Source of the DNA: an uncultured Planctomycetaceae bacterium | GTDB lineage: Bacteria > Planctomycetota > Planctomycetia > Isosphaerales > Isosphaeraceae | Length of the DNA stretch: 64,000 nucleotides | Direction of reading: 5' to 3' | NCBI GenBank assembly: GCA_963833985.1 | Contig: CAWIAD010000002.1 | Coordinates: 576,001 to 640,000 of the forward strand | Shown: one piece after another, positions 1 to 64,000 of the stretch | Numbering within the stretch: the stretch's first letter is position 1 | How the letters are laid out: each line of letters starts with the position of its first letter | Position numbers and translations under genes: made by a program | Notes under the pieces: model-generated | Database searches by the model: none | Told to the model about the DNA's origin: nothing | What the model saw: the letters and a program-made list of their open reading frames with translations, nothing else

Positions 1-1122
1 GAGGATGAGCTGCTGCTGCGCCTGGTCCGAGATCTCCTTCATGATCAGGAGGACGGAGGGGCGTGACATGTCGTTGCCCCATTCGCGATCGAACTGCTGC
101 CGTGCCTGGTTGATGCCCGCCATGAGCTTGTCGAAGTTCCCCTGGATGCCGTCCGTCCGCATCAAGATGTTCAGCTCGCGCGCCGCCATGTCCGCGTTCT
201 TCTTGAGCTCTGTATTCACCACGTAGGTGAGGGCCGCCTTCTCCGCGGGCTCCAGCTTCGGCAGGCTTGCACCCTTCTGTGCCGCGGCGTCGAGCTTTGC
301 CGACGCTTCGCCGACTTCTTGCTTCGCCCGCTCAAAGGTCTGGGGGTTCCGCATTCCTTTGTACCCCTGCGCCATCGCCATGAACGCCTGGGCCATCTCC
401 ACGATCGCTTCCTGGTGCTGCTCTACGAGAGTTAGCCGGTCAGGGGCGATATCGGGTGCATCGAGCTCCGGATCGCCCGCGCTGTGCGCCGCGGGATCGT
501 TGGGGCTCTCTGACGATGTGCCGACCAGTTGCACGCCCGCTTTCCAGGCTCGGGGAAAAAGACTCGAGAAGGTCCAGCCCAGGAGAATGAGCAAGCCGGC
601 AACGGCCACCATCTTGACGCGGTAGACCAGCCAGTTTTTCAACGCGGGCGCAGGGGTACTCGCATCGGGTTGTCGGTCCTCCGGCTGCGATTCGCGACGC
701 GACGCCGCGGTCGGCCCGGGAATCTCTTCGGAACCCGCGCCGGCTGTCACAGGGAGCGGCGGTTCGTCCTCGACCAGCGAGTACGCGCTCTCCTCTTCTT
801 CAACCGCGCACCAGGGCTCATCGTGCTCGGCCTGCGCCCGCTCACCGGTTCTACGTTCAGGAACCCGGAAAACCTCGCCGCACTGCTTGCAGCGAGCCTT
901 CTTGCCGGCGAGATTCGCGGCCAGGCGAAAGCCGTATCCGCACCGAGGACAGGGAAAGTTCAGCTCGGATTCCCCGCGCGTTGCGGACGTGTTCTCGGTC
1001 TGTGCGGCCGGAATCCGCATCACGGAGTCACATTCCTTGCACCTGGCCTTCTTGCCGGCCAGGTCGGCCTGAACCTGATAATTGCGACCGCAGCCGGGGC
1101 AAGCGAATGAGATCTCCGCCAT
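1..1122 (-). CDS. Double zinc-ribbon membrane protein, 3' end runs off the window
   Basis: Translated by hand; absent from the ORF track. MAEISFACPGCGRNYQV..KARCKEC and CPRCGYGFRL..KARCKQC, then an acidic/Pro linker, TM VAVAGLLILLGWTF and a helical C-terminal part. The frame is open to position 1. Confidence 0.8.
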   Translation of the reverse strand, partial: MAEISFACPGCGRNYQVQADLAGKKARCKECDSVMRIPAAQTENTSATRGESELNFPCPRCGYGFRLAANLAGKKARCKQCGEVFRVPERRTGERAQAEHDEPWCAVEEEESAYSLVEDEPPLPVTAGAGSEEIPGPTAASRRESQPEDRQPDASTPAPALKNWLVYRVKMVAVAGLLILLGWTFSSLFPRAWKAGVQLVGTSSESPNDPAAHSAGDPELDAPDIAPDRLTLVEQHQEAIVEMAQAFMAMAQGYKGMRNPQTFERAKQEVGEASAKLDAAAQKGASLPKLEPAEKAALTYVVNTELKKNADMAARELNILMRTDGIQGNFDKLMAGINQARQQFDREWGNDMSRPSVLLIMKEISDQAQQQLIL

Positions 1123-1390
1123 GGTTCAACCTGAGAGTCAAGAACGATGGATCTGCGGGATGCTTGCAGGCTGATCCTGCATCGAATCATCCCGTGATGG
1201 TCTTGAAGGATGATCTTTTCTGCCGGGGATCGATGGTGTCAAGAGCCTGACCGGCGGGCCGGAGAAGTTCTTTCATAACGGGTTTCTCGCCCATGAGACA
1301 CAAGCATTACGAGACAGGTCGGTCCAGCTCCTTCGATGGGATGGTCGGCCCCTTGAGCAAACGCATTCCCGGGCTGGAATCGTCTCTCGT

Positions 1391-1406
1391 GGGCACCTGG
1401 TTTGCG
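1391..1406 (+). promoter_or_regulatory. Putative sigma54 (-24/-12) promoter of the DUF2231 gene
   Basis: GGGCAC-CTGGT-TTGC, exact GG-N10-GC spacing, ~95 nt upstream of ATG 1501. Confidence 0.55.
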
Positions 1407-1500
1407 GCAGGAAGATAGTCAAGTGACCGGCTGACAAGGACTCCAGCGGCCGGCCCATTCGAGCCCAAGTTCATGAGCACTCTGATGCGAGGAACTTCTG

Positions 1501-2091
1501 ATGGATCCGCTGACTGGAACGATTGACAAGCTGGAAAAAGCCCTGGGACACAGCCCGCACCCGGCGGTCGTCACGCTGCCGATCGGGGCCTGGATGGTAA
1601 GCAACATCTCCGACGGACTGTCCGTACTTACTGGTGATGACGCGTACGAAGACACAGCAAGGGTCAGCATGGCCATTGGCCTTGTGGGCGCCGCGGGTGC
1701 GGCGATGACCGGCCTGCGTGACTATGGTTTCATCCCCCAGGACCGGCAGCCCAACCACGACGTCGCAACGACACACGGCCTGGGTAATGCGCTTGCCGGA
1801 ACCCTGTTCATCACCAGCTACGTGCTGCGCTCGAGAGAACATGCCGCCGGGTACCGTGCTGGTATGCTTTCACGCTTGCTCTCGCTTGCGGGTGGAACTC
1901 TTGCGATGTACACGGCCTGGCTTGGCGGCAAGCTCGTCGAGGAATACGGCGAGGCGGTCAAGCCGGTGATGAATCAGCCGAAGGCGGAGCCGAGACAGAT
2001 CGAAGCCGAGAATCAAGGCACGCAACATGAACGGGGCGAAAACGGATCACGCGGCCGTCGCCAGGGAAGCACGCAGCGCCGGGGCCGTTGA
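1501..2091 (+). CDS. DUF2231-family membrane protein
   Basis: HPAVVTLPIG motif, TGLRDY, THGLGN, AWLGGKLV; four hydrophobic segments. Confidence 0.8.
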   Translation: MDPLTGTIDKLEKALGHSPHPAVVTLPIGAWMVSNISDGLSVLTGDDAYEDTARVSMAIGLVGAAGAAMTGLRDYGFIPQDRQPNHDVATTHGLGNALAGTLFITSYVLRSREHAAGYRAGMLSRLLSLAGGTLAMYTAWLGGKLVEEYGEAVKPVMNQPKAEPRQIEAENQGTQHERGENGSRGRRQGSTQRRGR

Positions 2092-2114
2092 TCACCCGGT
2101 TCGAGTGTGCGGCC

Positions 2115-4079
2115 TCAGTGATCGCGGCCAATTGGTCCGCTCCGCCAGGGATGCTCGCGGCTGAATGGAACGGCCCGAACCGGGGTGACGCGCAGCCATG
2201 AGCGGTACGCCGTGCCATCAAACCCCGCGCTCGCGAAGTCGCACAGAGCAACCGCTCCGTGCTCTGTTGCGGCCCGCACCAGGACGATCGGCGGCTGGCC
2301 TCCGTTCCAGGAGGTCAGCGGCAAGCTCGGAGCGGACAGGTCAATCGTGTCCGGGTCGCTGCCCCGGCCCGGGTTGAACCGCGGATCATAAGTCAGCAGG
2401 ATCGGCCCCCGGTACAGTGAAGCGCGTCCGGCACATTGCTGTTCGCCAGCCCAGGCATGGAGTGTCAGGTCCAGCTCCAGCGCGATCAGATCGCCGGGCG
2501 TCCAGGCGCGGTTCAGATCGAGGTAAGTTCCCGGCTTCGCGCCTTCCTGGAGATCGCCGTTCAGCTTCACGATCGTACGCGTGGACCAGTGAGGAATGCG
2601 GAGCCGCAAGCGGAATGAACTCTTCTCCCCGGGCGAGACGCGGATCTTGACCAGGCCGGTCCTGGGATAATCGGTTTGGATCGCCAGTTCGACCGGCGCT
2701 CCCCGGGCAAGCCGCGCCTGGAGCCGGCCCGGCCCGTACCAGTTCAGAACCAGACCATCGTCCCGCGGTGTCCTCATCACGGCCCACTCGGAAAGCAGTC
2801 CCAGCCCCCGCGCAGCGTTCACGCTGCAACAGTTCAGCTCGGGAGAGCCAGGACGGCACTGAAAGCCAATCTCGTGAAAGTTCGCCTTGCGGTCTCCGTC
2901 CATCGGTGTGTTGTACGTGCTCCACCGGCCCGATGGCGAGAACAACCCGAGCCCTGAATTGAAGGTCGAAAGCTCCAGTTCGTCGGCCGCGATGGAATCC
3001 CCGGTGAGCCGCAGCATCTCGACGGTCATGGCCATCCAGGCGATCGTGCAGCAGGTCTCGATGGCTCCGGGATGGTAAGGATTGCCCTGAGCCTGCTCGC
3101 CCGAGGAAAACCCGCCGTTGTTGTGCCGGTCGAGCCGGGCGATGCTCCACCACAGATTCCTGAAGGCTTCGCCAGACCGTGAATCAGCGTCGATCCGGGA
3201 GAGCGCCGCCAGGGCAAGCACGGGGTGCAAGCTTTCCCAGCGCGGTTTGGGAAGGCGGTAGAACTCTTCGCCCGCGAGGCCACGACGCAGATAGTCTCCG
3301 GCCAAGGGCAGCCCCCGGTCGTCGGTGGCGGCAAACTCCCCCACGAGCTGGCGAGCGAGGTCAAGGTACCGCTTTTCACCGGTCTTGTCGTACAGCAGGC
3401 ACAGCCCGTGCGCAGGGGCGAGGTTCATCTCGGTCGAGCCGGTATCGACGAGTCGTGGCCGCTTCTCCCCCAGAAAGGTCGCGCACAATAGATCGCCGAT
3501 CTTGCGGGCAGCCGCCATTGCATTCGGGTCGCCCGTGGCGTCATGCCAGAGCAGCAACCCGAGCAGCACATGGTAATGTCCCCAGGCGTCCCAGGTGGCT
3601 CCGTTTTTTCCGCCGATGTTGGGTGCTGAGCCGGTCAGGTGGTGGCCCGCGGGAAATGGGCCCAGGTACCCATCGGGATCTTGCAATGAGACAAGCTCGG
3701 CGACGAAGTTCTGAAGCTGGGATCGCAACCTCGGGTCGCCGGACACGCGCAAGACCTGGGTCGCACCCGTCAAATACTTGCCGGCAAACTCGCCCGACCA
3801 GGGGAGCAGGTCGCGGTAAGGAGCCCGGTCACGATTGCTGAACATGGCCAGCAATGCCGGATTCGCCTCGGGCGCCGGCAGAAGCCAGTTGCGAGTCAGG
3901 GCATCGAGGTAGACTCGCACAGGGCCTTCGAGCGTCATGTGCACATCCCCCGCGGCCATCGGCACGACGGGCGCAGCAGGCTCTGCCGCGGCCAGCGGCG
4001 ACTGAACGCCTGCGAGCAAGGCAATGAGCGGGAGGCACTGCCAACCCTGTCCAGCGCGCAACGACCTGGTGAAAAACAT
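2115..4079 (-). CDS. Glycoside hydrolase family 127 (beta-L-arabinofuranosidase-like), secreted
   Basis: GEFAGKYL, QDPDGYLG, ETCCTIAW, NCCSVN, LRLRIPHW, RGPILL motifs; signal peptide from ATG 4079. Confidence 0.85.
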   Translation of the reverse strand: MFFTRSLRAGQGWQCLPLIALLAGVQSPLAAAEPAAPVVPMAAGDVHMTLEGPVRVYLDALTRNWLLPAPEANPALLAMFSNRDRAPYRDLLPWSGEFAGKYLTGATQVLRVSGDPRLRSQLQNFVAELVSLQDPDGYLGPFPAGHHLTGSAPNIGGKNGATWDAWGHYHVLLGLLLWHDATGDPNAMAAARKIGDLLCATFLGEKRPRLVDTGSTEMNLAPAHGLCLLYDKTGEKRYLDLARQLVGEFAATDDRGLPLAGDYLRRGLAGEEFYRLPKPRWESLHPVLALAALSRIDADSRSGEAFRNLWWSIARLDRHNNGGFSSGEQAQGNPYHPGAIETCCTIAWMAMTVEMLRLTGDSIAADELELSTFNSGLGLFSPSGRWSTYNTPMDGDRKANFHEIGFQCRPGSPELNCCSVNAARGLGLLSEWAVMRTPRDDGLVLNWYGPGRLQARLARGAPVELAIQTDYPRTGLVKIRVSPGEKSSFRLRLRIPHWSTRTIVKLNGDLQEGAKPGTYLDLNRAWTPGDLIALELDLTLHAWAGEQQCAGRASLYRGPILLTYDPRFNPGRGSDPDTIDLSAPSLPLTSWNGGQPPIVLVRAATEHGAVALCDFASAGFDGTAYRSWLRVTPVRAVPFSREHPWRSGPIGRDH

Positions 4080-4283
4080 ATATTCAATTCCTACTTGAGT
4101 GCATCTCACCGCACCGCGCGGCCGCACGGCCATCGAGTCACCGGCCGCAACTATAGGTCCGGATGAAAGCACATGCAACGATGCGGTCGGGGACTCGATC
4201 GGATACACTCAGAAGCCCAGGGTCATCACCGCAAGCAAGGTGCGGTCTTGTTCATAGGGCGCACCGGACGCGAGGAGACAACC

Positions 4284-7102
4284 TTGCTCGATCATCGAAA
4301 GATCCTGCTGGCGAAGGCCGCATTGTTCCTTCTGATCGTCACTGCGCCGGGACTGGTGCGGGCGGCCGACCGCCCCAACATCCTCTGGCTCATCGCCGAA
4401 GACTTCGGCAACCACCTTGGCTGCTGCGGCACACGCGAGGTCTTCACCCCGCATCTCGACCATCTGGCGGCCGAGGGTGTACGCTATTCCCGGTTCTACA
4501 CCACGGCCCCGGTCTGCTCTCCGAGCCGCTCGGCGTTCATGACCGGGATGTACCAGACGACCATCGGCTGCGCATCATCACCGCTCGCACCGCGACGACG
4601 GATACTGCCTGCCGGACGGGGTCCGGCTCTGGACCGAGTGGATCCGTGACGGAGGCTACTTCACGGCGAATGTTCGCGAGCTTCCTGCTGGGATTGGCTT
4701 CCGGGGCACGGCCAAGACAGACTGGAACTTCACTCCACCGAAGCAGCCCTTTGACTCCCAGCGCTGGACGGATTTGATGGCCCATCAACCGTTTGCTGCG
4801 CAGATCAACTTCCAGGAGACGCACCGGCCGTTTCGAGCCCCGCGGCGTGCCGACCCGGCGCGGGTGGAGATCCCCCCCTACGAGCCCGATCACCCCATCA
4901 CGCGGGCGGATCGCGCCGCGTATCTTGACGCGGCCAGCGAGCTGGACCGCAAGGTTGGGCTCGTCCTGAAACAGCTTGAACTCGACGGCCTGGCTGACTC
5001 CACCATCGTGGTCTTCCTCGGCGACAACGGCCAGGTGCACGTCCGGGGCAAGCAGTTCTGCTACGAGGAAGGGCTGAACGTCCCGCTCATCATCCGCTGG
5101 CCCAGCCGGTTTCCCGGGCCGGCGCAGTTCAAGCCGGGAACCGTGGACGACCGCCTGCTCATGGCAATTGACCTGGCGCCCACCATGCTTGCCCTGGCCG
5201 GTGTTCCCGTTCCACGGACGATGCAAGGCCAGGTCTTCCTGGGCGACGCGGCGAAGCCGCCCCGTGAATACGTCTTCGGCGCGCGCGATCGCTGCGACGA
5301 GACGCCGTTCCGGTTTCGCACGGTCCGGGACTATCGCTTTCGCTACATCCGCAACTTCACGCCGGACCGTCCCTTCCTCCAGGCCAACGCCTACAAGGAG
5401 AATTCGTACCCGGTCTGGAATCTGCTCAAGCAGCTTCACGCGCAGCGAGCATTGACGCCGGTCCAGGAAACGCTCTGTGCGCCGACGATGCCCGCCGAGG
5501 AGCTCTACGACCTGGGGCACGACCCGCACGAGATCGATAATCTGGCCGGCCGGCCCGAACACCAGCAGACGCTCCAGCGGCTGAGGCGCGTGCTGGAGAG
5601 GTGGATCGATGAGAGCCACGACCAGGGCCGCGTCCCCGAGCCGCCGGAGCTCGTTCTCAGCCTGGGCGTGACCCGGCCAGGCACTCCTCCGCTGAAGAAT
5701 TACGCCCTGCCCGAGCCGGCCCGGACCAACATCATCTTCATCCTCGCCGACGACCTGGGCTGGGCGGACCTGAGCTGCTATGGAAGCACCTTCTACGAGA
5801 CTCCCCATCTCGACCGCCTGGCCGCGCGGGGCGTTCGGTTCACGCAGGCCTACGCGGCCTGCCCGGTCTGCTCGCCTTCGCGCGCGGCTGCCCTCACCGG
5901 CAAGTATCCGGCACGCATCGGGCTGACGGATTTCATCGGGGGCAGCCGGCGCGGGAAGCTCAGACCCGCTCCCTACCTGCACCAGTTGCCGCTGGAAGAG
6001 TCCACCGTGGCCGTAGCTCTCTGCGCAGCCGGCTACGTGACGGGTTTCGTCGGAAAATGGCACCTCGGCGGCCAGGGCTTCGGACCGCTCGACCAGGGCT
6101 TCCTGTCGAACGTGGCCGGCTGCTCCGCGGGAGCGCCCAGCACTTACTTCAGTCCCTACGGGATCCCCACGCTGAGCGATGGTCCGAAGGGTGAGTACCT
6201 CACCGATCGGCTGGGAGCGGAGGCGGACCGGTTTCTCAGAGAGCATCGGGCCGAGCCGTTCCTGCTCTGGTATTGCCCCTACGCGGTGCATATACCATTG
6301 CAGGCGAAGCCGCAGCTTGTGGCCAGGTTCGAGACCAGGGCCAAGGAGATCAGGCACGACGGCCAACCGCGCTTCCGCCCGGAGGGAACGCACCGGGATC
6401 GACGGGTTCAGGATCATGCCGTTTACGCGGCGATGCTCGCGAGCCTGGACGAATCCGTGGGAGCCATCGTCAGGACGCTCGAGGAACTCGGGATCGCCGA
6501 CAGGACGCTCATCGTCTTCACCTCCGACAACGGTGGGCTCTCCACGGCCGAAGGGCTGCCCACATCGAACGCGCCGCTGCGCCGGTAAGGGCTGGTTGTA
6601 TGAAGGCGGTATTCGCGTTCCCCTGATCATCAAGGGCCCTGGCGTACAACGTCCTGGACAAACCTGCGACGTACCTGTCGTGACGACGGACCTGGCGGCG
6701 ACCATGGTCGACACCGCGGGACTCCCGGGAGGCTCCATCAGCGCGTCCGACGGCGTGAGCCTCGCTTCATTGCTCGCGGGAAGTGGCGAGCCTGCCCGCG
6801 AATCCGTCTTCTGGCACTATCCCCACTACAGCAACCAGGGAGGCCTGCCGGGAGGTGCCATCCGCCAGGGCGACTGGAAGCTCATCGAGTTTTACGAGGA
6901 CAACCGGATCGAGCTCTACAACCTCGCGCAAGACCCAGGCGAGCGGAGCGACCTGGCCGCGCGCGAGCCGGCGATTGCGAACAAGCTGCGCCAGCGGCTG
7001 CGTTCCTGGCGCACGGCCATGAAGGCCAAGATGCCGGCGCCTGACCCCGCACCCCGCGAAAAGGCCGCCGGGCCACAGCCTCAGCCCGGCACGAAGCAAT
7101 AG
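4284..7102 (+). CDS. Secreted tandem double sulfatase (two S1 domains); frameshifts at ~4568 and ~6582
   Basis: GAGGAG RBS before TTG 4284. Domain 1: RPNILWLIAED..CSPSRSAFMTG. Domain 2: RTNIIFILADDLG..CSPSRAAALTG..GKWHLG..SDNGG..GKGWLYEGGIRVP. Joined from ORFs 4173, 4774 and 6179. Confidence 0.85.
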
Positions 7103-7104
7103 CT

Positions 7105-8163
7105 TCAGTTTTCCCGGACCGCTGCCTCGGCCGGCACGATCTGGAGCGCCAGGATCTCGGGCCTGCGCAGGACCCGCACGGGAACCTTCAAGCCCACGCG
7201 CTCCTCGGTGAGCAAGCGGTGCAGGTCGTCGATGCCGCTCACCGCATGGCCGTCGAGCCCCAGGATCACGTCGCCCTCTTCCAGCCCCGCCCGCTCGGCC
7301 GGTCCGCCGGGATCGAGTCCCACCACCAGCACGCCACCGCGTTGCTCGGACCCCTTGCGATCGGCCAGTCCCGCGGGCAGGGGAACCGTCTGCACGGCGA
7401 TGCCGATGCGCGCCCGCTTCACGCGGCCGTCCCGGATCAGCCGGCCGGCGACGAACTTGGCCGTGTTGATCGCGATCGCGAAGCAGATTCCCTGGGCCGG
7501 CAAGATCATGGCCGTGTTCACGCCGATGACGTGACCCCGCGAATCGACGAGTGGACCGCCCGAGTTGCCGGGATTCAAAGCCGCGTCGGTCTGGAGCACG
7601 TCATCGATGAGCCGCCCCGAACCGGCGCGGAGCGATCGGCCGAGGGCACTGACGACCCCGGCGGTCACCGAACTCTGGAACCCGTACGGATGGCCGATCG
7701 CCAGCGCGATCTGTCCCACGCGTACCTTCTTGGAATCTCCGAGTGCGGCCGGGACAAGGTCGTTCGCGTGCACCCGGATCACGGCCAGGTCGGTCTCGGG
7801 GTCGTCACCGATCAGGCTTGCCTGATGCTCGCTGGCGTCGGCCAGCGTGACTTCAAGCCGGTCGGCCCCGTGCACGACGTGGCTGTTGGTCAGGATGTAA
7901 CCGCTGGACGTGAACACGAACCCCGACCCGGTCCCGCGGTTCGAGCGGCCGCGGCCCGAATGCGCGTAGTGGGCCTCGATGTGAACCACCGACGGCCCCA
8001 CGCGCTCCGCGGCGCCCACGACGGCCTGCGAATAGGCGTCGAGCAACTCCACATCGTCTCGATCACCCGCCACAGCGGCACTGACCGCCCGGCGAGTTTC
8101 AACCTGCCGATCACTGGCCGGCTCGGTCCAGACTTCGTCCCAATCGATTGTGCTTGCGACCAT
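7105..8163 (-). CDS. HtrA/Deg-type trypsin-like serine protease with one PDZ domain; no evident signal peptide
   Basis: GSGFV, LTNSHVV, DLAV, TDAALNPGNSGGPL catalytic motifs; C-terminal PDZ (GPAERAGLEEGDVI). Confidence 0.92.
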   Translation of the reverse strand: MVASTIDWDEVWTEPASDRQVETRRAVSAAVAGDRDDVELLDAYSQAVVGAAERVGPSVVHIEAHYAHSGRGRSNRGTGSGFVFTSSGYILTNSHVVHGADRLEVTLADASEHQASLIGDDPETDLAVIRVHANDLVPAALGDSKKVRVGQIALAIGHPYGFQSSVTAGVVSALGRSLRAGSGRLIDDVLQTDAALNPGNSGGPLVDSRGHVIGVNTAMILPAQGICFAIAINTAKFVAGRLIRDGRVKRARIGIAVQTVPLPAGLADRKGSEQRGGVLVVGLDPGGPAERAGLEEGDVILGLDGHAVSGIDDLHRLLTEERVGLKVPVRVLRRPEILALQIVPAEAAVREN

Positions 8164-8276
8164 GACATGGTTCCTCGACAGCTACGTCTCCCGTCGAGGA
8201 AGTGTATGCGCCCCGGGAAGGGAAAGGCAAATCGGCAGAGCCATGTGCGGCGCCAATCACCGGTCTTCGGGACCAA

Positions 8277-10536
8277 TTACTTTGACTTCACCGTCTCCGC
8301 GTGTTCTTGCCGGTTCATACCCCGGCGGACCAGAAGGAGCGGGTCGATCGCAACCTGATCGAAGGAATCGAGGCCCCGCTTGACCTCGATGGCCGGACCG
8401 CTTGCCTCCCCGAGCACGACCTCGCGCCACTCGAACCCGCCCTCGGGCTTCTTCACGGCGACATGGTCCTTGCCCCCCGTCCGCAGCACGGCGGAGGCTG
8501 GAACGGTCAGGCTATCATCGCGCTCTGTGATCGAGATCAGGGCCTTCGCGGTCATTCCCGGGCGAATCGCTCGATCGCCCTTGTCCAACCTGATCTTGGC
8601 CGTGAAAACACTCTGGGTGGACCCCATTCGCTGCGGATCGGGAAGCGGAGAGACCTCGGTGACCGTGCCCGTGTAGCTCAGACCCGGGAACGTGTCGACC
8701 TGAACGTGGGCCTTCTGGCCCGTCCGGATGCGCGCAACCTGTGACTCGGGGACCTTGGCGTCTAGCTGGAGCGGTGCAGAGAAATCGACGATCCTGAAGA
8801 CAACCTGGCGTGGGCGGACGGTTGCGCCCTCTCGAACGGTGGGCTGAAGGGGACGGGCTGGATCATTGGCATATTGAACAACTCCGTCGACGGGAGCGAA
8901 GAGCTTGCAATCGTTGATTTGTTGTACGAGGCTGGCCTGCTTCTCGTTCTCGAGCTGGAGCGTCGCCTGCCCGGCCAGTTCGCTGGAGCGGGCCTTCTCA
9001 AGCTCGGACTTGAGCCTCCTTGACCGTTTTGGGCTTCGTGTAGTCGGTGAGCACCCTGAGCTTCGCCTGTGCAGCCTCGAGGACGAAACGCTCGCGGCTC
9101 AGGACCAGGTTCACGGCGCTGATCCGGTCCTCCAGGTCCAGCTCGGAAATGATGTCGGAAGATTGCCGGATTCCCGTACGGCCGAGCATCTCTTTCAACT
9201 TCTGCTGTGCTTTCCTCGTACGTTCCAGCCTGGATTCCGTCTGCCTGATTTCCTCCTGTGCCCCCTTGATCTCGCCCTGGATCGCTTGGCACTCCTGCGG
9301 ATAGATACCCTCCTCATATTCCTTTACAGCAATCTCGGCGACTTCACGAGTGAGCCTGGCGTTCTCGTAGGCGGTCCGAGATGACTGGGTCGCCAACCTC
9401 TGTTTGACAAGGGTGTCACGGAGCGACGCCGAGTCCAGCTCGCAGACCAGATCCCCCTTCTTCACCCTCGTGCCCTCGGGCACGATCGAGACGATGGACG
9501 CCCAGCTCTCCAGGCGGCTGAAAACATCCTTGCGCTGGGAAGACTCGAGCGTGCCCTGTTCGACCGCGACCTGAACCTGGCCAATCTTGACCCTGGCAAC
9601 AGGAATGTCACCTTCAGGACTGGCAGCCGTGACCTTGCCAACGTCCTGGGGGCGGGCCGCACCGGACACCACTCCATTTCCAGCAGCAAGCAGGCCAGCG
9701 CTCGAGGCCGTCGCGCCGGCCACCAGCACCAGCGACGCGGCTTTCCACCAACGGTTCATGGACATGGCTGTAAGAACTCCCTGGGCAAGGATGGCGGCGG
9801 AGCCTTCGAGGACGGTTCGAGCTGCGGCAAACCGGACCGCAGAGCGGACCGTGGATTGCACGAGGCCGGCCGGAAGCAGAGACTCCATGCTGGCTGACCG
9901 CAAGAAAGGAACCACGCTGGCGCCGGGAGCCATCCCGCGACGGATTAGCCGATCCCGCAGCCGCTCGCGCGCTCGCGTCAGCCGGCTCTTGACAGTTCCG
10001 ACTGGCCAGCCCAGGTGCCCCGCCGCCTGCTCGTGAGTGCGGCCTTCCAGGTCACAGAGGATGACCGACATCCGGAACCGATCCGGCAGCCGGTCGATTT
10101 CTTCGTGGAGCACGTGCGCCAGGTCGTCGTGGCGATCGCCATCGCGAGAGTCAACCGAAATTGCAATCAAACGCTCGTGCTTGTGCCGCCGGGCGCGGGC
10201 CGAGCGCGCGGCCGAGGCCGTGCGCAGGGCCACCTGATGGAGCCAGGGGCCCAATGAATCGGTCACCCAGAGCGAGCGGGCCTTCTTCACCAGCACCAGG
10301 AAGGTTCCCTGGAAGGCGTCTTCAACATCGCTATGGTTGCCGAGCACGCTCGTGCAAACCCTCAGGACCATCGGTCCATGGCGCTCGACCAGACTGGCGA
10401 ACGCCTGCTCGGCATGGTCCCCGGACCGGGTGCAGAACCGCTCCAGGAGCTGCCCGTCGGTGAGCTCCGCCGCCGTTCCCAGCTCCAGCAATGTGCCGAG
10501 CTGGCGCAAGACGCATTCATTCTGTCCCGTCGCCAC
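8277..10536 (-). CDS. Planctomycete ECF sigma factor fused through a TM helix to an RND/HlyD periplasmic adaptor; frameshift at ~9016
   Basis: LTDGQLLERF..AFASLVERHGPMV..DVEDAFQ (sigma2), LPDRFR..GTVKSRL (sigma4), TM AASLVLVAGATASSAGLLA. Adaptor motifs VPEGTRVKKGDLV, LFAPVDGVV, VPESQVARIRTGQ, IRPGMTA, LTVPASAV. Confidence 0.85.
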
Positions 10537-10636
10537 AGCTTGATCTCCCGGCCGGCCGTATCGGAAATCCACGTGTAATGTCGCGGCGCGGCGAGATGGT
10601 TCCAGGTTTTCCGGGAAAAAAATGTCGTCAGCCGCA

Positions 10637-13318
10637 TCACGGCCGCACGCGGAGTTCCGCCACCTGCGCCGACCAGGCCGGCAGCACGACTTCAACCATG
10701 AGCTCGCCGTTCCTGACGGCGGCCCAGGGCTCCGTACAAGCATGTGGCCGGGCGGGATCGAGGCCGATCTCACGGAGAGCGATGCGCCCGCTGACCTTGC
10801 GGCTCACGTCGCTGAGATTGAACACGTTCACCGCCAGCGCCTGCTCGCCAGGCATGACATGCAGATGGATCTCCTCGCTGATCCCGAAGAACTCACCCCT
10901 CTTGTAGAACCGCTCCAGCTCGCGATAGCGGCGCATGGCGGCCTGCTGGGCGCGTACGACCTCGGGCCGGGCATGCGTTCCGCCGATTCCCAGGTGACGG
11001 CAGGTGGAGGCGTACCACCAGAGCACAACGCAATGCTCGTTGTCTTTCCTGAGATCAATGTGCAGGTAGACCGGCACGTTGCAGCCAAGGTTGTAGTCGT
11101 ACAGGGCTCGCGCGCGGCCGCTTTTCAGGTCGGCCATCGGGTCCCACATCAGCTCAAAACCCCAGTTCTCGTCGTAGCTGCCGGACAGGCCGTACTTGTA
11201 ATAAACCGGGGTCATCCGCTCGGTGCTGCCGCCCGCGAGCATGTCGTGCATCTCGATGAGCACGTTCGGGTAGCGGGCATGAACGCGCCGGGCCAGGTCG
11301 ACACAGGCGCGGATGTGGTCTTCCATGCGGTAAGGGATCGGATGACCGTGGGCCGAATCGGTGCACGGTCCGTTCCACCAGGTGCCGTCAAACATCAGGA
11401 ACGCCGCGCCTTGGGCACAACGCGCCAGCAAGCGTCTCTCCGCCTCGGCCAGGAACTGCCGCGAGCCCATGCAGATCAAGGGCCCGGCGTCGGGCACCGT
11501 GGGCGGCCTCGGCCCGCGCCGGACGCCGCGATCATAGGCCGAAGCCTGGTCGGCCGGAACGGGCTTTGCCTCGTACACCTCGATCTCGTCGAATCGCACC
11601 GTGCCCTGGTTGCTGTCCGCAATCTCGACTCGGATCCATCGCGCGGGGATGGGATCAAATCGAAACTCACGGGTTGCTTCCAGCGGCTGGTCCGGATGGT
11701 CCACAACCGTCTTCCAGCCGTTGCGGTCGGGATGATGCTCGACGGCCGTCATGATTCGCAGACGCGTCGCGGCTCGATCGGCAAAGATTCCCTCCTGATC
11801 GTTGCTCAGGCCGATGCGCCCGATCGGGTAGACGGCACCCAGGTCAATCTCGACCCAGGCCGGCATTGTCGCGGCGACCCAGCTCCGCTCGTTGCCATAC
11901 CAGCCGTCGTTCAGATGGGCAACCTGATGAATGGCGAAGCCCGGCAAAGTGGACGAAGCCGTGGCTTTTGCCCCCGGCAAGAGCGCCAGGTTCCGGCATC
12001 CCTCACGAACGGCTGGCACCATCCGGGCGGAACCATCGCCCTCGGCCTCTTTGGGTGGTCGGCGGCGGCACGAAGCGGGCCAGTCCTCGGGTCGGAAGGG
12101 GCCCATGGACATTCCGTCCGAAGACGCCCACGGCGGCATGGGACAATGGAGAGCGAGCTTCAGGTCGTATGTCTCATGGATCAACCTGGTGAACGTTTCC
12201 TGAGGACCCAGCCAGTCCGCGCCCCAGACGAACGATCCGAACGAAGTGTCCCAGCCAGGATCAAGGTAGAGGGCCTCGCATCCGTACGCACGTCCTTTGA
12301 CGGCCTCTTTTTCGAGTGCCTCCCGGGTGTAGCGATGCGGGCGATCGTCCCAGGCTCCTTCCATATCGTAAAGCTGTTCCCAGTGGACGGGCGGGTTGTA
12401 ATCGGCCGGGAACCGGCATCCCTTCTCGTCGAGCAATGCGCGGAAGGCGTAGGCCGCGGGGACAAACCCTCCAGGAACCGACTGGTAGCGCGTGATGCCG
12501 AGGTCGACGACTTGCCCGGGCGCGACCCGCGCCAGCGCGGCCGGCTCGCCCGAGACCATAGCCGCTCCGCCGAAGTGCAGCAGGAAGCCCTCCGGCCCCT
12601 TCTCCAGGGCAAGGACGCTGGAGCGCATCACCTCCTGGCTGAAGGAAAAGATGCCCAGCGTGGACCCGCCATGGGTCCAGGCCCAGCCCTCGGAGGCGCG
12701 ATGCGATGCGGGAATAAGCTTCTTCCGGCGCCAGCTCTCGGCCGGCCGGTACTCCTGGCCGGGCTCGACGATCAGCTCGCTCAGGCTGAAGTCGAGCAAG
12801 CGAGCAGAGTCGGCCCGGTGTCGCAGTGGCACAGCCGCCCAGCGATCGCCGGCGAACTCGGGAAGCACATGACCGGAGCGATCCGTGATCCGCCGCTGGA
12901 GTCCGGCCTGGAACGTGACGAGGTTGATCGTTGAGTCCGTGCCGTTGCGCAGCCGGATCCGCTCCTCCATGATCGGCCGGTTCCCGGGCAGCGTGAAGGT
13001 ATGCTCGACTTCGAGCCCGGCAAGCTGGCCCTGGATCGTGAGACGATTGCTCTCGATGGCGAGCCTCGCAGCGCGCAATCCGCGCTCCTCCAGGGGATCG
13101 TTCGTGCGCTGTGCACGGTAGAGGTAAGGCCCTTCGGCCACGCGGAACGGTAGAGCCCGGTCATCGAGCGTAACCTGGACGGCGCCGCCTTCCACGACCG
13201 TTGCGGCCAGTCGATATGCACCGTTCTCCACACCACGGTCCGGGTTGCCAGGCGCCTGAGGCGCCAGCATCATGACGGCGGTGGCAACAAGGAAAGCCCT
13301 GTCGTGTATGGCGGCCAT
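10637..13318 (-). CDS. Secreted GH36/alpha-galactosidase-like TIM-barrel protein with an inserted discoidin (F5/8 type C) domain
   Basis: Signal peptide; YLDPGWD and FLMFDG resemble the GH36 DDGW and KWD motifs; HARYPNVLIE; insert NLALLPGAKATASS..LNDG..WVEIDLG..ARWIRV..FDEIEVY. Confidence 0.6.
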   Translation of the reverse strand: MAAIHDRAFLVATAVMMLAPQAPGNPDRGVENGAYRLAATVVEGGAVQVTLDDRALPFRVAEGPYLYRAQRTNDPLEERGLRAARLAIESNRLTIQGQLAGLEVEHTFTLPGNRPIMEERIRLRNGTDSTINLVTFQAGLQRRITDRSGHVLPEFAGDRWAAVPLRHRADSARLLDFSLSELIVEPGQEYRPAESWRRKKLIPASHRASEGWAWTHGGSTLGIFSFSQEVMRSSVLALEKGPEGFLLHFGGAAMVSGEPAALARVAPGQVVDLGITRYQSVPGGFVPAAYAFRALLDEKGCRFPADYNPPVHWEQLYDMEGAWDDRPHRYTREALEKEAVKGRAYGCEALYLDPGWDTSFGSFVWGADWLGPQETFTRLIHETYDLKLALHCPMPPWASSDGMSMGPFRPEDWPASCRRRPPKEAEGDGSARMVPAVREGCRNLALLPGAKATASSTLPGFAIHQVAHLNDGWYGNERSWVAATMPAWVEIDLGAVYPIGRIGLSNDQEGIFADRAATRLRIMTAVEHHPDRNGWKTVVDHPDQPLEATREFRFDPIPARWIRVEIADSNQGTVRFDEIEVYEAKPVPADQASAYDRGVRRGPRPPTVPDAGPLICMGSRQFLAEAERRLLARCAQGAAFLMFDGTWWNGPCTDSAHGHPIPYRMEDHIRACVDLARRVHARYPNVLIEMHDMLAGGSTERMTPVYYKYGLSGSYDENWGFELMWDPMADLKSGRARALYDYNLGCNVPVYLHIDLRKDNEHCVVLWWYASTCRHLGIGGTHARPEVVRAQQAAMRRYRELERFYKRGEFFGISEEIHLHVMPGEQALAVNVFNLSDVSRKVSGRIALREIGLDPARPHACTEPWAAVRNGELMVEVVLPAWSAQVAELRVRP

Positions 13319-13355
13319 CGGTCTGTCTTCTCCTTCCGCGCCGATATCGAGGCTC

Positions 13356-14648
13356 TCAGGCTCCGTCGGGCCCAAACAGGGTCGCTTCCCCGCGGACGAC
13401 CTGCTCGGTGACGGTATAAGTCTGGCCGGGCGAACGCTCGGGCAGGTCGTACATGATCTCGAGCATCAGGCCTTCCATGATCGACCGCAGCGCCCGTGCC
13501 CCGGTGCCGCGGGCCTTGGCTCTCCGCGCGATCTCGCGGATGGCGCCATCGTTGAACTTCAGCTTCGCACCGTCGTAGTGGAAGAGTACCTCGTATTGCC
13601 GGGTGAGGGCGTCCTTGGGCGTGGTAAGGATTTTCGCCAGGTCGTCCTCGGAAAGCTGGTTGAGCGTGGCGATGATGGGGAGCCGGCCGATGAGCTCGGG
13701 GATCATGCCGTACCGTTCCAGGTCCTCGGGAGTGACCTGGGCGACCAGCTCGTTGCGTTCCAGCTCGCGATCGTGGGCGCGCTCGTCGCCGCGGCCGAAG
13801 CCGATCATCTTGCGGCCCAGCCGCTTGCCGATGATCTCCTCGAGCCCGACGAACGTTCCGCCGCAGACGAAGAGGATGTCCGTGGTGTTCACCTGAAGAT
13901 ACTGCTGCTCGGGATGCTTGCGGCCCCCCTGGGGCGGGACGTTGGCGATGGTTCCTTCGAGCAGTTTCAGCAGGGCCTGCTGCACGCCCTCGCCCGACAC
14001 GTCGCGGGTGATCGATACGTTCTGGCTGGTCTTGCCAATCTTGTCGATTTCATCGATGTAGATGATTCCCTTCTCGGCGGCCGCGATGTTGTAATCGGCC
14101 GCCATCACCAGCTTGAGGATCAGGTTCTCGACGTCCTCGCCCACGTATCCAGCCTCGGTGAGCGTGGTGGCATCGCCGATGGCAAACGGCACGTGCAAGC
14201 GCCGGGCCAGCGTCTGGGCGAGCGCGGTCTTGCCGCAGCCGGTCGGGCCGATCAGGAGCACATTACTCTTGGAGACCTCGACGTCCTCGAACTCCGGCTC
14301 GGTGACCTCACCTCCCAGTACGCGCTTGTAGTGGTTCACGACCGCGACGGCCAGGGTCTTCTTCACCCGCTCTTGGCCGATGATGTACTGGTCGAGGTGG
14401 CTGACCAGCTCGCGGGGCGTCGGTAGCTTTTCGAGTTTCGCATTCTTGCGCTCATGCTGCTCGAAGACGCTATCGCACATGTCCACACATTGGGCACAGA
14501 TGTGCGTGATCGGGCGGCCGGCAGACATCGGAAGAAGGGCCCGGCCCTCGATCATGGGTCCAGCGTCGGCGGTCGTCCGCCCGCAGAAATCGCAGAGCAC
14601 CAGGGCCTGCGCCGGGGACGAGCTCTCCTGGGTCGTCACGGTTCTCAC
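13356..14648 (-). CDS. clpX: ATP-dependent Clp protease ATP-binding subunit ClpX
   Basis: C4 zinc domain (CDFC..CAQC), [49 protein letters not shown] and IGF loops. Confidence 0.95.
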
Positions 14649-14909
14649 TCCACACCGAAGTCACAAGTGGAAAGCAGCTATCGTCCCAGATTGCCAGGGG
14701 TTACGCCAGCGAGAGGCGCGCGGCCGCGGCAATCTGCTCATCCATCGCCTTCTTGACCTGAGCCCCGGCGCGCTCGAAGATGGCATGCATCAGGAACACC
14801 CATGGCCCTGGATCCCGGCGCGACGCCTGAGCCGGGTTCAGAGCGGCCTGCCTGAATCACTCCTTGGTTTTCCATCCTGCTCCACCCCTCCCACCAGAGA
14901 GGAACTCGG

Positions 14910-15870
14910 ATGAACCGTCGCGAGTGGCTGCGCGGCTCTGCCGCGACCGTAGCTGCGTCGACGTTCGCCCTCTCCAGCGCCGGGCTCCACGCCTCCGAAG
15001 ATCCGGACCTTCGCGCAAAGGCCCGGAAGAACTTCAAGCTGGGCATCATGTCGTCGGTCTATGCCGATCTGCCAGTCGAAGTCGCGGCGCGGCAGATCCG
15101 GGCCGACGGCTTCGGCTGCGTGGTGTGCGACTTCGCCTTCGCCGACATCCATTTCAATCCGCTGGAGCCGGACTGGTCCGCGGCGCGGAAGGCCGTCACC
15201 GCGCTGGAGCGCGCCGGGATCGAGCTCGTCAGCCTCTTTGGATATTACAACGTCGTCGATCCCGACGTGAACCGGCGCAAGCTCGGCGCGGCGCGGATCG
15301 AGGCCCTGCTTGCCGCCGGCGACCAGCTCGGCTGCCGCGTGGTCTCGACCGAGACGGGCACGTTCAACTCGCACTCGGAATGGGAAAGCGCACCGGAGAA
15401 CCAGACCGAGCAGGGCTATCTCCAGTGCAGGGCCGTCCTCGAAGCGCACGCTGCGCCTGGCCGAGAAGCATGGTGCGGTGCTGGCCATTGAAGGGTATTA
15501 CCGAAACATCATCGGCACGATCGACCGCGCCGAGCGCCTTTTCCGCGAGATCTCCTCTCCCGCGCTCAAGCTGGTGATGGACCCGTGCAACTACTTCCGC
15601 AGGGACAACCTGTCCCTGATGAAACCGATGCTCGACGCGATGTTCCAGAAGCTGGGTAGCCAGATCGTGATCGCCCACGCCAAGGACGTGCGGCCGACGG
15701 CTGATTCTGAGGATCTGCCCGCGGCTGGCCTGGGCGTGCTCGACTATCCGCTTTTCCTGCGCCTGCTGGCAGGGCTCGACCGTCCCATCCCACTTGTCGT
15801 CGAGCACCTCCGGCGGCCGGACGTGGCACGAGCGAAGGGCTTTGTCCTGGGGCAAATGGATCAGATCTGA
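14910..15870 (+). CDS. Tat-exported sugar phosphate isomerase/epimerase (xylose isomerase-like TIM barrel); frameshift at ~15445
   Basis: MNRREWL Tat motif; LAIEG, LVMDPCN, AHAKD, GLGVLDY, VVEH. Confidence 0.8.
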
Positions 15871-15883
15871 GAATTCTCCACGA

Positions 15884-17326
15884 TCAAAAGGACAGAAGGA
15901 TCTGCCAGATGTACATGCTGGCCAGGCCGTCGATCTCCTCCCAGACGCGCTGGATGAGCTCGCCATCGCCGGAGATGGAGGGGATCTGCACGCGCTTTTC
16001 TTCCCAGGGCGTCACCACGCCGGGGTGCCTGGTCCCCGGTTTGCGTAGTGCGTGATGGCAGGCCGGGGGCGTGGTCGCGGCCGGTGCGAGCGCGTGCTCG
16101 GCTGCCGTGGAGTAGACTCCATGGTCGCGCGTGTAATCGGTCATCGCCCTGACGTTCTCGACTCTGGCGTCGTTCTGAAGGATCGCGCTCGAATCCATGA
16201 TGTAGCCGCCGTCACGAGCGGCGATGTCGATGACTTCCTTGCAACGCCGGCGGACCTCGTCCGGCGTGCCGTGGGCCAGGATGACGTTCGAGATGCCTCC
16301 GCTCAGGCAGAACTTCTCGCCCAGGACATTGTGCGTCCGGGCGATGTCACCCTGATCCACGTGATAGACGATGCTCCGCTCGGGCAGCTCGGCAAACGAC
16401 TCCAGGTGCCGGTCCCATTTCCCCTCGGCGTAGAAGAGCGTCTGGATCCCATCGGCCCAGAGCTCCTCGATGATCGGCTTGACCGTTGGCCAGTAGACGT
16501 TCTTGAAGACTTCGGGTGAGACGAACGGGACTCCGCCACGATGCATCCAGTAGCCGACGGGGACCTGCCGCAAGGGGTCGGCCGTGCTCCGGGCCACATA
16601 TAAAAGGTGAGGCAGCAGCGCCTCGCAGGCCGCGACCACCTTGTCCCGGCGTTCGTGCAGGTCGTCCACCAGGCCCAGGTAACCGCGCAGCTTGTCGGCG
16701 ATGATGTCCATCGGCGCCTTGAGGATTCCCGAGATCGCCGACACCGTGCCGGACTCGGCGCGGAGGCGGGCATTCTGGGTGCCGAAGGCGCCGAAGTACT
16801 CCATCATCGCCATCCCACCCTTGAGGAACGAGAGGTTGTGTGCGCGCGTGACCGGCTCACCCGGTTTGCACACCTCGGTCGAGACGCGCGGCAGCCAGAC
16901 GTCGAGCAGGAAGGCCGTGGGATCGTCGATCAACTGATCGTATTCCTCGGGCTTCATGAACGCGTCATGCTGCGGCGGTTCACGGTACTGGAAGCCCATG
17001 TCCAGCGAGACGTCGATGCCGGGAATGCCGTAATACCGCAGGCCGATCGCCTGGGTCAGCCCGGTCCAGACGTAGACCATGTTCGAGACCACGGCGTCCC
17101 AGTCGAAATCCGCCGCGCACTCGCGCGCGGCAGCGAAGGCCTTCCTGTAATCGTGTGCCAGCTCCTGGCAGGTGTAGCCGGCATGCACGCCGGTGAACTC
17201 GGCCACGAAGGGCCGGATGGGCACCATGTCGGGCTTGCCGTTGCGCAGAGCGGTCACGTAGCGGTTCAAGCGGGACTGGTAGCGTGCCTCCATCGCGGAG
17301 GCTGGATGGCGATCATCGCTTGACAT
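15884..17326 (-). CDS. Uroporphyrinogen decarboxylase-like (URO-D/MtaA superfamily) protein with a C-terminal extension
   Basis: KPDMVP, MKPEEYDQLIDDP, DKLRG, SPEVFKNVYWP, CLSGG, GTPDEV, DGGYIM. Confidence 0.8.
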   Translation of the reverse strand: MSSDDRHPASAMEARYQSRLNRYVTALRNGKPDMVPIRPFVAEFTGVHAGYTCQELAHDYRKAFAAARECAADFDWDAVVSNMVYVWTGLTQAIGLRYYGIPGIDVSLDMGFQYREPPQHDAFMKPEEYDQLIDDPTAFLLDVWLPRVSTEVCKPGEPVTRAHNLSFLKGGMAMMEYFGAFGTQNARLRAESGTVSAISGILKAPMDIIADKLRGYLGLVDDLHERRDKVVAACEALLPHLLYVARSTADPLRQVPVGYWMHRGGVPFVSPEVFKNVYWPTVKPIIEELWADGIQTLFYAEGKWDRHLESFAELPERSIVYHVDQGDIARTHNVLGEKFCLSGGISNVILAHGTPDEVRRRCKEVIDIAARDGGYIMDSSAILQNDARVENVRAMTDYTRDHGVYSTAAEHALAPAATTPPACHHALRKPGTRHPGVVTPWEEKRVQIPSISGDGELIQRVWEEIDGLASMYIWQILLSF

Positions 17327-17336
17327 GAAAGATCCT

Positions 17337-18203
17337 TCACGCGAAGAGCTCGCGCACGTAGTCGGCATTCCGCTTCACATCGGCCGCGGCGTTGCCCGTG
17401 GGGTTCGACGTCTCGAGCACGATCCAGCCGCGATAGCCAATCTCCTTGATGGCCGCGGCAATGGGTGGGTAATGGAGCTTGCCTGTTTCCAGAAAATCTG
17501 GACCATTCTTGAAGTGAAACTGCACGATCCGGTCCTTCAGCAAGCGGATCTCCGCGGGGACATCATAGCCTTTGGTGCCGCCGGTGTTGAAGCAGTCGTA
17601 GTAGATCTTCACGGAGTCGTGGCCGATGCGGTCGAGGATCCGGGCGTTCTGCTCGGCATTGACGTAGTTCTCGATCCCCAGGATGACGCCGGCGTCCCTG
17701 GCCCGAGGTGCGGCAGCTTTGAGACGGGCGACGACCGGATCAACGTCGCCTGGCTTGAGACGGCCGTCCGGGCCGAGCAGGTCGCCGTTGAAGAAGAAAC
17801 CCATGAGGATCACCTTCGCCCCCAGGTCCTGCGCAGCCTCGATGCTCTGCTCGAGCCAGCCTGGCGCACGCGGGTCGGTGGCCAGCGGGCAGTCGTTGAG
17901 CAGGGCCATCATCAGCGAGCTGATGGGCAACCCGGTCTTCTGCATTTGCTCCTTGTAGCGGCGCCGGACATCGGGCCGGCTGATCTCGAGCCGATCCGCC
18001 GGTCCGCCAACGCGCACTTCCACTCCCTCGAGTCCACTCCGCAGCCCGTCCTCCAGCCCGACCGTGCAGCCGCCGATCCTGATGCCGGGGGTGCCCTCGC
18101 GTGCCTTTGCCGAGGCCCTGGGCGTCCAGGTTGAGGTTGAAAGTGTGGCCGCTGTCATCGCGCCCACCGTGCCGCACAGGAATTTGCGTCGTGTGCCGCT
18201 CAT
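17337..18203 (-). CDS. Tat-exported sugar phosphate isomerase/epimerase (hexulose-phosphate epimerase-like)
   Basis: TRRKFL Tat motif; LGIEN, YYDCFN, FHFKN, GYRGWIVLE. Confidence 0.85.
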   Translation of the reverse strand: MSGTRRKFLCGTVGAMTAATLSTSTWTPRASAKAREGTPGIRIGGCTVGLEDGLRSGLEGVEVRVGGPADRLEISRPDVRRRYKEQMQKTGLPISSLMMALLNDCPLATDPRAPGWLEQSIEAAQDLGAKVILMGFFFNGDLLGPDGRLKPGDVDPVVARLKAAAPRARDAGVILGIENYVNAEQNARILDRIGHDSVKIYYDCFNTGGTKGYDVPAEIRLLKDRIVQFHFKNGPDFLETGKLHYPPIAAAIKEIGYRGWIVLETSNPTGNAAADVKRNADYVRELFA

Positions 18204-18429
18204 AATTTCCTCCGAGCCAGCCGTTCGTTGTCACACCTCCTCATTCGACCCCACCCCGCCGGGCCAATCAAGCGGTTGCCCCTGCCGGCCGCGCTTGCCT
18301 CTGCACCGCTCGCTCGGGAGGCCATTCGTCTTCTCACTGTTTTTCCGTTGCGTTTACCAGCGCCTCGTTTATCGTGGTCCTATGCCGGTGCCATAACATC
18401 ACATCGGGATCCACCAGAGAGGCTTTCTG

Positions 18430-19779
18430 ATGCCCTCGGACATCGCGGACAGCTCAAGCCTGGAACGGCTGCTGGAATCGATCCGTGCCGACGATGTGGG
18501 CCTTGCCCGCATGCTGCTCGAACACGATCCTGCCCTCAAGGCGCAGCTCAACGAGCCGATCGGGCCCTTCGATTCACCGGCACTGAGCAGCGCGCGGAGC
18601 CGCGACATGGTGGACCTGCTGCTGGCTGCCGGCGCGGACATCGACGGCAAGAGCCGGTGGTGGGCAGGCGGTTTCGGCTTCCTGCACACGGCCGATCTGG
18701 CACTTGCCGAGTACGCCGTCGAGCGCGGGGCCGCCGTGGACGTTCATGCCGCGGCGCGACTCGGCCTGCTGGATCGGCTCGAAGAATTGCTCTCGGACGA
18801 TCCGGCAGCCGTGCATGCGCGTGGCGGCGATGGTCAGACCCCGCTCCACTTCGCCCGCTCGGTTGAGATCGCGGCCTACTTGCTTGATCGGGGCGCGGAC
18901 ATCGACGCGCGCGATATCGACCACGAATCCACGCCGGCGCAGTGGATGGTCGGCGAGCGCCAGGATGTCGCCCGATACCTGGTGGAGCGTGGCTGCGCGA
19001 CGGACATCCTGCTGGTAGCGGCTCTCGGTGATCTCGATCGCGTGCGTCAGCATCTGGATGCCGCCCCGGAGTGCATTCGCACGAATGTCAGCGCGGAGTT
19101 CTTCCCGATGGCCAATCCCAGAGCCGGAGGAAAGATTTACCAGTGGACGCTGGGTTATCGTGCGACACCCTACCAGGTGGCCGCGAAATTCGGTCATACC
19201 GACGTGCTCGAGCTGCTCATGGACCGCAGTCCGCCCGAGGCGAGGCTGATCGCAACCTGCTGGCTGCACGACGGCACGGCTGTGTCGGCTCTGATCGCAG
19301 AGCACGCCGATCTGGCTGGCCAGACCGCGGCTGCGGATCGCGACGAACTGGCGCACGCCGCGCGGAACAATGACACTCAGGCTGCGCTCTTGATGCTCCA
19401 GGCCGGATTGCCGATTAACGGGCGCGGCCAGCACCGCGCAACCGCCCTGCACTGGGCGGCCTGGCACGGCAATCTCGAGCTCGTCCGGGCGCTGCTGCGT
19501 GAGCACGCCCCGCTCGAGAACGCCGATAACGACTTCCATTCGACGCCCCTCGGTTGGGCCATCCACGGCTCGGAGCACGGCTGGCATCGGCAATCGGGAG
19601 ATTATCCTGCCGTCGTGTCCGCCCTCCTGGAGGCCGGGGCAGAGCGACCGACGACGCCCGCCGCGAACAAGACGATCGATTCCCTCCTGGCTCGCCATGA
19701 CAAGCGGGGCAAGGGAATCGAAAGGGGCTCAATCACGGCAGGTCAGGCAGAGCATCAAGATCAGGCACCAGACGCATAG
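18430..19779 (+). CDS. Ankyrin-repeat protein
   Basis: GQTPLHFA, LLDRGADIDARD, ATALHWAAWHGNLELVRALL, STPLGWA. Confidence 0.9.
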   Translation: MPSDIADSSSLERLLESIRADDVGLARMLLEHDPALKAQLNEPIGPFDSPALSSARSRDMVDLLLAAGADIDGKSRWWAGGFGFLHTADLALAEYAVERGAAVDVHAAARLGLLDRLEELLSDDPAAVHARGGDGQTPLHFARSVEIAAYLLDRGADIDARDIDHESTPAQWMVGERQDVARYLVERGCATDILLVAALGDLDRVRQHLDAAPECIRTNVSAEFFPMANPRAGGKIYQWTLGYRATPYQVAAKFGHTDVLELLMDRSPPEARLIATCWLHDGTAVSALIAEHADLAGQTAAADRDELAHAARNNDTQAALLMLQAGLPINGRGQHRATALHWAAWHGNLELVRALLREHAPLENADNDFHSTPLGWAIHGSEHGWHRQSGDYPAVVSALLEAGAERPTTPAANKTIDSLLARHDKRGKGIERGSITAGQAEHQDQAPDA

Positions 19780-20321
19780 GAATGGGCAGGTCATCGAGAA
19801 AAGCGGATGGGCGATGAGTCCCGGCTGGTTCAGGGAGAGACCTGCTGCCAGTCCCCCTGTGACCATGAGGGAAAGCCCGACTCGTCCCGCGCGGAAGGAC
19901 CATTCCACCAGCCGATCGGCTCGGGGACTGTGTACGTCCCGGTGATGTTTACCCGCGTGGACCGGGTGCCTCGCACAGGAGGACGAAGACGATGCCGGCG
20001 CCCGGGGGCGTCCGCCTTGGGACTGCCTCAGCAGGTGTCTTTGCCTTGCCGCGAAGTGTGGACCAGCCTGGAACGGAGCTGACATCGCAAGCTCCTCGCG
20101 AAAGAAATGCTGAAAGGAATTGGGCCAGGAAGCGGAGTTGAACTTGACTGGAGCACCAGAGCACGATGGTTCTGTAATTGAATGTCAGGAGCTGGCTCGA
20201 TCGCGCAACAAGCCGTGGATTTTTTTCAGGAGCGGGAAGGCCCGTCGCGATTGACCGATGACTTTCTGTAGGATTATTGAGACATATCGAGCAACGACAC
20301 CCCTCGATCCGGAGACTGATC

Positions 20322-20915
20322 ATGCCCGAGGGCTCCGTGACGGTGATGATTCGACGTCTCCGCGCCGGCGATCGCGCTGAGGTTGCCTCGCTGTGGAACC
20401 GCTACTTCGAGCGCCTGGCCCAGCACGCTCATCCGATCGTGCCGTGGGGAGCATACGGCCGCGAGGATGCTGCGCTTTCGGCCATCAACGACTTTTGCGA
20501 TGGGATGGTGCGCGGCAAGTTCTTGTACGTGGAGGGTCGCGAGGTGCTCTGGGCGACACTGGCCCGGATTACGGAACGCAAGGCACTCAGGGGTGTCCGG
20601 CGGTTCCGGCGGGAAGTTTCCTTCGAGGCCCTGCCGCCGGGTACGAGGCTTTTTGACATCGGCGTCGACGGCGTCGCGTTCATAGAACCCACACCCGAAT
20701 ATAAGGCCCTGGTGAACATGACCCTTGCCGAGCTGATCGACGGATTACCCAACCCGCTCTGGCGGCAAGCTGTCCTGCTCCGGCTCGAAGGCCACAGCGT
20801 GCCGGAGATCGCGGCCCGTCTTGGCAAGAAAAGTCCCCGAATCGTCCAGCTCTGGTTCCGGGCCATCGAGGCAATCTGGCGGGAGCGGCTCGGGGGGGAC
20901 TCCCATGTCGATTGA
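20322..20915 (+). CDS. Planctomycete ECF-type sigma factor, kinase-associated
   Basis: GSVTVMIRRLRAGD..LWNRYFERL..EDAALSA..LW..ITERKA..LRLEGHSVPEIAARLG; lies directly upstream of a Ser/Thr kinase. Confidence 0.8.
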   Translation: MPEGSVTVMIRRLRAGDRAEVASLWNRYFERLAQHAHPIVPWGAYGREDAALSAINDFCDGMVRGKFLYVEGREVLWATLARITERKALRGVRRFRREVSFEALPPGTRLFDIGVDGVAFIEPTPEYKALVNMTLAELIDGLPNPLWRQAVLLRLEGHSVPEIAARLGKKSPRIVQLWFRAIEAIWRERLGGDSHVD

Positions 20916-21003
20916 TTGCGCAAAATCTCCCGATCGCGGCATCCTGAGGGAAGACGGGCTCGCCTTGTCTCTTTCCTCAGGCAATCGGGAGCAAGAATAC
21001 GTG

Positions 21004-22716
21004 ATGACCAGTGAACAGGCGATTCGGATCAGCGAGATTTGCGATCGCTTCGAATGGGCAATTCTCACAGGAGTGCCGACGCGGATCGAGGACGTACTCG
21101 CGACAACCCTGGACGAGGACCGATCCCATCTCTTCGAAGACCTTCTGCGGGTCGAGCTCGACCTGATGGCGGGGGAGGAGCAGCGTCTATCCATTGGCGA
21201 CTACCTGGGCCGCTTCCCGGAGCACGTCGAGCTCGTGCAGCGGATCTTCCGGGAGAAGGAAGAGCCCGAGCCCGCCCCGCTGGGCACCATCGGCAACTAC
21301 CACCTCCAGGAGGAGATCGGACGCGGGGGACAGGGCATTGTCTACCGTGCACTCGACGTGGGCCTCGTCCCTTTTGATGTGGCCATCAAGGTCCTCGTCC
21401 CGGGCGCTGTTTCGCTCGGGGACGCGGAGCGGTTCGTCGACGAGGTCCGGAGGATGCGGGATATCGAGCACCCGCACATCGTGCCGTACCGGGCCTCGGG
21501 GAACGACCGGGGCCAGCTCTACTACGTGATGAGGTTCATGCGGGGCGAGAGCCTTGCGGATCATCTGAAAAAGCACCCTGGTCCGGTCGCAGCCCACGAC
21601 GCCGCCAGGTGGATGATCCAGATCGTCGAGGCCGTGTCCTACCTGCACCGCCAGGACCCGCCCGTCGTGCACTGCGATCTCAAGCCGAAGAACATCCTGC
21701 TCGATGAGTCCGGCAACCTGTTTGTCGCCGATTTCGGACTGGCGTTCCTGTTCAAGCCCGGTGAATCCCACCGCAAGGGTTGCGGCACCCCGCCTTACGC
21801 CGCTCCGGAGCAGATGGATCTCCACCTCAGCTCGGTTGGACCCTGGAGCGACATCTACGGCCTGGGCGTGATCCTCTACGAGCTAATCACCGGCCTCAGG
21901 CCGGAATCTGGTGGAGAACCGCTTCCGCCGAGTCGTATCCGGCGCGGCATTCCCGATGCCCTGGACCGCGTCTGCAGAAAGTGCCTGGCGCGATCCACGC
22001 GCGATCGCTACCAGTCAGTTGCACAACTGCTCGTCGAGCTGAATCACTTCATCAAGGAAGAGCCGCTGGAATTCACGCCTCCTCTCACCGCCTGGCACCG
22101 CGTCCGCGACTGGGCCAGGAGCGAGCCGGCCCTGGCCGTGCGCCTGGCCGTCATCGTCGCGTGCTCGCTCGTGCTCTGGGGCCATCCCGCAGTTTTCGGC
22201 CTGCTCCCTATTGCCGATGGCCATTGGGCCAATCTTCCGTGGGTCAAACCAATCATTGAACGGCTCGGTCCGACTCAGCCGGTATTGATCTGGGCGAACC
22301 AGGTGATTTTCACCTTCTGGGGGCTGGCTTCATGGGCGTTCCAGCGCCGGCTCACACGCAACCGCGACGGTCGCGGCCCTCAACTCGCCTGGCGGCTCGT
22401 CGACGTACTGGTGCTGGCCTCGCTCATCTTGCTCGATGACGCGCTCATGAGCCCGCTCACTGTCTCCTTCGCCGTGTTGATCGGCGCCTCGGCCTTCTGG
22501 ATGCGACCCGAGCCGGTGATTCAAACGACGCTGCTTTCCATCCTCGGCTATCTTGGCCTGATCGCAATCTACTGGCTCACACATGGTGTGATCGACTACA
22601 GGTATCGTCATTTTCACTACGTGATCGCCGTGAGCGCACTGGGCCTGACGCTCATGCACCAGGCGAACCGCATGCAAGCCTTGATTCGGATCTGCGAGGC
22701 TGGCCGCCGGTCGTGA
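21004..22716 (+). CDS. Hanks-type Ser/Thr kinase with a C-terminal multi-TM domain
   Basis: IGRGGQGIVY, VAIK, HCDLKPKNILL, DFG, GTPPYAAPEQ, DIYGLG; N-terminal ICDRFE..RIED motif; about six TM segments. Confidence 0.93.
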   Translation: MTSEQAIRISEICDRFEWAILTGVPTRIEDVLATTLDEDRSHLFEDLLRVELDLMAGEEQRLSIGDYLGRFPEHVELVQRIFREKEEPEPAPLGTIGNYHLQEEIGRGGQGIVYRALDVGLVPFDVAIKVLVPGAVSLGDAERFVDEVRRMRDIEHPHIVPYRASGNDRGQLYYVMRFMRGESLADHLKKHPGPVAAHDAARWMIQIVEAVSYLHRQDPPVVHCDLKPKNILLDESGNLFVADFGLAFLFKPGESHRKGCGTPPYAAPEQMDLHLSSVGPWSDIYGLGVILYELITGLRPESGGEPLPPSRIRRGIPDALDRVCRKCLARSTRDRYQSVAQLLVELNHFIKEEPLEFTPPLTAWHRVRDWARSEPALAVRLAVIVACSLVLWGHPAVFGLLPIADGHWANLPWVKPIIERLGPTQPVLIWANQVIFTFWGLASWAFQRRLTRNRDGRGPQLAWRLVDVLVLASLILLDDALMSPLTVSFAVLIGASAFWMRPEPVIQTTLLSILGYLGLIAIYWLTHGVIDYRYRHFHYVIAVSALGLTLMHQANRMQALIRICEAGRRS

Positions 22717-22802
22717 CGGATGTACTCCACTCGAATTCCTTTCCCGGGGTCTGACCGGTAGAATCTGATTACTGATCATTCGAGCCGCCGGAGACCCTGG
22801 CC

Positions 22803-23597
22803 ATGCCAAGCCCGTTCCCCGGGATGGACCCGTACCTGGAGCAGTTCTGGGGTGATGTCCATCATACGCTGATTACCTATGCTCGCGGTGCGCTGCAACG
22901 ACGGCTGCCCGGCGACCTGGTCGCACGAGTCGACGAGCGCGTCTTCGTCGAGTCGTCCCAGGGGCAAGGCCGGAACATCGTCCCGGACGTCCGGGTTGTC
23001 GAGCGCGGCAAATCTAGTGAGCGAGGTACCGGGCCGGGGAACGGCGTGGCACTCGCCGAACCTCTGGTCGTGCATCTCGAGCCGTCTGAACCGGTGCGGC
23101 AGGGCTACATCGAGATCATCGACATCAAGTCGGGCCGGCGCGTCGTCACGGTGATCGAGGTACTCAGCCCGTCGAACAAGGCTCCGGGGCCTGGGCGTGA
23201 CCTGTACCTCAAGAAGCAAGAAGAACTCAGGGCGGGGAATGTCACCCTGGTCGAGATCGATCTGCTCCGGGCTGGCACACGCGTTCTTTCCGTTCCCTTC
23301 GACCGCGTTCCGGAGGGGGATTGCTCTGCCTACGCGGCCTGTGCCCATAGAGGCTGGAAGCCATTCGAGATCGAGTATTACCGGCTCCCGCTCCGGGAGC
23401 GACTGCCCGCGATTCGCGTTCCCCTGCGCCGCGATGACTCCGACGTCGCGCTCGATCTTCAAGCGCTGATCGACGAGTGCTACGAGTCCGGCCGCTACGG
23501 CGACGACATCGACTATCGCGAGGAGCCCGAACCGCCGCTTGCACCCGAGGATGCCGCCTGGGCCAATGCGCTGCTGCGTGAGCAAGGCCGAAGATAA
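22803..23597 (+). CDS. DUF4058-family protein, copy 1
   Basis: MPSPFPGMDPYLE, IEVLSPSNK, VEIDLLRAG, LPAIRVPL, LDLQ. Confidence 0.9.
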   Translation: MPSPFPGMDPYLEQFWGDVHHTLITYARGALQRRLPGDLVARVDERVFVESSQGQGRNIVPDVRVVERGKSSERGTGPGNGVALAEPLVVHLEPSEPVRQGYIEIIDIKSGRRVVTVIEVLSPSNKAPGPGRDLYLKKQEELRAGNVTLVEIDLLRAGTRVLSVPFDRVPEGDCSAYAACAHRGWKPFEIEYYRLPLRERLPAIRVPLRRDDSDVALDLQALIDECYESGRYGDDIDYREEPEPPLAPEDAAWANALLREQGRR

Positions 23598-23746
23598 GAG
23601 AATCGCGATGTTAACGAGCCCTCATGTCTTCAAACATCGTCCTGATGCGGGGCCGGCGCAGAGCTTTCGCTGGCGGAGATCGGCGTGATCTCCACCGTCA
23701 CCTTCACCGTGTGATGGCCTCCCCCGAGCCGCCGGAGACCCTGGCC

Positions 23747-24542
23747 ATGCCAAGCCCGTTCCCCGGGATGGACCCGTACCTGGAGCAGTTCTGGGGTGAT
23801 GTCCATCATCGCCTTATCACCTATGCTTGCGACGCGCTTCAAAGGCGTCTGCCTGGAGATCTCCTGGCGCAGGATGGACGAGCGCGTCTTCGTCGAGCCG
23901 TCCCAGGGGCAAGGCCGGAACATCGTCCCGGACGTCCGGGTTGTCGAGCGCGGCAGACCCAGAGAGCGAGGCACCGGGCCGGGGAACGGCGTGGCACTCG
24001 CCGAACCTCTGGTCGTGCATCTCGAGCCGTCTGAACCGGTGCGGCAGGGCTACATCGAGATCATCGACATCAAGTCGGGCCGGCGCGTCGTCACGGTGAT
24101 CGAGGTACTCAGCCCGTCGAACAAGGCTCCGGGGCCTGGGCGTGACCTGTACCTCAAGAAGCAAGAAGAACTCAGGGCGGGGAATGTCACCCTGGTCGAG
24201 ATCGATCTGCTCCGGGCTGGCACACGCGTTCTTTCCGTTCCCTTCGACCGCGTTCCGGAGGGGGATTGCTCTGCCTACGCGGCCTGTGCCCATAGAGGCT
24301 GGAAGCCATTCGAGATCGAGTATTACCGGCTCCCGCTCCGGGAGCGACTGCCCGCGATTCGCGTTCCCCTGCGCCGCGATGACTCCGACGTCGCGCTCGA
24401 TCTTCAAGCGCTGATCGACGAGTGCTACGAGTCCGGCCGCTACGGCGACGACATCGACTATCGCGAGGAGCCCGAACCGCCGCTTGCACCCGAGGATGCC
24501 GCCTGGGCCAATGCGCTGCTGCGTGAGCAAGGCCGAAGATAA
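23747..24542 (+). CDS. DUF4058-family protein, copy 2; 1-nt frameshift at ~23870
   Basis: Same motifs as copy 1; the frame changes in CTGGCGCAGGATG. Confidence 0.8.
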
Positions 24543-24574
24543 GAGAATCGCGATGTTAACGAGCCCTCATGTCT

Positions 24575-25495
24575 TCAAACATCGTCCTGATGCGGGGCCG
24601 GCGCAGAGCTTTCGCTGGCGGAGATCGGCGTGATCTCCACCGTCACCTTCACCGTGTGATGGCCTCCCCCCAGGATCACCCCCTTGATCGGGCTGACATC
24701 GTCGTAGTCGCGGCCCCAGGCCAGCACGATGTGACGGTCGCAGGGAACCTGGTTGTTCGTCGGGTCGAGGTCGATCCAGCCAAAGCCGGGACAGAAGAAT
24801 GAGACCCAGGCGTGCGAGGCCTCGGCGCCCACGGCCCGCGGACGGCCGGGCGACGGAGTGTTCACGAGATAACCGCTGACGTAACGCGCGGCCAGGCCCA
24901 GCGACCGCAGGCAGCCGATCTGGAGATGGGCGAAGTCCTGGCAGACCCCGTGCTTCTGCTCCAGGACTTCCTTGATCGGAGTGGCGATGGTCGTTGCGCT
25001 CGGGTCGTACCGGAACTCGGCATGAATCCGCGCCGTCAGGTCCGCGACGGCGTCGAGAACCGGCCTCCCGGGCGGGAAAGAAGGCGCGGCGTAGGCCGCG
25101 AAACGCTCACCGGTCGTCACATAGGGCGAGTCGAAGACGAACTGGCTGGCGGTCAGCAGGTCGGCCTCCATCGCGGTGCGCAACTGCTCGCGTACCGCTT
25201 CCCAGGCCGGCGTCTGTCCGGGCGCGGGTATGCTCACCGGCGCCATCTCGACGACGTTCACTGCCGTCACGCCCAGCCGGCGGTGCGCTTCCTCGATGGT
25301 GGCGAAGGTGGCCGTGTTGCCGAAAAAATCGACCCGCTCCGTCATCACCAGAGGAGGCGGGCTGATGCGCAGCTCGCTGGAACGCCTGGTCTGCCAGGGA
25401 CAGCTTCGCGCGGCCAGGTGCAACACGTTATGGCAGAGCGACACCGCCTCGACATAATCATAAAGGGTGGTATGTGTTGCTTTATAGAGCGTCAT
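24575..25495 (-). CDS. Transglutaminase-like protein with a bacterial N-terminal domain
   Basis: HTTLYDY..DFFGN, GVCQDFAH, ARYVSGY, SHAW, DPTN, GRDYDDVSP. Confidence 0.92.
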   Translation of the reverse strand: MTLYKATHTTLYDYVEAVSLCHNVLHLAARSCPWQTRRSSELRISPPPLVMTERVDFFGNTATFATIEEAHRRLGVTAVNVVEMAPVSIPAPGQTPAWEAVREQLRTAMEADLLTASQFVFDSPYVTTGERFAAYAAPSFPPGRPVLDAVADLTARIHAEFRYDPSATTIATPIKEVLEQKHGVCQDFAHLQIGCLRSLGLAARYVSGYLVNTPSPGRPRAVGAEASHAWVSFFCPGFGWIDLDPTNNQVPCDRHIVLAWGRDYDDVSPIKGVILGGGHHTVKVTVEITPISASESSAPAPHQDDV

Positions 25496-25506
25496 GTGGT
25501 GTGTGC

Positions 25507-28181
25507 TCACACTGGGATCGCGATCCTCTCGTCTTCCGGGCGAGGCGCGTCGTGATCCTGGCTGCCCAGGTGGCGAGACGTTTGCAGATGGCTGAAGTAA
25601 CTGGCGGCGATGACGTCGGAGAGGACCGGCAGATCGGTCTCGATGCGGGAAAGCAGGCTCACCAGCTCGGTCCGGCAACCGGACTCATCGGCGCGGGCCA
25701 GGGCGTCGAGATCGGCGAGCCGCACTTCGGTCAGGTTCGCCAGAATCAGGCGCTGCTCGGTGCTGCGCCCGGCAGCGCCGGATCGCGCGGGAGGTGGTCG
25801 ATTCCATCGGCCAGCGCGGCAAGCTGGAAGGCCAGTGCACGGGGGTTCGTCTCGTCGGACAGCAGCAAATCGAGCACCGGTGCCGCCTGAATCATGCTCA
25901 GGTAGCGCCGGCGGTACGTCATCGAGCTGTCGGCGATCTCCAGCAAGGCTTCCAGCAGTGATCCTTCGGTGCGGGTCTCGATGCACAGGGTGCCCCGGAG
26001 CAGGCTCGACATCTGGAGCGACCGCTCGAGCCTGCGGCCCATGTCCAGGAAGGTCAGCGACTGGCCGCGCGTCAGGTTCTCGGCGACAAGCCCGCTGAAG
26101 GCGGCCAGCCGGCTTATTCCCGCGTCGAGCAGCTCCAGCACGTCGCTGAGCACGCCGCGGGCGTCCAGGTGTTCCAGCTCCAGTGATTCCGGGGCATTCG
26201 TGTCCGACTGCTGCGCCATGGCGGTGAGATCGGCGATCATGTCGACCATCAGGTGGCTGAGCGCTCTCCACATGTCCACCGAGATGCGGTCGCGGACCTT
26301 GGAGGCCACGCGCTGGAGCAGCACCAACGTGGCGGCCAGGCTGCCTGGGCGGGCGCGGTCGAAGATGACAGAGAGCAGCTCGTCCTCCGGCTCATCGATC
26401 GAGTCGGGCCTGGCCGGATCGAAGAACCCGGGAAACGTCCGCGTCTGTGCGGTGAGCACCCGCAGCAGGACGGGTAACTCGGGCGCATCGGACATTCCGG
26501 ATTTCTCTGTGAGGCGTACGAGAATGCCGCGGAGCAGCCGAACCACGCTCTCGGCGCGTTCGACGTAGCGACCGAGCCAGAAGAAGTTGTCGGCGTGGCG
26601 GCTGGAGAGATCGCCACCGGATCGGCTCAGCCGCAGCGAGCGATGCCGTGGTGGCAAGAGGCTGAAATCACCCACCGGTTGATCGCCCAGCACCCAGGTA
26701 TCCTTGCTGCCGCCCCCTTGCTGCATGGTCACCACCTTGGAATCAGACCGGCACGACACGCGGGCCAACCCGCCCGGCATGACCGCGTAGCCGTTGGTCT
26801 GAGCGGTCAGGAACATGCGGACGGCGGCATATCTTGGGTCGAGCCGGTCCCCCTGCATCACCGGAACCGACGAGAGTGCGATCTGCTCTTGGCCCACGAA
26901 ATTGCTCGGGCGGGCCTGGATGCGCCTGGCCAGCTCCTCGAGCTGCTGCGCATCGAGCCGGTCGGCGAACACGGGCTCGAACCAGCGACTGGCAAAGGTC
27001 GGCTTGATCACCATGCGCCGCAGCTTCGCCAGTACATGTCCGAGCCCGACAGGCTCTCCGCACCACCACGTTTCCGCCCAGGGAAGCTTCAATTCCTCGC
27101 CCAGGAGCTCGCGGCTGATGGCAGGAAGATAGGCGAGCAGCGCGGGCGTCTCCACCAGTCCGCTCCCCAGCGCGTTGGCCATGGCGACATTGCCGGCCCG
27201 CAAGACCTGGAGCAGTCCGGGAACACCCAGGAACGAATCGCCCCGGAGCTCCAGCGGGTCGCAGTAGTCGTCATCCACCCGGCGCAGGATCACATCCACG
27301 GGCTGAAGTCCGCCCAGCAGCTTCAGATAGACGCGGTTGCCTCGAACCAGCAGATCGCCCCCCTCCACCAGGGTATAGCCCAGGTATCCCGCCAGGAACG
27401 CGTGCTCGAAGTAGGTTTCGTTGTAAGGCCCGGGGGTCAGCAGGACGATCCGGGGATTGTCCCGGTTGTGCGGGGCGATGGACTGCAAGAGATCACGCAC
27501 CGACTGGAAGAAGGGAGCCAGCCTCTGCACCTGGCAATCGCGGAACAGTTCAGGAAGCATCCGGGACAGGACCAGCCGGTTTTCAAGTGCGTACCCGGCT
27601 CCCGACGGCGCCTGGGTACGGTCGCCCAGCACCACCATCGTGCCGTTGGCCAGTCGGCCAAGGTTGGCTGCGTAAAGATGAAGGTAGCGGTTGCCGGGAA
27701 CCTGCATGCCATGGCAGGCGTGCAGGAAGGCCCGATTGCCGAAGACCAGCTCGGGAGGCAGGAAACCCCTGGCCAGCAGGCGCTGGGGACCGTAAAGATC
27801 CGCCAGGATCTGATCCAGCAGCAGCGCACGCTGGATCAGGCCTGCTTCCAGGTATTTCCACTCGGAGGTGGGGACCAGAAGCGGGATCGGATCAAGCTGC
27901 CAGGGTCGATCGGTCCCCCGCGGGTCGCCGTAGACGTTGTAAGTCACCCCGTTCTGACGGATCAGGTCCTGCGATTCTTCCCACCGCCTGCGGATCTCGT
28001 CAGTGCCGAGCTGCTGCATCGCGGCGACGAACGGCTGCCAGTGCGGCCGCACACTTTCCGCGCAGGTCCGCAGCTCATCATGGCAGCCCGAGAGCGGCCG
28101 GTAGCTCTCCCAGACCGAAGGCCGGGACGTCGCATCAGCCCACAGCGGGGATGTTTCGGCTTCGGCCGTCGTGGATTGCAT
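25507..28181 (-). CDS. Circularly permuted type 2 ATP-grasp protein fused to an alpha-E domain; frameshift at ~25775
   Basis: GVTYNVY, LDPIP, DRTQAPSGAGYALENR, LTPGPYNETYFEH, MPGGLAR, GGGSKDTWV, FWLGRYVERAE, GRRLER, ADSSMTYRRRY, NPRALAFQL. Confidence 0.92.
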
Positions 28182-28242
28182 GGCGGGACTCGATCGGGCT
28201 CGACAATGAGCGCCTTGACTGTTCAAAGGTCATGATAGCATA

Positions 28243-28258
28243 GGCAAAACTCATACCA
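28243..28258 (-). promoter_or_regulatory. Putative sigma54 promoter of the ATP-grasp/transglutaminase operon
   Basis: Minus strand TGGTAT-GAGTT-TTGC (GG-N10-GC), ~60 nt upstream of ATG 28181; AT-rich tract upstream at ~28420-28490. Confidence 0.6.
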
Positions 28259-28562
28259 CAAACCCCAAAGTCCTGGGAACAGCTCCTGCTGACTATTCCG
28301 GCAGTGTTCACGGCCCGGGTCCTCCAGGCGCTGAACCGTGACCTTACCCGATGCCTTGGACGAACCTCGATTGCTTCCATGCATCCATGTGAGGCTACGG
28401 TGATGGGGAAAGGCGATCGAACAATACCCATTTTCTACAAAGTACCAAAACACGCTCCTCGATATAAATTCCACAAAATCCCCAAACCTTGAACCGGTCG
28501 CTGCCGATAGTGAGAGCGGACTTCGTGAGAGTCCGGAACCAGGCGCCCCGGCGCGCTTTACG

Positions 28563-28591
28563 TTGACGTGGCTGCGGGGATGGGCTATGGT
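28563..28591 (+). promoter_or_regulatory. Putative sigma70 promoter of the kdsD-kdsC operon
   Basis: TTGACG-N17-TATGGT, ending 69 nt before ATG 28660. Confidence 0.55.
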
Positions 28592-28618
28592 GCCCGCGCC
28601 GGCCGTTCTGGTCATTTG

Positions 28619-28656
28619 GCCGACAGGAACGGTTGCCTCAGAGGGCAGGGAGGCCC
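28619..28656 (+). promoter_or_regulatory. Two GGA-loop hairpins (CsrA/RsmA-type sites), one covering the kdsD RBS
   Basis: GCCG-ACAGGAA-CGGT and GGGC-AGGGAG-GCCC, ending 3 nt before the ATG. Confidence 0.5.
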
Positions 28657-28659
28657 ACG

Positions 28660-29686
28660 ATGGCGGTGATCACGGACACGGCCCTGTCACTGGACAGCCA
28701 GTCCGAGGCTGAGGGCCTGGCGTTTGCGCGAGATCCTGAGGATCGAGGCTGAAGCACTGTTCAGGGTGCGCGAACGGCTGGGGCCGGCGATCGCCCAGGC
28801 GGCGGAGCTGGTCTACCGCTGCACAGGGAGCGTGATCGTCACCGGCATGGGCAAGGCGGGCCTGGTCGGCCAGAAGCTCGCGGCGACCCTCGCCTCGACG
28901 GGCACCCGCGCCTTCCCACTGCATCCGGGCGAGGCGGTTCACGGCGATTTGGGCCGGATCCGGACGGACGACGTCGTGATCGCTCTCTCACAGAGCGGCG
29001 AGACGGAAGAGGTCGTGCGGTTGGTGCCGTCCTTGAGGCGCCTGGGCGCCGTGCTCGTTGCGATCACTGAGCGCACCGGCAGTGCCCTGGGCCGGGCAGC
29101 CGATCTCTGCATCGCCATAGGCCCCATCGAGGAAGCCTGCCCGCTGGGCCTGGCACCGTCGGCAAGCACCACGGCACTGATGGCCGTGGGCGATGCCCTG
29201 GCGCTGCTGGTCAGCCGCATACGCCATTTCTCCCCGGAAGACTTCGCCCTGTACCACCCCGGCGGCAGCCTGGGTCGGAAGCTGGCCCGGGTCGAGGACG
29301 TGATGCGCACCGGCCGCCAGCTTCGCCTGGCCCATGCCGGCGAGACCGTCCGCGACATCTTCGTCCGGCTGGCTGGCCCGAGGAGACGCTCAGGCGCCGT
29401 CCTGATCGTGGACGACCAGTTTCAACTCCTGGGCATCTTCACCGACAGCGACCTGGCGCGGCTGTTCGAGAAGCGACGCGAGGGCGACCTCGACCGGTCG
29501 ATCGGGGAGCTCATGACTGTGCATCCGAAACGGATCGTGGCCGGCGCGTTCCTGAGCGAAGCGGTCGAGGTCTTGAGGTCGCACAGGATCAGCGAGCTGC
29601 CGGTCGTGGACCGCGGGAACCACCTGGTCGGTCTGATCGACGTCACCGACCTGATCGGTCTGGTCCCCTTCGACGTGGAGGACTGA
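28660..29686 (+). CDS. kdsD: D-arabinose-5-phosphate isomerase, KpsF/GutQ family (SIS + 2 CBS); frameshift at ~28728
   Basis: VTGMGKAG, STGT..LHPGEAVHGDLG, SQSGETEE, EEACPLGLAPSAST, FALYHPGGSLG, GIFTDSDL. Confidence 0.9.
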
Positions 29687-29692
29687 ACCTCT

Positions 29693-30241
29693 ATGGGGCA
29701 TGCGTCGTTGCCAGATCTGGACGCCCGGTGCGCCGCCATCGAGCTTCTCGCCGTCGATGTGGACGGCGTTTTGACCGACGGGCTGATCGTGGTCGATGAC
29801 AGGGGCGTCGAGTCCAAGCATTTTCACGTGCGTGACGGTCTGGGTTATGCGCTCTGGCACCGCGCGGGGAAGCACTCGGCCATCCTCTCGGGACGCAAGG
29901 CCGAGGTCGTCGTGCGCCGGGCCGCCGAACTCAAGATCGCCCATGTGGCTCAGGGCCTTGAAGACAAGGGCGAGGCCTTCCGTGCCCTGCTGGATCAGCT
30001 TGGCCTCGAGGCTCGCCAGGTTTGCTTCGTGGGCGACGACCTGGTCGACTTGCCGGTGCTTCGCGCGGTAGGCCTATCGGCTTGCCCCGCCGATGCAGTA
30101 GCCGAGGTGCGTGCCGCGGTCCAAGTGGTCGCGACGGCCGCGGGGGGCCGGGGTGTGGTCCGCGAGGTGATCGAGGTGATTCTCAAGGGGCAGGGGCACT
30201 GGCACGGCCTTTGCGAACGATATGGCGTGCCTCCTCTCTGA
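29693..30241 (+). CDS. kdsC: KDO 8-phosphate phosphatase (HAD family)
   Basis: DVDGVLTDG, KHFHVRDGLG, VGDDLVDL, GGRGVVREV; directly follows kdsD. Confidence 0.92.
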   Translation: MGHASLPDLDARCAAIELLAVDVDGVLTDGLIVVDDRGVESKHFHVRDGLGYALWHRAGKHSAILSGRKAEVVVRRAAELKIAHVAQGLEDKGEAFRALLDQLGLEARQVCFVGDDLVDLPVLRAVGLSACPADAVAEVRAAVQVVATAAGGRGVVREVIEVILKGQGHWHGLCERYGVPPL

Positions 30242-30340
30242 ACTGCTTCGAGGGTGAAGTTGATTCCAGCTGGGACTGTTCCGATCGTACAGACGCGCCC
30301 ATGGCCGCGGTAATGCGCCAGCGGCCGGCGCAGATGCGGA

Positions 30341-33300
30341 ATGAGACTTTTGCTCAGAAAACTCCTCAAGCTGGTGATGATCCTCGGCATCCTGGTGGGG
30401 TGTTACCTGGGTTACGTGCGCGCCTTCGACACGGTCATGGCGCGGCTGGTCGCTACCCGCAGGGTCGACGAAGTCCCTTTCATCGTCAGAGACTCACGGT
30501 CGAAACGCGAGGCCATTGCTCATGCACGCGAGTCGTTCGGCCGCGACCACTGGACCGCTGACGATAACCTCCAGTTACGTTATTACAACGCCGAACGCGG
30601 GTTCTGGATGTACTCGCAGCACGACGATCCCGTGATCGAGGAAGATGGCGTCCGCTACGACCGAAAACGCATCCGCTTGCGCCCCGCAGCCATCATCTGG
30701 CGTGCCAAGGACGGCAGCAGCACGAAGACCGTCACGGCCGAGGAAGCGATCATCGACTTCAATCAGCCCCTCTCCTTCAACGCCAGGCCGGATGGCGAGC
30801 CAATCATCGTCAAGCACGCGCGGCTGGAACGCAACGTGCAGATCCGCGACGACCGCGGAACGCCGGCAGACCGTAGCGACGACATGAACATCGGCCCGCT
30901 GACCTGGGTCGAGTACAACGACGACAAGCTGGAGATCACCAGCGATTCCGACGTTCTCATCGTTGATCCCGACACCCGGATCACCGGCAACGGGATGCTC
31001 ATCAAACTTCGCCCCAAGTCCGACGCCAAAGCTTCCTCCGCACGCTCGTCGGGTTTCGAAGGCGCCCAGAGTGCACAGCTCAATCGCAACCCGGTCGTCG
31101 TCTTCACCGACGTCGGCAAGACCGGCATTCTTCCCGACACGGCACAGACACGGAACAACGCCGCCGGCAAGGTCGAGCTGAACCCTCAGGTGGATCCCTC
31201 GCGACAACCCAGGCTGGAAGCCTCGCCAGGCAAGAAGACCGCCGTGCCGGTTCCCATGGAGATCCGTGCCGAGGGACCGATGCAGATTTCCTTTCCCAAG
31301 CCGCAACTGCCGGTCAAGGAAGGTCCCCCCGCGCCTGCCGGCCCCACGCTCGTGCACTTCGAACGCAACGTGGTGGTGCGCCGCGGCAAGCCGAGCGAAC
31401 AGCCCGATCAGCTCGGCAGCGACAACCTCGACCTGACCCTGGTCCCGTCCGAAAAGACCCCGGAGCCAAAGCGCCCTCTAAAAGCCAAGCAGGAGAACGA
31501 GCAGCACGGAGCGCTGGGCGACCTGGTCTTGCAGCGCGTGCACGCCACTGGCCATGCCGTCTGGCTGAAGTCGCCTGCCAACGGTGTGCGGACCTTCAGT
31601 AATGAGCTGTTGCACAAGATCGGCGGGCCGGGCGGACCCAATACCACCTACTGGAGCGCTGATGACACCCGGAAAGTCGTCATCGAGAAATACGACTTCA
31701 CCGAGCAACGCCCCCAGGGACCCCAGGGCCCTGTCGTGCGCAAACCGGAATCAGTCACTCACATCTGGACGGTCGACGTCACCATGGTTGACAGCGGCAC
31801 GGGCATGGAGACCGCCAATCTCTTTGCGCGGCCCAGGACTGCTGGAGACACGCCCCGTTCCCGACAGGACCGACAGCTCGCTCAAGGACGTTCCACCCGA
31901 TCGCACGGCCGTCTGGCAAGACCTGATGATGCTCAAGAACCTGCTCGGCCCGGACAAGAAGATCGCCCAGCGCGAGATCGTTCTGAAAGGCCGTCCCAAG
32001 ATCGTCGACAGGCTCCAGGAACAGTCACTCGACGCGGCAGAGACCATCGTCGCCTGGCTCAAGCCCAAACCGCCCGCGGACTCAGCGGGCAAGCTCTCGA
32101 AATCCGCGTCCACACCCGCCCAGGACGGCCAGGGCAATCTCGGCGTGCAGGGGGGGAGCTACCAGATCCAGCGCTTGCTCGCCATTCGCGACGTGCACCT
32201 GCTCGCACCCTCCAAGAACCTGAGTGCCCGCGATCGTCTTGAGGCTGACTTCAAGGAACAGCCCCGACCGCGGCTTGTCGCCTCCAGCACCGCCCCGGCT
32301 TCTGTTCAGCCAGCCAGCGACAACCCACGCGCACCGGCCGCGGAAGACGGAGCACAACCGGGTACGACCGAGGATGCAGCGCAGCAAACTCCGAAGCCGT
32401 CGGAACCCGCCATGCTGGCCCGGGCGAACCGCGTGGAGGCCAGCATCGTCATCGACGCCGACAGTCCATCGGGCGGAGCCAGGAACTCGAGCACCTCCAG
32501 AACGAATCATCGAGCGGGCTCTGCATCTCCGGGTGAGCCTGGCTCGAATTACGAGGTCCGCGACCTGCGTCTCTTCGGCGCGGTCAGCTTGCATCAGGAT
32601 CCATCGCCCGGCAAGACCAAGGGCCAGGACGCCATTGGAGAAACGCTGATCCTGCACAACGAAGGACCGGGCAAAGCGGTCTTCAACCTCTATCACCGCG
32701 ACCCGCGTGCCGCCAAGAGTCTTCCCACGGCGACATCCGCAAGCTCGATCACGCCCGCCCGTGTCAGTAACGAGGACATGACCATCGAGGGCGAGGTGAT
32801 CGGCATGAACCAGATCACCGATCAGGCCTGGGCCTACGGACCGGGCAAGCTGATCCAGTTCACCGATCGCGGACTTCTCTCTGACAAGGCGGAGAATGAA
32901 GACGCCAGGACATCCGGAGAGCTCGATCAGGACGGCGGCCAGGGCCAGCGCCTGAGAGCGAAGTCGTCATCCGGAATCAAGGAATCGCAGACCGTCAAGT
33001 CGAAGCCCAGGACCCGCGCCGGCAAGCCGCTGGCCGAGAAGGTCCCCCTCGAGATCACCTGGGGAGAGAAGATGCTCTTCTACGGCCGGTCGGTTGATCC
33101 CGACGGCCGGCCGGCCGCCAGGGCCGAGTTCTACAAGAACGCCCGCGCCGAGATGGAAGACGGCCTGCTCTACTGCACCAAGCTCATGACGACCTACACG
33201 GACAGGCCCGTCCCGCTTGCCGAGCTGGGCAAGATGAGCCCGGCGCGGCCCGGCGCCACGGCGAAGTCCGGGACGGGATCGTGCGCAGGGCGAGAAGTCC

Positions 33301-34275
33301 AGGGAGCCCGCCGAGCCCAAGCCGGACCTGGCACTGATTGACCTGGTTGGCAATGCTCTGGCGATCAGCCGCAAGGTGGATCCCGACCGGCCGGTCCTGC
33401 TCAGCTTGCAGAAGGTCACCAGTCCACACCTGATCTACGACCGGCGGACCGGTAACTTCCAGAGCCCCGTCCCGGGCATGGTTTACCTCTACGATCGAGG
33501 AAACGACCCCGCCAGCCCCGACGGCCCCCAGTCCGGCGCGGGTTCCGGAAGTGGAAATACTGCCGGCAATCGCCAGCGGATCCGGCCCGTGTCCGGTAAG
33601 CCCGGCGACAAGCAAGGCGGTAAGAAGCCAATCCCGCCCCTGGTGCTGACCCAGATCAAGTTCAGCCGCGAGATGAAAGGCCGGCTTGGAACGGGAAAGA
33701 CCACCGACAAGTACGAGACGCGGTGGGCAGATTTCTTCGGCGACATCGAGGCTGCCCGCACGAAGGTGGCCAGCGAGCGGGAATCGATCAGAAGCTTCGA
33801 CCACCTGCCTCCTGACAGCTATTTCCTCACCTCGCAGACGATGCGCGTGGTGAGCGAGCCTCCGGCGCCGGGCGCAGCAGCCAATGCGCAGGCACGCAAT
33901 TTCCTGAAGGCGTGGGAGAACGCCTACGCCTCCACCTCGGACACGATCATCCAGGCCGACGAGATCACGTATGACTCGCTCAACGACCTGATCTATGCCA
34001 ACGCCCTGGACGGCCGTATGGTCAACGTCATGCAGCAGGCTGCGCCCGGGCAGCCCGGCTCACCCATGCGCGCCGAGGCTGTACGCGTTAACCCCAAGAC
34101 AGGCGCTGCCGTCGTGATCGGTCCTAACGACCTCCAGATGCTCGACAAGCGAACGGGAACGCGCCCGGGCGTCGTGGCCCCGCCCGATCCGAACGCCAAA
34201 CCGCCGAAGCGGCCCAAGAGCCACTATCGCCCGCCGCCCAGCAACGTCGAGCGGCGCGGCTTCACGGGACGCTGA
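30341..34275 (+). CDS. ~1310-aa membrane-anchored protein with LptC/LptA (OstA)-like beta-jellyroll segments; frameshifts at ~31828 and ~33240-33295
   Basis: N-terminal TM, repeated beta-rich units separated by Pro/Ser/Ala linkers, position after kdsD-kdsC. ORFs 30341, 31584 and 33376 join through two frame changes. Confidence 0.65.
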
Positions 34276-34403
34276 TTTTCGGGGTGAGCCCTGCCGGGTT
34301 CTGACTCGGTCACCCGCCGGCGATCAACGCCGGCCGCCTCAGCGCCACGGGACGAGTCCGAGCGCACGGCCACGCAGCAATCCGGTCAATACCCATCGTC
34401 GAA

Positions 34404-35540
34404 TCAGTACCCATCGTCGGATATTGCCGCGCTGGCACCCGGGGCGGACAAGCCGGGCTGGACTGAGCCATACCGCTTGTGCCAACCCTCGGCAGCGCGG
34501 GCCGTCGTCAGTTCCTCCCGGCTGAAACCGTAGCGCGCGAACCAGGGCGTGCCGCGTGCCCGCACGAGGGAATCGACCTCGCTGAGACGCTGGCGAGCGG
34601 TTATCTCCGCGAATCGCGTTCGACTGGCGGCCGTTCGCTCCAGAAAGTACTCCTTCCAGAACGCGCGCCCTCCCAGGATTCCGGACGCCCCCACCGCGAG
34701 CGCCATCTCCACCTGTCTGAGGTAATCGGAATAATCCACGCCTGAAGAGAGCAGCACCCAGGGGCGTTCGCTGGCGGCGTCAAGTGCGTGCAGGTTATTC
34801 TCGAACTGCTCCTCTGACTGGCGGCCGAGCGTGCCTGGAAACTCCGACTTGTAGATGTCGCAGAACCGGCTCAGTTGCCTTGCCGCCTCGATCACCGACT
34901 GCGGCTTGCGGTCCAGATAGCTATCATCGGTCTTCTTCTCGCCGCCAAACGGGAACGATACGGTTTCCAGAAGCAGCAAGATATCGTGCTTCTTGCATTC
35001 GTGGTAAACATGTTCGACGAGCTGGAACTGGTTCTCGGCCGAGTTCGGCTCGGTCGGCTCGAACTGGGCCAGCAGTTTGACGGCGTCTGCGCCCATGCGC
35101 TTGATCTTGGCGACGCTCCAGCCGGGCTCCACGGCCGCCATGGGCGCACCCTGCTGGTTCTTGGGGCTGTTCGACATCTCGTACCGCACCAGCAGCCCGG
35201 TATGGGGTGGGATGGCCTCTGACGCGATTGCCGAGAACGCACCGTAGTAAGCGTCGATCAGCACGGCCGATGCCGCCGGGGCCAGCGCGCGCATGATGTC
35301 GAGCTTGGCATCGACGATTTCATCGTAGGTGGGCTCGCGACTCTCGCCCGCGGAGCGTAAAGCGCGTGTTGCCATCTCGATGACCGAGCTGTTCTGATCG
35401 AGTGCCAGCATCGTCAGCGTCCCGTCGGGATTGCTGATACGCTGCAATCCACGAAGCTTGCCCGGGGTCAAGTCCTTGCCCAGCAGGGCCGTTGCGCCGA
35501 GACGGCTTGCACTTTGGATCGGAGTCATGGGAAGGCTCAT
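34404..35540 (-). CDS. Tagatose-1,6-bisphosphate aldolase-like class I aldolase (LacD/YihT family)
   Basis: MLALDQ, GADAVKLL, DIYKSEFP, PWVLLSSGV, GASGILGGRAFW. Confidence 0.85.
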   Translation of the reverse strand: MSLPMTPIQSASRLGATALLGKDLTPGKLRGLQRISNPDGTLTMLALDQNSSVIEMATRALRSAGESREPTYDEIVDAKLDIMRALAPAASAVLIDAYYGAFSAIASEAIPPHTGLLVRYEMSNSPKNQQGAPMAAVEPGWSVAKIKRMGADAVKLLAQFEPTEPNSAENQFQLVEHVYHECKKHDILLLLETVSFPFGGEKKTDDSYLDRKPQSVIEAARQLSRFCDIYKSEFPGTLGRQSEEQFENNLHALDAASERPWVLLSSGVDYSDYLRQVEMALAVGASGILGGRAFWKEYFLERTAASRTRFAEITARQRLSEVDSLVRARGTPWFARYGFSREELTTARAAEGWHKRYGSVQPGLSAPGASAAISDDGY

Positions 35541-35958
35541 TTCCGTCGGCCAGGAGAACTTCGTCGAACAACAAAGCGCATTCTAACCGATACAGCCGCG
35601 CCGCCGCAGGGGTGCCGGGGAGATCACATGTCAGGGAGGATTGGCAGACAGAAGGTCGACGACCGGCGCGCCGGGAGGATTGCGAATCGCGGGTTCGGAC
35701 CTTATGATGGGGGTCGGCTCGATCGGTACCGTCTGTCCAAAGCCTGGGCTCGGCGGGTCGAGTCTGGGCGCTCAAGCCTCACGGCGCGAGCGTTCCCTCG
35801 CGACTGTGTCCGGGTGCGCTCGATCAAGGGGCCGGCACCTGGACCAAGATGGCGATAGACCATCTTGATCGCATCCATTCAGAACGCGGACCCGCTGATG
35901 GCGTCCGCCCCCAGCGAGGGACGGCCACGGCGAACCGCACTTCGGAGCGTCTCCAATC

Positions 35959-37023
35959 ATGGCGACCCCCTTTAGCGACCTGCTCGGTGCCGAGGCTGAC
36001 AGCCTGCTCAATCACGTTTGTAAGACCATCCCCAAGCAGTCGCTGCATCTGCCAGGCCCTGACTTTGTTGACCAGGTGTTCGTCCCCAGTGACCGCAACC
36101 CCCGCGTCCTGAACAACCTCCAGCGTATGTTCGGCACCGGCCGCCTGGCCGGAACCGGCTACCTATCCATCCTGCCCGTCGATCAGGGTATCGAACACTC
36201 AGGCGGTGCCAGCTTCGCCAAGAACCCTGCTTACTTCGATCCCGAGAACATCGTCAAGCTCGCCCTGGAGGGGGGATGCAACGCGGTCGCCAGCACCTTC
36301 GGCGTGCTTGGATTCGCTGCCCGCAAGTACGCACACAAGATCCCGTTCCTGGTGAAGATCAACCACAACGAGCTTCTGACCTTTCCCAACCAGTTCAATC
36401 AAGTCCTCTTCGGGACCGTCAAGGAAGCATATGACATGGGTGCCTCCGCGGTCGGGGCCACCATCTACTTCGGCTCGGATCAGAGCACCCGGCAGCTCGT
36501 CGAGATCGCCGAGGCCTTCGCACTGGCTCACGAACTGGGCATGGCCACGGTGCTCTGGTGCTACCTGCGGAACAGCGCCTTCAAGAAGGACAAGGATTAT
36601 CACGTCGCGGCCGACCTCACCGGCCAGGCCAATCACCTGGGCGTCACGATCCAGGCCGACATCATCAAGCAGAAACTGCCCGAAAACAACGGCGGCTTCA
36701 AGGCGCTGAACATGGGCGGTTCGAGCTATGGCAAGCTCGACGAGCGGATGTACACGGAGCTCTGCACGGACCACCCGATTGACCTGTGCCGTTACCAGGT
36801 CGCCAACTGCTACATGGGCCGGGCCGGCCTGATCAATTCGGGCGGTGCCAGCGGCAAGAACGACATGGCCGAGGCGGTGAAGACCTCCGTCATCAACAAG
36901 CGTGCCGGCGGCATGGGCCTGATCTCGGGCCGGAAGGCATTCCAGCGCCCGATGGCCGAGGGCATCAAGCTGCTGAACGCCATCCAGGACGTCTACCTCG
37001 ACGCATCGATCACGGTGGCGTGA
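35959..37023 (+). CDS. fbaB: Class I fructose-bisphosphate aldolase (DhnA/FbaB type)
   Basis: [62 protein letters not shown]. Confidence 0.95.
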
Positions 37024-37114
37024 CCGGAGATCCGAGGGTTCACCCCGCACGTCAGCGAACGGCGCGCGGGTAAAACGCTTCAGAGCGGAACCCTCACGCG
37101 CCGATATAATCCAT

Positions 37115-37275
37115 GTCGGTGGGAGAAATACCGACCCGGTCAGGGATGACCGAGCCAAAAGGCCCCAGAGAGCGGTCGCCTCCAGGGAAGGATTGGCGGC
37201 TGGGGGCCGTAGGGCCAGGGAAGGCCCTGCAACCTTCTCGCTTATGGTCCCGGCCGGTTGAACCTAACCGGCCGG
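37115..37275 (+). ncRNA. Candidate CsrA/RsmA-sequestering small RNA (CsrB/RsmZ-like)
   Basis: TATAAT at 37105-37110, four GGA-loop hairpins (three with C-AGGGAN-G hexaloops) and a terminal 10-bp stem at 37250-37275. Confidence 0.6.
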
Positions 37276-37854
37276 TGGATTGCTGCCCACCCTGAGCGCA
37301 TTGCGCGCCCCGACGCCAATCAGGACGCGGCTCCCGTCCTGGAGCGATCGCTCAAAGAAAAAGAGCTGGGTGATCGGAGTCTTCACCAGTGTCGAGAACT
37401 CTTTCTTGCCCTGCCGGAGCAAGCTGCACCGCAAGTGCACCTTACCGTTCTCATCGGCGGGGCGAACCAGCACGGTTTCCGCCCTGTATCCGTTTCCCAG
37501 GTCGCAGTGGATTCTTTGCGCGGTTTCAAGCCGCTTGCTCTGCACGTCCAGCAGCTTGAATCCGTAACCTGGCAAAAGTTTCCGCAACTCAGCCTGGACC
37601 GGGGCGAGACGAGGATCGACTGCGGCCTGCTGCGGCGTCGCGAGGATCGCGAAGACCGTGACCTGGCGAGCGCCCTCATCAGCGGAACTCTTGAACTTCG
37701 GTTGTGAAGGGGCCTGCGCCTCTCCAGACCCTGGCACCTGTCCCATGACCGGTCCGGAACTGGCGGGCAGGGCGTACCGCATGACCAGCAGCGCTGCGAT
37801 CTGCAAGGTCGTCGATTGCCAGCCTGAGAATCGCCTTGACTTCGCAGCCACCAC
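37264..37854 (-). CDS. Hypothetical exported protein, third gene of the ECF/anti-sigma operon
   Basis: Starts 4 nt after the anti-sigma stop; N-terminal hydrophobic segment. Confidence 0.7.
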   Translation of the reverse strand: MVAAKSRRFSGWQSTTLQIAALLVMRYALPASSGPVMGQVPGSGEAQAPSQPKFKSSADEGARQVTVFAILATPQQAAVDPRLAPVQAELRKLLPGYGFKLLDVQSKRLETAQRIHCDLGNGYRAETVLVRPADENGKVHLRCSLLRQGKKEFSTLVKTPITQLFFFERSLQDGSRVLIGVGARNALRVGSNPPAG

Positions 37855-37857
37855 GGC

Positions 37858-38500
37858 TCACTCCGTCATCGCGACGACCGTGCTGGCCGACTCGACGCGG
37901 TTGAAGAACACGTACCAGGGATCCTCTCCGTTGGGCGCCTCGGACAGCGACAGATCGAGGATCTTCACCGTTGACCCTTCGGAGCGAATCAGGACCACCT
38001 GCCCGGCTTCCACATCCACCACGGGGTCAAGGATGGGAACTGGGGTTTGCTGTACCACCTGGAGAACTGGATCCGGTTCGGGAGCAGGAGCGACGCCTGG
38101 GGTGGAGTTCCAGTAGAGGTTCACCGCGAGCAGGAGAGCGGCCGCCTGAGCCAGGCCAACCAGACCGATGGCGGCCGCACCACGCCACACTGGAAAGCGT
38201 CTCGATCGCCGCAATTCGGCTGCTTCTGTGCTGGGAGTCACCGGCCTGGTGCGGAGGCTCGGAGTCTTTGCCACGGGCACTGGCGAGTTGTCCAGCCGGG
38301 CAGAGACCGCCGACCAGAGATGGTCCCAGGTTTCCGTCGAGGGATCGGCGGGACGGGTCGCTTCCCACATATCGTCGAAACAGTCCGCATGCTTGGCCCA
38401 TTGCGCAATCAGAGCAGTGGGAGAGGTGGTGCGCCAGCCGTTCTTGATTGCGCTCAACCGCCGCCAATCGCAGTTCACGCATGGCTTCATCACACTGCAT
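37858..38500 (-). CDS. Zinc-binding (ZAS) membrane anti-sigma factor; frameshift at ~38404
   Basis: MQCDEA..HLSHCSDC (HxxxCxxC) in one frame continuing QWAKH..; TM AAAIGLVGLAQAAALLLAV; downstream of an ECF sigma gene. Confidence 0.75.
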
Positions 38501-38575
38501 GGGAACCTTCCTCTCCAATCAAACTCCGCCCATTCCATTCCTGTCGCCGAGACTTCAACTCTTCCGGCGGCATAC

Positions 38576-39163
38576 CTAGCCCAGGCCTTTGAGTTTTTCC
38601 CAGTCCAGATTTCTCTGCAACTTCTCTCGTGCACTATTGATCCGGCTCATGACCGTACCGATGGGAATTTCTTGCGTCTCGGCGATTTCCTTATAACTCA
38701 GTCCCAGCTCCGCGAACAGGATGAAGGTCGCCCGGATTTTCGGACTCAGGCGATTCAGGGCGTTCTCGAGGGTCTGCCGTAATTCCTGACGCGTCAGGCC
38801 ATGAGTCGGGTCATCGCGGATGGCCGGTTCCGTGAGATCGTTGCCCCTGCCACCAAGGCTGAAGATCACCCGTCGCTGGCGGCGACGGCCCAGGTCGAGC
38901 GCCGTGTTGGCAACAATCCGCAGCAGCCAGTATCGAAACCCGCTCCGGCCATCAAAATCAGCCAGTCCCAGAAACGCCTTGATCAGAGATTCCTGCACCA
39001 CGTCCAGAGCGTCTTGCTCGTGCCCCAGGAGGCGGTAAGCAACCCGGTAGGCGTCACCTCGATAGCGTTCGAACAGTTCTTCGCAAGCACCGGGGTCTCG
39101 CTCCCGAGCACGCTCTACCAGAGTCTCGTCGGGCGTCTGCACGCTGGGGGGAGCCTCGGGCAT
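38576..39163 (-). CDS. ECF RNA polymerase sigma factor
   Basis: DALDVVQE, FDGRSGFRYWLLRIVAN, LSYKEIAE..IGTVMSR. Confidence 0.92.
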   Translation of the reverse strand: MPEAPPSVQTPDETLVERARERDPGACEELFERYRGDAYRVAYRLLGHEQDALDVVQESLIKAFLGLADFDGRSGFRYWLLRIVANTALDLGRRRQRRVIFSLGGRGNDLTEPAIRDDPTHGLTRQELRQTLENALNRLSPKIRATFILFAELGLSYKEIAETQEIPIGTVMSRINSAREKLQRNLDWEKLKGLG

Positions 39164-39287
39164 ACCATCACCTATTCTTCAGGACGTTGCAAATCCCTGT
39201 CCTATTCGTTTTCCCCCCGGGAGCCGGCCCCGATCTGTCTCCAGAATTCCATTCCACCACACGGCTTCCGTTCCAGGCCAGTCCATT

Positions 39288-40178
39288 TCAGCCGGGTTCG
39301 GAAGTGCCGGCGGCAAAGTCGCAGATCGCGCGGGCCAGGGTTTGGGCGTACTCTCCAAAGATCATCGTGATGTGGTTGCCGGGAACGGCAAGGTAGCGGC
39401 ATGCCTTCAGCGCACGGGCAGTCGACTGGGCATGTTCCGGCAGCAAGAATGGGGGCGAGCCAGCGGAACCAAAGGGTTCCGTGGCATTGACCAGGAGCAC
39501 GGGTTGATGGATGGACGCGACGATTCCTGGCCAGTCCTCGGCCAGCACTCCTTCCACCGCCGCCAGGATCGCCTCTGGCTTCACGAGCTGACGGACTGTT
39601 CCATCCTCGGCGATCTGGACATAGCTCTTGAAATATCGCTCCAGCCCGGTCTGCCAGCGGCCAAGGAGATAGGGCAACTGCTGTACGGCGGTGAGGTACG
39701 CCTGCCACGAGGACACCACCACGCCCAGGCTGGCCAGCATCGGCCGCAGGACCTCACGCGTCTCCGGTGTGGCCACGGCCGGCGCGGCATCCAGAACCAC
39801 AATCCGCTCGAATCGACCGGGATGATTTGCGGCCAGGTACAGCGTCAGCATGCCTCCGAACGAATGACCGACCAGGACAACCTTGTGCAGCTCGAGCGCG
39901 TCGAGCAAGCCGAGCACATCCGCCGCATGGTCGGCCATGGTGTAGTTGGCGGCGGGCCGCAGCGCATCGAAGCCCGCCGCTGGTGCGTCGCTCTCGCCCC
40001 GTCCGCGCAGGTCGATCGCGATCACTCGAAACTTCGGGCTCAGGCCGGCTTCCACCAGGTCCTGGAACATGGACGCGGTTGCCGAGAGGCCGGGCAAGAG
40101 CACCAGCGCGGGGCTGCCTCCGGGAAACTCCAGGTAGTGGACCCGAACCCCGCCGGCTGTTGCGAAATGGCCTGTCAT
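39288..40178 (-). CDS. Alpha/beta hydrolase
   Basis: DLRGRGES, GHSFGG nucleophile elbow, C-terminal GNH; overlaps the ligase stop codon. Confidence 0.9.
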   Translation of the reverse strand: MTGHFATAGGVRVHYLEFPGGSPALVLLPGLSATASMFQDLVEAGLSPKFRVIAIDLRGRGESDAPAAGFDALRPAANYTMADHAADVLGLLDALELHKVVLVGHSFGGMLTLYLAANHPGRFERIVVLDAAPAVATPETREVLRPMLASLGVVVSSWQAYLTAVQQLPYLLGRWQTGLERYFKSYVQIAEDGTVRQLVKPEAILAAVEGVLAEDWPGIVASIHQPVLLVNATEPFGSAGSPPFLLPEHAQSTARALKACRYLAVPGNHITMIFGEYAQTLARAICDFAAGTSEPG

Positions 40179-41707
40179 GGACCACCGTACACTTTCTGAA
40201 GCAGAGCTCTGTCGGTCTTGCCAGCCGCGGTTCTTGGTAAGGTCTCGGCAAGGACAACACGTTTCGGCAGCTTGTACCGGGCCAGATGCCGGGCCCCATA
40301 GGTGAGCAGCTCGCTGGGCTCCAGCGGCGCGCCGGGTCGCCGCACGACCACCGCCAGTGGAGCTTCGCCCCAGCGCTCGTCCGGTACGCCGACGAGCGCG
40401 ACCTCGGCGACGGCCGGATGCGCGGCCAGGACGGCTTCAACCTCGGCCGGGTAGATGTTCTCGCCCCCGGAGATGATCACATCTTTCAGACGGCCGACGA
40501 TGAAGTGATATCCCTCGGCATCGCGTCGGGCCAGATCGCCGGTGTGCAGCCACCCGTCGCGAACGGCCCGGGCAGACTCCTCGGGCCGGTTCCAGTACCC
40601 GGCGCAGACGTGCGGCCCGCGTATCCGCAGTTCACCAACTTCATCCGGCGCACACTCCCGGTCATGGGCATCGACGACCTTGACATCCACATGAAGCAGC
40701 GGGAAGCCCACCGAGCCCGGTTTGCGCTGAACGTCCTGATCCGGAAGCCAGAACGTGTTCGGCCCGGCCTCCGTCAGTCCGTAGCCGCTCTTGAACGCAA
40801 CGCCGCGGTCCCAGAACTTCTGGAAAATCGAAGGCGGGCACGGCGCACCGCCGCTGATCACAAGCTTGAGGCGGGAGAAATCCGCAAGCGGCCACCGGGG
40901 ATGCTGCTGGAGTGACTGGAACATCGATGGGACGCCGAAGTAAACCGTCACACCGGCGTGGTCCAGCAGGTCGAAGACCTGGTCGGGATCGAACCGCCGG
41001 CATACGATCGACGTGCCACCGATCTTCACCAAGGGCGCCGTGAAGACGTTCAGGCCGCCTGTATGGAAGAGCGGGGCGCTCAGAATGGTCACGTCATCCG
41101 GGGCGAGACCCCAGCTCAGCACGGTATTCATCGCGTTCCAGGTGATGTTCCCATGAGTCAGGACGGCGAGCTTGGGAGTCCCTGTCGATCCCCCGGTCGA
41201 GCAGAGGACCCATGGATCGTCCCAGTCCAGCTCGATCTCTGGCAGATTGGCATCGCTCAGCCCTTCGCAATCCTCCAGGCTGGGATCGCCCGGAACCGCG
41301 CTTTCGGCCGCGCTGAGAGCCAGCCGCTTGCGGGCGTTCCGGCGGCCCGGGCAAAGCTCCCGGGCCTGGTCGGCGAACTCTGGACCGTAAGCCAGGATGG
41401 TGGGCGCGGCCTCGTGGATCAGTCCGCTCAGCTCCGCAATCGTCAGCCGCCAGTTGAGCGTCTGCAAGATCGCGCCCAGCTTGCCGCAGGCGAACCAGAG
41501 GTCGAGGTAGGCGGCGCCGTTTTCCGCCAGAACCGCGACACGTGCGCCCTTGCCCACTCCCAGAGATTGCAGCAGCCGCGCCAGACGGTTCGCGCCGGCG
41601 TTCCACTGCCGGTAGGTGATAGCCCGATCGCCGCCCGTGGTATCCACGAGCGCCCGCTTCTCAGGCGTGAGTGCGGCCCGACGCCCCAACCAGTCGCCGA
41701 GGAACAC
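40175..41707 (-). CDS. Acyl-CoA synthetase / AMP-binding ligase
   Basis: STGGSTGTPK, GYGLTEAGP, WLHTGD, GRLKDVIISGGENIYPAEVE, YKLPK; likely GTG start at VFLGDWL. Confidence 0.92.
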   Translation of the reverse strand: MFLGDWLGRRAALTPEKRALVDTTGGDRAITYRQWNAGANRLARLLQSLGVGKGARVAVLAENGAAYLDLWFACGKLGAILQTLNWRLTIAELSGLIHEAAPTILAYGPEFADQARELCPGRRNARKRLALSAAESAVPGDPSLEDCEGLSDANLPEIELDWDDPWVLCSTGGSTGTPKLAVLTHGNITWNAMNTVLSWGLAPDDVTILSAPLFHTGGLNVFTAPLVKIGGTSIVCRRFDPDQVFDLLDHAGVTVYFGVPSMFQSLQQHPRWPLADFSRLKLVISGGAPCPPSIFQKFWDRGVAFKSGYGLTEAGPNTFWLPDQDVQRKPGSVGFPLLHVDVKVVDAHDRECAPDEVGELRIRGPHVCAGYWNRPEESARAVRDGWLHTGDLARRDAEGYHFIVGRLKDVIISGGENIYPAEVEAVLAAHPAVAEVALVGVPDERWGEAPLAVVVRRPGAPLEPSELLTYGARHLARYKLPKRVVLAETLPRTAAGKTDRALLQKVYGGP

Positions 41708-41946
41708 AGGAGGCTTCTCCGGATTCTTCGCACCATTCCGATCCCTGGATTGTCGACGATCCGCGACCCCCGCGAAAGGCGCTTCTGCGCCGTGTTTCCC
41801 TGCCCGGCACAAGCCGGTTCGCTTTTCCCGCAAGCGGTGCGATCGATGGACCATTGTCAACGCCGCGCGCCGCGCATCGCCCTGGTTCCTACACTTTGAT
41901 CTTGTACGCGACGTGCTCGAAAAAAGGAAACGAAGTAAACAGGGAA

Positions 41947-44190
41947 CCTACTTTCCGCACATCTCCCTTTGATTTCCCCGAATTCGACCTGAGGCCATCT
42001 TCTCAGACGCGGCCCCAGGGTCGGTAAACATCTACAAGTCGATCGGCACGGGGAATTTGTTCGGTTCAGATGGTTCGCCAACCGGACCGTTCCTGAACTC
42101 AAGCCATTCTTCGCCTTGTCTTATGACTTGGCAATGTCCAACCGCGCGCAGCGATTCTCGCCGCGACGACTTGTGACACGGGCTATGAGCGTAAGTTGAG
42201 CGGCTCACAACTTATGTCAAGGCACATTGTTATAAGTGAATCGCAAGATTTTTTGTCCTTGACGTCCCGATCTCCTCCGCCATCATTGCGGCAAGCCCTG
42301 CGGCGGTCGGCCTGCTCCCCTCACGGCCCTGGAAGGCCCGGCGGCGGACACCGGCCAACTCGCTGCAAACCCTCCGGAGATGATCCGCATGAACGAACCA
42401 CAACGACCGCGCCAACCCGGCGAGACGGCCCGCTCGAAGGGACGCACGCGCACGCTCAACACGCGGCGGATTGCCGCCGTGCCCATCCTGGAACACTTCC
42501 TGAGTCGGCTCCGCCTTCGCGAGTTTCTCTGCGACCACCTGCCCCATGAGGACGGCCGCACTCGGGTCCCCACGGCCACGGCCTTGCTCGTCCTGCTGCG
42601 CAACCTGCTGATCTCGCGTGAGCCACTCTATGGTGTCGGTGAGTGGGTGGCCCGCCATGAGCCGAAACTGTTCGGGTTGTCCGATGTCCAAGTCGCCGCA
42701 ATGAACGACGATCGAGTTGGCCGGGCCCTCGACCGTCTCTTCGACGCCAATCTCTCGGGGTTGGCCCTGAAGGTCGCGGCCCATGCCGTACGCGAATTCG
42801 ACGTCAGCCTCGACCAGTTACACAACGACTCGACCACCATCACTTTCCACGGTGACTACGAGTCGGCGGAGGCGGAGCGAACCCTGCGGGGACAATTGCG
42901 GTTGGCGGTGACCTGGGGTCATAACAAAGACCACCGCCCCGACCTCAAGCAGCTACTCTACATCCTCACCGTGACCGGCGACGGTGCCGTCCCGGTGCAC
43001 TTTCGCGTCGAGAGCGGCAACGCCACCGACGACCGCTCTCACCAGGAGACCTGGGAGTTGCTCTGTCAACTGACCGGACGCCGAGACTTTCTCTACATCG
43101 CCGACTGCAAGCTGGCCACCACCGAGAACATGGCCTATCTGCATCAGCGCGGCGGTCGGTTCCTCAGCGTGCTGCCGCGAACTCGCAGTGAGGACGGTGC
43201 CTTCCGCGGCGCCGTACTCCGGGGAGAGATCCAGTGGCGATGGACCCACGACAAGTACGACGACAAGGGACAGTTGACCGACCGCTTCTCGATCTGCAAA
43301 CCTGCGAGCCAGACCACCGAGGGTTACCGGCTGATCTGGTATCACAGCACACGCAAGGCCGAGTTGGATGCGGAGGTACGGCTGACCCGGCTGGAGAAGG
43401 CGTTGAAACGACTGGACGAACTGCGTGCCAAGCTCGCCTCGTCCCGAACCCGGTACCGCAGTCGAGCCAAGGTCGCCGAGGCGGTCGAGGAGCTGCTCCG
43501 AGACTGTGAGGTCACCGAGTGGATCTCGGTCGAGATCGAGGAGCAGGTCACCGAAAAGTTCCGCCAGGAGCGACGCGGCCGGCCTGGACAGGACACGCGG
43601 TACGTCCGAGAGGAGAAGCTCCGTTACTCGTTGAAGCATCGGATTGAGTTGGAGCGACTGGATGAGGAGGCCCGCTGTGATGGCATTTTCCCGCTGGTGA
43701 GCAACGAATCGAAGATGACGGAGCAGGATCTGCTCTTGGCCTACAAACAGCAACCGGCCATCGAACGACGGTTCGAGCACCTGAAGACTGACTTCGTGGT
43801 AGCGCCTATGTACCTGAAGGAGGTAAGTCGGATTCAGGCCTTGCTCTGCGTGTACTTCTTCGTGTTGCTGGTCGAGGCGCTGTTGGAGCGAGAACTCCGC
43901 CGCGCGATGGAACGAGCGGGAATCGAGAGCCTGCCACTGTATTCCGAAGGTCGGGCCTGCCGACGCCCGACGGCTCGAAAAGTGATCGACCTGTACGAGG
44001 ACGTTCAAGAGCATTCCCTGAAGGCTGGGAAACGCCCTCTTGAGGTGTTCAGCACAGAGTTAACTCGGCTCCAGAAGAGGATCCTGCGCCTGCTGGGGAT
44101 ACCCAAAGCCTACGAGATTTGAACCTGACAGGCCGAAAGACGGCACACGGAAATTAGGAGATAGTCAAGGCGAGATGTGCGGAAAGTAGG
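41947..44190 (+). mobile_element. IS1634-family insertion sequence, 2244 bp, with a 6-bp target duplication
   Basis: Perfect 19-bp terminal IRs CCTACTTTCCGCACATCTC (41947-41965 / 44172-44190); AGGGAA direct repeat at 41941-41946 and 44191-44196. Confidence 0.93.
42380..44122 (+). CDS. IS1634-family DDE transposase
   Basis: NDDRVGRALD, HNDSTT, GHNKDHRPDLKQ, GNATD, IADC, YKQQ..IERRFEHLK. Confidence 0.92.
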   Translation: MIRMNEPQRPRQPGETARSKGRTRTLNTRRIAAVPILEHFLSRLRLREFLCDHLPHEDGRTRVPTATALLVLLRNLLISREPLYGVGEWVARHEPKLFGLSDVQVAAMNDDRVGRALDRLFDANLSGLALKVAAHAVREFDVSLDQLHNDSTTITFHGDYESAEAERTLRGQLRLAVTWGHNKDHRPDLKQLLYILTVTGDGAVPVHFRVESGNATDDRSHQETWELLCQLTGRRDFLYIADCKLATTENMAYLHQRGGRFLSVLPRTRSEDGAFRGAVLRGEIQWRWTHDKYDDKGQLTDRFSICKPASQTTEGYRLIWYHSTRKAELDAEVRLTRLEKALKRLDELRAKLASSRTRYRSRAKVAEAVEELLRDCEVTEWISVEIEEQVTEKFRQERRGRPGQDTRYVREEKLRYSLKHRIELERLDEEARCDGIFPLVSNESKMTEQDLLLAYKQQPAIERRFEHLKTDFVVAPMYLKEVSRIQALLCVYFFVLLVEALLERELRRAMERAGIESLPLYSEGRACRRPTARKVIDLYEDVQEHSLKAGKRPLEVFSTELTRLQKRILRLLGIPKAYEI

Positions 44191-44235
44191 AGGGAAGGGA
44201 GTCGCACTTGAACAATCTGGTCCACTCAGAGTCGG

Positions 44236-45156
44236 CTAACCCGATCTGAAGGAGTGCTCTCTGTGCCACTTGATGCATTTGAGGTCGGGCCAGTGGGACT
44301 GCGAGCCAGGTAAATGGATCTTCTGTCCCTGGTAGTCGGCGAGTCTCTTGATACCAGGATCCAGGCAGTCCTCGTCAAAATGTTTCCGCGCCACCACGAC
44401 TGTGAACTCATCAGTGAGACTCCACAGCCCCGTGTCAAACATCCAGTGAGCATTCCTGCACAAGGCAAGGCCATTACGTGGGTCATCGCTTCTGGATACG
44501 GAGCGCTTGTGGATGTGCGCCGCGTCCACTATGGTCTCGCTGGAGATTGTGGTGAGCCGATATCCCGTCAGTGCGCACGTGAATGTATAATTGGATAGAA
44601 CCACGATCCGGAATCGTGCATCGCGGCCTCGATTTGCCGCCTCTGCGATTGGCTGGTAGAGGACTTGCTCCTCGATCTCGTCGGCGGCGGGGACTCTCAT
44701 GTCGCAGAGTGCGTAGAGCGCAGCCCGGTCATCGGGACGGAAGTATTTCGCTATCAGCAGTGACCTGGCGCGCAGGCGGAATGCCGGATCGCTCGCCGCC
44801 GTCAGGAATCCGGGGTCAATAACGGCGTAGTGCGCACGGCTTCGTTCACTGGTGGGCTGTCGCTGCTCGTCGAGGACCTGCCAGAAGCCCTCGCTCCGAA
44901 GGTGATAGAAAGGGAAAAGCACACGCAAGTGCTGGGTCCGTCTGTGGGCCACGACGCTACCATAGATCGAGAACCGAAACGCCAGTCCCGGAGTCAGCTC
45001 AAGGATCCCCTCGGGTAGTTGCCCGGCCTCCAGCACGTCGAAGAGTGCCAGCAAAAGCAGCGGCTTGTGCGGGGCCGGCTCCGGCCTTGCCCGGTCCACC
45101 TTCAGTTTGCAGATCTTGCTGAGCCACTCCTCCGCCTCGCCGGCTGCCGTGCTCAT
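44236..45156 (-). CDS. HNH endonuclease with an N-terminal SBD-like domain (putative modification-dependent restriction enzyme)
   Basis: APHKPLLLL and PFYHLRSEGFW; RDARFR..CALTG..DAAHI..NGLALCRNAHWMFD. Confidence 0.8.
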   Translation of the reverse strand: MSTAAGEAEEWLSKICKLKVDRARPEPAPHKPLLLLALFDVLEAGQLPEGILELTPGLAFRFSIYGSVVAHRRTQHLRVLFPFYHLRSEGFWQVLDEQRQPTSERSRAHYAVIDPGFLTAASDPAFRLRARSLLIAKYFRPDDRAALYALCDMRVPAADEIEEQVLYQPIAEAANRGRDARFRIVVLSNYTFTCALTGYRLTTISSETIVDAAHIHKRSVSRSDDPRNGLALCRNAHWMFDTGLWSLTDEFTVVVARKHFDEDCLDPGIKRLADYQGQKIHLPGSQSHWPDLKCIKWHREHSFRSG

Positions 45157-45842
45157 CGGCTCATCCTTCAGTGAACCTCGGAAGCTCCACGCGATCTCTG
45201 CACCGCATCGGGACACCCGATACCCAGGCGATCGCGTAGAGTGAAGCTTTGAGAATAGTGCACGCGATGGGACGGGGGCTACGTTCTGCTCGACGAGTCG
45301 GCCTCGATCGGCACGCGGGGGGGGGTGGGAGAGGCGGCTGGCGGAGGGCGGGTTCGTGGTTCGCGGGCATCGGCTGGTGCGGCGAAAGGTGGACCCCGGA
45401 AACGACGGGAAACCTGGCGAAATCGCCCCGAAGAAGACTGAAGACCTTTGACCCCGAAACGGACGAATCACACGAACGCGGAAACGGAGGGACGACGTGG
45501 CGAAGAAGGAAGCTTCGCGCGGAGCGAGCGGGGTTCGGATGGCGAAGGACTTTCCGATAGCACACCAGCGGATGATTCGTGGCAGCGTAGGCCGCCCGGA
45601 ATATCAGTAATGAGAGAAGTTGAAACAGCTCGGTCGCATCACGATCCATCCAGCGATCTTCAGCCGCTCGCAATTGTGGTGGCTGGGGAGCGAAGAATTT
45701 CAGGGGAACTCAAGCCAGCGCCGGAAGGCAGTCAGGCGGCTGGTGCATGGGTGCGGTCAGCCGAGCGCGCCTCATGCCTGCCGAATCACCTGCGACATGA
45801 GTCTTTACCGATTCACCGGCCGATCACCACTCGTGGTCGCCA

Positions 45843-45858
45843 CGGCACCAGTTCTGCG
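45843..45858 (+). promoter_or_regulatory. Putative sigma54 promoter of the SDR gene
   Basis: CGGCAC-CAGTT-CTGC (GG-N10-GC), ~67 nt upstream of ATG 45925. Confidence 0.45.
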
Positions 45859-45924
45859 GGACGAAAGGGAGGGGATGGGGCACGAATGATCCGTCGGCTC
45901 TTCGGAATGGGAAAAGGTGCGGTG

Positions 45925-46698
45925 ATGCGGCTTGAAGGCAAAGTGGCATTGATCACGGGGAGCGGACGCGGCATCGGCCGGGGGATCGCGGAACGGTTCG
46001 CGGCCGAGGGGGCCGATGTCGTTGTGAATTACGCTCATAGCCGGGACGAGGCCGAGGAGGCCTGCCGCACCATCGAAGCGTCGGGACGACGGTCCGTCGC
46101 CATCCAGGCTGATGTGACCCGGGTTGCCGAGGTGCGCCGGTTGATCGACCAGGCAGTACAGCGCATGGGCCGGCTGGACATCCTGGTGAATAACTCGGGC
46201 GTCGAGAAGCCGGCCGATTTCTGGGAGGTCACCGAGGAAGACTACGACCTTGTGCTGGGTGTGAATCTGAAGGGGCCGTTCTTTGCGACCCAGGCGTTCG
46301 TCCGCTACCTGCGCGACAGCAAACGGCCGGGGAAAGTGATCAACATCAGCTCGGTGCATGAGGAGCTGCCATTTCCGGGCTTCGCGTCGTACTGCGCGGC
46401 CAAGGGGGGACTGAAGATGCTCACCCGCAGCCTTGCCGTCGTGCTCGGACCGCTGGGAATCAACATCAATGCCATCGCCCCGGGCGCTGTGCGTACCGAG
46501 ATCAATGCCCGCCTGCTGGACGACCCGGCGAATGTGGGCGCCCTGGTGCGGCAGATCCCGCTGGGCCGCCTGGCTCAGCCCGCCGACGTGGCGGGAGTGG
46601 CCGCCTTCCTGGCCTCGGCAGACGCTGATTACGTCACGGGCGCCACCTACTTCGTGGATGGCGGCCTGACCTGGTTCTACGAGGAGAAGGGGCACTGA
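45925..46698 (+). CDS. Short-chain dehydrogenase, glucose 1-dehydrogenase-like
   Basis: TGSGRGIG, NNSG, NISSVHE, YCAAKGG, APGAV.T, YFVDGG. Confidence 0.92.
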   Translation: MRLEGKVALITGSGRGIGRGIAERFAAEGADVVVNYAHSRDEAEEACRTIEASGRRSVAIQADVTRVAEVRRLIDQAVQRMGRLDILVNNSGVEKPADFWEVTEEDYDLVLGVNLKGPFFATQAFVRYLRDSKRPGKVINISSVHEELPFPGFASYCAAKGGLKMLTRSLAVVLGPLGININAIAPGAVRTEINARLLDDPANVGALVRQIPLGRLAQPADVAGVAAFLASADADYVTGATYFVDGGLTWFYEEKGH

Positions 46699-46800
46699 GC
46701 CGCCGTCCGCCAAGAAGGCTCAGCGACCGCCTCCGCTGTCCGAAAAGAGGGCCGGCCGGATTTGCCTGGCTCGCAATTTGCGCGACCAACCGGTCCCCGA

Positions 46801-47475
46801 TCAGCGCGCTGCCGGCTCGTTCAGCGCGGTGAGCAGCTCCTGAGCGAGTTTCTCGCTCGAAGCCGGGTTCTGGCCGGTGATCAGATGGCCGTCGCGGACG
46901 ACATGGGAGAACATGGGCAGCAGCGCCGATTCGAACTCCGCGCCCTGCTCCTTCAAGGCGTCCTCCAGCAGGAACGGCACCACGTCATGGAGCATGACGA
47001 GGCGCTCTTCCATGTTCGTGAAGCTGGTCAGCTTGCGGCCCGCGACCAGGGGTTTGCCTTCGGAATTGCGGACCTTCACGAGCGCGGCGGGTCCGTGACA
47101 GATCGCGGCGATCCACTTGCCAGCACGGTCGAACGCGGCGATCAGGCGCTGGAGATCGAGATCGCCGGCGAGGTCGACCATGGGCCCGTGGCCGCCCGGG
47201 ATGAAGATCGCGTCGAAGTCATCCGCGGTTTGCCCGTCGACCCGTTCGCTGGACTCCAGGGCTGCGATGGCGGCAGGCCAGCGCTGCTGGTCCTTCTCGG
47301 TCGGCGTGGTTTTCGGATCAACGGGTACCGCACCCCCCTTGGGTGAGGCCACCCGGATCGACGCGCCCGCCTCCAGAAGGGCGGTGTACGGGACGGCGAA
47401 TTCCTCGAGCCAGAGTCCGGTCGGGTGGTCCGGTGCGAGCATGCGGCAACTGGTGGTGACAATCAGGACCTTCAT
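46801..47475 (-). CDS. DJ-1/PfpI (class I glutamine amidotransferase-like) protein
   Basis: TGLWLEEFAVPY, PGGHGPMVDL, AICHGPAAL, ITGQNPASS. Confidence 0.92.
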   Translation of the reverse strand: MKVLIVTTSCRMLAPDHPTGLWLEEFAVPYTALLEAGASIRVASPKGGAVPVDPKTTPTEKDQQRWPAAIAALESSERVDGQTADDFDAIFIPGGHGPMVDLAGDLDLQRLIAAFDRAGKWIAAICHGPAALVKVRNSEGKPLVAGRKLTSFTNMEERLVMLHDVVPFLLEDALKEQGAEFESALLPMFSHVVRDGHLITGQNPASSEKLAQELLTALNEPAAR

Positions 47476-47591
47476 CGCCGGGTGTTCCTCTCTTCTCTTG
47501 GTTCGGTCGGCCGTGGCAGGGCGAGCCCGCGCAAACCCGGGGCGGCGGCCGGCGCTCGCGTGACGGAGTGTTTCCTTGCGTTGACTGAGAG

Positions 47592-47607
47592 GGCAAGTTG
47601 CGTACCG
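47592..47607 (-). promoter_or_regulatory. Putative sigma54 promoter of the DJ-1/PfpI gene
   Basis: Minus strand CGGTAC-GCAAC-TTGC (GG-N10-GC), ~115 nt upstream of ATG 47475. Confidence 0.5.
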
Positions 47608-47951
47608 GATGTGCCTGGCTGGCAGCAGCGGGGCCTCGCAACCGCAAGCATGCATCTTGCTTGTGTGTTTTTCAGACTTGACCGTTCTTTTCTCTCTTCG
47701 CAAAATGCGGCCCTCAAGTCCTTGGAGCCTCCTGCCGAGACGCACCCCTTGATGTCGCCTCCCGTGGCTTGAGCCTGGTCGTTTCTCTCTTGCGCCGCGG
47801 AAGAAGGATCGTCACGCCGCGCAAGCCTGCCCGGGCACCGGGAGCCACACGAGGTTTGAAGGAAAGTCAAGGAAGCGACAACGTCAACTCGAGTCCATCG
47901 AGCCAACACAATGCAGAATCCAGGCAGAGTTCAAGGAGGATCCTTGCCGTG

Positions 47952-48638
47952 ATGCTTCGTAGTTTCTCACGCGTGGCGTTGCTGATGACGCTACCGGCTC
48001 TCTGCTGGGGTATTTCACCCGTGGCCGCGCTGGGCGCGGCAGTCAATCCGAATGCCTCGACGACGACGGTGGATTACCGCCTGACCGCCTCTTCGGCCAT
48101 CGCCACGCCTGGCTCGAACCTTCAGGGTCCGCAGGTCGTGGCACTGATCACGCCCACCGACGGCGTGGTTCCCCCCACGCTCTCCAACGGCAGCCAGGGA
48201 AGCCCCCTGACCGTCCTGCCCGATTCCACCGGGTTCAACCCCAGCCAGCTTGTCGTGGCGCTGCGCGATGCCACGTCCTCAACAGGGCAGCCCGAGCAGC
48301 AGCTTGGACTGGTTTTCTACGGTCAGGGGCTTCAAGCCGGTGGAGTCCTCCACTTCGCCCTGAGCGTGAACAGTGCCCTGGCCAGCAATCCTCCGGTGCT
48401 TCAGTCGCTCACTCCGGGCATCACCATCGCCGCCGATCCACCCTCGACCACCGTGACCAATGGCTCAGGGAACGGCGGCTCAACGTCAACGGGCGGCTCC
48501 TCCGGTGGGGGAACCATTGTCAATAGCCCCGAGCCCCTTTCCATGCTCCTCTGGTCGGCCGTGGTTGTGGGGATGTTCGCCCGCAATCGCATGCTGAAAG
48601 GCCGCGAGGACTGCGAAGCGATTGCCGTTCGCGTCTGA
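47952..48638 (+). CDS. Secreted protein with a PEP-CTERM-like sorting signal
   Basis: Signal peptide, Gly/Ser/Thr linker, SPEPLSMLLWSAVVVGMFARNR (PEP, TM, basic tail). Confidence 0.75.
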   Translation: MLRSFSRVALLMTLPALCWGISPVAALGAAVNPNASTTTVDYRLTASSAIATPGSNLQGPQVVALITPTDGVVPPTLSNGSQGSPLTVLPDSTGFNPSQLVVALRDATSSTGQPEQQLGLVFYGQGLQAGGVLHFALSVNSALASNPPVLQSLTPGITIAADPPSTTVTNGSGNGGSTSTGGSSGGGTIVNSPEPLSMLLWSAVVVGMFARNRMLKGREDCEAIAVRV

Positions 48639-48801
48639 CAAATCTTGCCGGTTATTCGGGCGCGGTCCGTCCGGAACCTAGAATGCCTGTTGAAATCCCG
48701 GGGGCTTCCTGAAAAGATCGAGGACGTCCGGGATCCACGACAACAGCGTGGGTCCCGGCCCCGTTCCCGCTCTCTCGATGCACCTCCCCCGGAATACGAC
48801 C

Positions 48802-50571
48802 ATGAGCGAGACGCCCTCGCACTTCGTTGCCGTTTGCCCGAACTGTCTGGTCAGCCTGAAAGTCAGGATGATCTACAGCGGCAGCATGGTGCGCTGCAAG
48901 CATTGCCAGCATAAGTTCCGTGCACTGGTGCCGGATGCTTCGCTCACACCGAGCTCGGAAGATTACCTCGCCGGGCCGCTCAGCCCGCGAATGGCCTCCG
49001 CGGAGGCGCAGCAAGGAGCGGCCTCCGCTGAGCATGCCGACATATTCTCGCAGCTATATGCCGCGCGTGAGGTCGAGGAATCGAGTGCTCCGGACGCCGA
49101 AGCGGACGCGGGCCCCCAGTCGGATGAGCCGTCCGACGAGCTGGCGAGCGCGCTGGCGGCCGCTCGCGATGAGAACTCGCAGCTCGCACTGAGCCTGGAA
49201 CAATCACGGCTGGAGCTGGCTCGGCTGCAAGATGAGAAGGTCAGTCTGGATGCGCGCCTGGAGGCGCTCCAGCAGCAGTACGATCGGCTCCAGGAGGAGC
49301 ATCGCCCGCTGCCCGGCCGGCTGGAAAGCCTGGAGCGGGAACATGCCAGCCTGCGCTCGGAACGCGACGAGCTTCTGGCCCGGATCGAGCAGGTGGAACA
49401 GCTGCGCGGCGAGCACGAACAGCTGCGCGGCGAGAGCCAGCGGCTGAGGAAGGAGCACGCGCAGGGCGGACGCGAGCAGGAAAGTCTGCGGGGCGAGAGC
49501 CAGCGGCTGAGGGAGCAGGTGCAGCAGCTCGAATCCGAGCTCGCCTCGCGGCAGGAGCTTGCAGGGCAGGTGCAGCAGCTCGAATCCGAGCTCGCCTCGC
49601 GGCAGGAACTTGCAGGGCAGGTGCAGCAGCTCGAATCCGAGCTCGCCTCGCGGCAGGAGCTTGCCGGCGTTGCTGTCGACCTCGAGCAAGCGCTTCGGCT
49701 GGCTCAGACCCGGGTCCAGGAGCTGGACGAGCGGGTCCAGGAGCTCGAGGCGGCGTGCGCGACGGCCCGGAACGAACGGGGGCTGCTTGATGAACAGCTC
49801 CGCGGCGTGCAGAGCGAGCTCGCCTCCGTACAGGCCCATCGCGATGAGCTCCAGGGCCGCCATGCCGAGCAGCTTCGCGCGCTGGAGCTGGCGAACGAGA
49901 ACCACGGGAACCTGGCCGACCAGCTTCGCCAGCGCGATCAGGAGCTTTCCGACAAGCGCGCCGAGATCGACCGCCTGGCCGCCGCCCGCCAGGACGACGC
50001 CGCCCAGGTCGAAGAACTCCGGGGGAGCCTGGTCCGGCGCGAGCAAGAGTTGCTCAGCGAGAGCGAGGCGTTGCGCGCCCAGATTGAGGAGCTGCGCGGC
50101 ACTCTCGAAGGCGACGCGCGGAGGCACCACGAGGAGCAGACTCAGCTCGTCGAGCAGCATCGGCTCGCCCGCCAGGAGCTGGAGGCCGTGCGTGGCGAGC
50201 TCGCCGAGCTTCAAGATCGGCAACGCGGGCTGCTGGAACAGATCGAGCAGCAGGATGCGGTACACGGCCAGACCGTCGCGGCCCAGCGCTCCGCCGTCGA
50301 GGCAGAGTTCCAGGACAAGCTGCTTGCCGATCAGTCCGAGCACCTCCGGCAGTTGAATGAAGCTCGGGCCGAGGCCGTGGCGAATGCCCAGCAGGTGGAG
50401 CGCCTCAAGGCCGAGATCCTCACACTCGCCCAGACGCGTTCCTCCACAGACGCCGACCTGGCAGCCGCACGTGCCGAGGTGGCCGATCTGCGCGCCAGGC
50501 TCGCCGACACGGAGACGACCAAGCGGTCGATCTCGTCTTTGCTGGAAGGCCTGGGCATACGGCTGCATTGA
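48802..50571 (+). CDS. Zinc-ribbon protein with a long coiled coil
   Basis: CPNC..CKHC N-terminus, acidic linker, more than 400 aa rich in E/Q/L/R/A. Confidence 0.85.
   Translation: MSETPSHFVAVCPNCLVSLKVRMIYSGSMVRCKHCQHKFRALVPDASLTPSSEDYLAGPLSPRMASAEAQQGAASAEHADIFSQLYAAREVEESSAPDAEADAGPQSDEPSDELASALAAARDENSQLALSLEQSRLELARLQDEKVSLDARLEALQQQYDRLQEEHRPLPGRLESLEREHASLRSERDELLARIEQVEQLRGEHEQLRGESQRLRKEHAQGGREQESLRGESQRLREQVQQLESELASRQELAGQVQQLESELASRQELAGQVQQLESELASRQELAGVAVDLEQALRLAQTRVQELDERVQELEAACATARNERGLLDEQLRGVQSELASVQAHRDELQGRHAEQLRALELANENHGNLADQLRQRDQELSDKRAEIDRLAAARQDDAAQVEELRGSLVRREQELLSESEALRAQIEELRGTLEGDARRHHEEQTQLVEQHRLARQELEAVRGELAELQDRQRGLLEQIEQQDAVHGQTVAAQRSAVEAEFQDKLLADQSEHLRQLNEARAEAVANAQQVERLKAEILTLAQTRSSTDADLAAARAEVADLRARLADTETTKRSISSLLEGLGIRLH
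49515..49667 (+). repeat. In-frame 51-bp tandem repeat, three copies (QVQQLESELASRQELAG)
   Basis: Units start at 49515, 49566 and 49617; near-identical. Confidence 0.95.
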
Positions 50572-50590
50572 CGCCGCGCAGGCGGCGATT

Positions 50591-51064
50591 TCAATCGAGC
50601 CCCAGCGCCTTCCGCTTGTCGATGATGAAGCCAATGTGATGGGGAATGTGTTCGGCCTCGGCGCGGAGCATGTCCTCGAGAGTGACCAGCCCACGCTCGC
50701 TGTGAACGCCGGTGAACGACCAGGCGGCATCGGGGAGCGTTTTCAAAATGCGGGCCATCTGCTGCCGCATGCCTTCGAGGAGGGTCAGTTCTTCCTCCAG
50801 ATCGCGATCGTGGCAGGCCAGGGCGGAGGCGAACCTGGTTTCATCGTAGCCAATGAGCAGGGGCAGGCTCTCCGCGATCACGCGTTTCATCCGGTGGCAC
50901 CAGGCCTGCTCGCTGTCCACAAGGTGACAGACAACCTCCAGGGTGCTCCAGCGCTCAGGCACCGGGCGAGCGCGCAACTGCTCGGGGCTCATGTCGGCCA
51001 CGGCCCCGCGGAGGGCCTGAGGACCGTTCAGGTAGGACTCGATCAAACCAGGTGGACCGGGCAT
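50591..51064 (-). CDS. DinB-family protein
   Basis: WSTLEVVCHLVDSE, HIPHHIGFI metal-binding His pattern. Confidence 0.85.
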   Translation of the reverse strand: MPGPPGLIESYLNGPQALRGAVADMSPEQLRARPVPERWSTLEVVCHLVDSEQAWCHRMKRVIAESLPLLIGYDETRFASALACHDRDLEEELTLLEGMRQQMARILKTLPDAAWSFTGVHSERGLVTLEDMLRAEAEHIPHHIGFIIDKRKALGLD

Positions 51065-51104
51065 GGAAGGGTCTCCTTGCGGCAAAAGAGGATTGAGGAA
51101 TGTC

Positions 51105-51680
51105 TCAGACGTAGCCCGCCGCCTCCATCTTCGCGCGGGCGAACTCGAACTTCGGGCCGTGACCCTCCTGATAGGACCGGGGATTCCGGGTCTGGAGTTG
51201 GACCGAGCGCCGCCTGAGGAACTCGTAGATCGGCACGACCTCGGCGCCACGACCATGATGGGCCAGGAGCCCGCAATACAGGCAGTAGACCTCGAAGTCC
51301 TCGTGAGCGCGGCGCTGCGCCTCCTCGGCGAACGGCAGTGCCTCGTCGAGCCGGCCGAGCTGGACCAGGGCCCACCCCAGTGCCGCATGAGATGCAGGGC
51401 TGTGACTGCCGAGCGCGAGGGACTGCCGCAATTCGGCCTCCGCCTCCTCGGGCCGGCCGGCCATCAGGTACACCTGGCCGAGCGTCACGTGCAGCGCGGG
51501 TGACGAAGGGCTCCTCGCGATCAGTGCCTGGAGGCGGCTCACGGCCGGGGCGAAGTCGCCGCGCCTGGACCGGCGCAGTGCCCGCTGCCGGGGGCTGATC
51601 CACTGATACAGCGTCCACCCGAGGAAGGACATGGCCCCGGCAGCCAGGACGATGATCAGGAGCCATTGCCGGAACGTCAT
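51105..51680 (-). CDS. Membrane-anchored tetratricopeptide-repeat protein
   Basis: N-terminal TM; LGQVYLMAGRPEEAE and LGWALVQLGRLDEAL TPR units. Confidence 0.8.
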   Translation of the reverse strand: MTFRQWLLIIVLAAGAMSFLGWTLYQWISPRQRALRRSRRGDFAPAVSRLQALIARSPSSPALHVTLGQVYLMAGRPEEAEAELRQSLALGSHSPASHAALGWALVQLGRLDEALPFAEEAQRRAHEDFEVYCLYCGLLAHHGRGAEVVPIYEFLRRRSVQLQTRNPRSYQEGHGPKFEFARAKMEAAGYV

Positions 51681-51872
51681 GACGGTCCCTGTTCCCTGCC
51701 CACATTTCCCCTCGACTGAACTGAACAGTGTACCCTGCTTGCGCAGGGCCATCACCATGACCCGCATTTCCTGATTGGAACTTCCCTGCCTTCATGGTCG
51801 GGTGTTCTCTCGCTAAACTGATGGGGCGGTGGTGACGAGGCCGCTGGAGTCCCGGAACGCGAGAGACTGACC

Positions 51873-52409
51873 GTGCCGCACAAGGTGGACATCCTCATCA
51901 GCGAGTCGGAGATCCAGGAGCGCGTGCGTGCGCTCGGCAAGCAGATCGAGATCGATTACCGCGACCAGCCGCTGACCATCCTTGCCGTGCTGACCGGCAG
52001 CCTGATCTTGCTGGCGGACCTGGTGCGGCAGATCGGCATCCCGCACCGCATCGCCCTGATCCAGACCAGCAGCTACCGGGGAGCGACCACCGTGCCCGGC
52101 TCGCTGGTCATCAACGAATCGTTCGCTCCGGACGTTGCGAACCGCGACATCCTGCTGCTCGACGACATCCTCGATACGGGCAGGACGCTCGATGCTCTGG
52201 TGCGGCAGCTTGCCAGTCGAGGTGCGCGAAGCGTTCGAACGGCTGTGCTGCTGCGCAAGCTGGGCCGGCAAGAGGTCCCGTTCGAGCCCGATTACTGTGG
52301 GTTCACGATCCCCGATGCGTTCGTCGTTGGCTACGGCCTGGATTTCAACGACGACTACCGGCACTTGCCGTTTGTCGGAGTGCTGAAGGAAGGCGCGGCG
52401 AGCGAGTGA
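51873..52409 (+). CDS. hpt: Hypoxanthine phosphoribosyltransferase
   Basis: SSYRG, LLDDILDTGRTL, FVVGYGLD..YRHLP. Confidence 0.95.
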   Translation: MPHKVDILISESEIQERVRALGKQIEIDYRDQPLTILAVLTGSLILLADLVRQIGIPHRIALIQTSSYRGATTVPGSLVINESFAPDVANRDILLLDDILDTGRTLDALVRQLASRGARSVRTAVLLRKLGRQEVPFEPDYCGFTIPDAFVVGYGLDFNDDYRHLPFVGVLKEGAASE

Positions 52410-52537
52410 CCCGTGCGTTCGTAGGTATGTCAGCGTTCGGTGCATCGCAGATGGCAGAGGACAGACCCGCCACGGTTTCCAGGGACCACGCAACGCTCGC
52501 CACAGGCCGCTTGCCACGTCGTGAAGTCCGGGATCCC

Positions 52538-53698
52538 ATGCGGCTGGCACTGGTCACGCGCCGATACCCGCCGCTCATCGGCGGGGCGGAGAAGGTCCTC
52601 GGCTATCTTGCCGAGGCGCTGGCCGGTGCGGGTACGCTGGTCACGGTGTTGACTTCCCGCGCGGCGGGCGCCGGAGGGCTCCCCGCGATCGAAGAGGTCG
52701 CGGTTCCCCGCCATCTCGGTTGTGGACGCTTGACGGTGGTGCGGCTGGCGACCTCACAAGCTCGTTTCGTGGGCACCTGGCTTTACATGCAGAACCTGAG
52801 GCGCTGGTTCGCCAGGAATCCCATCGACCTGGCCTATGTTTCCATGCTCAAGCATGACGCCTACGTGGCCGTCGAGGCCGGACGCCGCATGGGGTTTCCG
52901 GTCGTCTTGCGGCCGGAGGGCGCGGGTGCCACCGGTGATCTCGCCTGGCAGGGCTGGGGGAACTTCGGGCGGAGAATTGGTGCACGCTGCAAGCGGGCCG
53001 ATGCGTTCGTGGCGATCTCACGCGCGATCGCGCGTGAGCTGGTCGCGGCAGGCTACGACGCATCGCGAATTCACTCGTTGCCCAACGGCGTGCCGGTGCC
53101 GAACGATCCCTGGCAGCGCCGGCCGGAGTGGCGAGCCGCGCCGCGGGCGGTCTACGTGGGACGGCTGGCACCCGAGAAGGGCCTGAGTACGTTGCTCCGC
53201 GCCTGGCCGGCGGTGCTGAAGATCCATTCCCGGGCTCGCCTCACGCTCCTGGGCGAAGGCCCCGAGCGAGAGCGGCTGGAAGCCGAGGTCCGCTCGCTGG
53301 GCCTCTCACTGGGAACGGACCAGGCGGTCGAGCTTCCCGGAGCCGTCAGCGACGTGACCTGCGCCCTGCGGAACGCCGATCTGTTCGTCTTGCCGTCCCG
53401 GGAAGAAGGCATGAGCATCGCGCTGCTGGAGGCGATGGCACTGGGCATTCCGCTGGTGGCCTCCTCGATCCCGGGAAACCGCCGCCTGGTGAGCGACTTC
53501 AAGCATGGCCGCCTGGCGCCGCCGGACAATCCTTCCCTGCTGGCGACGGCGATCCTCCAGCAATGGGAAGATTTCGACCGCGCCTTCCACATGAGCCGCA
53601 CCGCGCGGGGGCGTGTCGAACACGAGTTCTCGATCACTGCCGTGGCGCGGCAGCACCTGGCGCTGTTCGAGAGCCTTCTGGAACCACGAGGGAAATGA
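52538..53698 (+). CDS. GT4-family glycosyltransferase
   Basis: YPPLIGGAE, VGRLAPEKG, FVLPSREEGMSIALLEAMALG. Confidence 0.92.
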   Translation: MRLALVTRRYPPLIGGAEKVLGYLAEALAGAGTLVTVLTSRAAGAGGLPAIEEVAVPRHLGCGRLTVVRLATSQARFVGTWLYMQNLRRWFARNPIDLAYVSMLKHDAYVAVEAGRRMGFPVVLRPEGAGATGDLAWQGWGNFGRRIGARCKRADAFVAISRAIARELVAAGYDASRIHSLPNGVPVPNDPWQRRPEWRAAPRAVYVGRLAPEKGLSTLLRAWPAVLKIHSRARLTLLGEGPERERLEAEVRSLGLSLGTDQAVELPGAVSDVTCALRNADLFVLPSREEGMSIALLEAMALGIPLVASSIPGNRRLVSDFKHGRLAPPDNPSLLATAILQQWEDFDRAFHMSRTARGRVEHEFSITAVARQHLALFESLLEPRGK

Positions 53699-53702
53699 TC
53701 CC

Positions 53703-54850
53703 GTGCTCAAGGTCTTGCAGTTGATCCCGACGCTCGATCGCTCGGGCGCCGAGAAGCAGATGGTCTTGCTGGCCAGCGGACTGCCGAAGGACCGGTTCCG
53801 CGTCGAGGTGGCCGCCTTGACCAGGCTGGGCCCGCTGCAAGCCGAGCTCGAGGCAGCGGGCATACCGATCACCGCGCTGGGCAAGCGGTTCAAGGTCGAC
53901 CCGCTGGCTCTCTCCAGGCTCGTGCGGTTTCTCAAGGCCGGGAGCTTCGACGTGGTCCAGACCTGGATCTTCGCCGCCAACACGTACGGCCGGGTCGCGG
54001 CCCGCCTGGCGAAGGTTCCGGTCGTGATCACCACCGAGATGGCCGTCGATCTCTGGAAGGGCAGGGTGGAACGGTCGATCGATCGGCGGCTGGCCTCGTG
54101 GTGCGACCGCCTGGTGGGGAACTCGCATGCGGTCGTCGACTACTATCGCGCGCTGGGCGTACCCGAAGACCGGCTGATGATGATTTACTCCGGCATCGGT
54201 GCCGGAGAGCCTCCCGCGGTCGATCCGGCTGCCGTTCGCCTGGAGCATGGCTTTGCGGCGGATGCGCCCTGGTGTTCTTCGCGGGCCGGCTGGCAGGGCA
54301 GAAGCGCGTCGAGGACCTGCTCAAGGCGCTCGACCTGCTTCAGCACGTGCAGCCCGACGTGCGAACCTTGATCGCCGGCGACGGCCCGCTCCGCGCTGAG
54401 CTCGAGGAGAACGCCGGGCTCTACCACCTGACGGAACGGGTCCGGTTCCTGGGTCATCGCGAGGACGTGCCCCGGCTCATGGCCGCCGCCGACCTCGTCG
54501 TGCTGCCCAGCGCCTATGAGGGGCTGCCGAATCTGCTGCTCGAAGCCATGATGTTCAGGAAGCCCGTCGTGGCCACGGCCGCACCGGGGACCACGGAGGT
54601 CGTGGTCGACGGCGAGACCGGCGTGCTGGTCCCCGTGGCCAACCCTCAGCTCCTGGCCCGCGCGATCCGCGACCTCGTCCGCGACCCCGAGCTTGGCCGA
54701 CGGCTGGGTGCGGCCGCACGTGCACACGTCGAGACGAAATTCCCGGTCCGGGCCATGATCGACCAGTTCGCCGCGCTTTATGAGGAGCTGGCCATGAAGC
54801 GGCGTCTGAGTGTCTCGGGAAGCACGGAAGCCACGAGCCGGAGCCGTTGA
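53703..54850 (+). CDS. GT4-family glycosyltransferase; frameshift at ~54268
   Basis: LDRSGAEKQ, AGRLAGQKR, VLPSAYEGLPNLLLEAM. Confidence 0.88.
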
Positions 54851-54922
54851 TCGCACCGTTCCGGAACCCGGCTGGGGCGGCGCGTGCCCATGAATGAATC
54901 AGGCCAAACCCCGGCGGCCCGA

Positions 54923-55628
54923 TCAGTTCTTGCCCGGGAAATCGAACCATTCTCCGGGCTGGAGCACCACGGGCGTCGCGCTGGTTTCCGCCCGGACGCG
55001 CGCGGCCCAGGCGCTGGCGTCCTGCGTGATGGGCGGGAAGGTGTTGTAGTGGATGGGCAGCACGAACCGCGGCTTGATCAGCTTGACGGTGCGCAGGGCA
55101 TCGTCCGGGCCCATGGTGTAGTAGTCGCCGATCGGCAAGACCGCCAGGTCGATCTCTTCCTCACCGATCAGGGCCATGTCGCCGAAGAGCGCGGTGTCGG
55201 CGGCGTCGTAGATCCTGGTTCCATCAGCACAGGTGATGAGGAACCCGCAGGGGTTGCCGCCGTTGCTGCCGTCCGGCAGCGCCGAGCCGTGAAATGCCAG
55301 GGTGAGCTTGACGCGCAGGCCGCTCTGGAAGGTGTATCCGCCGCCATGCTGCATGCCGTGGACCTGCGACACCTTGCGCGGCTCTTCTTGCAGCCAGTTG
55401 CTGATCTCGTAGTTGCAGACGACCGGCGCCGGTCCTCCTGGAAATGGCCACGGCATCGCCCACGTGATCGCCGTGGCCGTGCGAGACCAGGATCAGGTCG
55501 GCCGGAACCTGCTCGGCGGTCGCGGCCGCCTTGGGGTTGCCCGTCAGAAACGGGTCAATGAGCACGTTCTCTCCCCCGGTTTCCAGCAGCAGGCAGGAGT
55601 GGCCCAACCATCGAAGTCGTGTCGCCAT
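54923..55628 (-). CDS. Metallo-beta-lactamase-fold hydrolase (UPF0173-like); frameshift at ~55428
   Basis: WLGHS, IDPFLTGNP, SHGHGDHVGD, LPIGDYYTMG, PIHYNTFP. Confidence 0.9.
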
Positions 55629-55834
55629 GATGAGTTCTCTGCTTGACCGTGACGGAACCCCGCGCGAGGGAATCGGCCCGCGGAGGCCTGACTTGCGCGG
55701 GGCCATGGGACGCCCGGCCCGGCCGACCCAACGTCCCCTACCCGGAGATCATGCCCCACGAGGCGCAGGCTGGCAACAGCTTTCTCCCGCGTAGCGGGCC
55801 GCGCCGCGATGGCTGGAGCCCGCGATCACTCCGC

Positions 55835-58800
55835 TCAGCGGCGGAAGGCGTGGAACGGGCGCTTCATGGCGGCGCTCGCCACGGCCGAGGTCCGGTGAGT
55901 CAAGCGTGACGCCGCGGGCTTGACGCTCGAGCTTGACGCGTTCACCACTCCCGCGCTGATTCTGGTGCCGGCGACCGTCGAGCCCGGTGCGAAAGGGTAC
56001 TGGCTGATGAGGAAGGGCGGCGAGTGCAGCTTCACCCGGACGTCGCCGAAGGAACCCAGACCCCACAGGGTGTTGCCCAGGTACGCCATGCCCGAGCTGG
56101 TGCGCGTTTTCCTCAGCGTCCCCGAGAGGACCGTATGGTGCGGGACCTCGCCCACCACCGACAGCTTGATTCCCTGGCCGGTACCGCTCATCCAGTCGTC
56201 GAGGATGCCTCCACCCGTGATCTTGAGATTCACCTGGTCGCCGCTGGACGTGTAGTAGCGGAGGTTCGTACCGCGGGCAATCATGGCGGTGTAGTCGGTG
56301 GCCGGCGTGCTGCCGTTGCCGGCCAGCATGTTGCCGCCGATGTCCTCGACTCCCCCAGGCGAGAGGCCGTTGATCTGAAGGTGGAAGAACTGGTTCGCGC
56401 GGAGAGGCTGCGCCGGGGTCAAGGTCACAGTCCAGATCGACGAGGTATAGCTCGGCGCTTCGAGCGGGACTCCCGTGTCGTCGAGCGTCCCATACCTGCC
56501 GTCCGCCCCCACGTTGACCAGCGCGTAGTTGTTCGGATCAACGGCCGTCCCGGCGATGAGCGGCTTGTTGAAGGTGACGAAGATCTGCCGGATGTTTTGC
56601 GTGGTCCCGGTCCACTGCACATTGGTGACGGTGAGTGGCGTGTGGTTGGGATCGATGTCCTGGATGGTGAGTGTCGCGTTGCTGGGTGAGCCCAGGATGG
56701 CCTGTCCCGGCAGCCCGGCAGGAATGAACGTTTGAATGCCGTTCAGCACCACGCCCACCAGCTCGTCATGGCTATCGTACGGATTGGCCAGCACCGGAAC
56801 GACGATTGTTTGCGAGCTGATCCCCGGTGCGAAGGTGAGCGTCCCCGAGACCGGCGTGTAATCCAGGCCGGGGGTCGCATTGATGGCCACCGTCTGGTAA
56901 TTGACCGTGATGGTGCCGCGCAGGCCGTCCACACGGTTCACGGTGAGCGTCGCGGAGGCCGCGTTTTCCGGAACCGCGTAAGCCCCCGCGCTGAATTCAA
57001 TGGTCCCCACATGGTCGAGGACCGTGGTCGACGCGCTGGCCGAGTTGTTCGAGGTATCCGTATCGGTCTCGTTGGCCGCGACGCGGGTCGTGGCGTTGAA
57101 GGTGCCGAAGGCGGAGGGCACAAGCGCGTAGGTGACTGTGAACGACGCACCCGCAGCCAGCGTGCTTACGTTGGCCACGACATCCGATCCGACCAGGCTG
57201 ACCGTGCCAGACGGGCTCACCGTCCCCGAACCGGCCACGTAGGTTGCATTGCCCAGGGGACTGGTGACGACCAGGGCGGTGGCCGGAGACGGGCCGCAGT
57301 TGGTGACGACGAGTGTATAGTTGATCTTGCCGCCTAGCTCGATGGGTTCGGGTGTCGCCGTGAACTGGGTGACGCTCAGGTCGACCGCGGGGGCGATGGT
57401 CGTCAGGGCGTGGGACGTATTGCTTGTCGTGTCGGGATCGTGCTCGTTGCCGGCAATCGTCGCGGTATCGGTCAATGGCGAGTGCCCGACCGCGGCCGCG
57501 GTGGGCGTCACCGTGATCACCAGGGTGACCGATGCCTGCACGGCAAGGTCGCCCACGTTGAAGGTCAACTTGCCGGAGCTGTCGGGGGTGACGCCACCGG
57601 TCGCGGAGACGAACGTCACGTCGGTGGGGAGGGGAGGCAACACATCAATGACCGTCACGCCGGTGGCTGGTGACGGACCGTTGTTGGTTGCCGTGATCGT
57701 GTACTCGAGCGGTTGACCCGCAAGGCTCGACGTGGGCGCCGAGACGTTCACCGCCAGGTCCGCGCTGGGGACCACCGTGGTGACGCTCTTGGCCGTGTTG
57801 TTCTGCGGCGAGGTATCGGCATTCTGCCCGGAGATGGTGACGCTGTTAGTCACCTGGCCGGCGGCTGCGGCCTGCGGTGTGACGATGATCGTCATGGTCA
57901 CGGGCGTGCCGCCCACGGCCAGGCTGCCCAGGTCAGCCGTCACCACATTGCCCACGATGACCGGATCCACGCCCGGTAGTGACGTCGTGGCCGAGACGAT
58001 GGACAGGCTCGTGGGCACGTTGTCGGTGAGCACGGCCGCCGGCTCGGCGGACGGCCCGGCGTTGCTGGCCGTGATCGTGTACGTGATCTGGTCGCCCACG
58101 TAGACCGGCCCTGTCGTGGCCGTCATGCCCACCTGGAGATCGCTCACGGGAATGACCGGCACAGAGACGCTCGCGGTGTCGTTGCTGGAGTTGGGATCGA
58201 ACTGGTCGCCCGCCACCGTGGCCATGTCGGTCGTGGGCGAGGCACTCGTTCCCATGGTGGAAACGATGACCTGGAAGATTGCCGACTTGCTGTTCGCAAG
58301 ATCCACCGCGGCGAAGGTGATCACGTTTTTTGAGTCCGGCGTGACACCTCCGGTCGCGGAGACGAACGTCACATCACCGGGGATCGTGTCGGTCACGACC
58401 ACGCCCGTGGCGTCGGAGGGGCCGTTGTTCGTGGCGGTGATCGTGTAGGTCACCTGCATGCCGGCGTCGACGGGCGTCGGATTCGGGCTGATGACGACCT
58501 GGAGATCGGCCGCGGGACTGATCGTGTTGGTGGTGGTCTGCGTATTGTTGCCAGTGTTCGAGTCGAACTCATTCCCAGTGATCGTGGCCGTGTTCGAGAG
58601 GGGCGAATCCGCCACGGCGGCTGCGTTCGGCGTCACCGTGATGGTGACCGTCACCGGAGTTCCCGAGGCCAGGTCACCAAAGTCGGCCGTGACGACGTTA
58701 CCGTTCACCGTGGGAGTCACGCCCGAGATGGATGTCACGGCCGATATGGAACCGATGTCGGTCAGCGAGGGAAGGGTGTCGGTGACGATCACTCCCGTTG

Positions 58801-61800
58801 CGTTCGACGGACCATGGTTCACGGCCGTGATCGTGTAAACCAGGTTCACGCCTGCGTAGTTCGGCGCGGGGGTGGTGGCGATGGAGCTGATGGCGAGGTC
58901 GGTCACAGGCGCGACCGCCGTGACCGTCGTGATGCTGGTGGGGCTGCCGGTGTTCGTATCCGTGGTAGTGACGCTCGCGCTGTTGCTCACCTGGGGGACA
59001 GCGGCGGAGCCGACCGTGACGTCGATCGTCACCGTGGCCGTGCTGTTGGCCGGGACCGTGCCGACGGCCGCGGTGACGATGCCGTTGCTCTGCGTGATCT
59101 TGGCTCCGGCGATCGAGCTTGTGCCCGACTGGTAGATGACATTGGCGTCGAGGGTATCGGTCACCACCACGCCGGGAGCCGGCTCGGAGCTGCTGTTGGT
59201 GAGCGTAATCGTGTACACGAGCGTGCTGCCGACGTACACCACCGTGCCCGTGCTGGGCTGGGCGGTCACGCCGATGCTCAGACTCGTGACGGCCTGCGAC
59301 GTGACATCCTGTCCGAACTCGGAGGTATTGCCGCTGGGATCAGTCGCCGTGGCCGTGACATACGATCCGGTCGGCACGGACACTCCGGTCAAGAGAGCCG
59401 TGAAGCTGGCGTTACTGCTGCTATCGGTGGTGACCATCGCCGATCCCAGGTAGGTCTGGCCCTGGCCGTACCCGGAGGGGTCCGCCGCGACGTTCGAGAA
59501 AAACTGGACCAGGAAAGTGGTGCTGGGCGCGGCGTTCAGGCTGCCCTGGATGGTGGTGTCGCCAGAGCTGGAGACGGCCGAGGTCAGTACGGGGTAGTTC
59601 TGGAAGTTGTTCGGCCCCGAGCCGGGTGTGACGCCCGGAGGCCAGGGGTGGTTTGGCGTCGGTCCATTGGCGAAGTTGATGCCCAGGCCGCCATTGCCGA
59701 AGATCGAGTTCGAGAGGATGGAGTTCTCATTCACGTTGAACGTGAATTCGATTCCATTGCCACTGTTGTGGGCGATGATGTTCCCCGCGCCGGATGTCGT
59801 GCCGCCGATGGTGATGTTGTTGGACCAGAGGTCGATGCCCGCCCCGCTATTGCCCAGGTTCAGCGTGCCCGTGGGATCGGTGCCAATCCAGTTTCCCTCG
59901 ATGACCGTGCCGGCGCCGCTGCCGACCGTGAAGTCGATGCCGTCGCCGTTGTTAGACGAGATGATGTTCCCGGCGCCGGGCGCCGTGCCGCCGATGGTGT
60001 TATTCAGCGGCCCGGCGATGCGGATACCGACCTTGCCGTTGGGCAGGGCCTTGATGCCCGTGACATCAACGCCAATGTAATTCCCCTGGATCACCTCGTA
60101 GCCCACGGAGTTCAGCGTGAAGCTATCCATGCCGCCGGAGGCGTTGCCCGAGATGATGTTGCGGGCGGCCGCCGACGTGCCGCCCACGGTGGCATAGGAG
60201 GCGTCGTTCCAGAGGATCCCCACTCCGTTGCCAATTGCCAGTGTCCCGGTGGCATCGGTTCCAATGAAGTTGCCCTGCACGAGTGCGTTGTCGCCCGCGC
60301 CCAGTGCGATGCCGTCGCTCTTGTTCCCCGAGATCAGGTTCCGCGCGCCGGAGACGGTGCCGCCGATCGTGGTGTTGTCCGCCCCGTGCTGCCAGATGCC
60401 GTCGTTGTTGTTGGGCACGGCCGCCAGGCCGCTCGGGCTCAAACCGATGATGTTCCCCTCGATCAGCGTGGCGGAGGAATTTGCCTGCAAGGCGGCATTG
60501 GCCAGCTCGATGCCGTTCTGCGTGTTCCCCGAGATCACGTTCCCGGCGCCCGTCGCGGTTCCACCGATCGTCGTGCCCGAGGAGGTGAGGATCTGGATGC
60601 CGTCGATCACATTGGGCACCGGAGAGGTGCCGCCGGAGTTCGTGCCGATGAAGTTCCCCTGGACGAGCGTATTCGTGTTGCCGTAGTCGGTTCCGCTGAT
60701 CGTCAGGACGTCCAGCAGAATTCCGTTCTGCGTGTTGCCCGAGATCAGGTTGTCGAGGATGTGCGTACCCTGAACACCCTGAAGGTGCACGCCATTCCTG
60801 GAATTGGGCAATGCCGCCAACCCGTCCGGCGTGGTTCCGATCAGGTTCCACTCGACCACGTTGTTGCTTGCGGACCCGCTCGACTGGCTGATGAGCACGC
60901 CATCGGTCGTGTTCCCCGAGATCACGTTGCCCGCCGCGGCCGACGTGCCGCCCAGCGTATTCTGGCTGGAGAGCAGGATCACGCCGCCCGCCGTGTTGCC
61001 CAGGTTCGTATCGCCGCTCGCATCGGTGCCAACGAAGTTGCCCTCGACCTGAGTGCCCGTGGAGGTGCCCATGATCTGGATGCCCGCGCTGCCGTTGGCG
61101 GCGATCACGTTGCCGGCCCCGGCTGCCGTCCCGCCGATCAGCACGTTCGCTGGACCGTCTAAGAGCACGCCGTTGCCGCCGTTGCCAAGCGGGACGTACG
61201 TGAACCCGCTGCTGGACTTCATGGTGAACTGCTGGATCCAGGTCCCCCAGTTGGCGCCCTGCTGCGTGGCGATCGCGTACTCGTTGACCGCCCAGAGGCT
61301 GCCGCTGGCGGGGTCCACAGCCATCCCGCTGTAGGTGCCCACGAGAAACGGAGATGTATCGAAGCCGGCATACGTGGCCACGCCGGCCTGCACCAGGACG
61401 GGCTTCAGCATCACGCCGGGGCTCGCGCCTTTGAGCTGCCCGGTCACGTACATCGACATGAACTCGGTGCTCGACGATTCCATGAATGTCATGCCGAGAT
61501 TCCCGTTCGGATCGATCTCGATCGACGGGTAGAACGTGGCGACGCCCGTCCCCTGGTTGATGTTTCCGCTTTGCACCAGGGAGGGCGTGAACTGGGGATT
61601 GGTCGAGTCGGTGCTGAACTCGTACCAGCGGGCGTTGGGATCGCTATTGCCGTTGTCGATCGTGTGCGCGGCGACCAGGCGATTGTTCCGCCAGGCCACG
61701 CTCAGCATGCGGATGTCGCCGGTAAAGAGCGTGTTCGAGGAGCCTTGCTGGTTGGCATTCGTCGGATCCAGGTAGGTGGGAACGGTGAGCTGGGTGTCCG

Positions 61801-63388
61801 TGAACGACGAGGAAGCACTCAGCGGATTGGCCCAGGTGAGCACATGAACGTCATTGTAGTTGCCCAGGAACTGGTTGTCGGCCTCCACGAAGTACATCGG
61901 GTCGCCGGGCGCGGCACCGTGCATCACCGCCGGCGCGTCGCCGAAGTCGCTGGCGCGGTCGAGCGAGACCGTGGCCAGGTTGGCGGAGCCGATCGAGCTG
62001 GTGGCAATCGAGAGAATTTGCACGTTACTGAAGACGACACTCGAGTAGCCGAACATGTTAAAAGTGAACACAATTGCGTCGGCATTGAAGCCAAAGCGGG
62101 GAAAGTCGGCCTGGTTGCTTCCCTCTTCCACGCTGATGCGATACATGTTCGAGCTCGAAAAGCTGGTCTCGTTCCCCACGTCGGAGAAGGCGATATCGAG
62201 GTACGATTCCGCGGAACCGATCGGCTCCTCAAGCGCCGCAACGACGTATCGCTTGGCAATGTCGTCATAGAAGACCATTGCCTGCCCCGGGTCCGAGGTG
62301 GCACTGGGGAAAAAGCTCATGAGCTGCGTCGTGGAGATGATGCTTCCCGACTTGCTGCTGATGCGCAGCGTCGTGTTCACCACCTCGATCACGCTGGACT
62401 GGCCGGCGGCCACCATGTCATCAGGCGGCACGTATCCGCTGGTATCGTTGAACTGCATGCCAGCGAAGCCGGTGCCGATGTTGAGCCCTTGCGCGGTAGG
62501 CACCTTTCCCGCGCCAATGGCGTTGCCCTGGATCACGTCGCTGCTGGTTCCCGACGTGCCGCCGTTGATGCCTGCGCCCGAGTTTCCGGAAATGACGTTA
62601 CCCGCGCCCGTGGCCGTGCCGCCGATCGTGTCGTTACTGCTCAACCCCAGCAGGATGCCGGCCTGCTTGTTCCCCAGCGCAATCGCGGCGCTGACATCGG
62701 TTCCGATGTCGTTCCCCTCGACCAGGTTGCCATTCGAGGCCGAGGCGGCACCGATGCTCAACCCCGCACCCGTGTTGCCCGAGATGACGTTGCGGTCGTT
62801 CACGCCCGTGCCGCCGATCGTGTTGTTCGAGCAGCCGTTAATGAGTATGCCCACGCTGTTGGGAGCGGCCTTCGTGCCATCGGCCGTGGTCCCGATGAAG
62901 CAGCCGGCCACGTGGTCTCCACCCAGCGACTGGAGCGTGATCCCAGGTCCCGGGCTGTTGCCGATCGCCAGCGCACGGATGGTCGAGCCGCCCGCCGACA
63001 CCGTGAGCACCGACTGCGTCGCGGAGAGCGCCGTGCCGTCGATATCAATCAGCGGCGTGCCCGGGTAGCCGCTCTGGCTCGAGCCGTCGATCGTCATCGG
63101 CTGGACAATCACGGGAAGGGCAGAGCTCAATGTGATCGTCTGCACGCCGCTGCCGGTGATCGCGAAATCGATGAGCCGCGGCGTTGATGCGTCCAGGTTG
63201 GCCTGGGTGATGCAGTAACGCAGATCGCCGCTGTTGCCCGAACCCGTCCCCGTGTCCGCTGTGCTGTTCACCGTCCAGGTTGCCAGTAACTCTCTCCGCT
63301 CCAGGATCTCGAGATCGAACCGGTTCCTGTGACGCCGTACACTCACTGATCGGGTACGCCATGCCGGTGTGGATGTGCGATGGATCAT
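55835..63388 (-). CDS. 2517-aa planctomycete surface protein: beta-helix repeats, inserted domain, six DUF11 repeats, Calx-beta, C-terminal Ig-like region
   Basis: LEILERRELLA N-terminal motif; many IGGT..GNVISGN..GI coils; six YTIT..N.GPS..TGV units; IEFSAGAYAVPEN (Calx-beta). Confidence 0.9.
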   Translation of the reverse strand: MIHRTSTPAWRTRSVSVRRHRNRFDLEILERRELLATWTVNSTADTGTGSGNSGDLRYCITQANLDASTPRLIDFAITGSGVQTITLSSALPVIVQPMTIDGSSQSGYPGTPLIDIDGTALSATQSVLTVSAGGSTIRALAIGNSPGPGITLQSLGGDHVAGCFIGTTADGTKAAPNSVGILINGCSNNTIGGTGVNDRNVISGNTGAGLSIGAASASNGNLVEGNDIGTDVSAAIALGNKQAGILLGLSSNDTIGGTATGAGNVISGNSGAGINGGTSGTSSDVIQGNAIGAGKVPTAQGLNIGTGFAGMQFNDTSGYVPPDDMVAAGQSSVIEVVNTTLRISSKSGSIISTTQLMSFFPSATSDPGQAMVFYDDIAKRYVVAALEEPIGSAESYLDIAFSDVGNETSFSSSNMYRISVEEGSNQADFPRFGFNADAIVFTFNMFGYSSVVFSNVQILSIATSSIGSANLATVSLDRASDFGDAPAVMHGAAPGDPMYFVEADNQFLGNYNDVHVLTWANPLSASSSFTDTQLTVPTYLDPTNANQQGSSNTLFTGDIRMLSVAWRNNRLVAAHTIDNGNSDPNARWYEFSTDSTNPQFTPSLVQSGNINQGTGVATFYPSIEIDPNGNLGMTFMESSSTEFMSMYVTGQLKGASPGVMLKPVLVQAGVATYAGFDTSPFLVGTYSGMAVDPASGSLWAVNEYAIATQQGANWGTWIQQFTMKSSSGFTYVPLGNGGNGVLLDGPANVLIGGTAAGAGNVIAANGSAGIQIMGTSTGTQVEGNFVGTDASGDTNLGNTAGGVILLSSQNTLGGTSAAAGNVISGNTTDGVLISQSSGSASNNVVEWNLIGTTPDGLAALPNSRNGVHLQGVQGTHILDNLISGNTQNGILLDVLTISGTDYGNTNTLVQGNFIGTNSGGTSPVPNVIDGIQILTSSGTTIGGTATGAGNVISGNTQNGIELANAALQANSSATLIEGNIIGLSPSGLAAVPNNNDGIWQHGADNTTIGGTVSGARNLISGNKSDGIALGAGDNALVQGNFIGTDATGTLAIGNGVGILWNDASYATVGGTSAAARNIISGNASGGMDSFTLNSVGYEVIQGNYIGVDVTGIKALPNGKVGIRIAGPLNNTIGGTAPGAGNIISSNNGDGIDFTVGSGAGTVIEGNWIGTDPTGTLNLGNSGAGIDLWSNNITIGGTTSGAGNIIAHNSGNGIEFTFNVNENSILSNSIFGNGGLGINFANGPTPNHPWPPGVTPGSGPNNFQNYPVLTSAVSSSGDTTIQGSLNAAPSTTFLVQFFSNVAADPSGYGQGQTYLGSAMVTTDSSSNASFTALLTGVSVPTGSYVTATATDPSGNTSEFGQDVTSQAVTSLSIGVTAQPSTGTVVYVGSTLVYTITLTNSSSEPAPGVVVTDTLDANVIYQSGTSSIAGAKITQSNGIVTAAVGTVPANSTATVTIDVTVGSAAVPQVSNSASVTTTDTNTGSPTSITTVTAVAPVTDLAISSIATTPAPNYAGVNLVYTITAVNHGPSNATGVIVTDTLPSLTDIGSISAVTSISGVTPTVNGNVVTADFGDLASGTPVTVTITVTPNAAAVADSPLSNTATITGNEFDSNTGNNTQTTTNTISPAADLQVVISPNPTPVDAGMQVTYTITATNNGPSDATGVVVTDTIPGDVTFVSATGGVTPDSKNVITFAAVDLANSKSAIFQVIVSTMGTSASPTTDMATVAGDQFDPNSSNDTASVSVPVIPVSDLQVGMTATTGPVYVGDQITYTITASNAGPSAEPAAVLTDNVPTSLSIVSATTSLPGVDPVIVGNVVTADLGSLAVGGTPVTMTIIVTPQAAAAGQVTNSVTISGQNADTSPQNNTAKSVTTVVPSADLAVNVSAPTSSLAGQPLEYTITATNNGPSPATGVTVIDVLPPLPTDVTFVSATGGVTPDSSGKLTFNVGDLAVQASVTLVITVTPTAAAVGHSPLTDTATIAGNEHDPDTTSNTSHALTTIAPAVDLSVTQFTATPEPIELGGKINYTLVVTNCGPSPATALVVTSPLGNATYVAGSGTVSPSGTVSLVGSDVVANVSTLAAGASFTVTYALVPSAFGTFNATTRVAANETDTDTSNNSASASTTVLDHVGTIEFSAGAYAVPENAASATLTVNRVDGLRGTITVNYQTVAINATPGLDYTPVSGTLTFAPGISSQTIVVPVLANPYDSHDELVGVVLNGIQTFIPAGLPGQAILGSPSNATLTIQDIDPNHTPLTVTNVQWTGTTQNIRQIFVTFNKPLIAGTAVDPNNYALVNVGADGRYGTLDDTGVPLEAPSYTSSIWTVTLTPAQPLRANQFFHLQINGLSPGGVEDIGGNMLAGNGSTPATDYTAMIARGTNLRYYTSSGDQVNLKITGGGILDDWMSGTGQGIKLSVVGEVPHHTVLSGTLRKTRTSSGMAYLGNTLWGLGSFGDVRVKLHSPPFLISQYPFAPGSTVAGTRISAGVVNASSSSVKPAASRLTHRTSAVASAAMKRPFHAFRR

Positions 63389-63628
63389 GACAGAGCCTCA
63401 CGTCGAGAAGTTCATAGATGAAAGCGACCCGCGCAGTCGCGACCCCCATGAGCGCCGCCAGCATCACCCGCTAGAAAGGATGAATCGAGAGTGAATGAGC
63501 GACGTTTAGGGGATATGGGCAATATGCGCCCACAAAAAACATAACGATCACAGGTTCCCATGCACCAGCTCTTTTTTCAATGGTGCACTTTTTTTCTGAA
63601 CCTGAAGGAATTCGTAGAAGGTATCGGG

Positions 63629-64000
63629 TCATTTCGGAACCGTCAGGCCCTGGGGATCGTCGACGACCAGGTAATGGCCATGGTCCGACGAAACGATCAT
63701 GATCGATTCGTCCCAGTTGCTATGGGTTTCGACCCATCGGGCAACGGTTTGAACGGCGGCGTCGCCGCTGAAAATCGCACCGATCGCGTTATCGAGGTTG
63801 TTTCCGTGGAGCGCGAAGTCGACATCGCCCGCCTCCACGAACAGAATGAACTGCGAATCCCGCGGCGCCGCGAGTACGCGGAGCGCCGCCGCAGTCATCT
63901 CGGCGAGCGTCGGCTGCGAATCGATCTCCTCGGGCGAGTACTTTTCCGCAGGCGCGGGCTGGCCTCTGCGGCCGAGGCTCGGAGCCGGGTCATAACGGCC
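63629..64000 (-). CDS. Alkaline phosphatase, C-terminal part (5' end outside the window)
   Basis: QPTLAEMT.AAL, VEAGDVDFALHGN, IVSSDHGH. Confidence 0.85.
   Translation of the reverse strand, partial: GRYDPAPSLGRRGQPAPAEKYSPEEIDSQPTLAEMTAAALRVLAAPRDSQFILFVEAGDVDFALHGNNLDNAIGAIFSGDAAVQTVARWVETHSNWDESIMIVSSDHGHYLVVDDPQGLTVPK

Follow-up and report, generated by a model that had tools for sequence, protein, structure and literature searches.

In Proteobacteria, kdsD, kdsC, lptC, lptA and lptB are clustered, and LptC and LptA are proteins of about 190 aa each. LptC of E. coli and Enterobacter (YrbK; PF06835; PDB 6mit_C, 3my2) is built of a helix followed by a jellyroll, and in E. coli its gene lies directly 3' of kdsD-kdsC. 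LptA and LptH (YhbN; PF03968, TIGR03002; PDB 2r19, 4uu4) share the jellyroll and the head-to-tail order of units with the protein described below; LptA is a separate, secreted, oligomerising protein, and how many copies of it make up the bridge of E. coli is given as unknown in one account (PMC10094684). Single-chain periplasmic lipid bridges of fixed length are also represented by TamB and YhdP, which are AsmA-like, and by the long MlaD of Veillonella (PMC10665443), but their folds differ from the Lpt jellyroll and their cargo is phospholipids. The planctomycete Lpt system was termed "largely reduced" in a survey (PMC8871954), and in the data of Fig. S4 in PMC10632474 Planctomycetia and Phycisphaerae are scored as lacking LptA. 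Our literature search, by title and abstract and with few subscription journals covered, returned no fused LptC-LptA protein described in planctomycetes. LptC-LptA fusions are reportedly mentioned for some bacteria by Putker, Bos and Tommassen 2015 (FEMS Microbiol Rev), which could lower the novelty of the finding.

Here we describe a gene of an uncultured Isosphaeraceae bacterium whose product, judging from the predicted structure of an orthologue, very probably constitutes the entire periplasmic part of the LPS transport bridge in one chain. Like LptC, the protein starts with a helix and a jellyroll, its gene follows kdsD-kdsC directly, and it has an essential orthologue. Unlike LptC, it is no stand-alone protein of about 190 aa: the chain runs on into four further units, its LptC-like core comes after one additional helix and four strands, lptB lies elsewhere, and the Pfam score in this lineage is under the cut-off. 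In contrast to LptA, its units are covalently linked and membrane-anchored, with an extended unit 2 and long Pro/Ala/Ser loops. The N-terminal jellyroll of LptD (PDB 5iv9, 7omm, 8h1s) matches both ends of the model (Z 10-12), but the protein has no outer-membrane barrel and the genome encodes a separate LptD. Unlike TamB, YhdP and MlaD, it is made of Lpt jellyrolls and is expected to depend on LptB2FG.

Gene organization

The gene occupies 3,935 bases (about 1,311 codons) at 30341-34275 of the window, the 64,000-nucleotide stretch of DNA that we analysed. It is present in the assembly as three frames, and kdsD and kdsC lie directly 5' of it on the same strand. The features are:

28724..29686, + strand: kdsD, arabinose-5-phosphate isomerase, SIS+CBS (Pfam SIS 2.6e-24, CBS 1.2e-15; ORF list)
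29693..30241, + strand: kdsC, Kdo-8-phosphate phosphatase, HAD family (Pfam Hydrolase 2.1e-7, Hydrolase_3 3e-6)
30341..34275, + strand: predicted single-chain TM-LptC-(LptA)4 gene, ~1,311 codons, three frames in the assembly
30341..30439, + strand: basic N-terminal end and hydrophobic helix, putative membrane anchor (helix 2-33 of the orthologue model; family-invariant Tyr)
30575..31090, + strand: LptC-like beta-jellyroll unit (module profile match; Pfam LptC E 0.0057)
31253..31860, + strand: LptA-like unit 1 (break 1 in its final conserved Gly-Pro-Gly strand)
31826..31830, + strand: break 1, two bases short, probable assembly error (5/5 relatives)
31902..32861, + strand: LptA-like unit 2, extended (~1.4 units), interrupted by a Pro/Ala-rich loop
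33036..33498, + strand: LptA-like unit 3 (profile positions 1-69 in one frame, 64-135 in the next)
33245..33300, + strand: break 2, frame shifted by a net one base within a variable linker, probable assembly error (in a loop of unit 3)
33634..34137, + strand: LptA-like unit 4, closest to solved LptA/LptH (LptH Z 13.8, orthologue model)
34138..34275, + strand: low-confidence tail rich in Pro/Lys, with a conserved (E/D)(R/K)xxFxG motif at its end (orthologue-model pLDDT <50 at 1156-1171)

The name kdsC is given because of the HAD fold and the conserved position 3' of kdsD. An alternative start of kdsD is possible as early as 28670. Scans for promoters and terminators yielded about what chance predicts (1 match where 0.8 was expected, and 2 where 4.5 was expected). 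The first-pass annotation had described a protein of ~1310 aa after kdsD-kdsC, interrupted by two indels; its length holds once both indels are mended, and all the motifs that it quoted are present. The frame opening at 30341 carries VEYNDDKLEITSDSDVLIVDPDTRITGNGM, HFERNVVVRRG and LQRVHATG, the second IVLKGRPKI, IQRLLAIRDV, ARANRV, LRLFGAVSL, PLEITW and AEFYKNAR, and the third, with its stop codon at 34275, IIQADEITYD.

Predicted fold and number of units

We used as model an intact orthologue from the same family (L040, 1,186 aa), which is 38, 27 and 29% identical to the three window pieces. Its AlphaFold model (pLDDT 82.7, pTM 0.67) is all-beta from 75 to 1140. A helix at the N-terminus is followed by one LptC-like unit and then by four units of LptA type, of which one is extended, giving about 5.4 units in total. 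Among 48,161 chains, the best structural matches were LptH, LptA, LptC and LptD (Z 13.8, 13.0, 12.2 and 11.8). LptH aligned with the last unit, residues 980-1143 (Z 13.8, rmsd 1.6, 121 aligned), as did LptA (Z 13.0-13.6); over all LptA and LptH matches, about 120 residues aligned with Z 13-14 and rmsd 1.6-2.1. The LptD jellyroll aligned with residues 117-390 and 61-358 (Z 10.4), and the LptF/G jellyrolls with residues 73-182 (Z 6.6-7.7). The units resemble one another: profile-profile comparison gave 96% for units 3 and 4 and 88-92% for several other pairs, which ties the remaining units to the last one. Residues in the strands alternated between hydrophobic and polar (r = -0.37 for neighbours, +0.18 two apart). 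The orthologue model and the module profiles thus bear out, at the level of prediction, the beta-jellyroll fold and the order LptC then LptA proposed before.

One continuous groove had also been expected. The jellyroll fold is there in the model, but none of the listed structural alignments had a good rmsd across about 600-735 of L040, which corresponds to extended unit 2, and continuity of the groove along the chain is only partly shown by the predicted structure. The claim of a much longer bridge likewise stood in part: the units are concatenated, but their number is about 5.4 and not the 7 implied by length (1310/190). The Isosphaeraceae forms (1,186-1,447 aa) have the same modules as the ~1,000-aa forms of other families plus loops, and their extra length consists of low-confidence loops, not additional units. 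The (E/D)(R/K)xxFxG tail motif occurred in 130 of 178 homologues of at least 1,140 aa, against 6 of 48 shorter ones.

Sequence profiles, distribution and gene order

Pfam LptC (PF06835) matched window piece 1 with E 0.0057 and 16.7 bits, under the cut-off of 21, and Pfam returned no match on pieces 2 and 3. Syntenic proteins of other classes gave clear matches, in the order LptC and then three to four LptA domains: L091 had E-values of 4.4e-17 for LptC and 1.5e-24 for the LptA type, and L089 of 3e-6 and 1.7e-36. PF06835 was above cut-off in L089, L091 and a third syntenic protein, L092, and in none of 121 class genomes. The family profile matched L089 and L091 at 1.7e-36 and 5.2e-22. Direct BLAST of window piece 1 against L089 was not significant, so the link between the two rests on profiles and synteny. 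Piece 1 also falls among ESM Atlas clusters in which 11-24% of the members carry PF03968/PF06835 (score 0.96). Across the 121 class genomes, 26 of 27 PF03968 matches were in frames of at least 1,003 aa, and none in an LptA-sized frame. Databases label the family partly OstA/LptA-like, as the first-pass annotation had anticipated.

The family is present in all 151 genomes of one related family, and in the genome studied here the gene is single copy. When a distant family member was used to scan the collection of named genomes, the sole match was that member itself. The position after kdsD/kdsC, which had been proposed for checking, proved to be conserved, with kdsC and/or kdsD 5' of the bridge gene in 16/18 and 19/20 fetched loci; in L167, the locus of a close homologue of Plim_3739 (see below), the bridge gene overlaps kdsD by 4 bases, with no kdsC between. 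The architecture is not uniform in other classes, where one form is made up of two genes (L094, 976 aa + 411 aa). The expected kdsD-kdsC-lptC-lptA-lptB arrangement was not found in full: lptB lies outside this operon, being not adjacent to the bridge gene in the window and not found in any of the 20 loci tested.

Other Lpt genes and an essential orthologue

Besides kdsD/kdsC, the genome contains lptB, lptF, lptG, lptD, lptE, lpxC and waaA. A separate lptA or lptC, whose absence was to be checked, was not found by profile searches. The sensitivity of these was limited: the LptD jellyroll of this very genome escaped the general module profile, and PF03968, PF06835 and TIGR03002 gave nothing usable in the genome, the window gene included, and so cannot show that lptA and lptC are absent. 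PF04453 and PF19838 did not detect LptD, which was found via relatives, and PF04390 did not detect LptE, which was found with a profile from six class members.

The family member of Planctopirus limnophila is Plim_3739 (ADG69551.1, UniProt D5SWF8; eggNOG 2C710; 983 aa), which has the position after kdsD in common with the window gene but is without most of the long loops. It is known in print only as an essential gene, listed in figure S3 of PMC10632474 as "function unknown". According to the supplement of that study, its insertion index is 0.0044, against 0.0039 for lptD, 0.0027/0.0025 for lptF/G and 0.0089 for lptB, whereas three neighbours that are not essential have values of 0.12-0.15. 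Some 13 transposon sites lie along Plim_3739, and the essentiality of kdsD may in part be a polar effect on it. The essentiality that was to be checked is supported in one species, with an insertion index like that of lptD. The same source reports as essential the lipid A and Kdo-transfer genes, lptB, lptF/G and lptD.

Proposed mechanism and cargo

Fold, domain order, synteny and the lack of a detected separate lptA or lptC all point to the one-chain LPS bridge put forward by the first-pass annotation. The N-terminal helix would sit in the inner membrane, taking the place of the LptC helix in LptB2FGC, and the LptC-like unit, by analogy with E. coli, would take LPS from the LptF jellyroll. The four covalently joined, head-to-tail LptA-like units would prolong the hydrophobic groove, and the last would dock the periplasmic jellyroll of LptD and pass LPS to it, for insertion by LptD and LptE. 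As in the established model, the LPS stream would be driven by LptB ATP hydrolysis. The gene itself would fix the bridge length at ~5.4 units, a chain of ~22 nm, or ~30 nm with LptF and LptD (estimated at ~4 nm per unit). A bridge of ~30 nm cannot span large inner-membrane invaginations. The suggested link to an enlarged periplasm is not supported: this enlargement is described as variable inner-membrane invaginations (PMC5394234), far larger than a ~22-nm rod.

Besides being a conduit, the chain may be an encoded ruler and tether that sets the distance between inner and outer membrane at apposed contact zones, a speculative proposal that we regard as unlikely. If it were so, envelope width would vary with the number of units (1 to ~5 in the phylum), and the flexibly linked extra jellyroll-like domain of planctomycete LptD would catch the tip of the rod. 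The setting would be cells whose inner membrane is folded far off outside these zones and which can do without many peptidoglycan genes.

An Lpt-type bridge could also have a different main or additional cargo, such as surface lipoproteins or other glycolipids, as is reported for the Lpt systems of Borrelia and Bacteroides; this would be compatible with our main reading. A common fold does not determine cargo, Lpt systems of other phyla move lipoproteins (10.64898/2026.10.02.756314), and planctomycete LptD has an extra N-terminal beta domain. However, the gene follows Kdo genes across the phylum, to the point of the overlap with kdsD in L167, it is single copy, and this genome has the genes for lipid A and for Kdo transfer, which P. 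limnophila cannot do without; we consider another cargo improbable.

Putative N-terminal anchor

The proposed N-terminal TM segment is supported by the helix predicted at residues 2-33 of the L040 model and by the lack of a regular later membrane segment: N-terminal hydropathy exceeded 1.6 in 71 of 105 full-length homologues, and a later hydrophobic stretch occurred in 2 of 105. The helix could conversely be cleaved or lipidated. The product would then be a long poly-LptA, either soluble or held by a lipid, docking directly on LptF without a true LptC helix, by analogy with the bridge of six proteins in lptF suppressors of E. coli. In the protein encoded in the window, a basic N-terminal end is followed by a hydrophobic core that is short, and Leu-Val-Gly-Cys resembles a lipobox; about a third of the homologues fail the hydropathy threshold, and the LptC-like unit of the window is under the Pfam cut-off. 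Yet of the 15 alignment A1 rows covering the N-terminus just 5 have the Cys, a helix residue (Y22) is invariant in 62 sequences, and clear LptC matches immediately follow the helix in syntenic proteins. An invariant Tyr is unusual for a signal sequence that gets discarded. We rejected a lipoprotein N-terminus as a general family trait, given the count of Cys in the alignment, and a cleaved or lipidated helix seems distinctly improbable.

Integrity of the reading frame and identity of the fold

The first break consists of two bases missing at ~31827 relative to all five close relatives; the second falls within the variable linker 33245-33300, where its exact site cannot be fixed. The three pieces align end to end with a single 1,341-codon frame of L031 (72, 63 and 73% identity), and fetched relatives mostly carry one bridge frame of 990-1,447 aa. 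In this assembly 19 of 82 test genes are split (0.19 per kb), a rate at which at least two breaks in 3.9 kb have a probability of ~0.18, and lptB and lptD, intact in relatives, are split as well. Comparison of the sequences thus indicates that both indels are most likely assembly errors. It is very improbable that the breaks are real, whether as marks of a pseudogene, as borders between three separate genes or as sites of programmed frameshifting. The assembly does show three frames, and the first part is also split in 9 of 24 same-family genomes. But 13 of the 24 have an open frame of at least 1,150 aa, both breaks fall within structural units, and Plim_3739 tolerates almost no insertions. 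Programmed frameshifting was rejected because the split positions differ between genomes.

We see next to no chance that the protein is of a different long type with a beta-groove or beta-meander (AsmA/TamB/bridge-like lipid transfer, or a MORN-like scaffold). MORN-repeat proteins do reach Z 9-11.5, and MORN and junctophilin chains align with the model over 190-210 residues (Z 9.5-11.5). In a whole-model Foldseek search, where LptD is mixed with unrelated large beta proteins at TM-scores <0.21 and size effects dominate, LPD-3 ranks 40th (TM-score 0.11); AsmA-like proteins are outside the best structural rows. But Lpt chains hold the top four structural ranks with lower rmsd, PF03968 was found independently by sequence profiles in 7/17 and 19/24 members, and LptA was the sole PDB sequence match (E 0.23).

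Biological significance

A one-piece bridge would fill a gap in the literature on planctomycetes, in which LptA was scored absent although the genes for lipid A are essential, as are lptB, lptF/G and lptD. It also proposes a function for Plim_3739, an essential, phylum-specific gene in a genetically tractable species. Lacking the interfaces that join LptC to LptA and one LptA to the next, the chain should be insensitive to disruption of the thanatin type at these places. In a bridge with a fixed number of units, units could be added or deleted to measure transport and membrane spacing, and the chain would provide a single rigid specimen for cryo-EM.

Locus and reading frame

The first-pass annotation had read 30341–34275 as a membrane-anchored LptC-like segment followed by LptA-like units, and every motif it quoted was found there, distributed over three successive frames.

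Features of the locus (window coordinates) and of the encoded protein (residues of L040, the intact same-family orthologue)
28724–29686, +: kdsD, 5' of kdsC and the giant gene
29693–30241, +: kdsC, between kdsD and the giant gene
30341–34275, +: giant gene, three successive frames
34138–34275: Pro/Lys tail, after unit 4
L040 2–33: N-terminal membrane helix (model)
L040 75–242: LptC-like unit (repeat reading)
L040 266–462: LptA-like unit 1 (repeat reading)
L040 471–774: LptA-like unit 2, extended (repeat reading)
L040 815–955: LptA-like unit 3 (repeat reading)
L040 980–1140: LptA-like unit 4 (repeat reading)

The three pieces most likely belong to a single gene and not to separate ORFs; they align end to end with single frames of relatives (72, 63 and 73% identity to one 1,341-codon frame in the homologous locus L031). 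The gene was matched in 24 of 24 same-family genomes searched, with an open frame of at least 1,150 aa in 13; two of the others are cut by contig ends, and nine are split at positions that vary by genome. Among 18 fetched loci, 15 hold a near-complete single frame, two are split (L045 close to the start, L047 mid-gene; L045 overlaps with the split count of the 24 genomes) and one is truncated where its contig stops; these loci were picked mostly for long frames, so intactness is overstated. One genome bin with 6% contamination carries two divergent copies (G018:C281 and G018:C86), reflecting paralogy or a mixed bin. On the 3' side of the gene, 34404–37023 contains a convergent LacD-type aldolase gene and a class I fructose-bisphosphate-aldolase-like gene, neighbours that recur in several same-family loci.

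Break 1 (~31827) is two bases short relative to five of five close relatives, in a strand with a nearly invariant Gly-Pro-Gly, and break 2 falls in a variable linker within unit 3. As a gauge of assembly quality, 155 coding-like frames were drawn from 340 kb of sequence of another genome in the genus; 130 of them had hits and 82 passed identity and coverage filters. A frame change in our assembly was seen in 19 of these 82 test genes (two being overlapping frames of one place). The 22 changes in 113.6 kb amount to 0.19 a kb, which gives two or more changes in 3.9 kb a probability of about 0.18. The lptB (C2:4231398-4232112) and lptD genes are likewise split in this assembly, lptD being open in five of five relatives. 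On the plain reading, both breaks in the giant gene would be assembly errors. The indel load of the whole assembly is high, and other "split gene" findings from it call for caution.

Architecture and predicted fold

The model of L040 (1,186 aa, built with a 62-sequence alignment) had a mean pLDDT of 82.7 and a pTM of 0.67, with low confidence confined to loops and the tail, and showed a helix at 2–33, a short helix at 51–64, and strands from 75 to 1140. When it was compared with 48,161 solved chains, the top match was LptH (Z 13.8, rmsd 1.6, 121 aligned, residues 980–1143), followed by LptA (Z 13.0), LptC (Z 12.2) and LptD (Z 11.8), in agreement with the beta-jellyroll fold proposed from the sequence; a second run was similar. 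LptD also aligns with residues 117–390 (Z 10.4). MORN-repeat proteins rank after the Lpt chains (Z 9–11.5) and are a generic fit to a long sheet. Since their alignments cover 72–579 and 735–1150 at about 3 Å, the model suggests that one groove face is continuous over most unit borders; the same search gave no such alignment across roughly 600–735.

In profile-profile comparisons units 3 and 4 matched at 96% (E 1.8e-9) and the others at 82–92%, some pairs being weak, and the LptC-like part matched unit 3 at 74%. The chain contains 5.4 times as many strand residues as unit 4 alone, and hydropathy alternates between neighbouring strand positions (r = -0.37), as expected of sheets with one greasy face. 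The 125 residues that the window protein has over L040 are loops, as is the excess of L040 over 1,000-aa forms. The tail ends in a conserved (E/D)(R/K)xxFxG motif, present in 130 of 178 long Isosphaeraceae-type proteins versus 6 of 48 shorter ones. A lipobox-like Leu-Val-Gly-Cys lies in the N-terminal helix (30390–30406), with Leu-Ala-Gly-Cys in two close relatives; conservation across the family is absent.

Distribution in Planctomycetota

The family profile matched 4,280 representatives at 50% identity (E up to 0.001), 28 of 28 same-class genomes and, in a strict first look that sets only a floor, at least 26 of 272 genomes from other classes; in one related family, a single-member search matched all 151 genomes. 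The position after kdsD/kdsC is conserved: in the two sets of fetched loci, one or both genes lie 5' in 16 of 18 and in 19 of 20, and contig ends account for two of the three exceptions. The proposed LptC-then-LptA order can be read directly by Pfam in two other-class loci, whose tie to the window gene comes from profile matches and gene position rather than pairwise BLAST: L089 (LptC 3e-6, then four LptA domains, 1.7e-36) and L091 (LptC 4.4e-17, then three, 1.5e-24). Homologues are mostly labelled "hypothetical protein", some LptA, LptA/OstA family or OstA-like, and close homologues with organism names are Isosphaeraceae.

Across the phylum the number of LptA-like units ranges from 1 to about 5. 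Among the other-class loci L085–L104, the gene after kdsC has one in L090 (about 425 aa or less), three in L091, and about five in L089 and L098; in L094 a second gene of 411 aa carries two further units. At L092:5798-10465 a 1,555-codon frame follows kdsC and matches LptC and, at 1266–1306, TatA/B/E; in this GC-rich frame, neighbouring genes may have been read as one.

The rest of the LPS pathway

The genome encodes lptF, lptG, lptB, lptD, lptE, lpxC and waaA, and a same-family LptD model matches solved LptD with Z 19.9. Stand-alone lptA and lptC had been expected to be absent, and none was found in this genome: five profiles of modules, together with one for the unit in general, matched only the window gene, and a Pfam/NCBIfam search found no LptA or LptC; sensitivity was limited, in that the LptD jellyroll encoded in this genome escaped the general profile. 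Over 121 class genomes, 26 of 27 PF03968 matches fell in frames of at least 1,003 aa, the remaining one in a frame of 421 aa; PF06835 gave a single sub-threshold match, and controls such as E. coli were detected. Planctomycete LptD frames span 916–1,374 aa (here G000:C2:2648688-2652719, minus strand). The modelled same-family LptD (P0263) has an extra beta domain (49–143), joined by a disordered Pro-rich linker (162–251) to the usual jellyroll and barrel, that matches the LptA-unit profile weakly (E 0.037).

Essentiality in Planctopirus limnophila

In the data of the P. limnophila transposon study (PMC10632474), kdsD is Plim_3740 and its neighbour is Plim_3739. Plim_3739 shows the unit pattern and falls into one 90% cluster with a member of the family; the gene for a close homologue of that member overlaps the stop codon of kdsD. 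The essential-gene figure of that study includes Plim_3739 as orthologous group 2C710, of unknown function, scored in 0.9 of Planctomycetia and in no other class. Its insertion index is 0.0044; the values listed for lptD are 0.0039, for lptF/G 0.0027 and 0.0025, and for lptB 0.0089, and those for Plim_3738, 3741 and 3742 are 0.12–0.15. Since the downstream gene is dispensable, the low insertion in Plim_3739 is not polarity. For LptA (COG1934) the study's data give a score of 0 in both Planctomycetia and Phycisphaerae, and lpxABCDKL are described in its text as essential. In its supplement Plim_3740 has an index of 0.011, which could be partly polar because kdsD lies 5' of the essential giant gene; the two genes overlap by 4 bases in the close homologue L167.

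Proposed mechanism and relation to known systems

Prediction and comparison show one chain with a membrane helix and serial jellyrolls of Lpt-type fold, a Kdo-gene context and an essential orthologue. By analogy with the E. coli system as described in PMC10094684, the N-terminal helix would take the LptC site of LptB2FG, and LPS would enter the first unit, be pushed along the groove and pass from unit 4 to LptD. A length of about 16 nm is given for a bridge with one LptA, and a width of 21 nm for the E. coli periplasm (PMC5575297). At about 4 nm a unit, our division of that figure, we estimate about 22 nm for the chain and about 30 nm for the whole bridge, longer than the E. coli minimum. The suggested link to the enlarged periplasm found no support; that term describes large, variable invaginations (PMC5394234), for which a bridge of ~30 nm is too short. 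In E. coli whose periplasm has been widened, the bridge has been suggested to work at closely spaced membranes (PMC8824477), and by analogy we expect the planctomycete bridge to function at sites where the two membranes come close.

The planctomycete Lpt system has been termed largely reduced (PMC8871954), with only LptD found usable as a marker (PMC3422733), and phospholipids are known to travel through conduits made of one spanning chain (PMC10665443). Our search, confined largely to open-access literature, found no publication on a planctomycete LptC-LptA fusion. LptC-LptA fusions are reportedly mentioned in a 2015 review. New here are the assembly-error test, the phylum-wide range of unit number, the additional domain of LptD and the link from this family to an essential gene already in print. 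The giant protein is predicted to work like LptC plus LptA; since both, as defined, are small and separate proteins, it is a member of neither. It is real and widespread, is probably the missing LptC/LptA of planctomycetes, and is a new form of the already known Lpt system.

Follow-up and report, generated by a model that had tools for sequence, protein, structure and literature searches.

In the window analyzed here, a stretch of 64,000 nt from an uncultured Planctomycetaceae bacterium, we report a predicted structured RNA family, located at about 37115–37240 on the plus strand and previously undescribed in Rfam. The RNA is probably a CsrA decoy, made from a promoter with a GCCGATA box, that would free CsrA-bound mRNAs. 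A first-pass annotation of the same DNA had proposed a sponge RNA at this site; an independent, single-copy plus-strand RNA with CsrA-type loops was upheld by our analysis, whereas the TATAAT promoter, the origin from fbaB, the length and the flanking stems were not. All strings quoted in that annotation were found in place (TATAAT at 37105–37110, the hairpins and the stems), and its hairpins at 37115–37135, 37137–37152, 37173–37202 and 37209–37230 were recovered. The features of the region are the following:

35959–37023, plus strand: fbaB-type class I aldolase (Pfam DeoC), upstream neighbour
37034–37095, plus strand: upstream multibranch fold, lineage-specific, overlapping the promoter
37072–37075, plus strand: A-tract directly 5' of the -35 box, UP-element-like, with a putative role
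37079–37083, plus strand: -35 box TTCAG, separated by 16 nt from the -10 box
37100–37107, plus strand: sigma-28 (FliA)-type -10 box GCCGATAT
37115–37135, plus strand: hairpin 1 (H1), starting at the predicted +1 G37115, loop with a non-canonical GGA
37137–37152, plus strand: hairpin 2 (H2), loop AGGGAU at 37142–37147
37161–37208, plus strand: outer helix carrying hairpin 3, 37161–37166 paired with 37203–37208
37173–37202, plus strand: hairpin 3 (H3), loop AGGGAA at 37184–37189
37209–37230, plus strand: hairpin 4 (H4), loop AGGGAA at 37217–37222, where the conserved core ends
37233–37243, plus strand: pyrimidine-rich tail, a possible weak 3' end
37250–37275, no strand assigned: terminal GC hairpin outside the conserved RNA, overlapping the stop of the convergent gene
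37264–37854, minus strand: 196-aa conserved hypothetical protein, convergent, the commonest neighbour
37858–39163, minus strand: ECF sigma factor (38576–39163) and the following 258-aa gene

The fold of 37030–37285 has a z-score of -4.7 and was reached by none of 200 shuffled sequences; the core at 37115–37230, with its four hairpins, scores -4.44 on the plus and -3.30 on the minus strand. Requiring stems of at least 3 bp and hairpins at most 50 nt from each other, we found that the run of three CANGGANG hairpins is unique among 1283 such hairpins in the 10.2-Mb source genome. One such run was also obtained with one of four control motifs, so that rarity alone is weak evidence; the strong evidence for the RNA is its conservation. 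At the gathering score Rfam returned nothing in the window or in 12 homologous loci, and none of the Csr/Rsm families (CsrB, CsrC, RsmX, RsmY, RsmZ and RsmW) was among the matches listed for 36000–38500 at E up to 10. The best weak Rfam match, anti-hemB, lies on the wrong strand and scores 20.7 versus 49.5 bits.

By BLAST, 12 of 40 relatives have matches to the stretch, none of which extends beyond about 37069–37241. A covariance model, as the first-pass annotation had suggested, was built from these 12 sequences and the reference; it matched 75 of 121 genomes of the family. We fetched 77 matches and dropped the three weakest (L105, L106 and L107), which have neither promoter nor layout, leaving 74 loci. 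Locus L040, whose RNA is identical to that of L039, was left out of alignment A4, and 73 of the 74 loci entered a second covariance model. This model matched 83 of the 121 genomes, from which we removed two (G117 and G125) without promoter and loops. We thus count 81 of the 121 family genomes as carrying the RNA, each with one copy; the family is probably Isosphaeraceae. Among 47 near-complete genomes 29 have a match and 18 have none, although all 47 have CsrA and FliA; as the search scored a limited candidate set per genome, a missing match does not equal absence. In a class-wide sample 24 of 150 genomes were matched, with 2 weak matches among the 114 genomes outside the family and no stand-alone copy in these 114. 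A loose pattern scan over all genomes gave at least 119 stretches, and of the 80 that were scored one is a homolog (L145, titled Planctomycetota, 64.9 bits). A single match on a viral contig covers H1 and H2 only, at 19.7 bits, and was treated as chance. In the source genome we found no paralogs, only six weak R2 matches without promoter and layout.

The conservation of the loops, on which the first-pass annotation had staked its proposal, is pronounced: CANGGANG is present in 72 of 74 homologs in H2, in 73 in H3 and in 51 in H4, where GGA is retained in 70 and some homologs have a longer loop. Loop 1 (GGGAGAAAU) differs from the canonical ANGGAN loop; GGA lies in or beside it in 73 of 74 homologs. 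The A, G, G and A positions of the loops are 96–100% conserved and the N positions vary. These loops resemble the ANGGAN loop of RsmE and come close to the SELEX consensus RUACARGGAUGU (PMC7652899). For the stems, covariation was counted without regard to kinship among the sequences: in a MAFFT alignment of 13 sequences 95.8% of the cells are paired, and two-sided changes were seen in 6 of 33 pairs, a number equalled by 1 of 500 shuffles. The corresponding values for a model-fitted alignment of all 77 matches, which includes L105, L106 and L107 and leans towards the model, are 92.9% paired cells and both-side changes in 32 of 33 pairs versus 15.0 in shuffles. In H2 98.7% of the cells are paired, and the outer helix is 91.3% paired with a compensatory change in all six pairs of the model-fitted alignment. 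On a MAFFT-only alignment of 40 of the 74 loci H1 (with compensatory changes), H2 and the top three pairs of H3 were recovered, with two-sided changes in 10 of the 14 pairs predicted; the outer helix and H4 were missed on this alignment because indels shift the columns there. G-U cells outnumber A-C cells in the alignment (196 versus 40) and the loop spacings occur in all three reading frames, from which it follows that the RNA lies on the plus strand and is non-coding; the plus strand is also the more stable one in 56 of 72 homologs. The conserved core measures about 116 nt, roughly a 120-base RNA instead of the ~160 nt first suggested. Sponge sRNAs are defined in PMC7366521 (section 6) as RNAs of 100–400 nt with short hairpins that expose ANGGA, and both the length of the core and its several exposed sites (CANGGANG in H2–H4, GGA in H1) agree with this class.

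The stem sequences are more conserved than pairing requires, with UCGG/CCG in H1 and GGUCG in H3 kept at 85–99%, which counts against a plain sponge since such a sponge leaves this conservation unexplained. The fixed H1-H2-[H3]-H4 layout is moreover stiffer than a plain array of hairpins and offers four sites only. Both observations would fit an RNA for which CsrA or another protein is a partner, so that the RNA serves as a scaffold or as a CsrA-assisted base-pairing RNA and the conserved stems are themselves functional; for B. subtilis, CsrA has been described to promote the pairing of an sRNA with an mRNA (PMC6546359). However, a pairing seed would be expected in the single-stranded linkers, which are the least conserved part (32–75%), and every invariant unpaired base is found inside the GGA loops. 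We therefore regard a partner role as rather unlikely and favour the decoy.

Upstream of H1, a GCCGATA-type box with an invariant CGA stands at a fixed distance in all 74 homologs. TATAAT, which had been read as a sigma-70 promoter, occurs in 1 of 74, and no sigma-70 promoter was called. The -10 box of the RNA agrees with the sigma-28 consensus GCCGATAA at -15 to -8 (PMC12784957), and by this -15 numbering the +1 is a G, the first base of H1, in 68 of 74 homologs. A T..AG element (T, A and G 80% each) was found 15–17 nt upstream of the -10 box in 63 of 74 homologs, preceded by five successive positions with A at 54–84%. Its variants are TGCAG (29), TTCAG (15), TGGAG (6), TCAAG (4), TAAAG (3) and others (6), i.e. 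7 homologs with TCAAG or TAAAG, 56 with the remaining T..AG variants and 11 with none. In the source genome T[CAT]AAG-N16-[GT]CCGATA occurs 11 times, compared to 0–5 times at other spacers (8 to 25), and it precedes fliA and flgM; among 31 flagellin genes of other planctomycetes, 6 have TAAAG-N15-GTCGATA in front of them. The FliA of the source genome scores 270 bits, which is over the cut-off, and its other sigma-70-family genes score 81–113 bits on the FliA model. The candidate promoter of the RNA thus seems to be of the sigma-28 (FliA) type with an atypical -35 box; because this box is mostly TGCAG or TTCAG, unlike the TCAAG of fliA and flgM, the assignment of the sigma factor is a presumptive one.

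At the other end, conservation ceases right after H4. At least five T within the 9 nt after H4 were counted in only 16 of 73 homologs and a downstream hairpin of at least 8 bp in only 13 of 73, and no plus-strand terminator was called. A 3' intrinsic terminator is typical of Csr/Rsm sponge sRNAs, and the RNA departs from the class in this respect. Two stems that the first-pass annotation had placed around the hairpins do exist in the reference, yet neither is a conserved part of the RNA: CCGGCCGG of the terminal stem (37250–37275) was found downstream in 2 of 74 loci, and GAGGGTTC of the upstream fold GAGGGTTC/GAACCCTC (37034–37095) in 1 of 74.

Next to the RNA, the most frequent gene is that of the 196-aa protein, which in 51 of 74 loci follows the RNA in the opposite orientation at a distance of 13 to about 1050 nt; in the other 23 it was not found within the fetched flanks. 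This protein has no Pfam family, no plasmid match and no metagenome locus; the Atlas clusters matched are unnamed, and one homolog with 60% identity is named Isosphaeraceae bacterium. Within flanks of 1.2–1.5 kb, the ECF sigma factor was seen at 14 of the 74 loci and the 258-aa gene, which from its position may have an anti-sigma role, at 26. No conserved same-strand gene follows, so the RNA is no 5' leader. In RNA-seq data (five runs matched at 0.04 of words), contigs of four runs cover fbaB homologs and next to none of the RNA; since contigs cannot show absence, this speaks neither for nor against its expression. Elsewhere in the window we noticed three long overlapping ORFs in different frames at 30341–34275 (plus; 633, 585 and 299 aa, no Pfam family), which may represent a single large gene interrupted by frameshifts or by errors of the assembly. 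Two divergent aldolase genes of the DeoC/LacD family lie at 34404–35540 (minus) and 35959–37023 (plus), and a 580-aa DDE transposase with DUF4277 at 42380–44122 (plus).

Given the convergent neighbour and the lack of a conserved terminator, the hairpins could stand at the start of a longer transcript, made with sigma-28, that reads into the ECF sigma operon in antisense and whose stability or termination CsrA controls; short leaders with two to three CANGGANG sites behind CCGATA promoters indeed precede genes class-wide. We consider this unlikely, as 23 of 74 loci lack the neighbour within the flanks fetched and the rest have it at variable distances, conservation stops after H4, and a conserved gene on the same strand is lacking. 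Still less probable, in our estimate to a degree that leaves it hardly any weight, is a processed fbaB 3' UTR or a structure at the 3' end of the operon on the minus strand: in the source genome the equally oriented fbaB stops 92 nt before the RNA, and the minus strand folds as well (z = -3.30) and gave two terminator-like matches versus 0.6 expected, but fbaB is upstream in only 19 of 74 loci and hence no fixed partner, and the preponderance of G-U over A-C favours the plus strand. The derivation from the fbaB 3' UTR that had been envisaged earlier is thus not supported, and the alternative of an RNA independent of fbaB, with its own promoter box in 74 of 74 loci and a single copy, is. Chance folding or a REP-like dispersed repeat, the latter named in advance as a refuting outcome, is refuted by syntenic orthologs in 81 genomes, by covariation and by the single copy per genome where REP/BIME elements have many, even though the genome has 65% GC and a control motif gave one three-hairpin cluster.

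A decoy for CsrA presupposes CsrA, and the search for homologs that the first-pass annotation had called for gave 10 matches in the source genome; all 121 family genomes have between 3 and 18 each. Eight aligned CsrA sequences of the source genome all keep L4, R6, R31 and R44, of which R44 is essential for RNA binding (PMC7366521), and one CsrA matches RsmE/CsrA structures with an E of about 1e-15, so that a cognate CsrA with RNA-binding residues is at hand as in the sponge class. The ten paralogs (L001–L008 and two more) measure 62–150 aa, the longest (C2:1780691, minus) looking like a tandem or degenerate form, and five of the ten csrA genes carry CANGGAGG at the ribosome site, without a stem. 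FliA was detected in 112 and FliW in 110 of the 121 family genomes. A flagellin domain over the cut-off, in contrast, was observed in 1 of 121 and in none of the 47 near-complete genomes, versus 76 of 114 genomes of other families in the class. The one exception (L264, G089:C5:591642-592055) comes from a 61% complete genome that also carries the RNA, and could reflect either genuine retention or a contig assigned to the wrong bin. In the 81 genomes with the RNA, FliW is found in 74, FliA in 75 and both in 70; this co-occurrence indicates that the partners are present, not that they are linked, because genomes without an RNA match have the proteins too. In the source genome fliW adjoins a csrA with a longer C-terminus. 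Its fliF, fliO, fliP, fliR, flhB, flhA, flhF and fliA lie in one cluster, with flgM and fliW-csrA elsewhere (loci G000:C2:5210389-5221474, L336; C2:2555884-2556180, L398; C1:2269195-2270015), and neither flagellin nor a rod/hook motif was found in this genome. The flagellar export gate and the sigma-28 circuit are retained here in the absence of a filament.

We then turned to possible targets. One of five two-hairpin CANGGANG clusters in the source genome is the leader of fliA (G000:C2:5220498-5220698, relatives L296–L335), which has a self-promoter of the form TCAAG-N16-TCCGATA. We compared 41 fliA leaders of the family (the source genome and 40 of 111 relatives with a match): in 40 a site lies over the ribosome-binding region, 39 times with a stem of at least 3 bp; 40 have a CA(N)GGANG hairpin further upstream, which resembles the SELEX consensus closely; both CsrA-type hairpins occur together in 38; and a TCAAG-N15/16 promoter was observed in 37. 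From other families we collected 30 fliA loci and set aside 4 without an in-frame ATG. Of the remaining 26 leaders, 13 have the proximal hairpin, 1 has the upstream one, none has both and 2 have the promoter. As these leaders mostly lack the features, a fliA leader with two sites and its own promoter is characteristic of the same family as the RNA. On these grounds we view the fliA leader as a candidate CsrA-controlled leader and the fliA mRNA as a likely target of CsrA. The leader stems are short, mostly 3–5 bp; there is overlap between the proximal site and GGAGG, the ribosome site; and the leader of the source genome adopts another fold at minimum energy.

A general overlap of sigma-28 promoters with CsrA sites in the source genome was considered and not found, the sites behind CCGATA showing no genome-wide enrichment (4.0% versus 3.5% ± 0.6). 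In the class as a whole, 46 of 150 genomes have CCGATA boxes with a short leader behind them that contains two to three CANGGANG sites, a pattern several times more frequent than its reversed control and often located before proteins with signal-peptide-like starts (loci L130, L368, L369, L371, L372, L377, L378, L382 and L394–L397). Some of these matches lie inside long reading frames and were dismissed as chance. Other two-hairpin GGA clusters of the source genome are at G000:C2:2723776-2723830 (plus) and C1:1525490 (plus); the latter immediately precedes a 343-aa ORF and may be a leader under CsrA control.

In the mechanism that we infer for transcription, sigma factor, CsrA binding, titration and the target fliA, a sigma-28 (FliA)-type promoter would start the transcript at about G37115, and the transcript would fold into four hairpins with GGA loops, of which three correspond to canonical CsrA/RsmE sites. 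The three strong sites and the weak one would bind one or two CsrA dimers, which would thereby be pulled off mRNA leaders in the fashion of CsrB, RsmY and RsmZ. The fliA mRNA would be one of the targets released, with a feedback in which the RNA, transcribed by means of FliA, takes CsrA away, so that fliA is translated and more FliA results. As a more tentative extension, which we hold to be possible but somewhat short of an even chance, the RNA may have taken the place of the flagellin mRNA as the CsrA sink made by sigma-28, closing the positive feedback on fliA beside FliW. The RNA and FliW possibly split the work among the about ten CsrA paralogs. A point against the decoy comes from a cross-species screen in which about half of the CsrA homologs failed to repress a GGA target (PMC13443453).

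The nearest relatives in kind are CsrB/CsrC, RsmX/RsmY/RsmZ, RsmV and RsmW, which are likewise stand-alone non-coding RNAs of 100–400 nt with short ANGGA hairpins in cells that have CsrA. To our knowledge, sponge sRNAs for CsrA have so far been shown only in Gammaproteobacteria. The RNA described here differs from those by its occurrence in Planctomycetota and outside their Rfam families, by a putative sigma-28-type promoter where those are activated by BarA-UvrY/GacS-GacA, by having only four sites, which are arranged in a fixed fold with covariation and of which one sits on a long helix, by the lack of a conserved U-tract terminator and by its co-occurrence with FliW and 3–18 CsrA paralogs. 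It probably arose independently of them.

By analogy, the nearest working parallel appears to be the flaA mRNA of C. jejuni, a sigma-28-dependent flagellin mRNA whose leader titrates CsrA together with FliW (PMC4894983). Shared with it are the sigma-28-type origin, the GGA hairpins and the action beside FliW, which for our RNA is a prediction; unlike flaA, the RNA has no reading frame and its family has no flagellin gene. Descent from a flagellin leader is unsupported, since the model matches none of 31 planctomycete flagellin loci (best 13.4 bits). With the Hag-FliW-CsrA switch of B. subtilis (PMC7652899, PMC4682653) the family has in common a fliW beside a csrA with a longer C-terminus, whereas the flagellin partner of FliW is missing here and a candidate sRNA antagonist is present. 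Our literature searches, with most subscription papers and supplementary motif lists outside their scope, revealed no planctomycete CsrA-binding sRNA. GGA-rich motifs are known from comparative-genomics screens, and a literature search for the name of a GGA-rich motif found nothing.

Sponge sRNAs and FliW have been called mutually exclusive antagonists of CsrA in a review (PMC7366521), Planctomycetes have been proposed to use FliW against CsrA (PMC4682653), and PMC7652899 describes a joint action of FliW and sRNAs as undetermined for any species. With the RNA and FliW together in 74 of 81 genomes, this question becomes testable, in a system made up of the 116-nt RNA, a handful of small proteins and, as the named candidate target, fliA. 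The RNA further provides a handle on why the family keeps 3–18 CsrA paralogs and a sigma-28 circuit without flagellin. If our reading of it as a decoy is true, Gammaproteobacteria would not be the only bacteria with a CsrA sponge sRNA, and this one would depend on an alternative sigma factor and work side by side with FliW within one cell.
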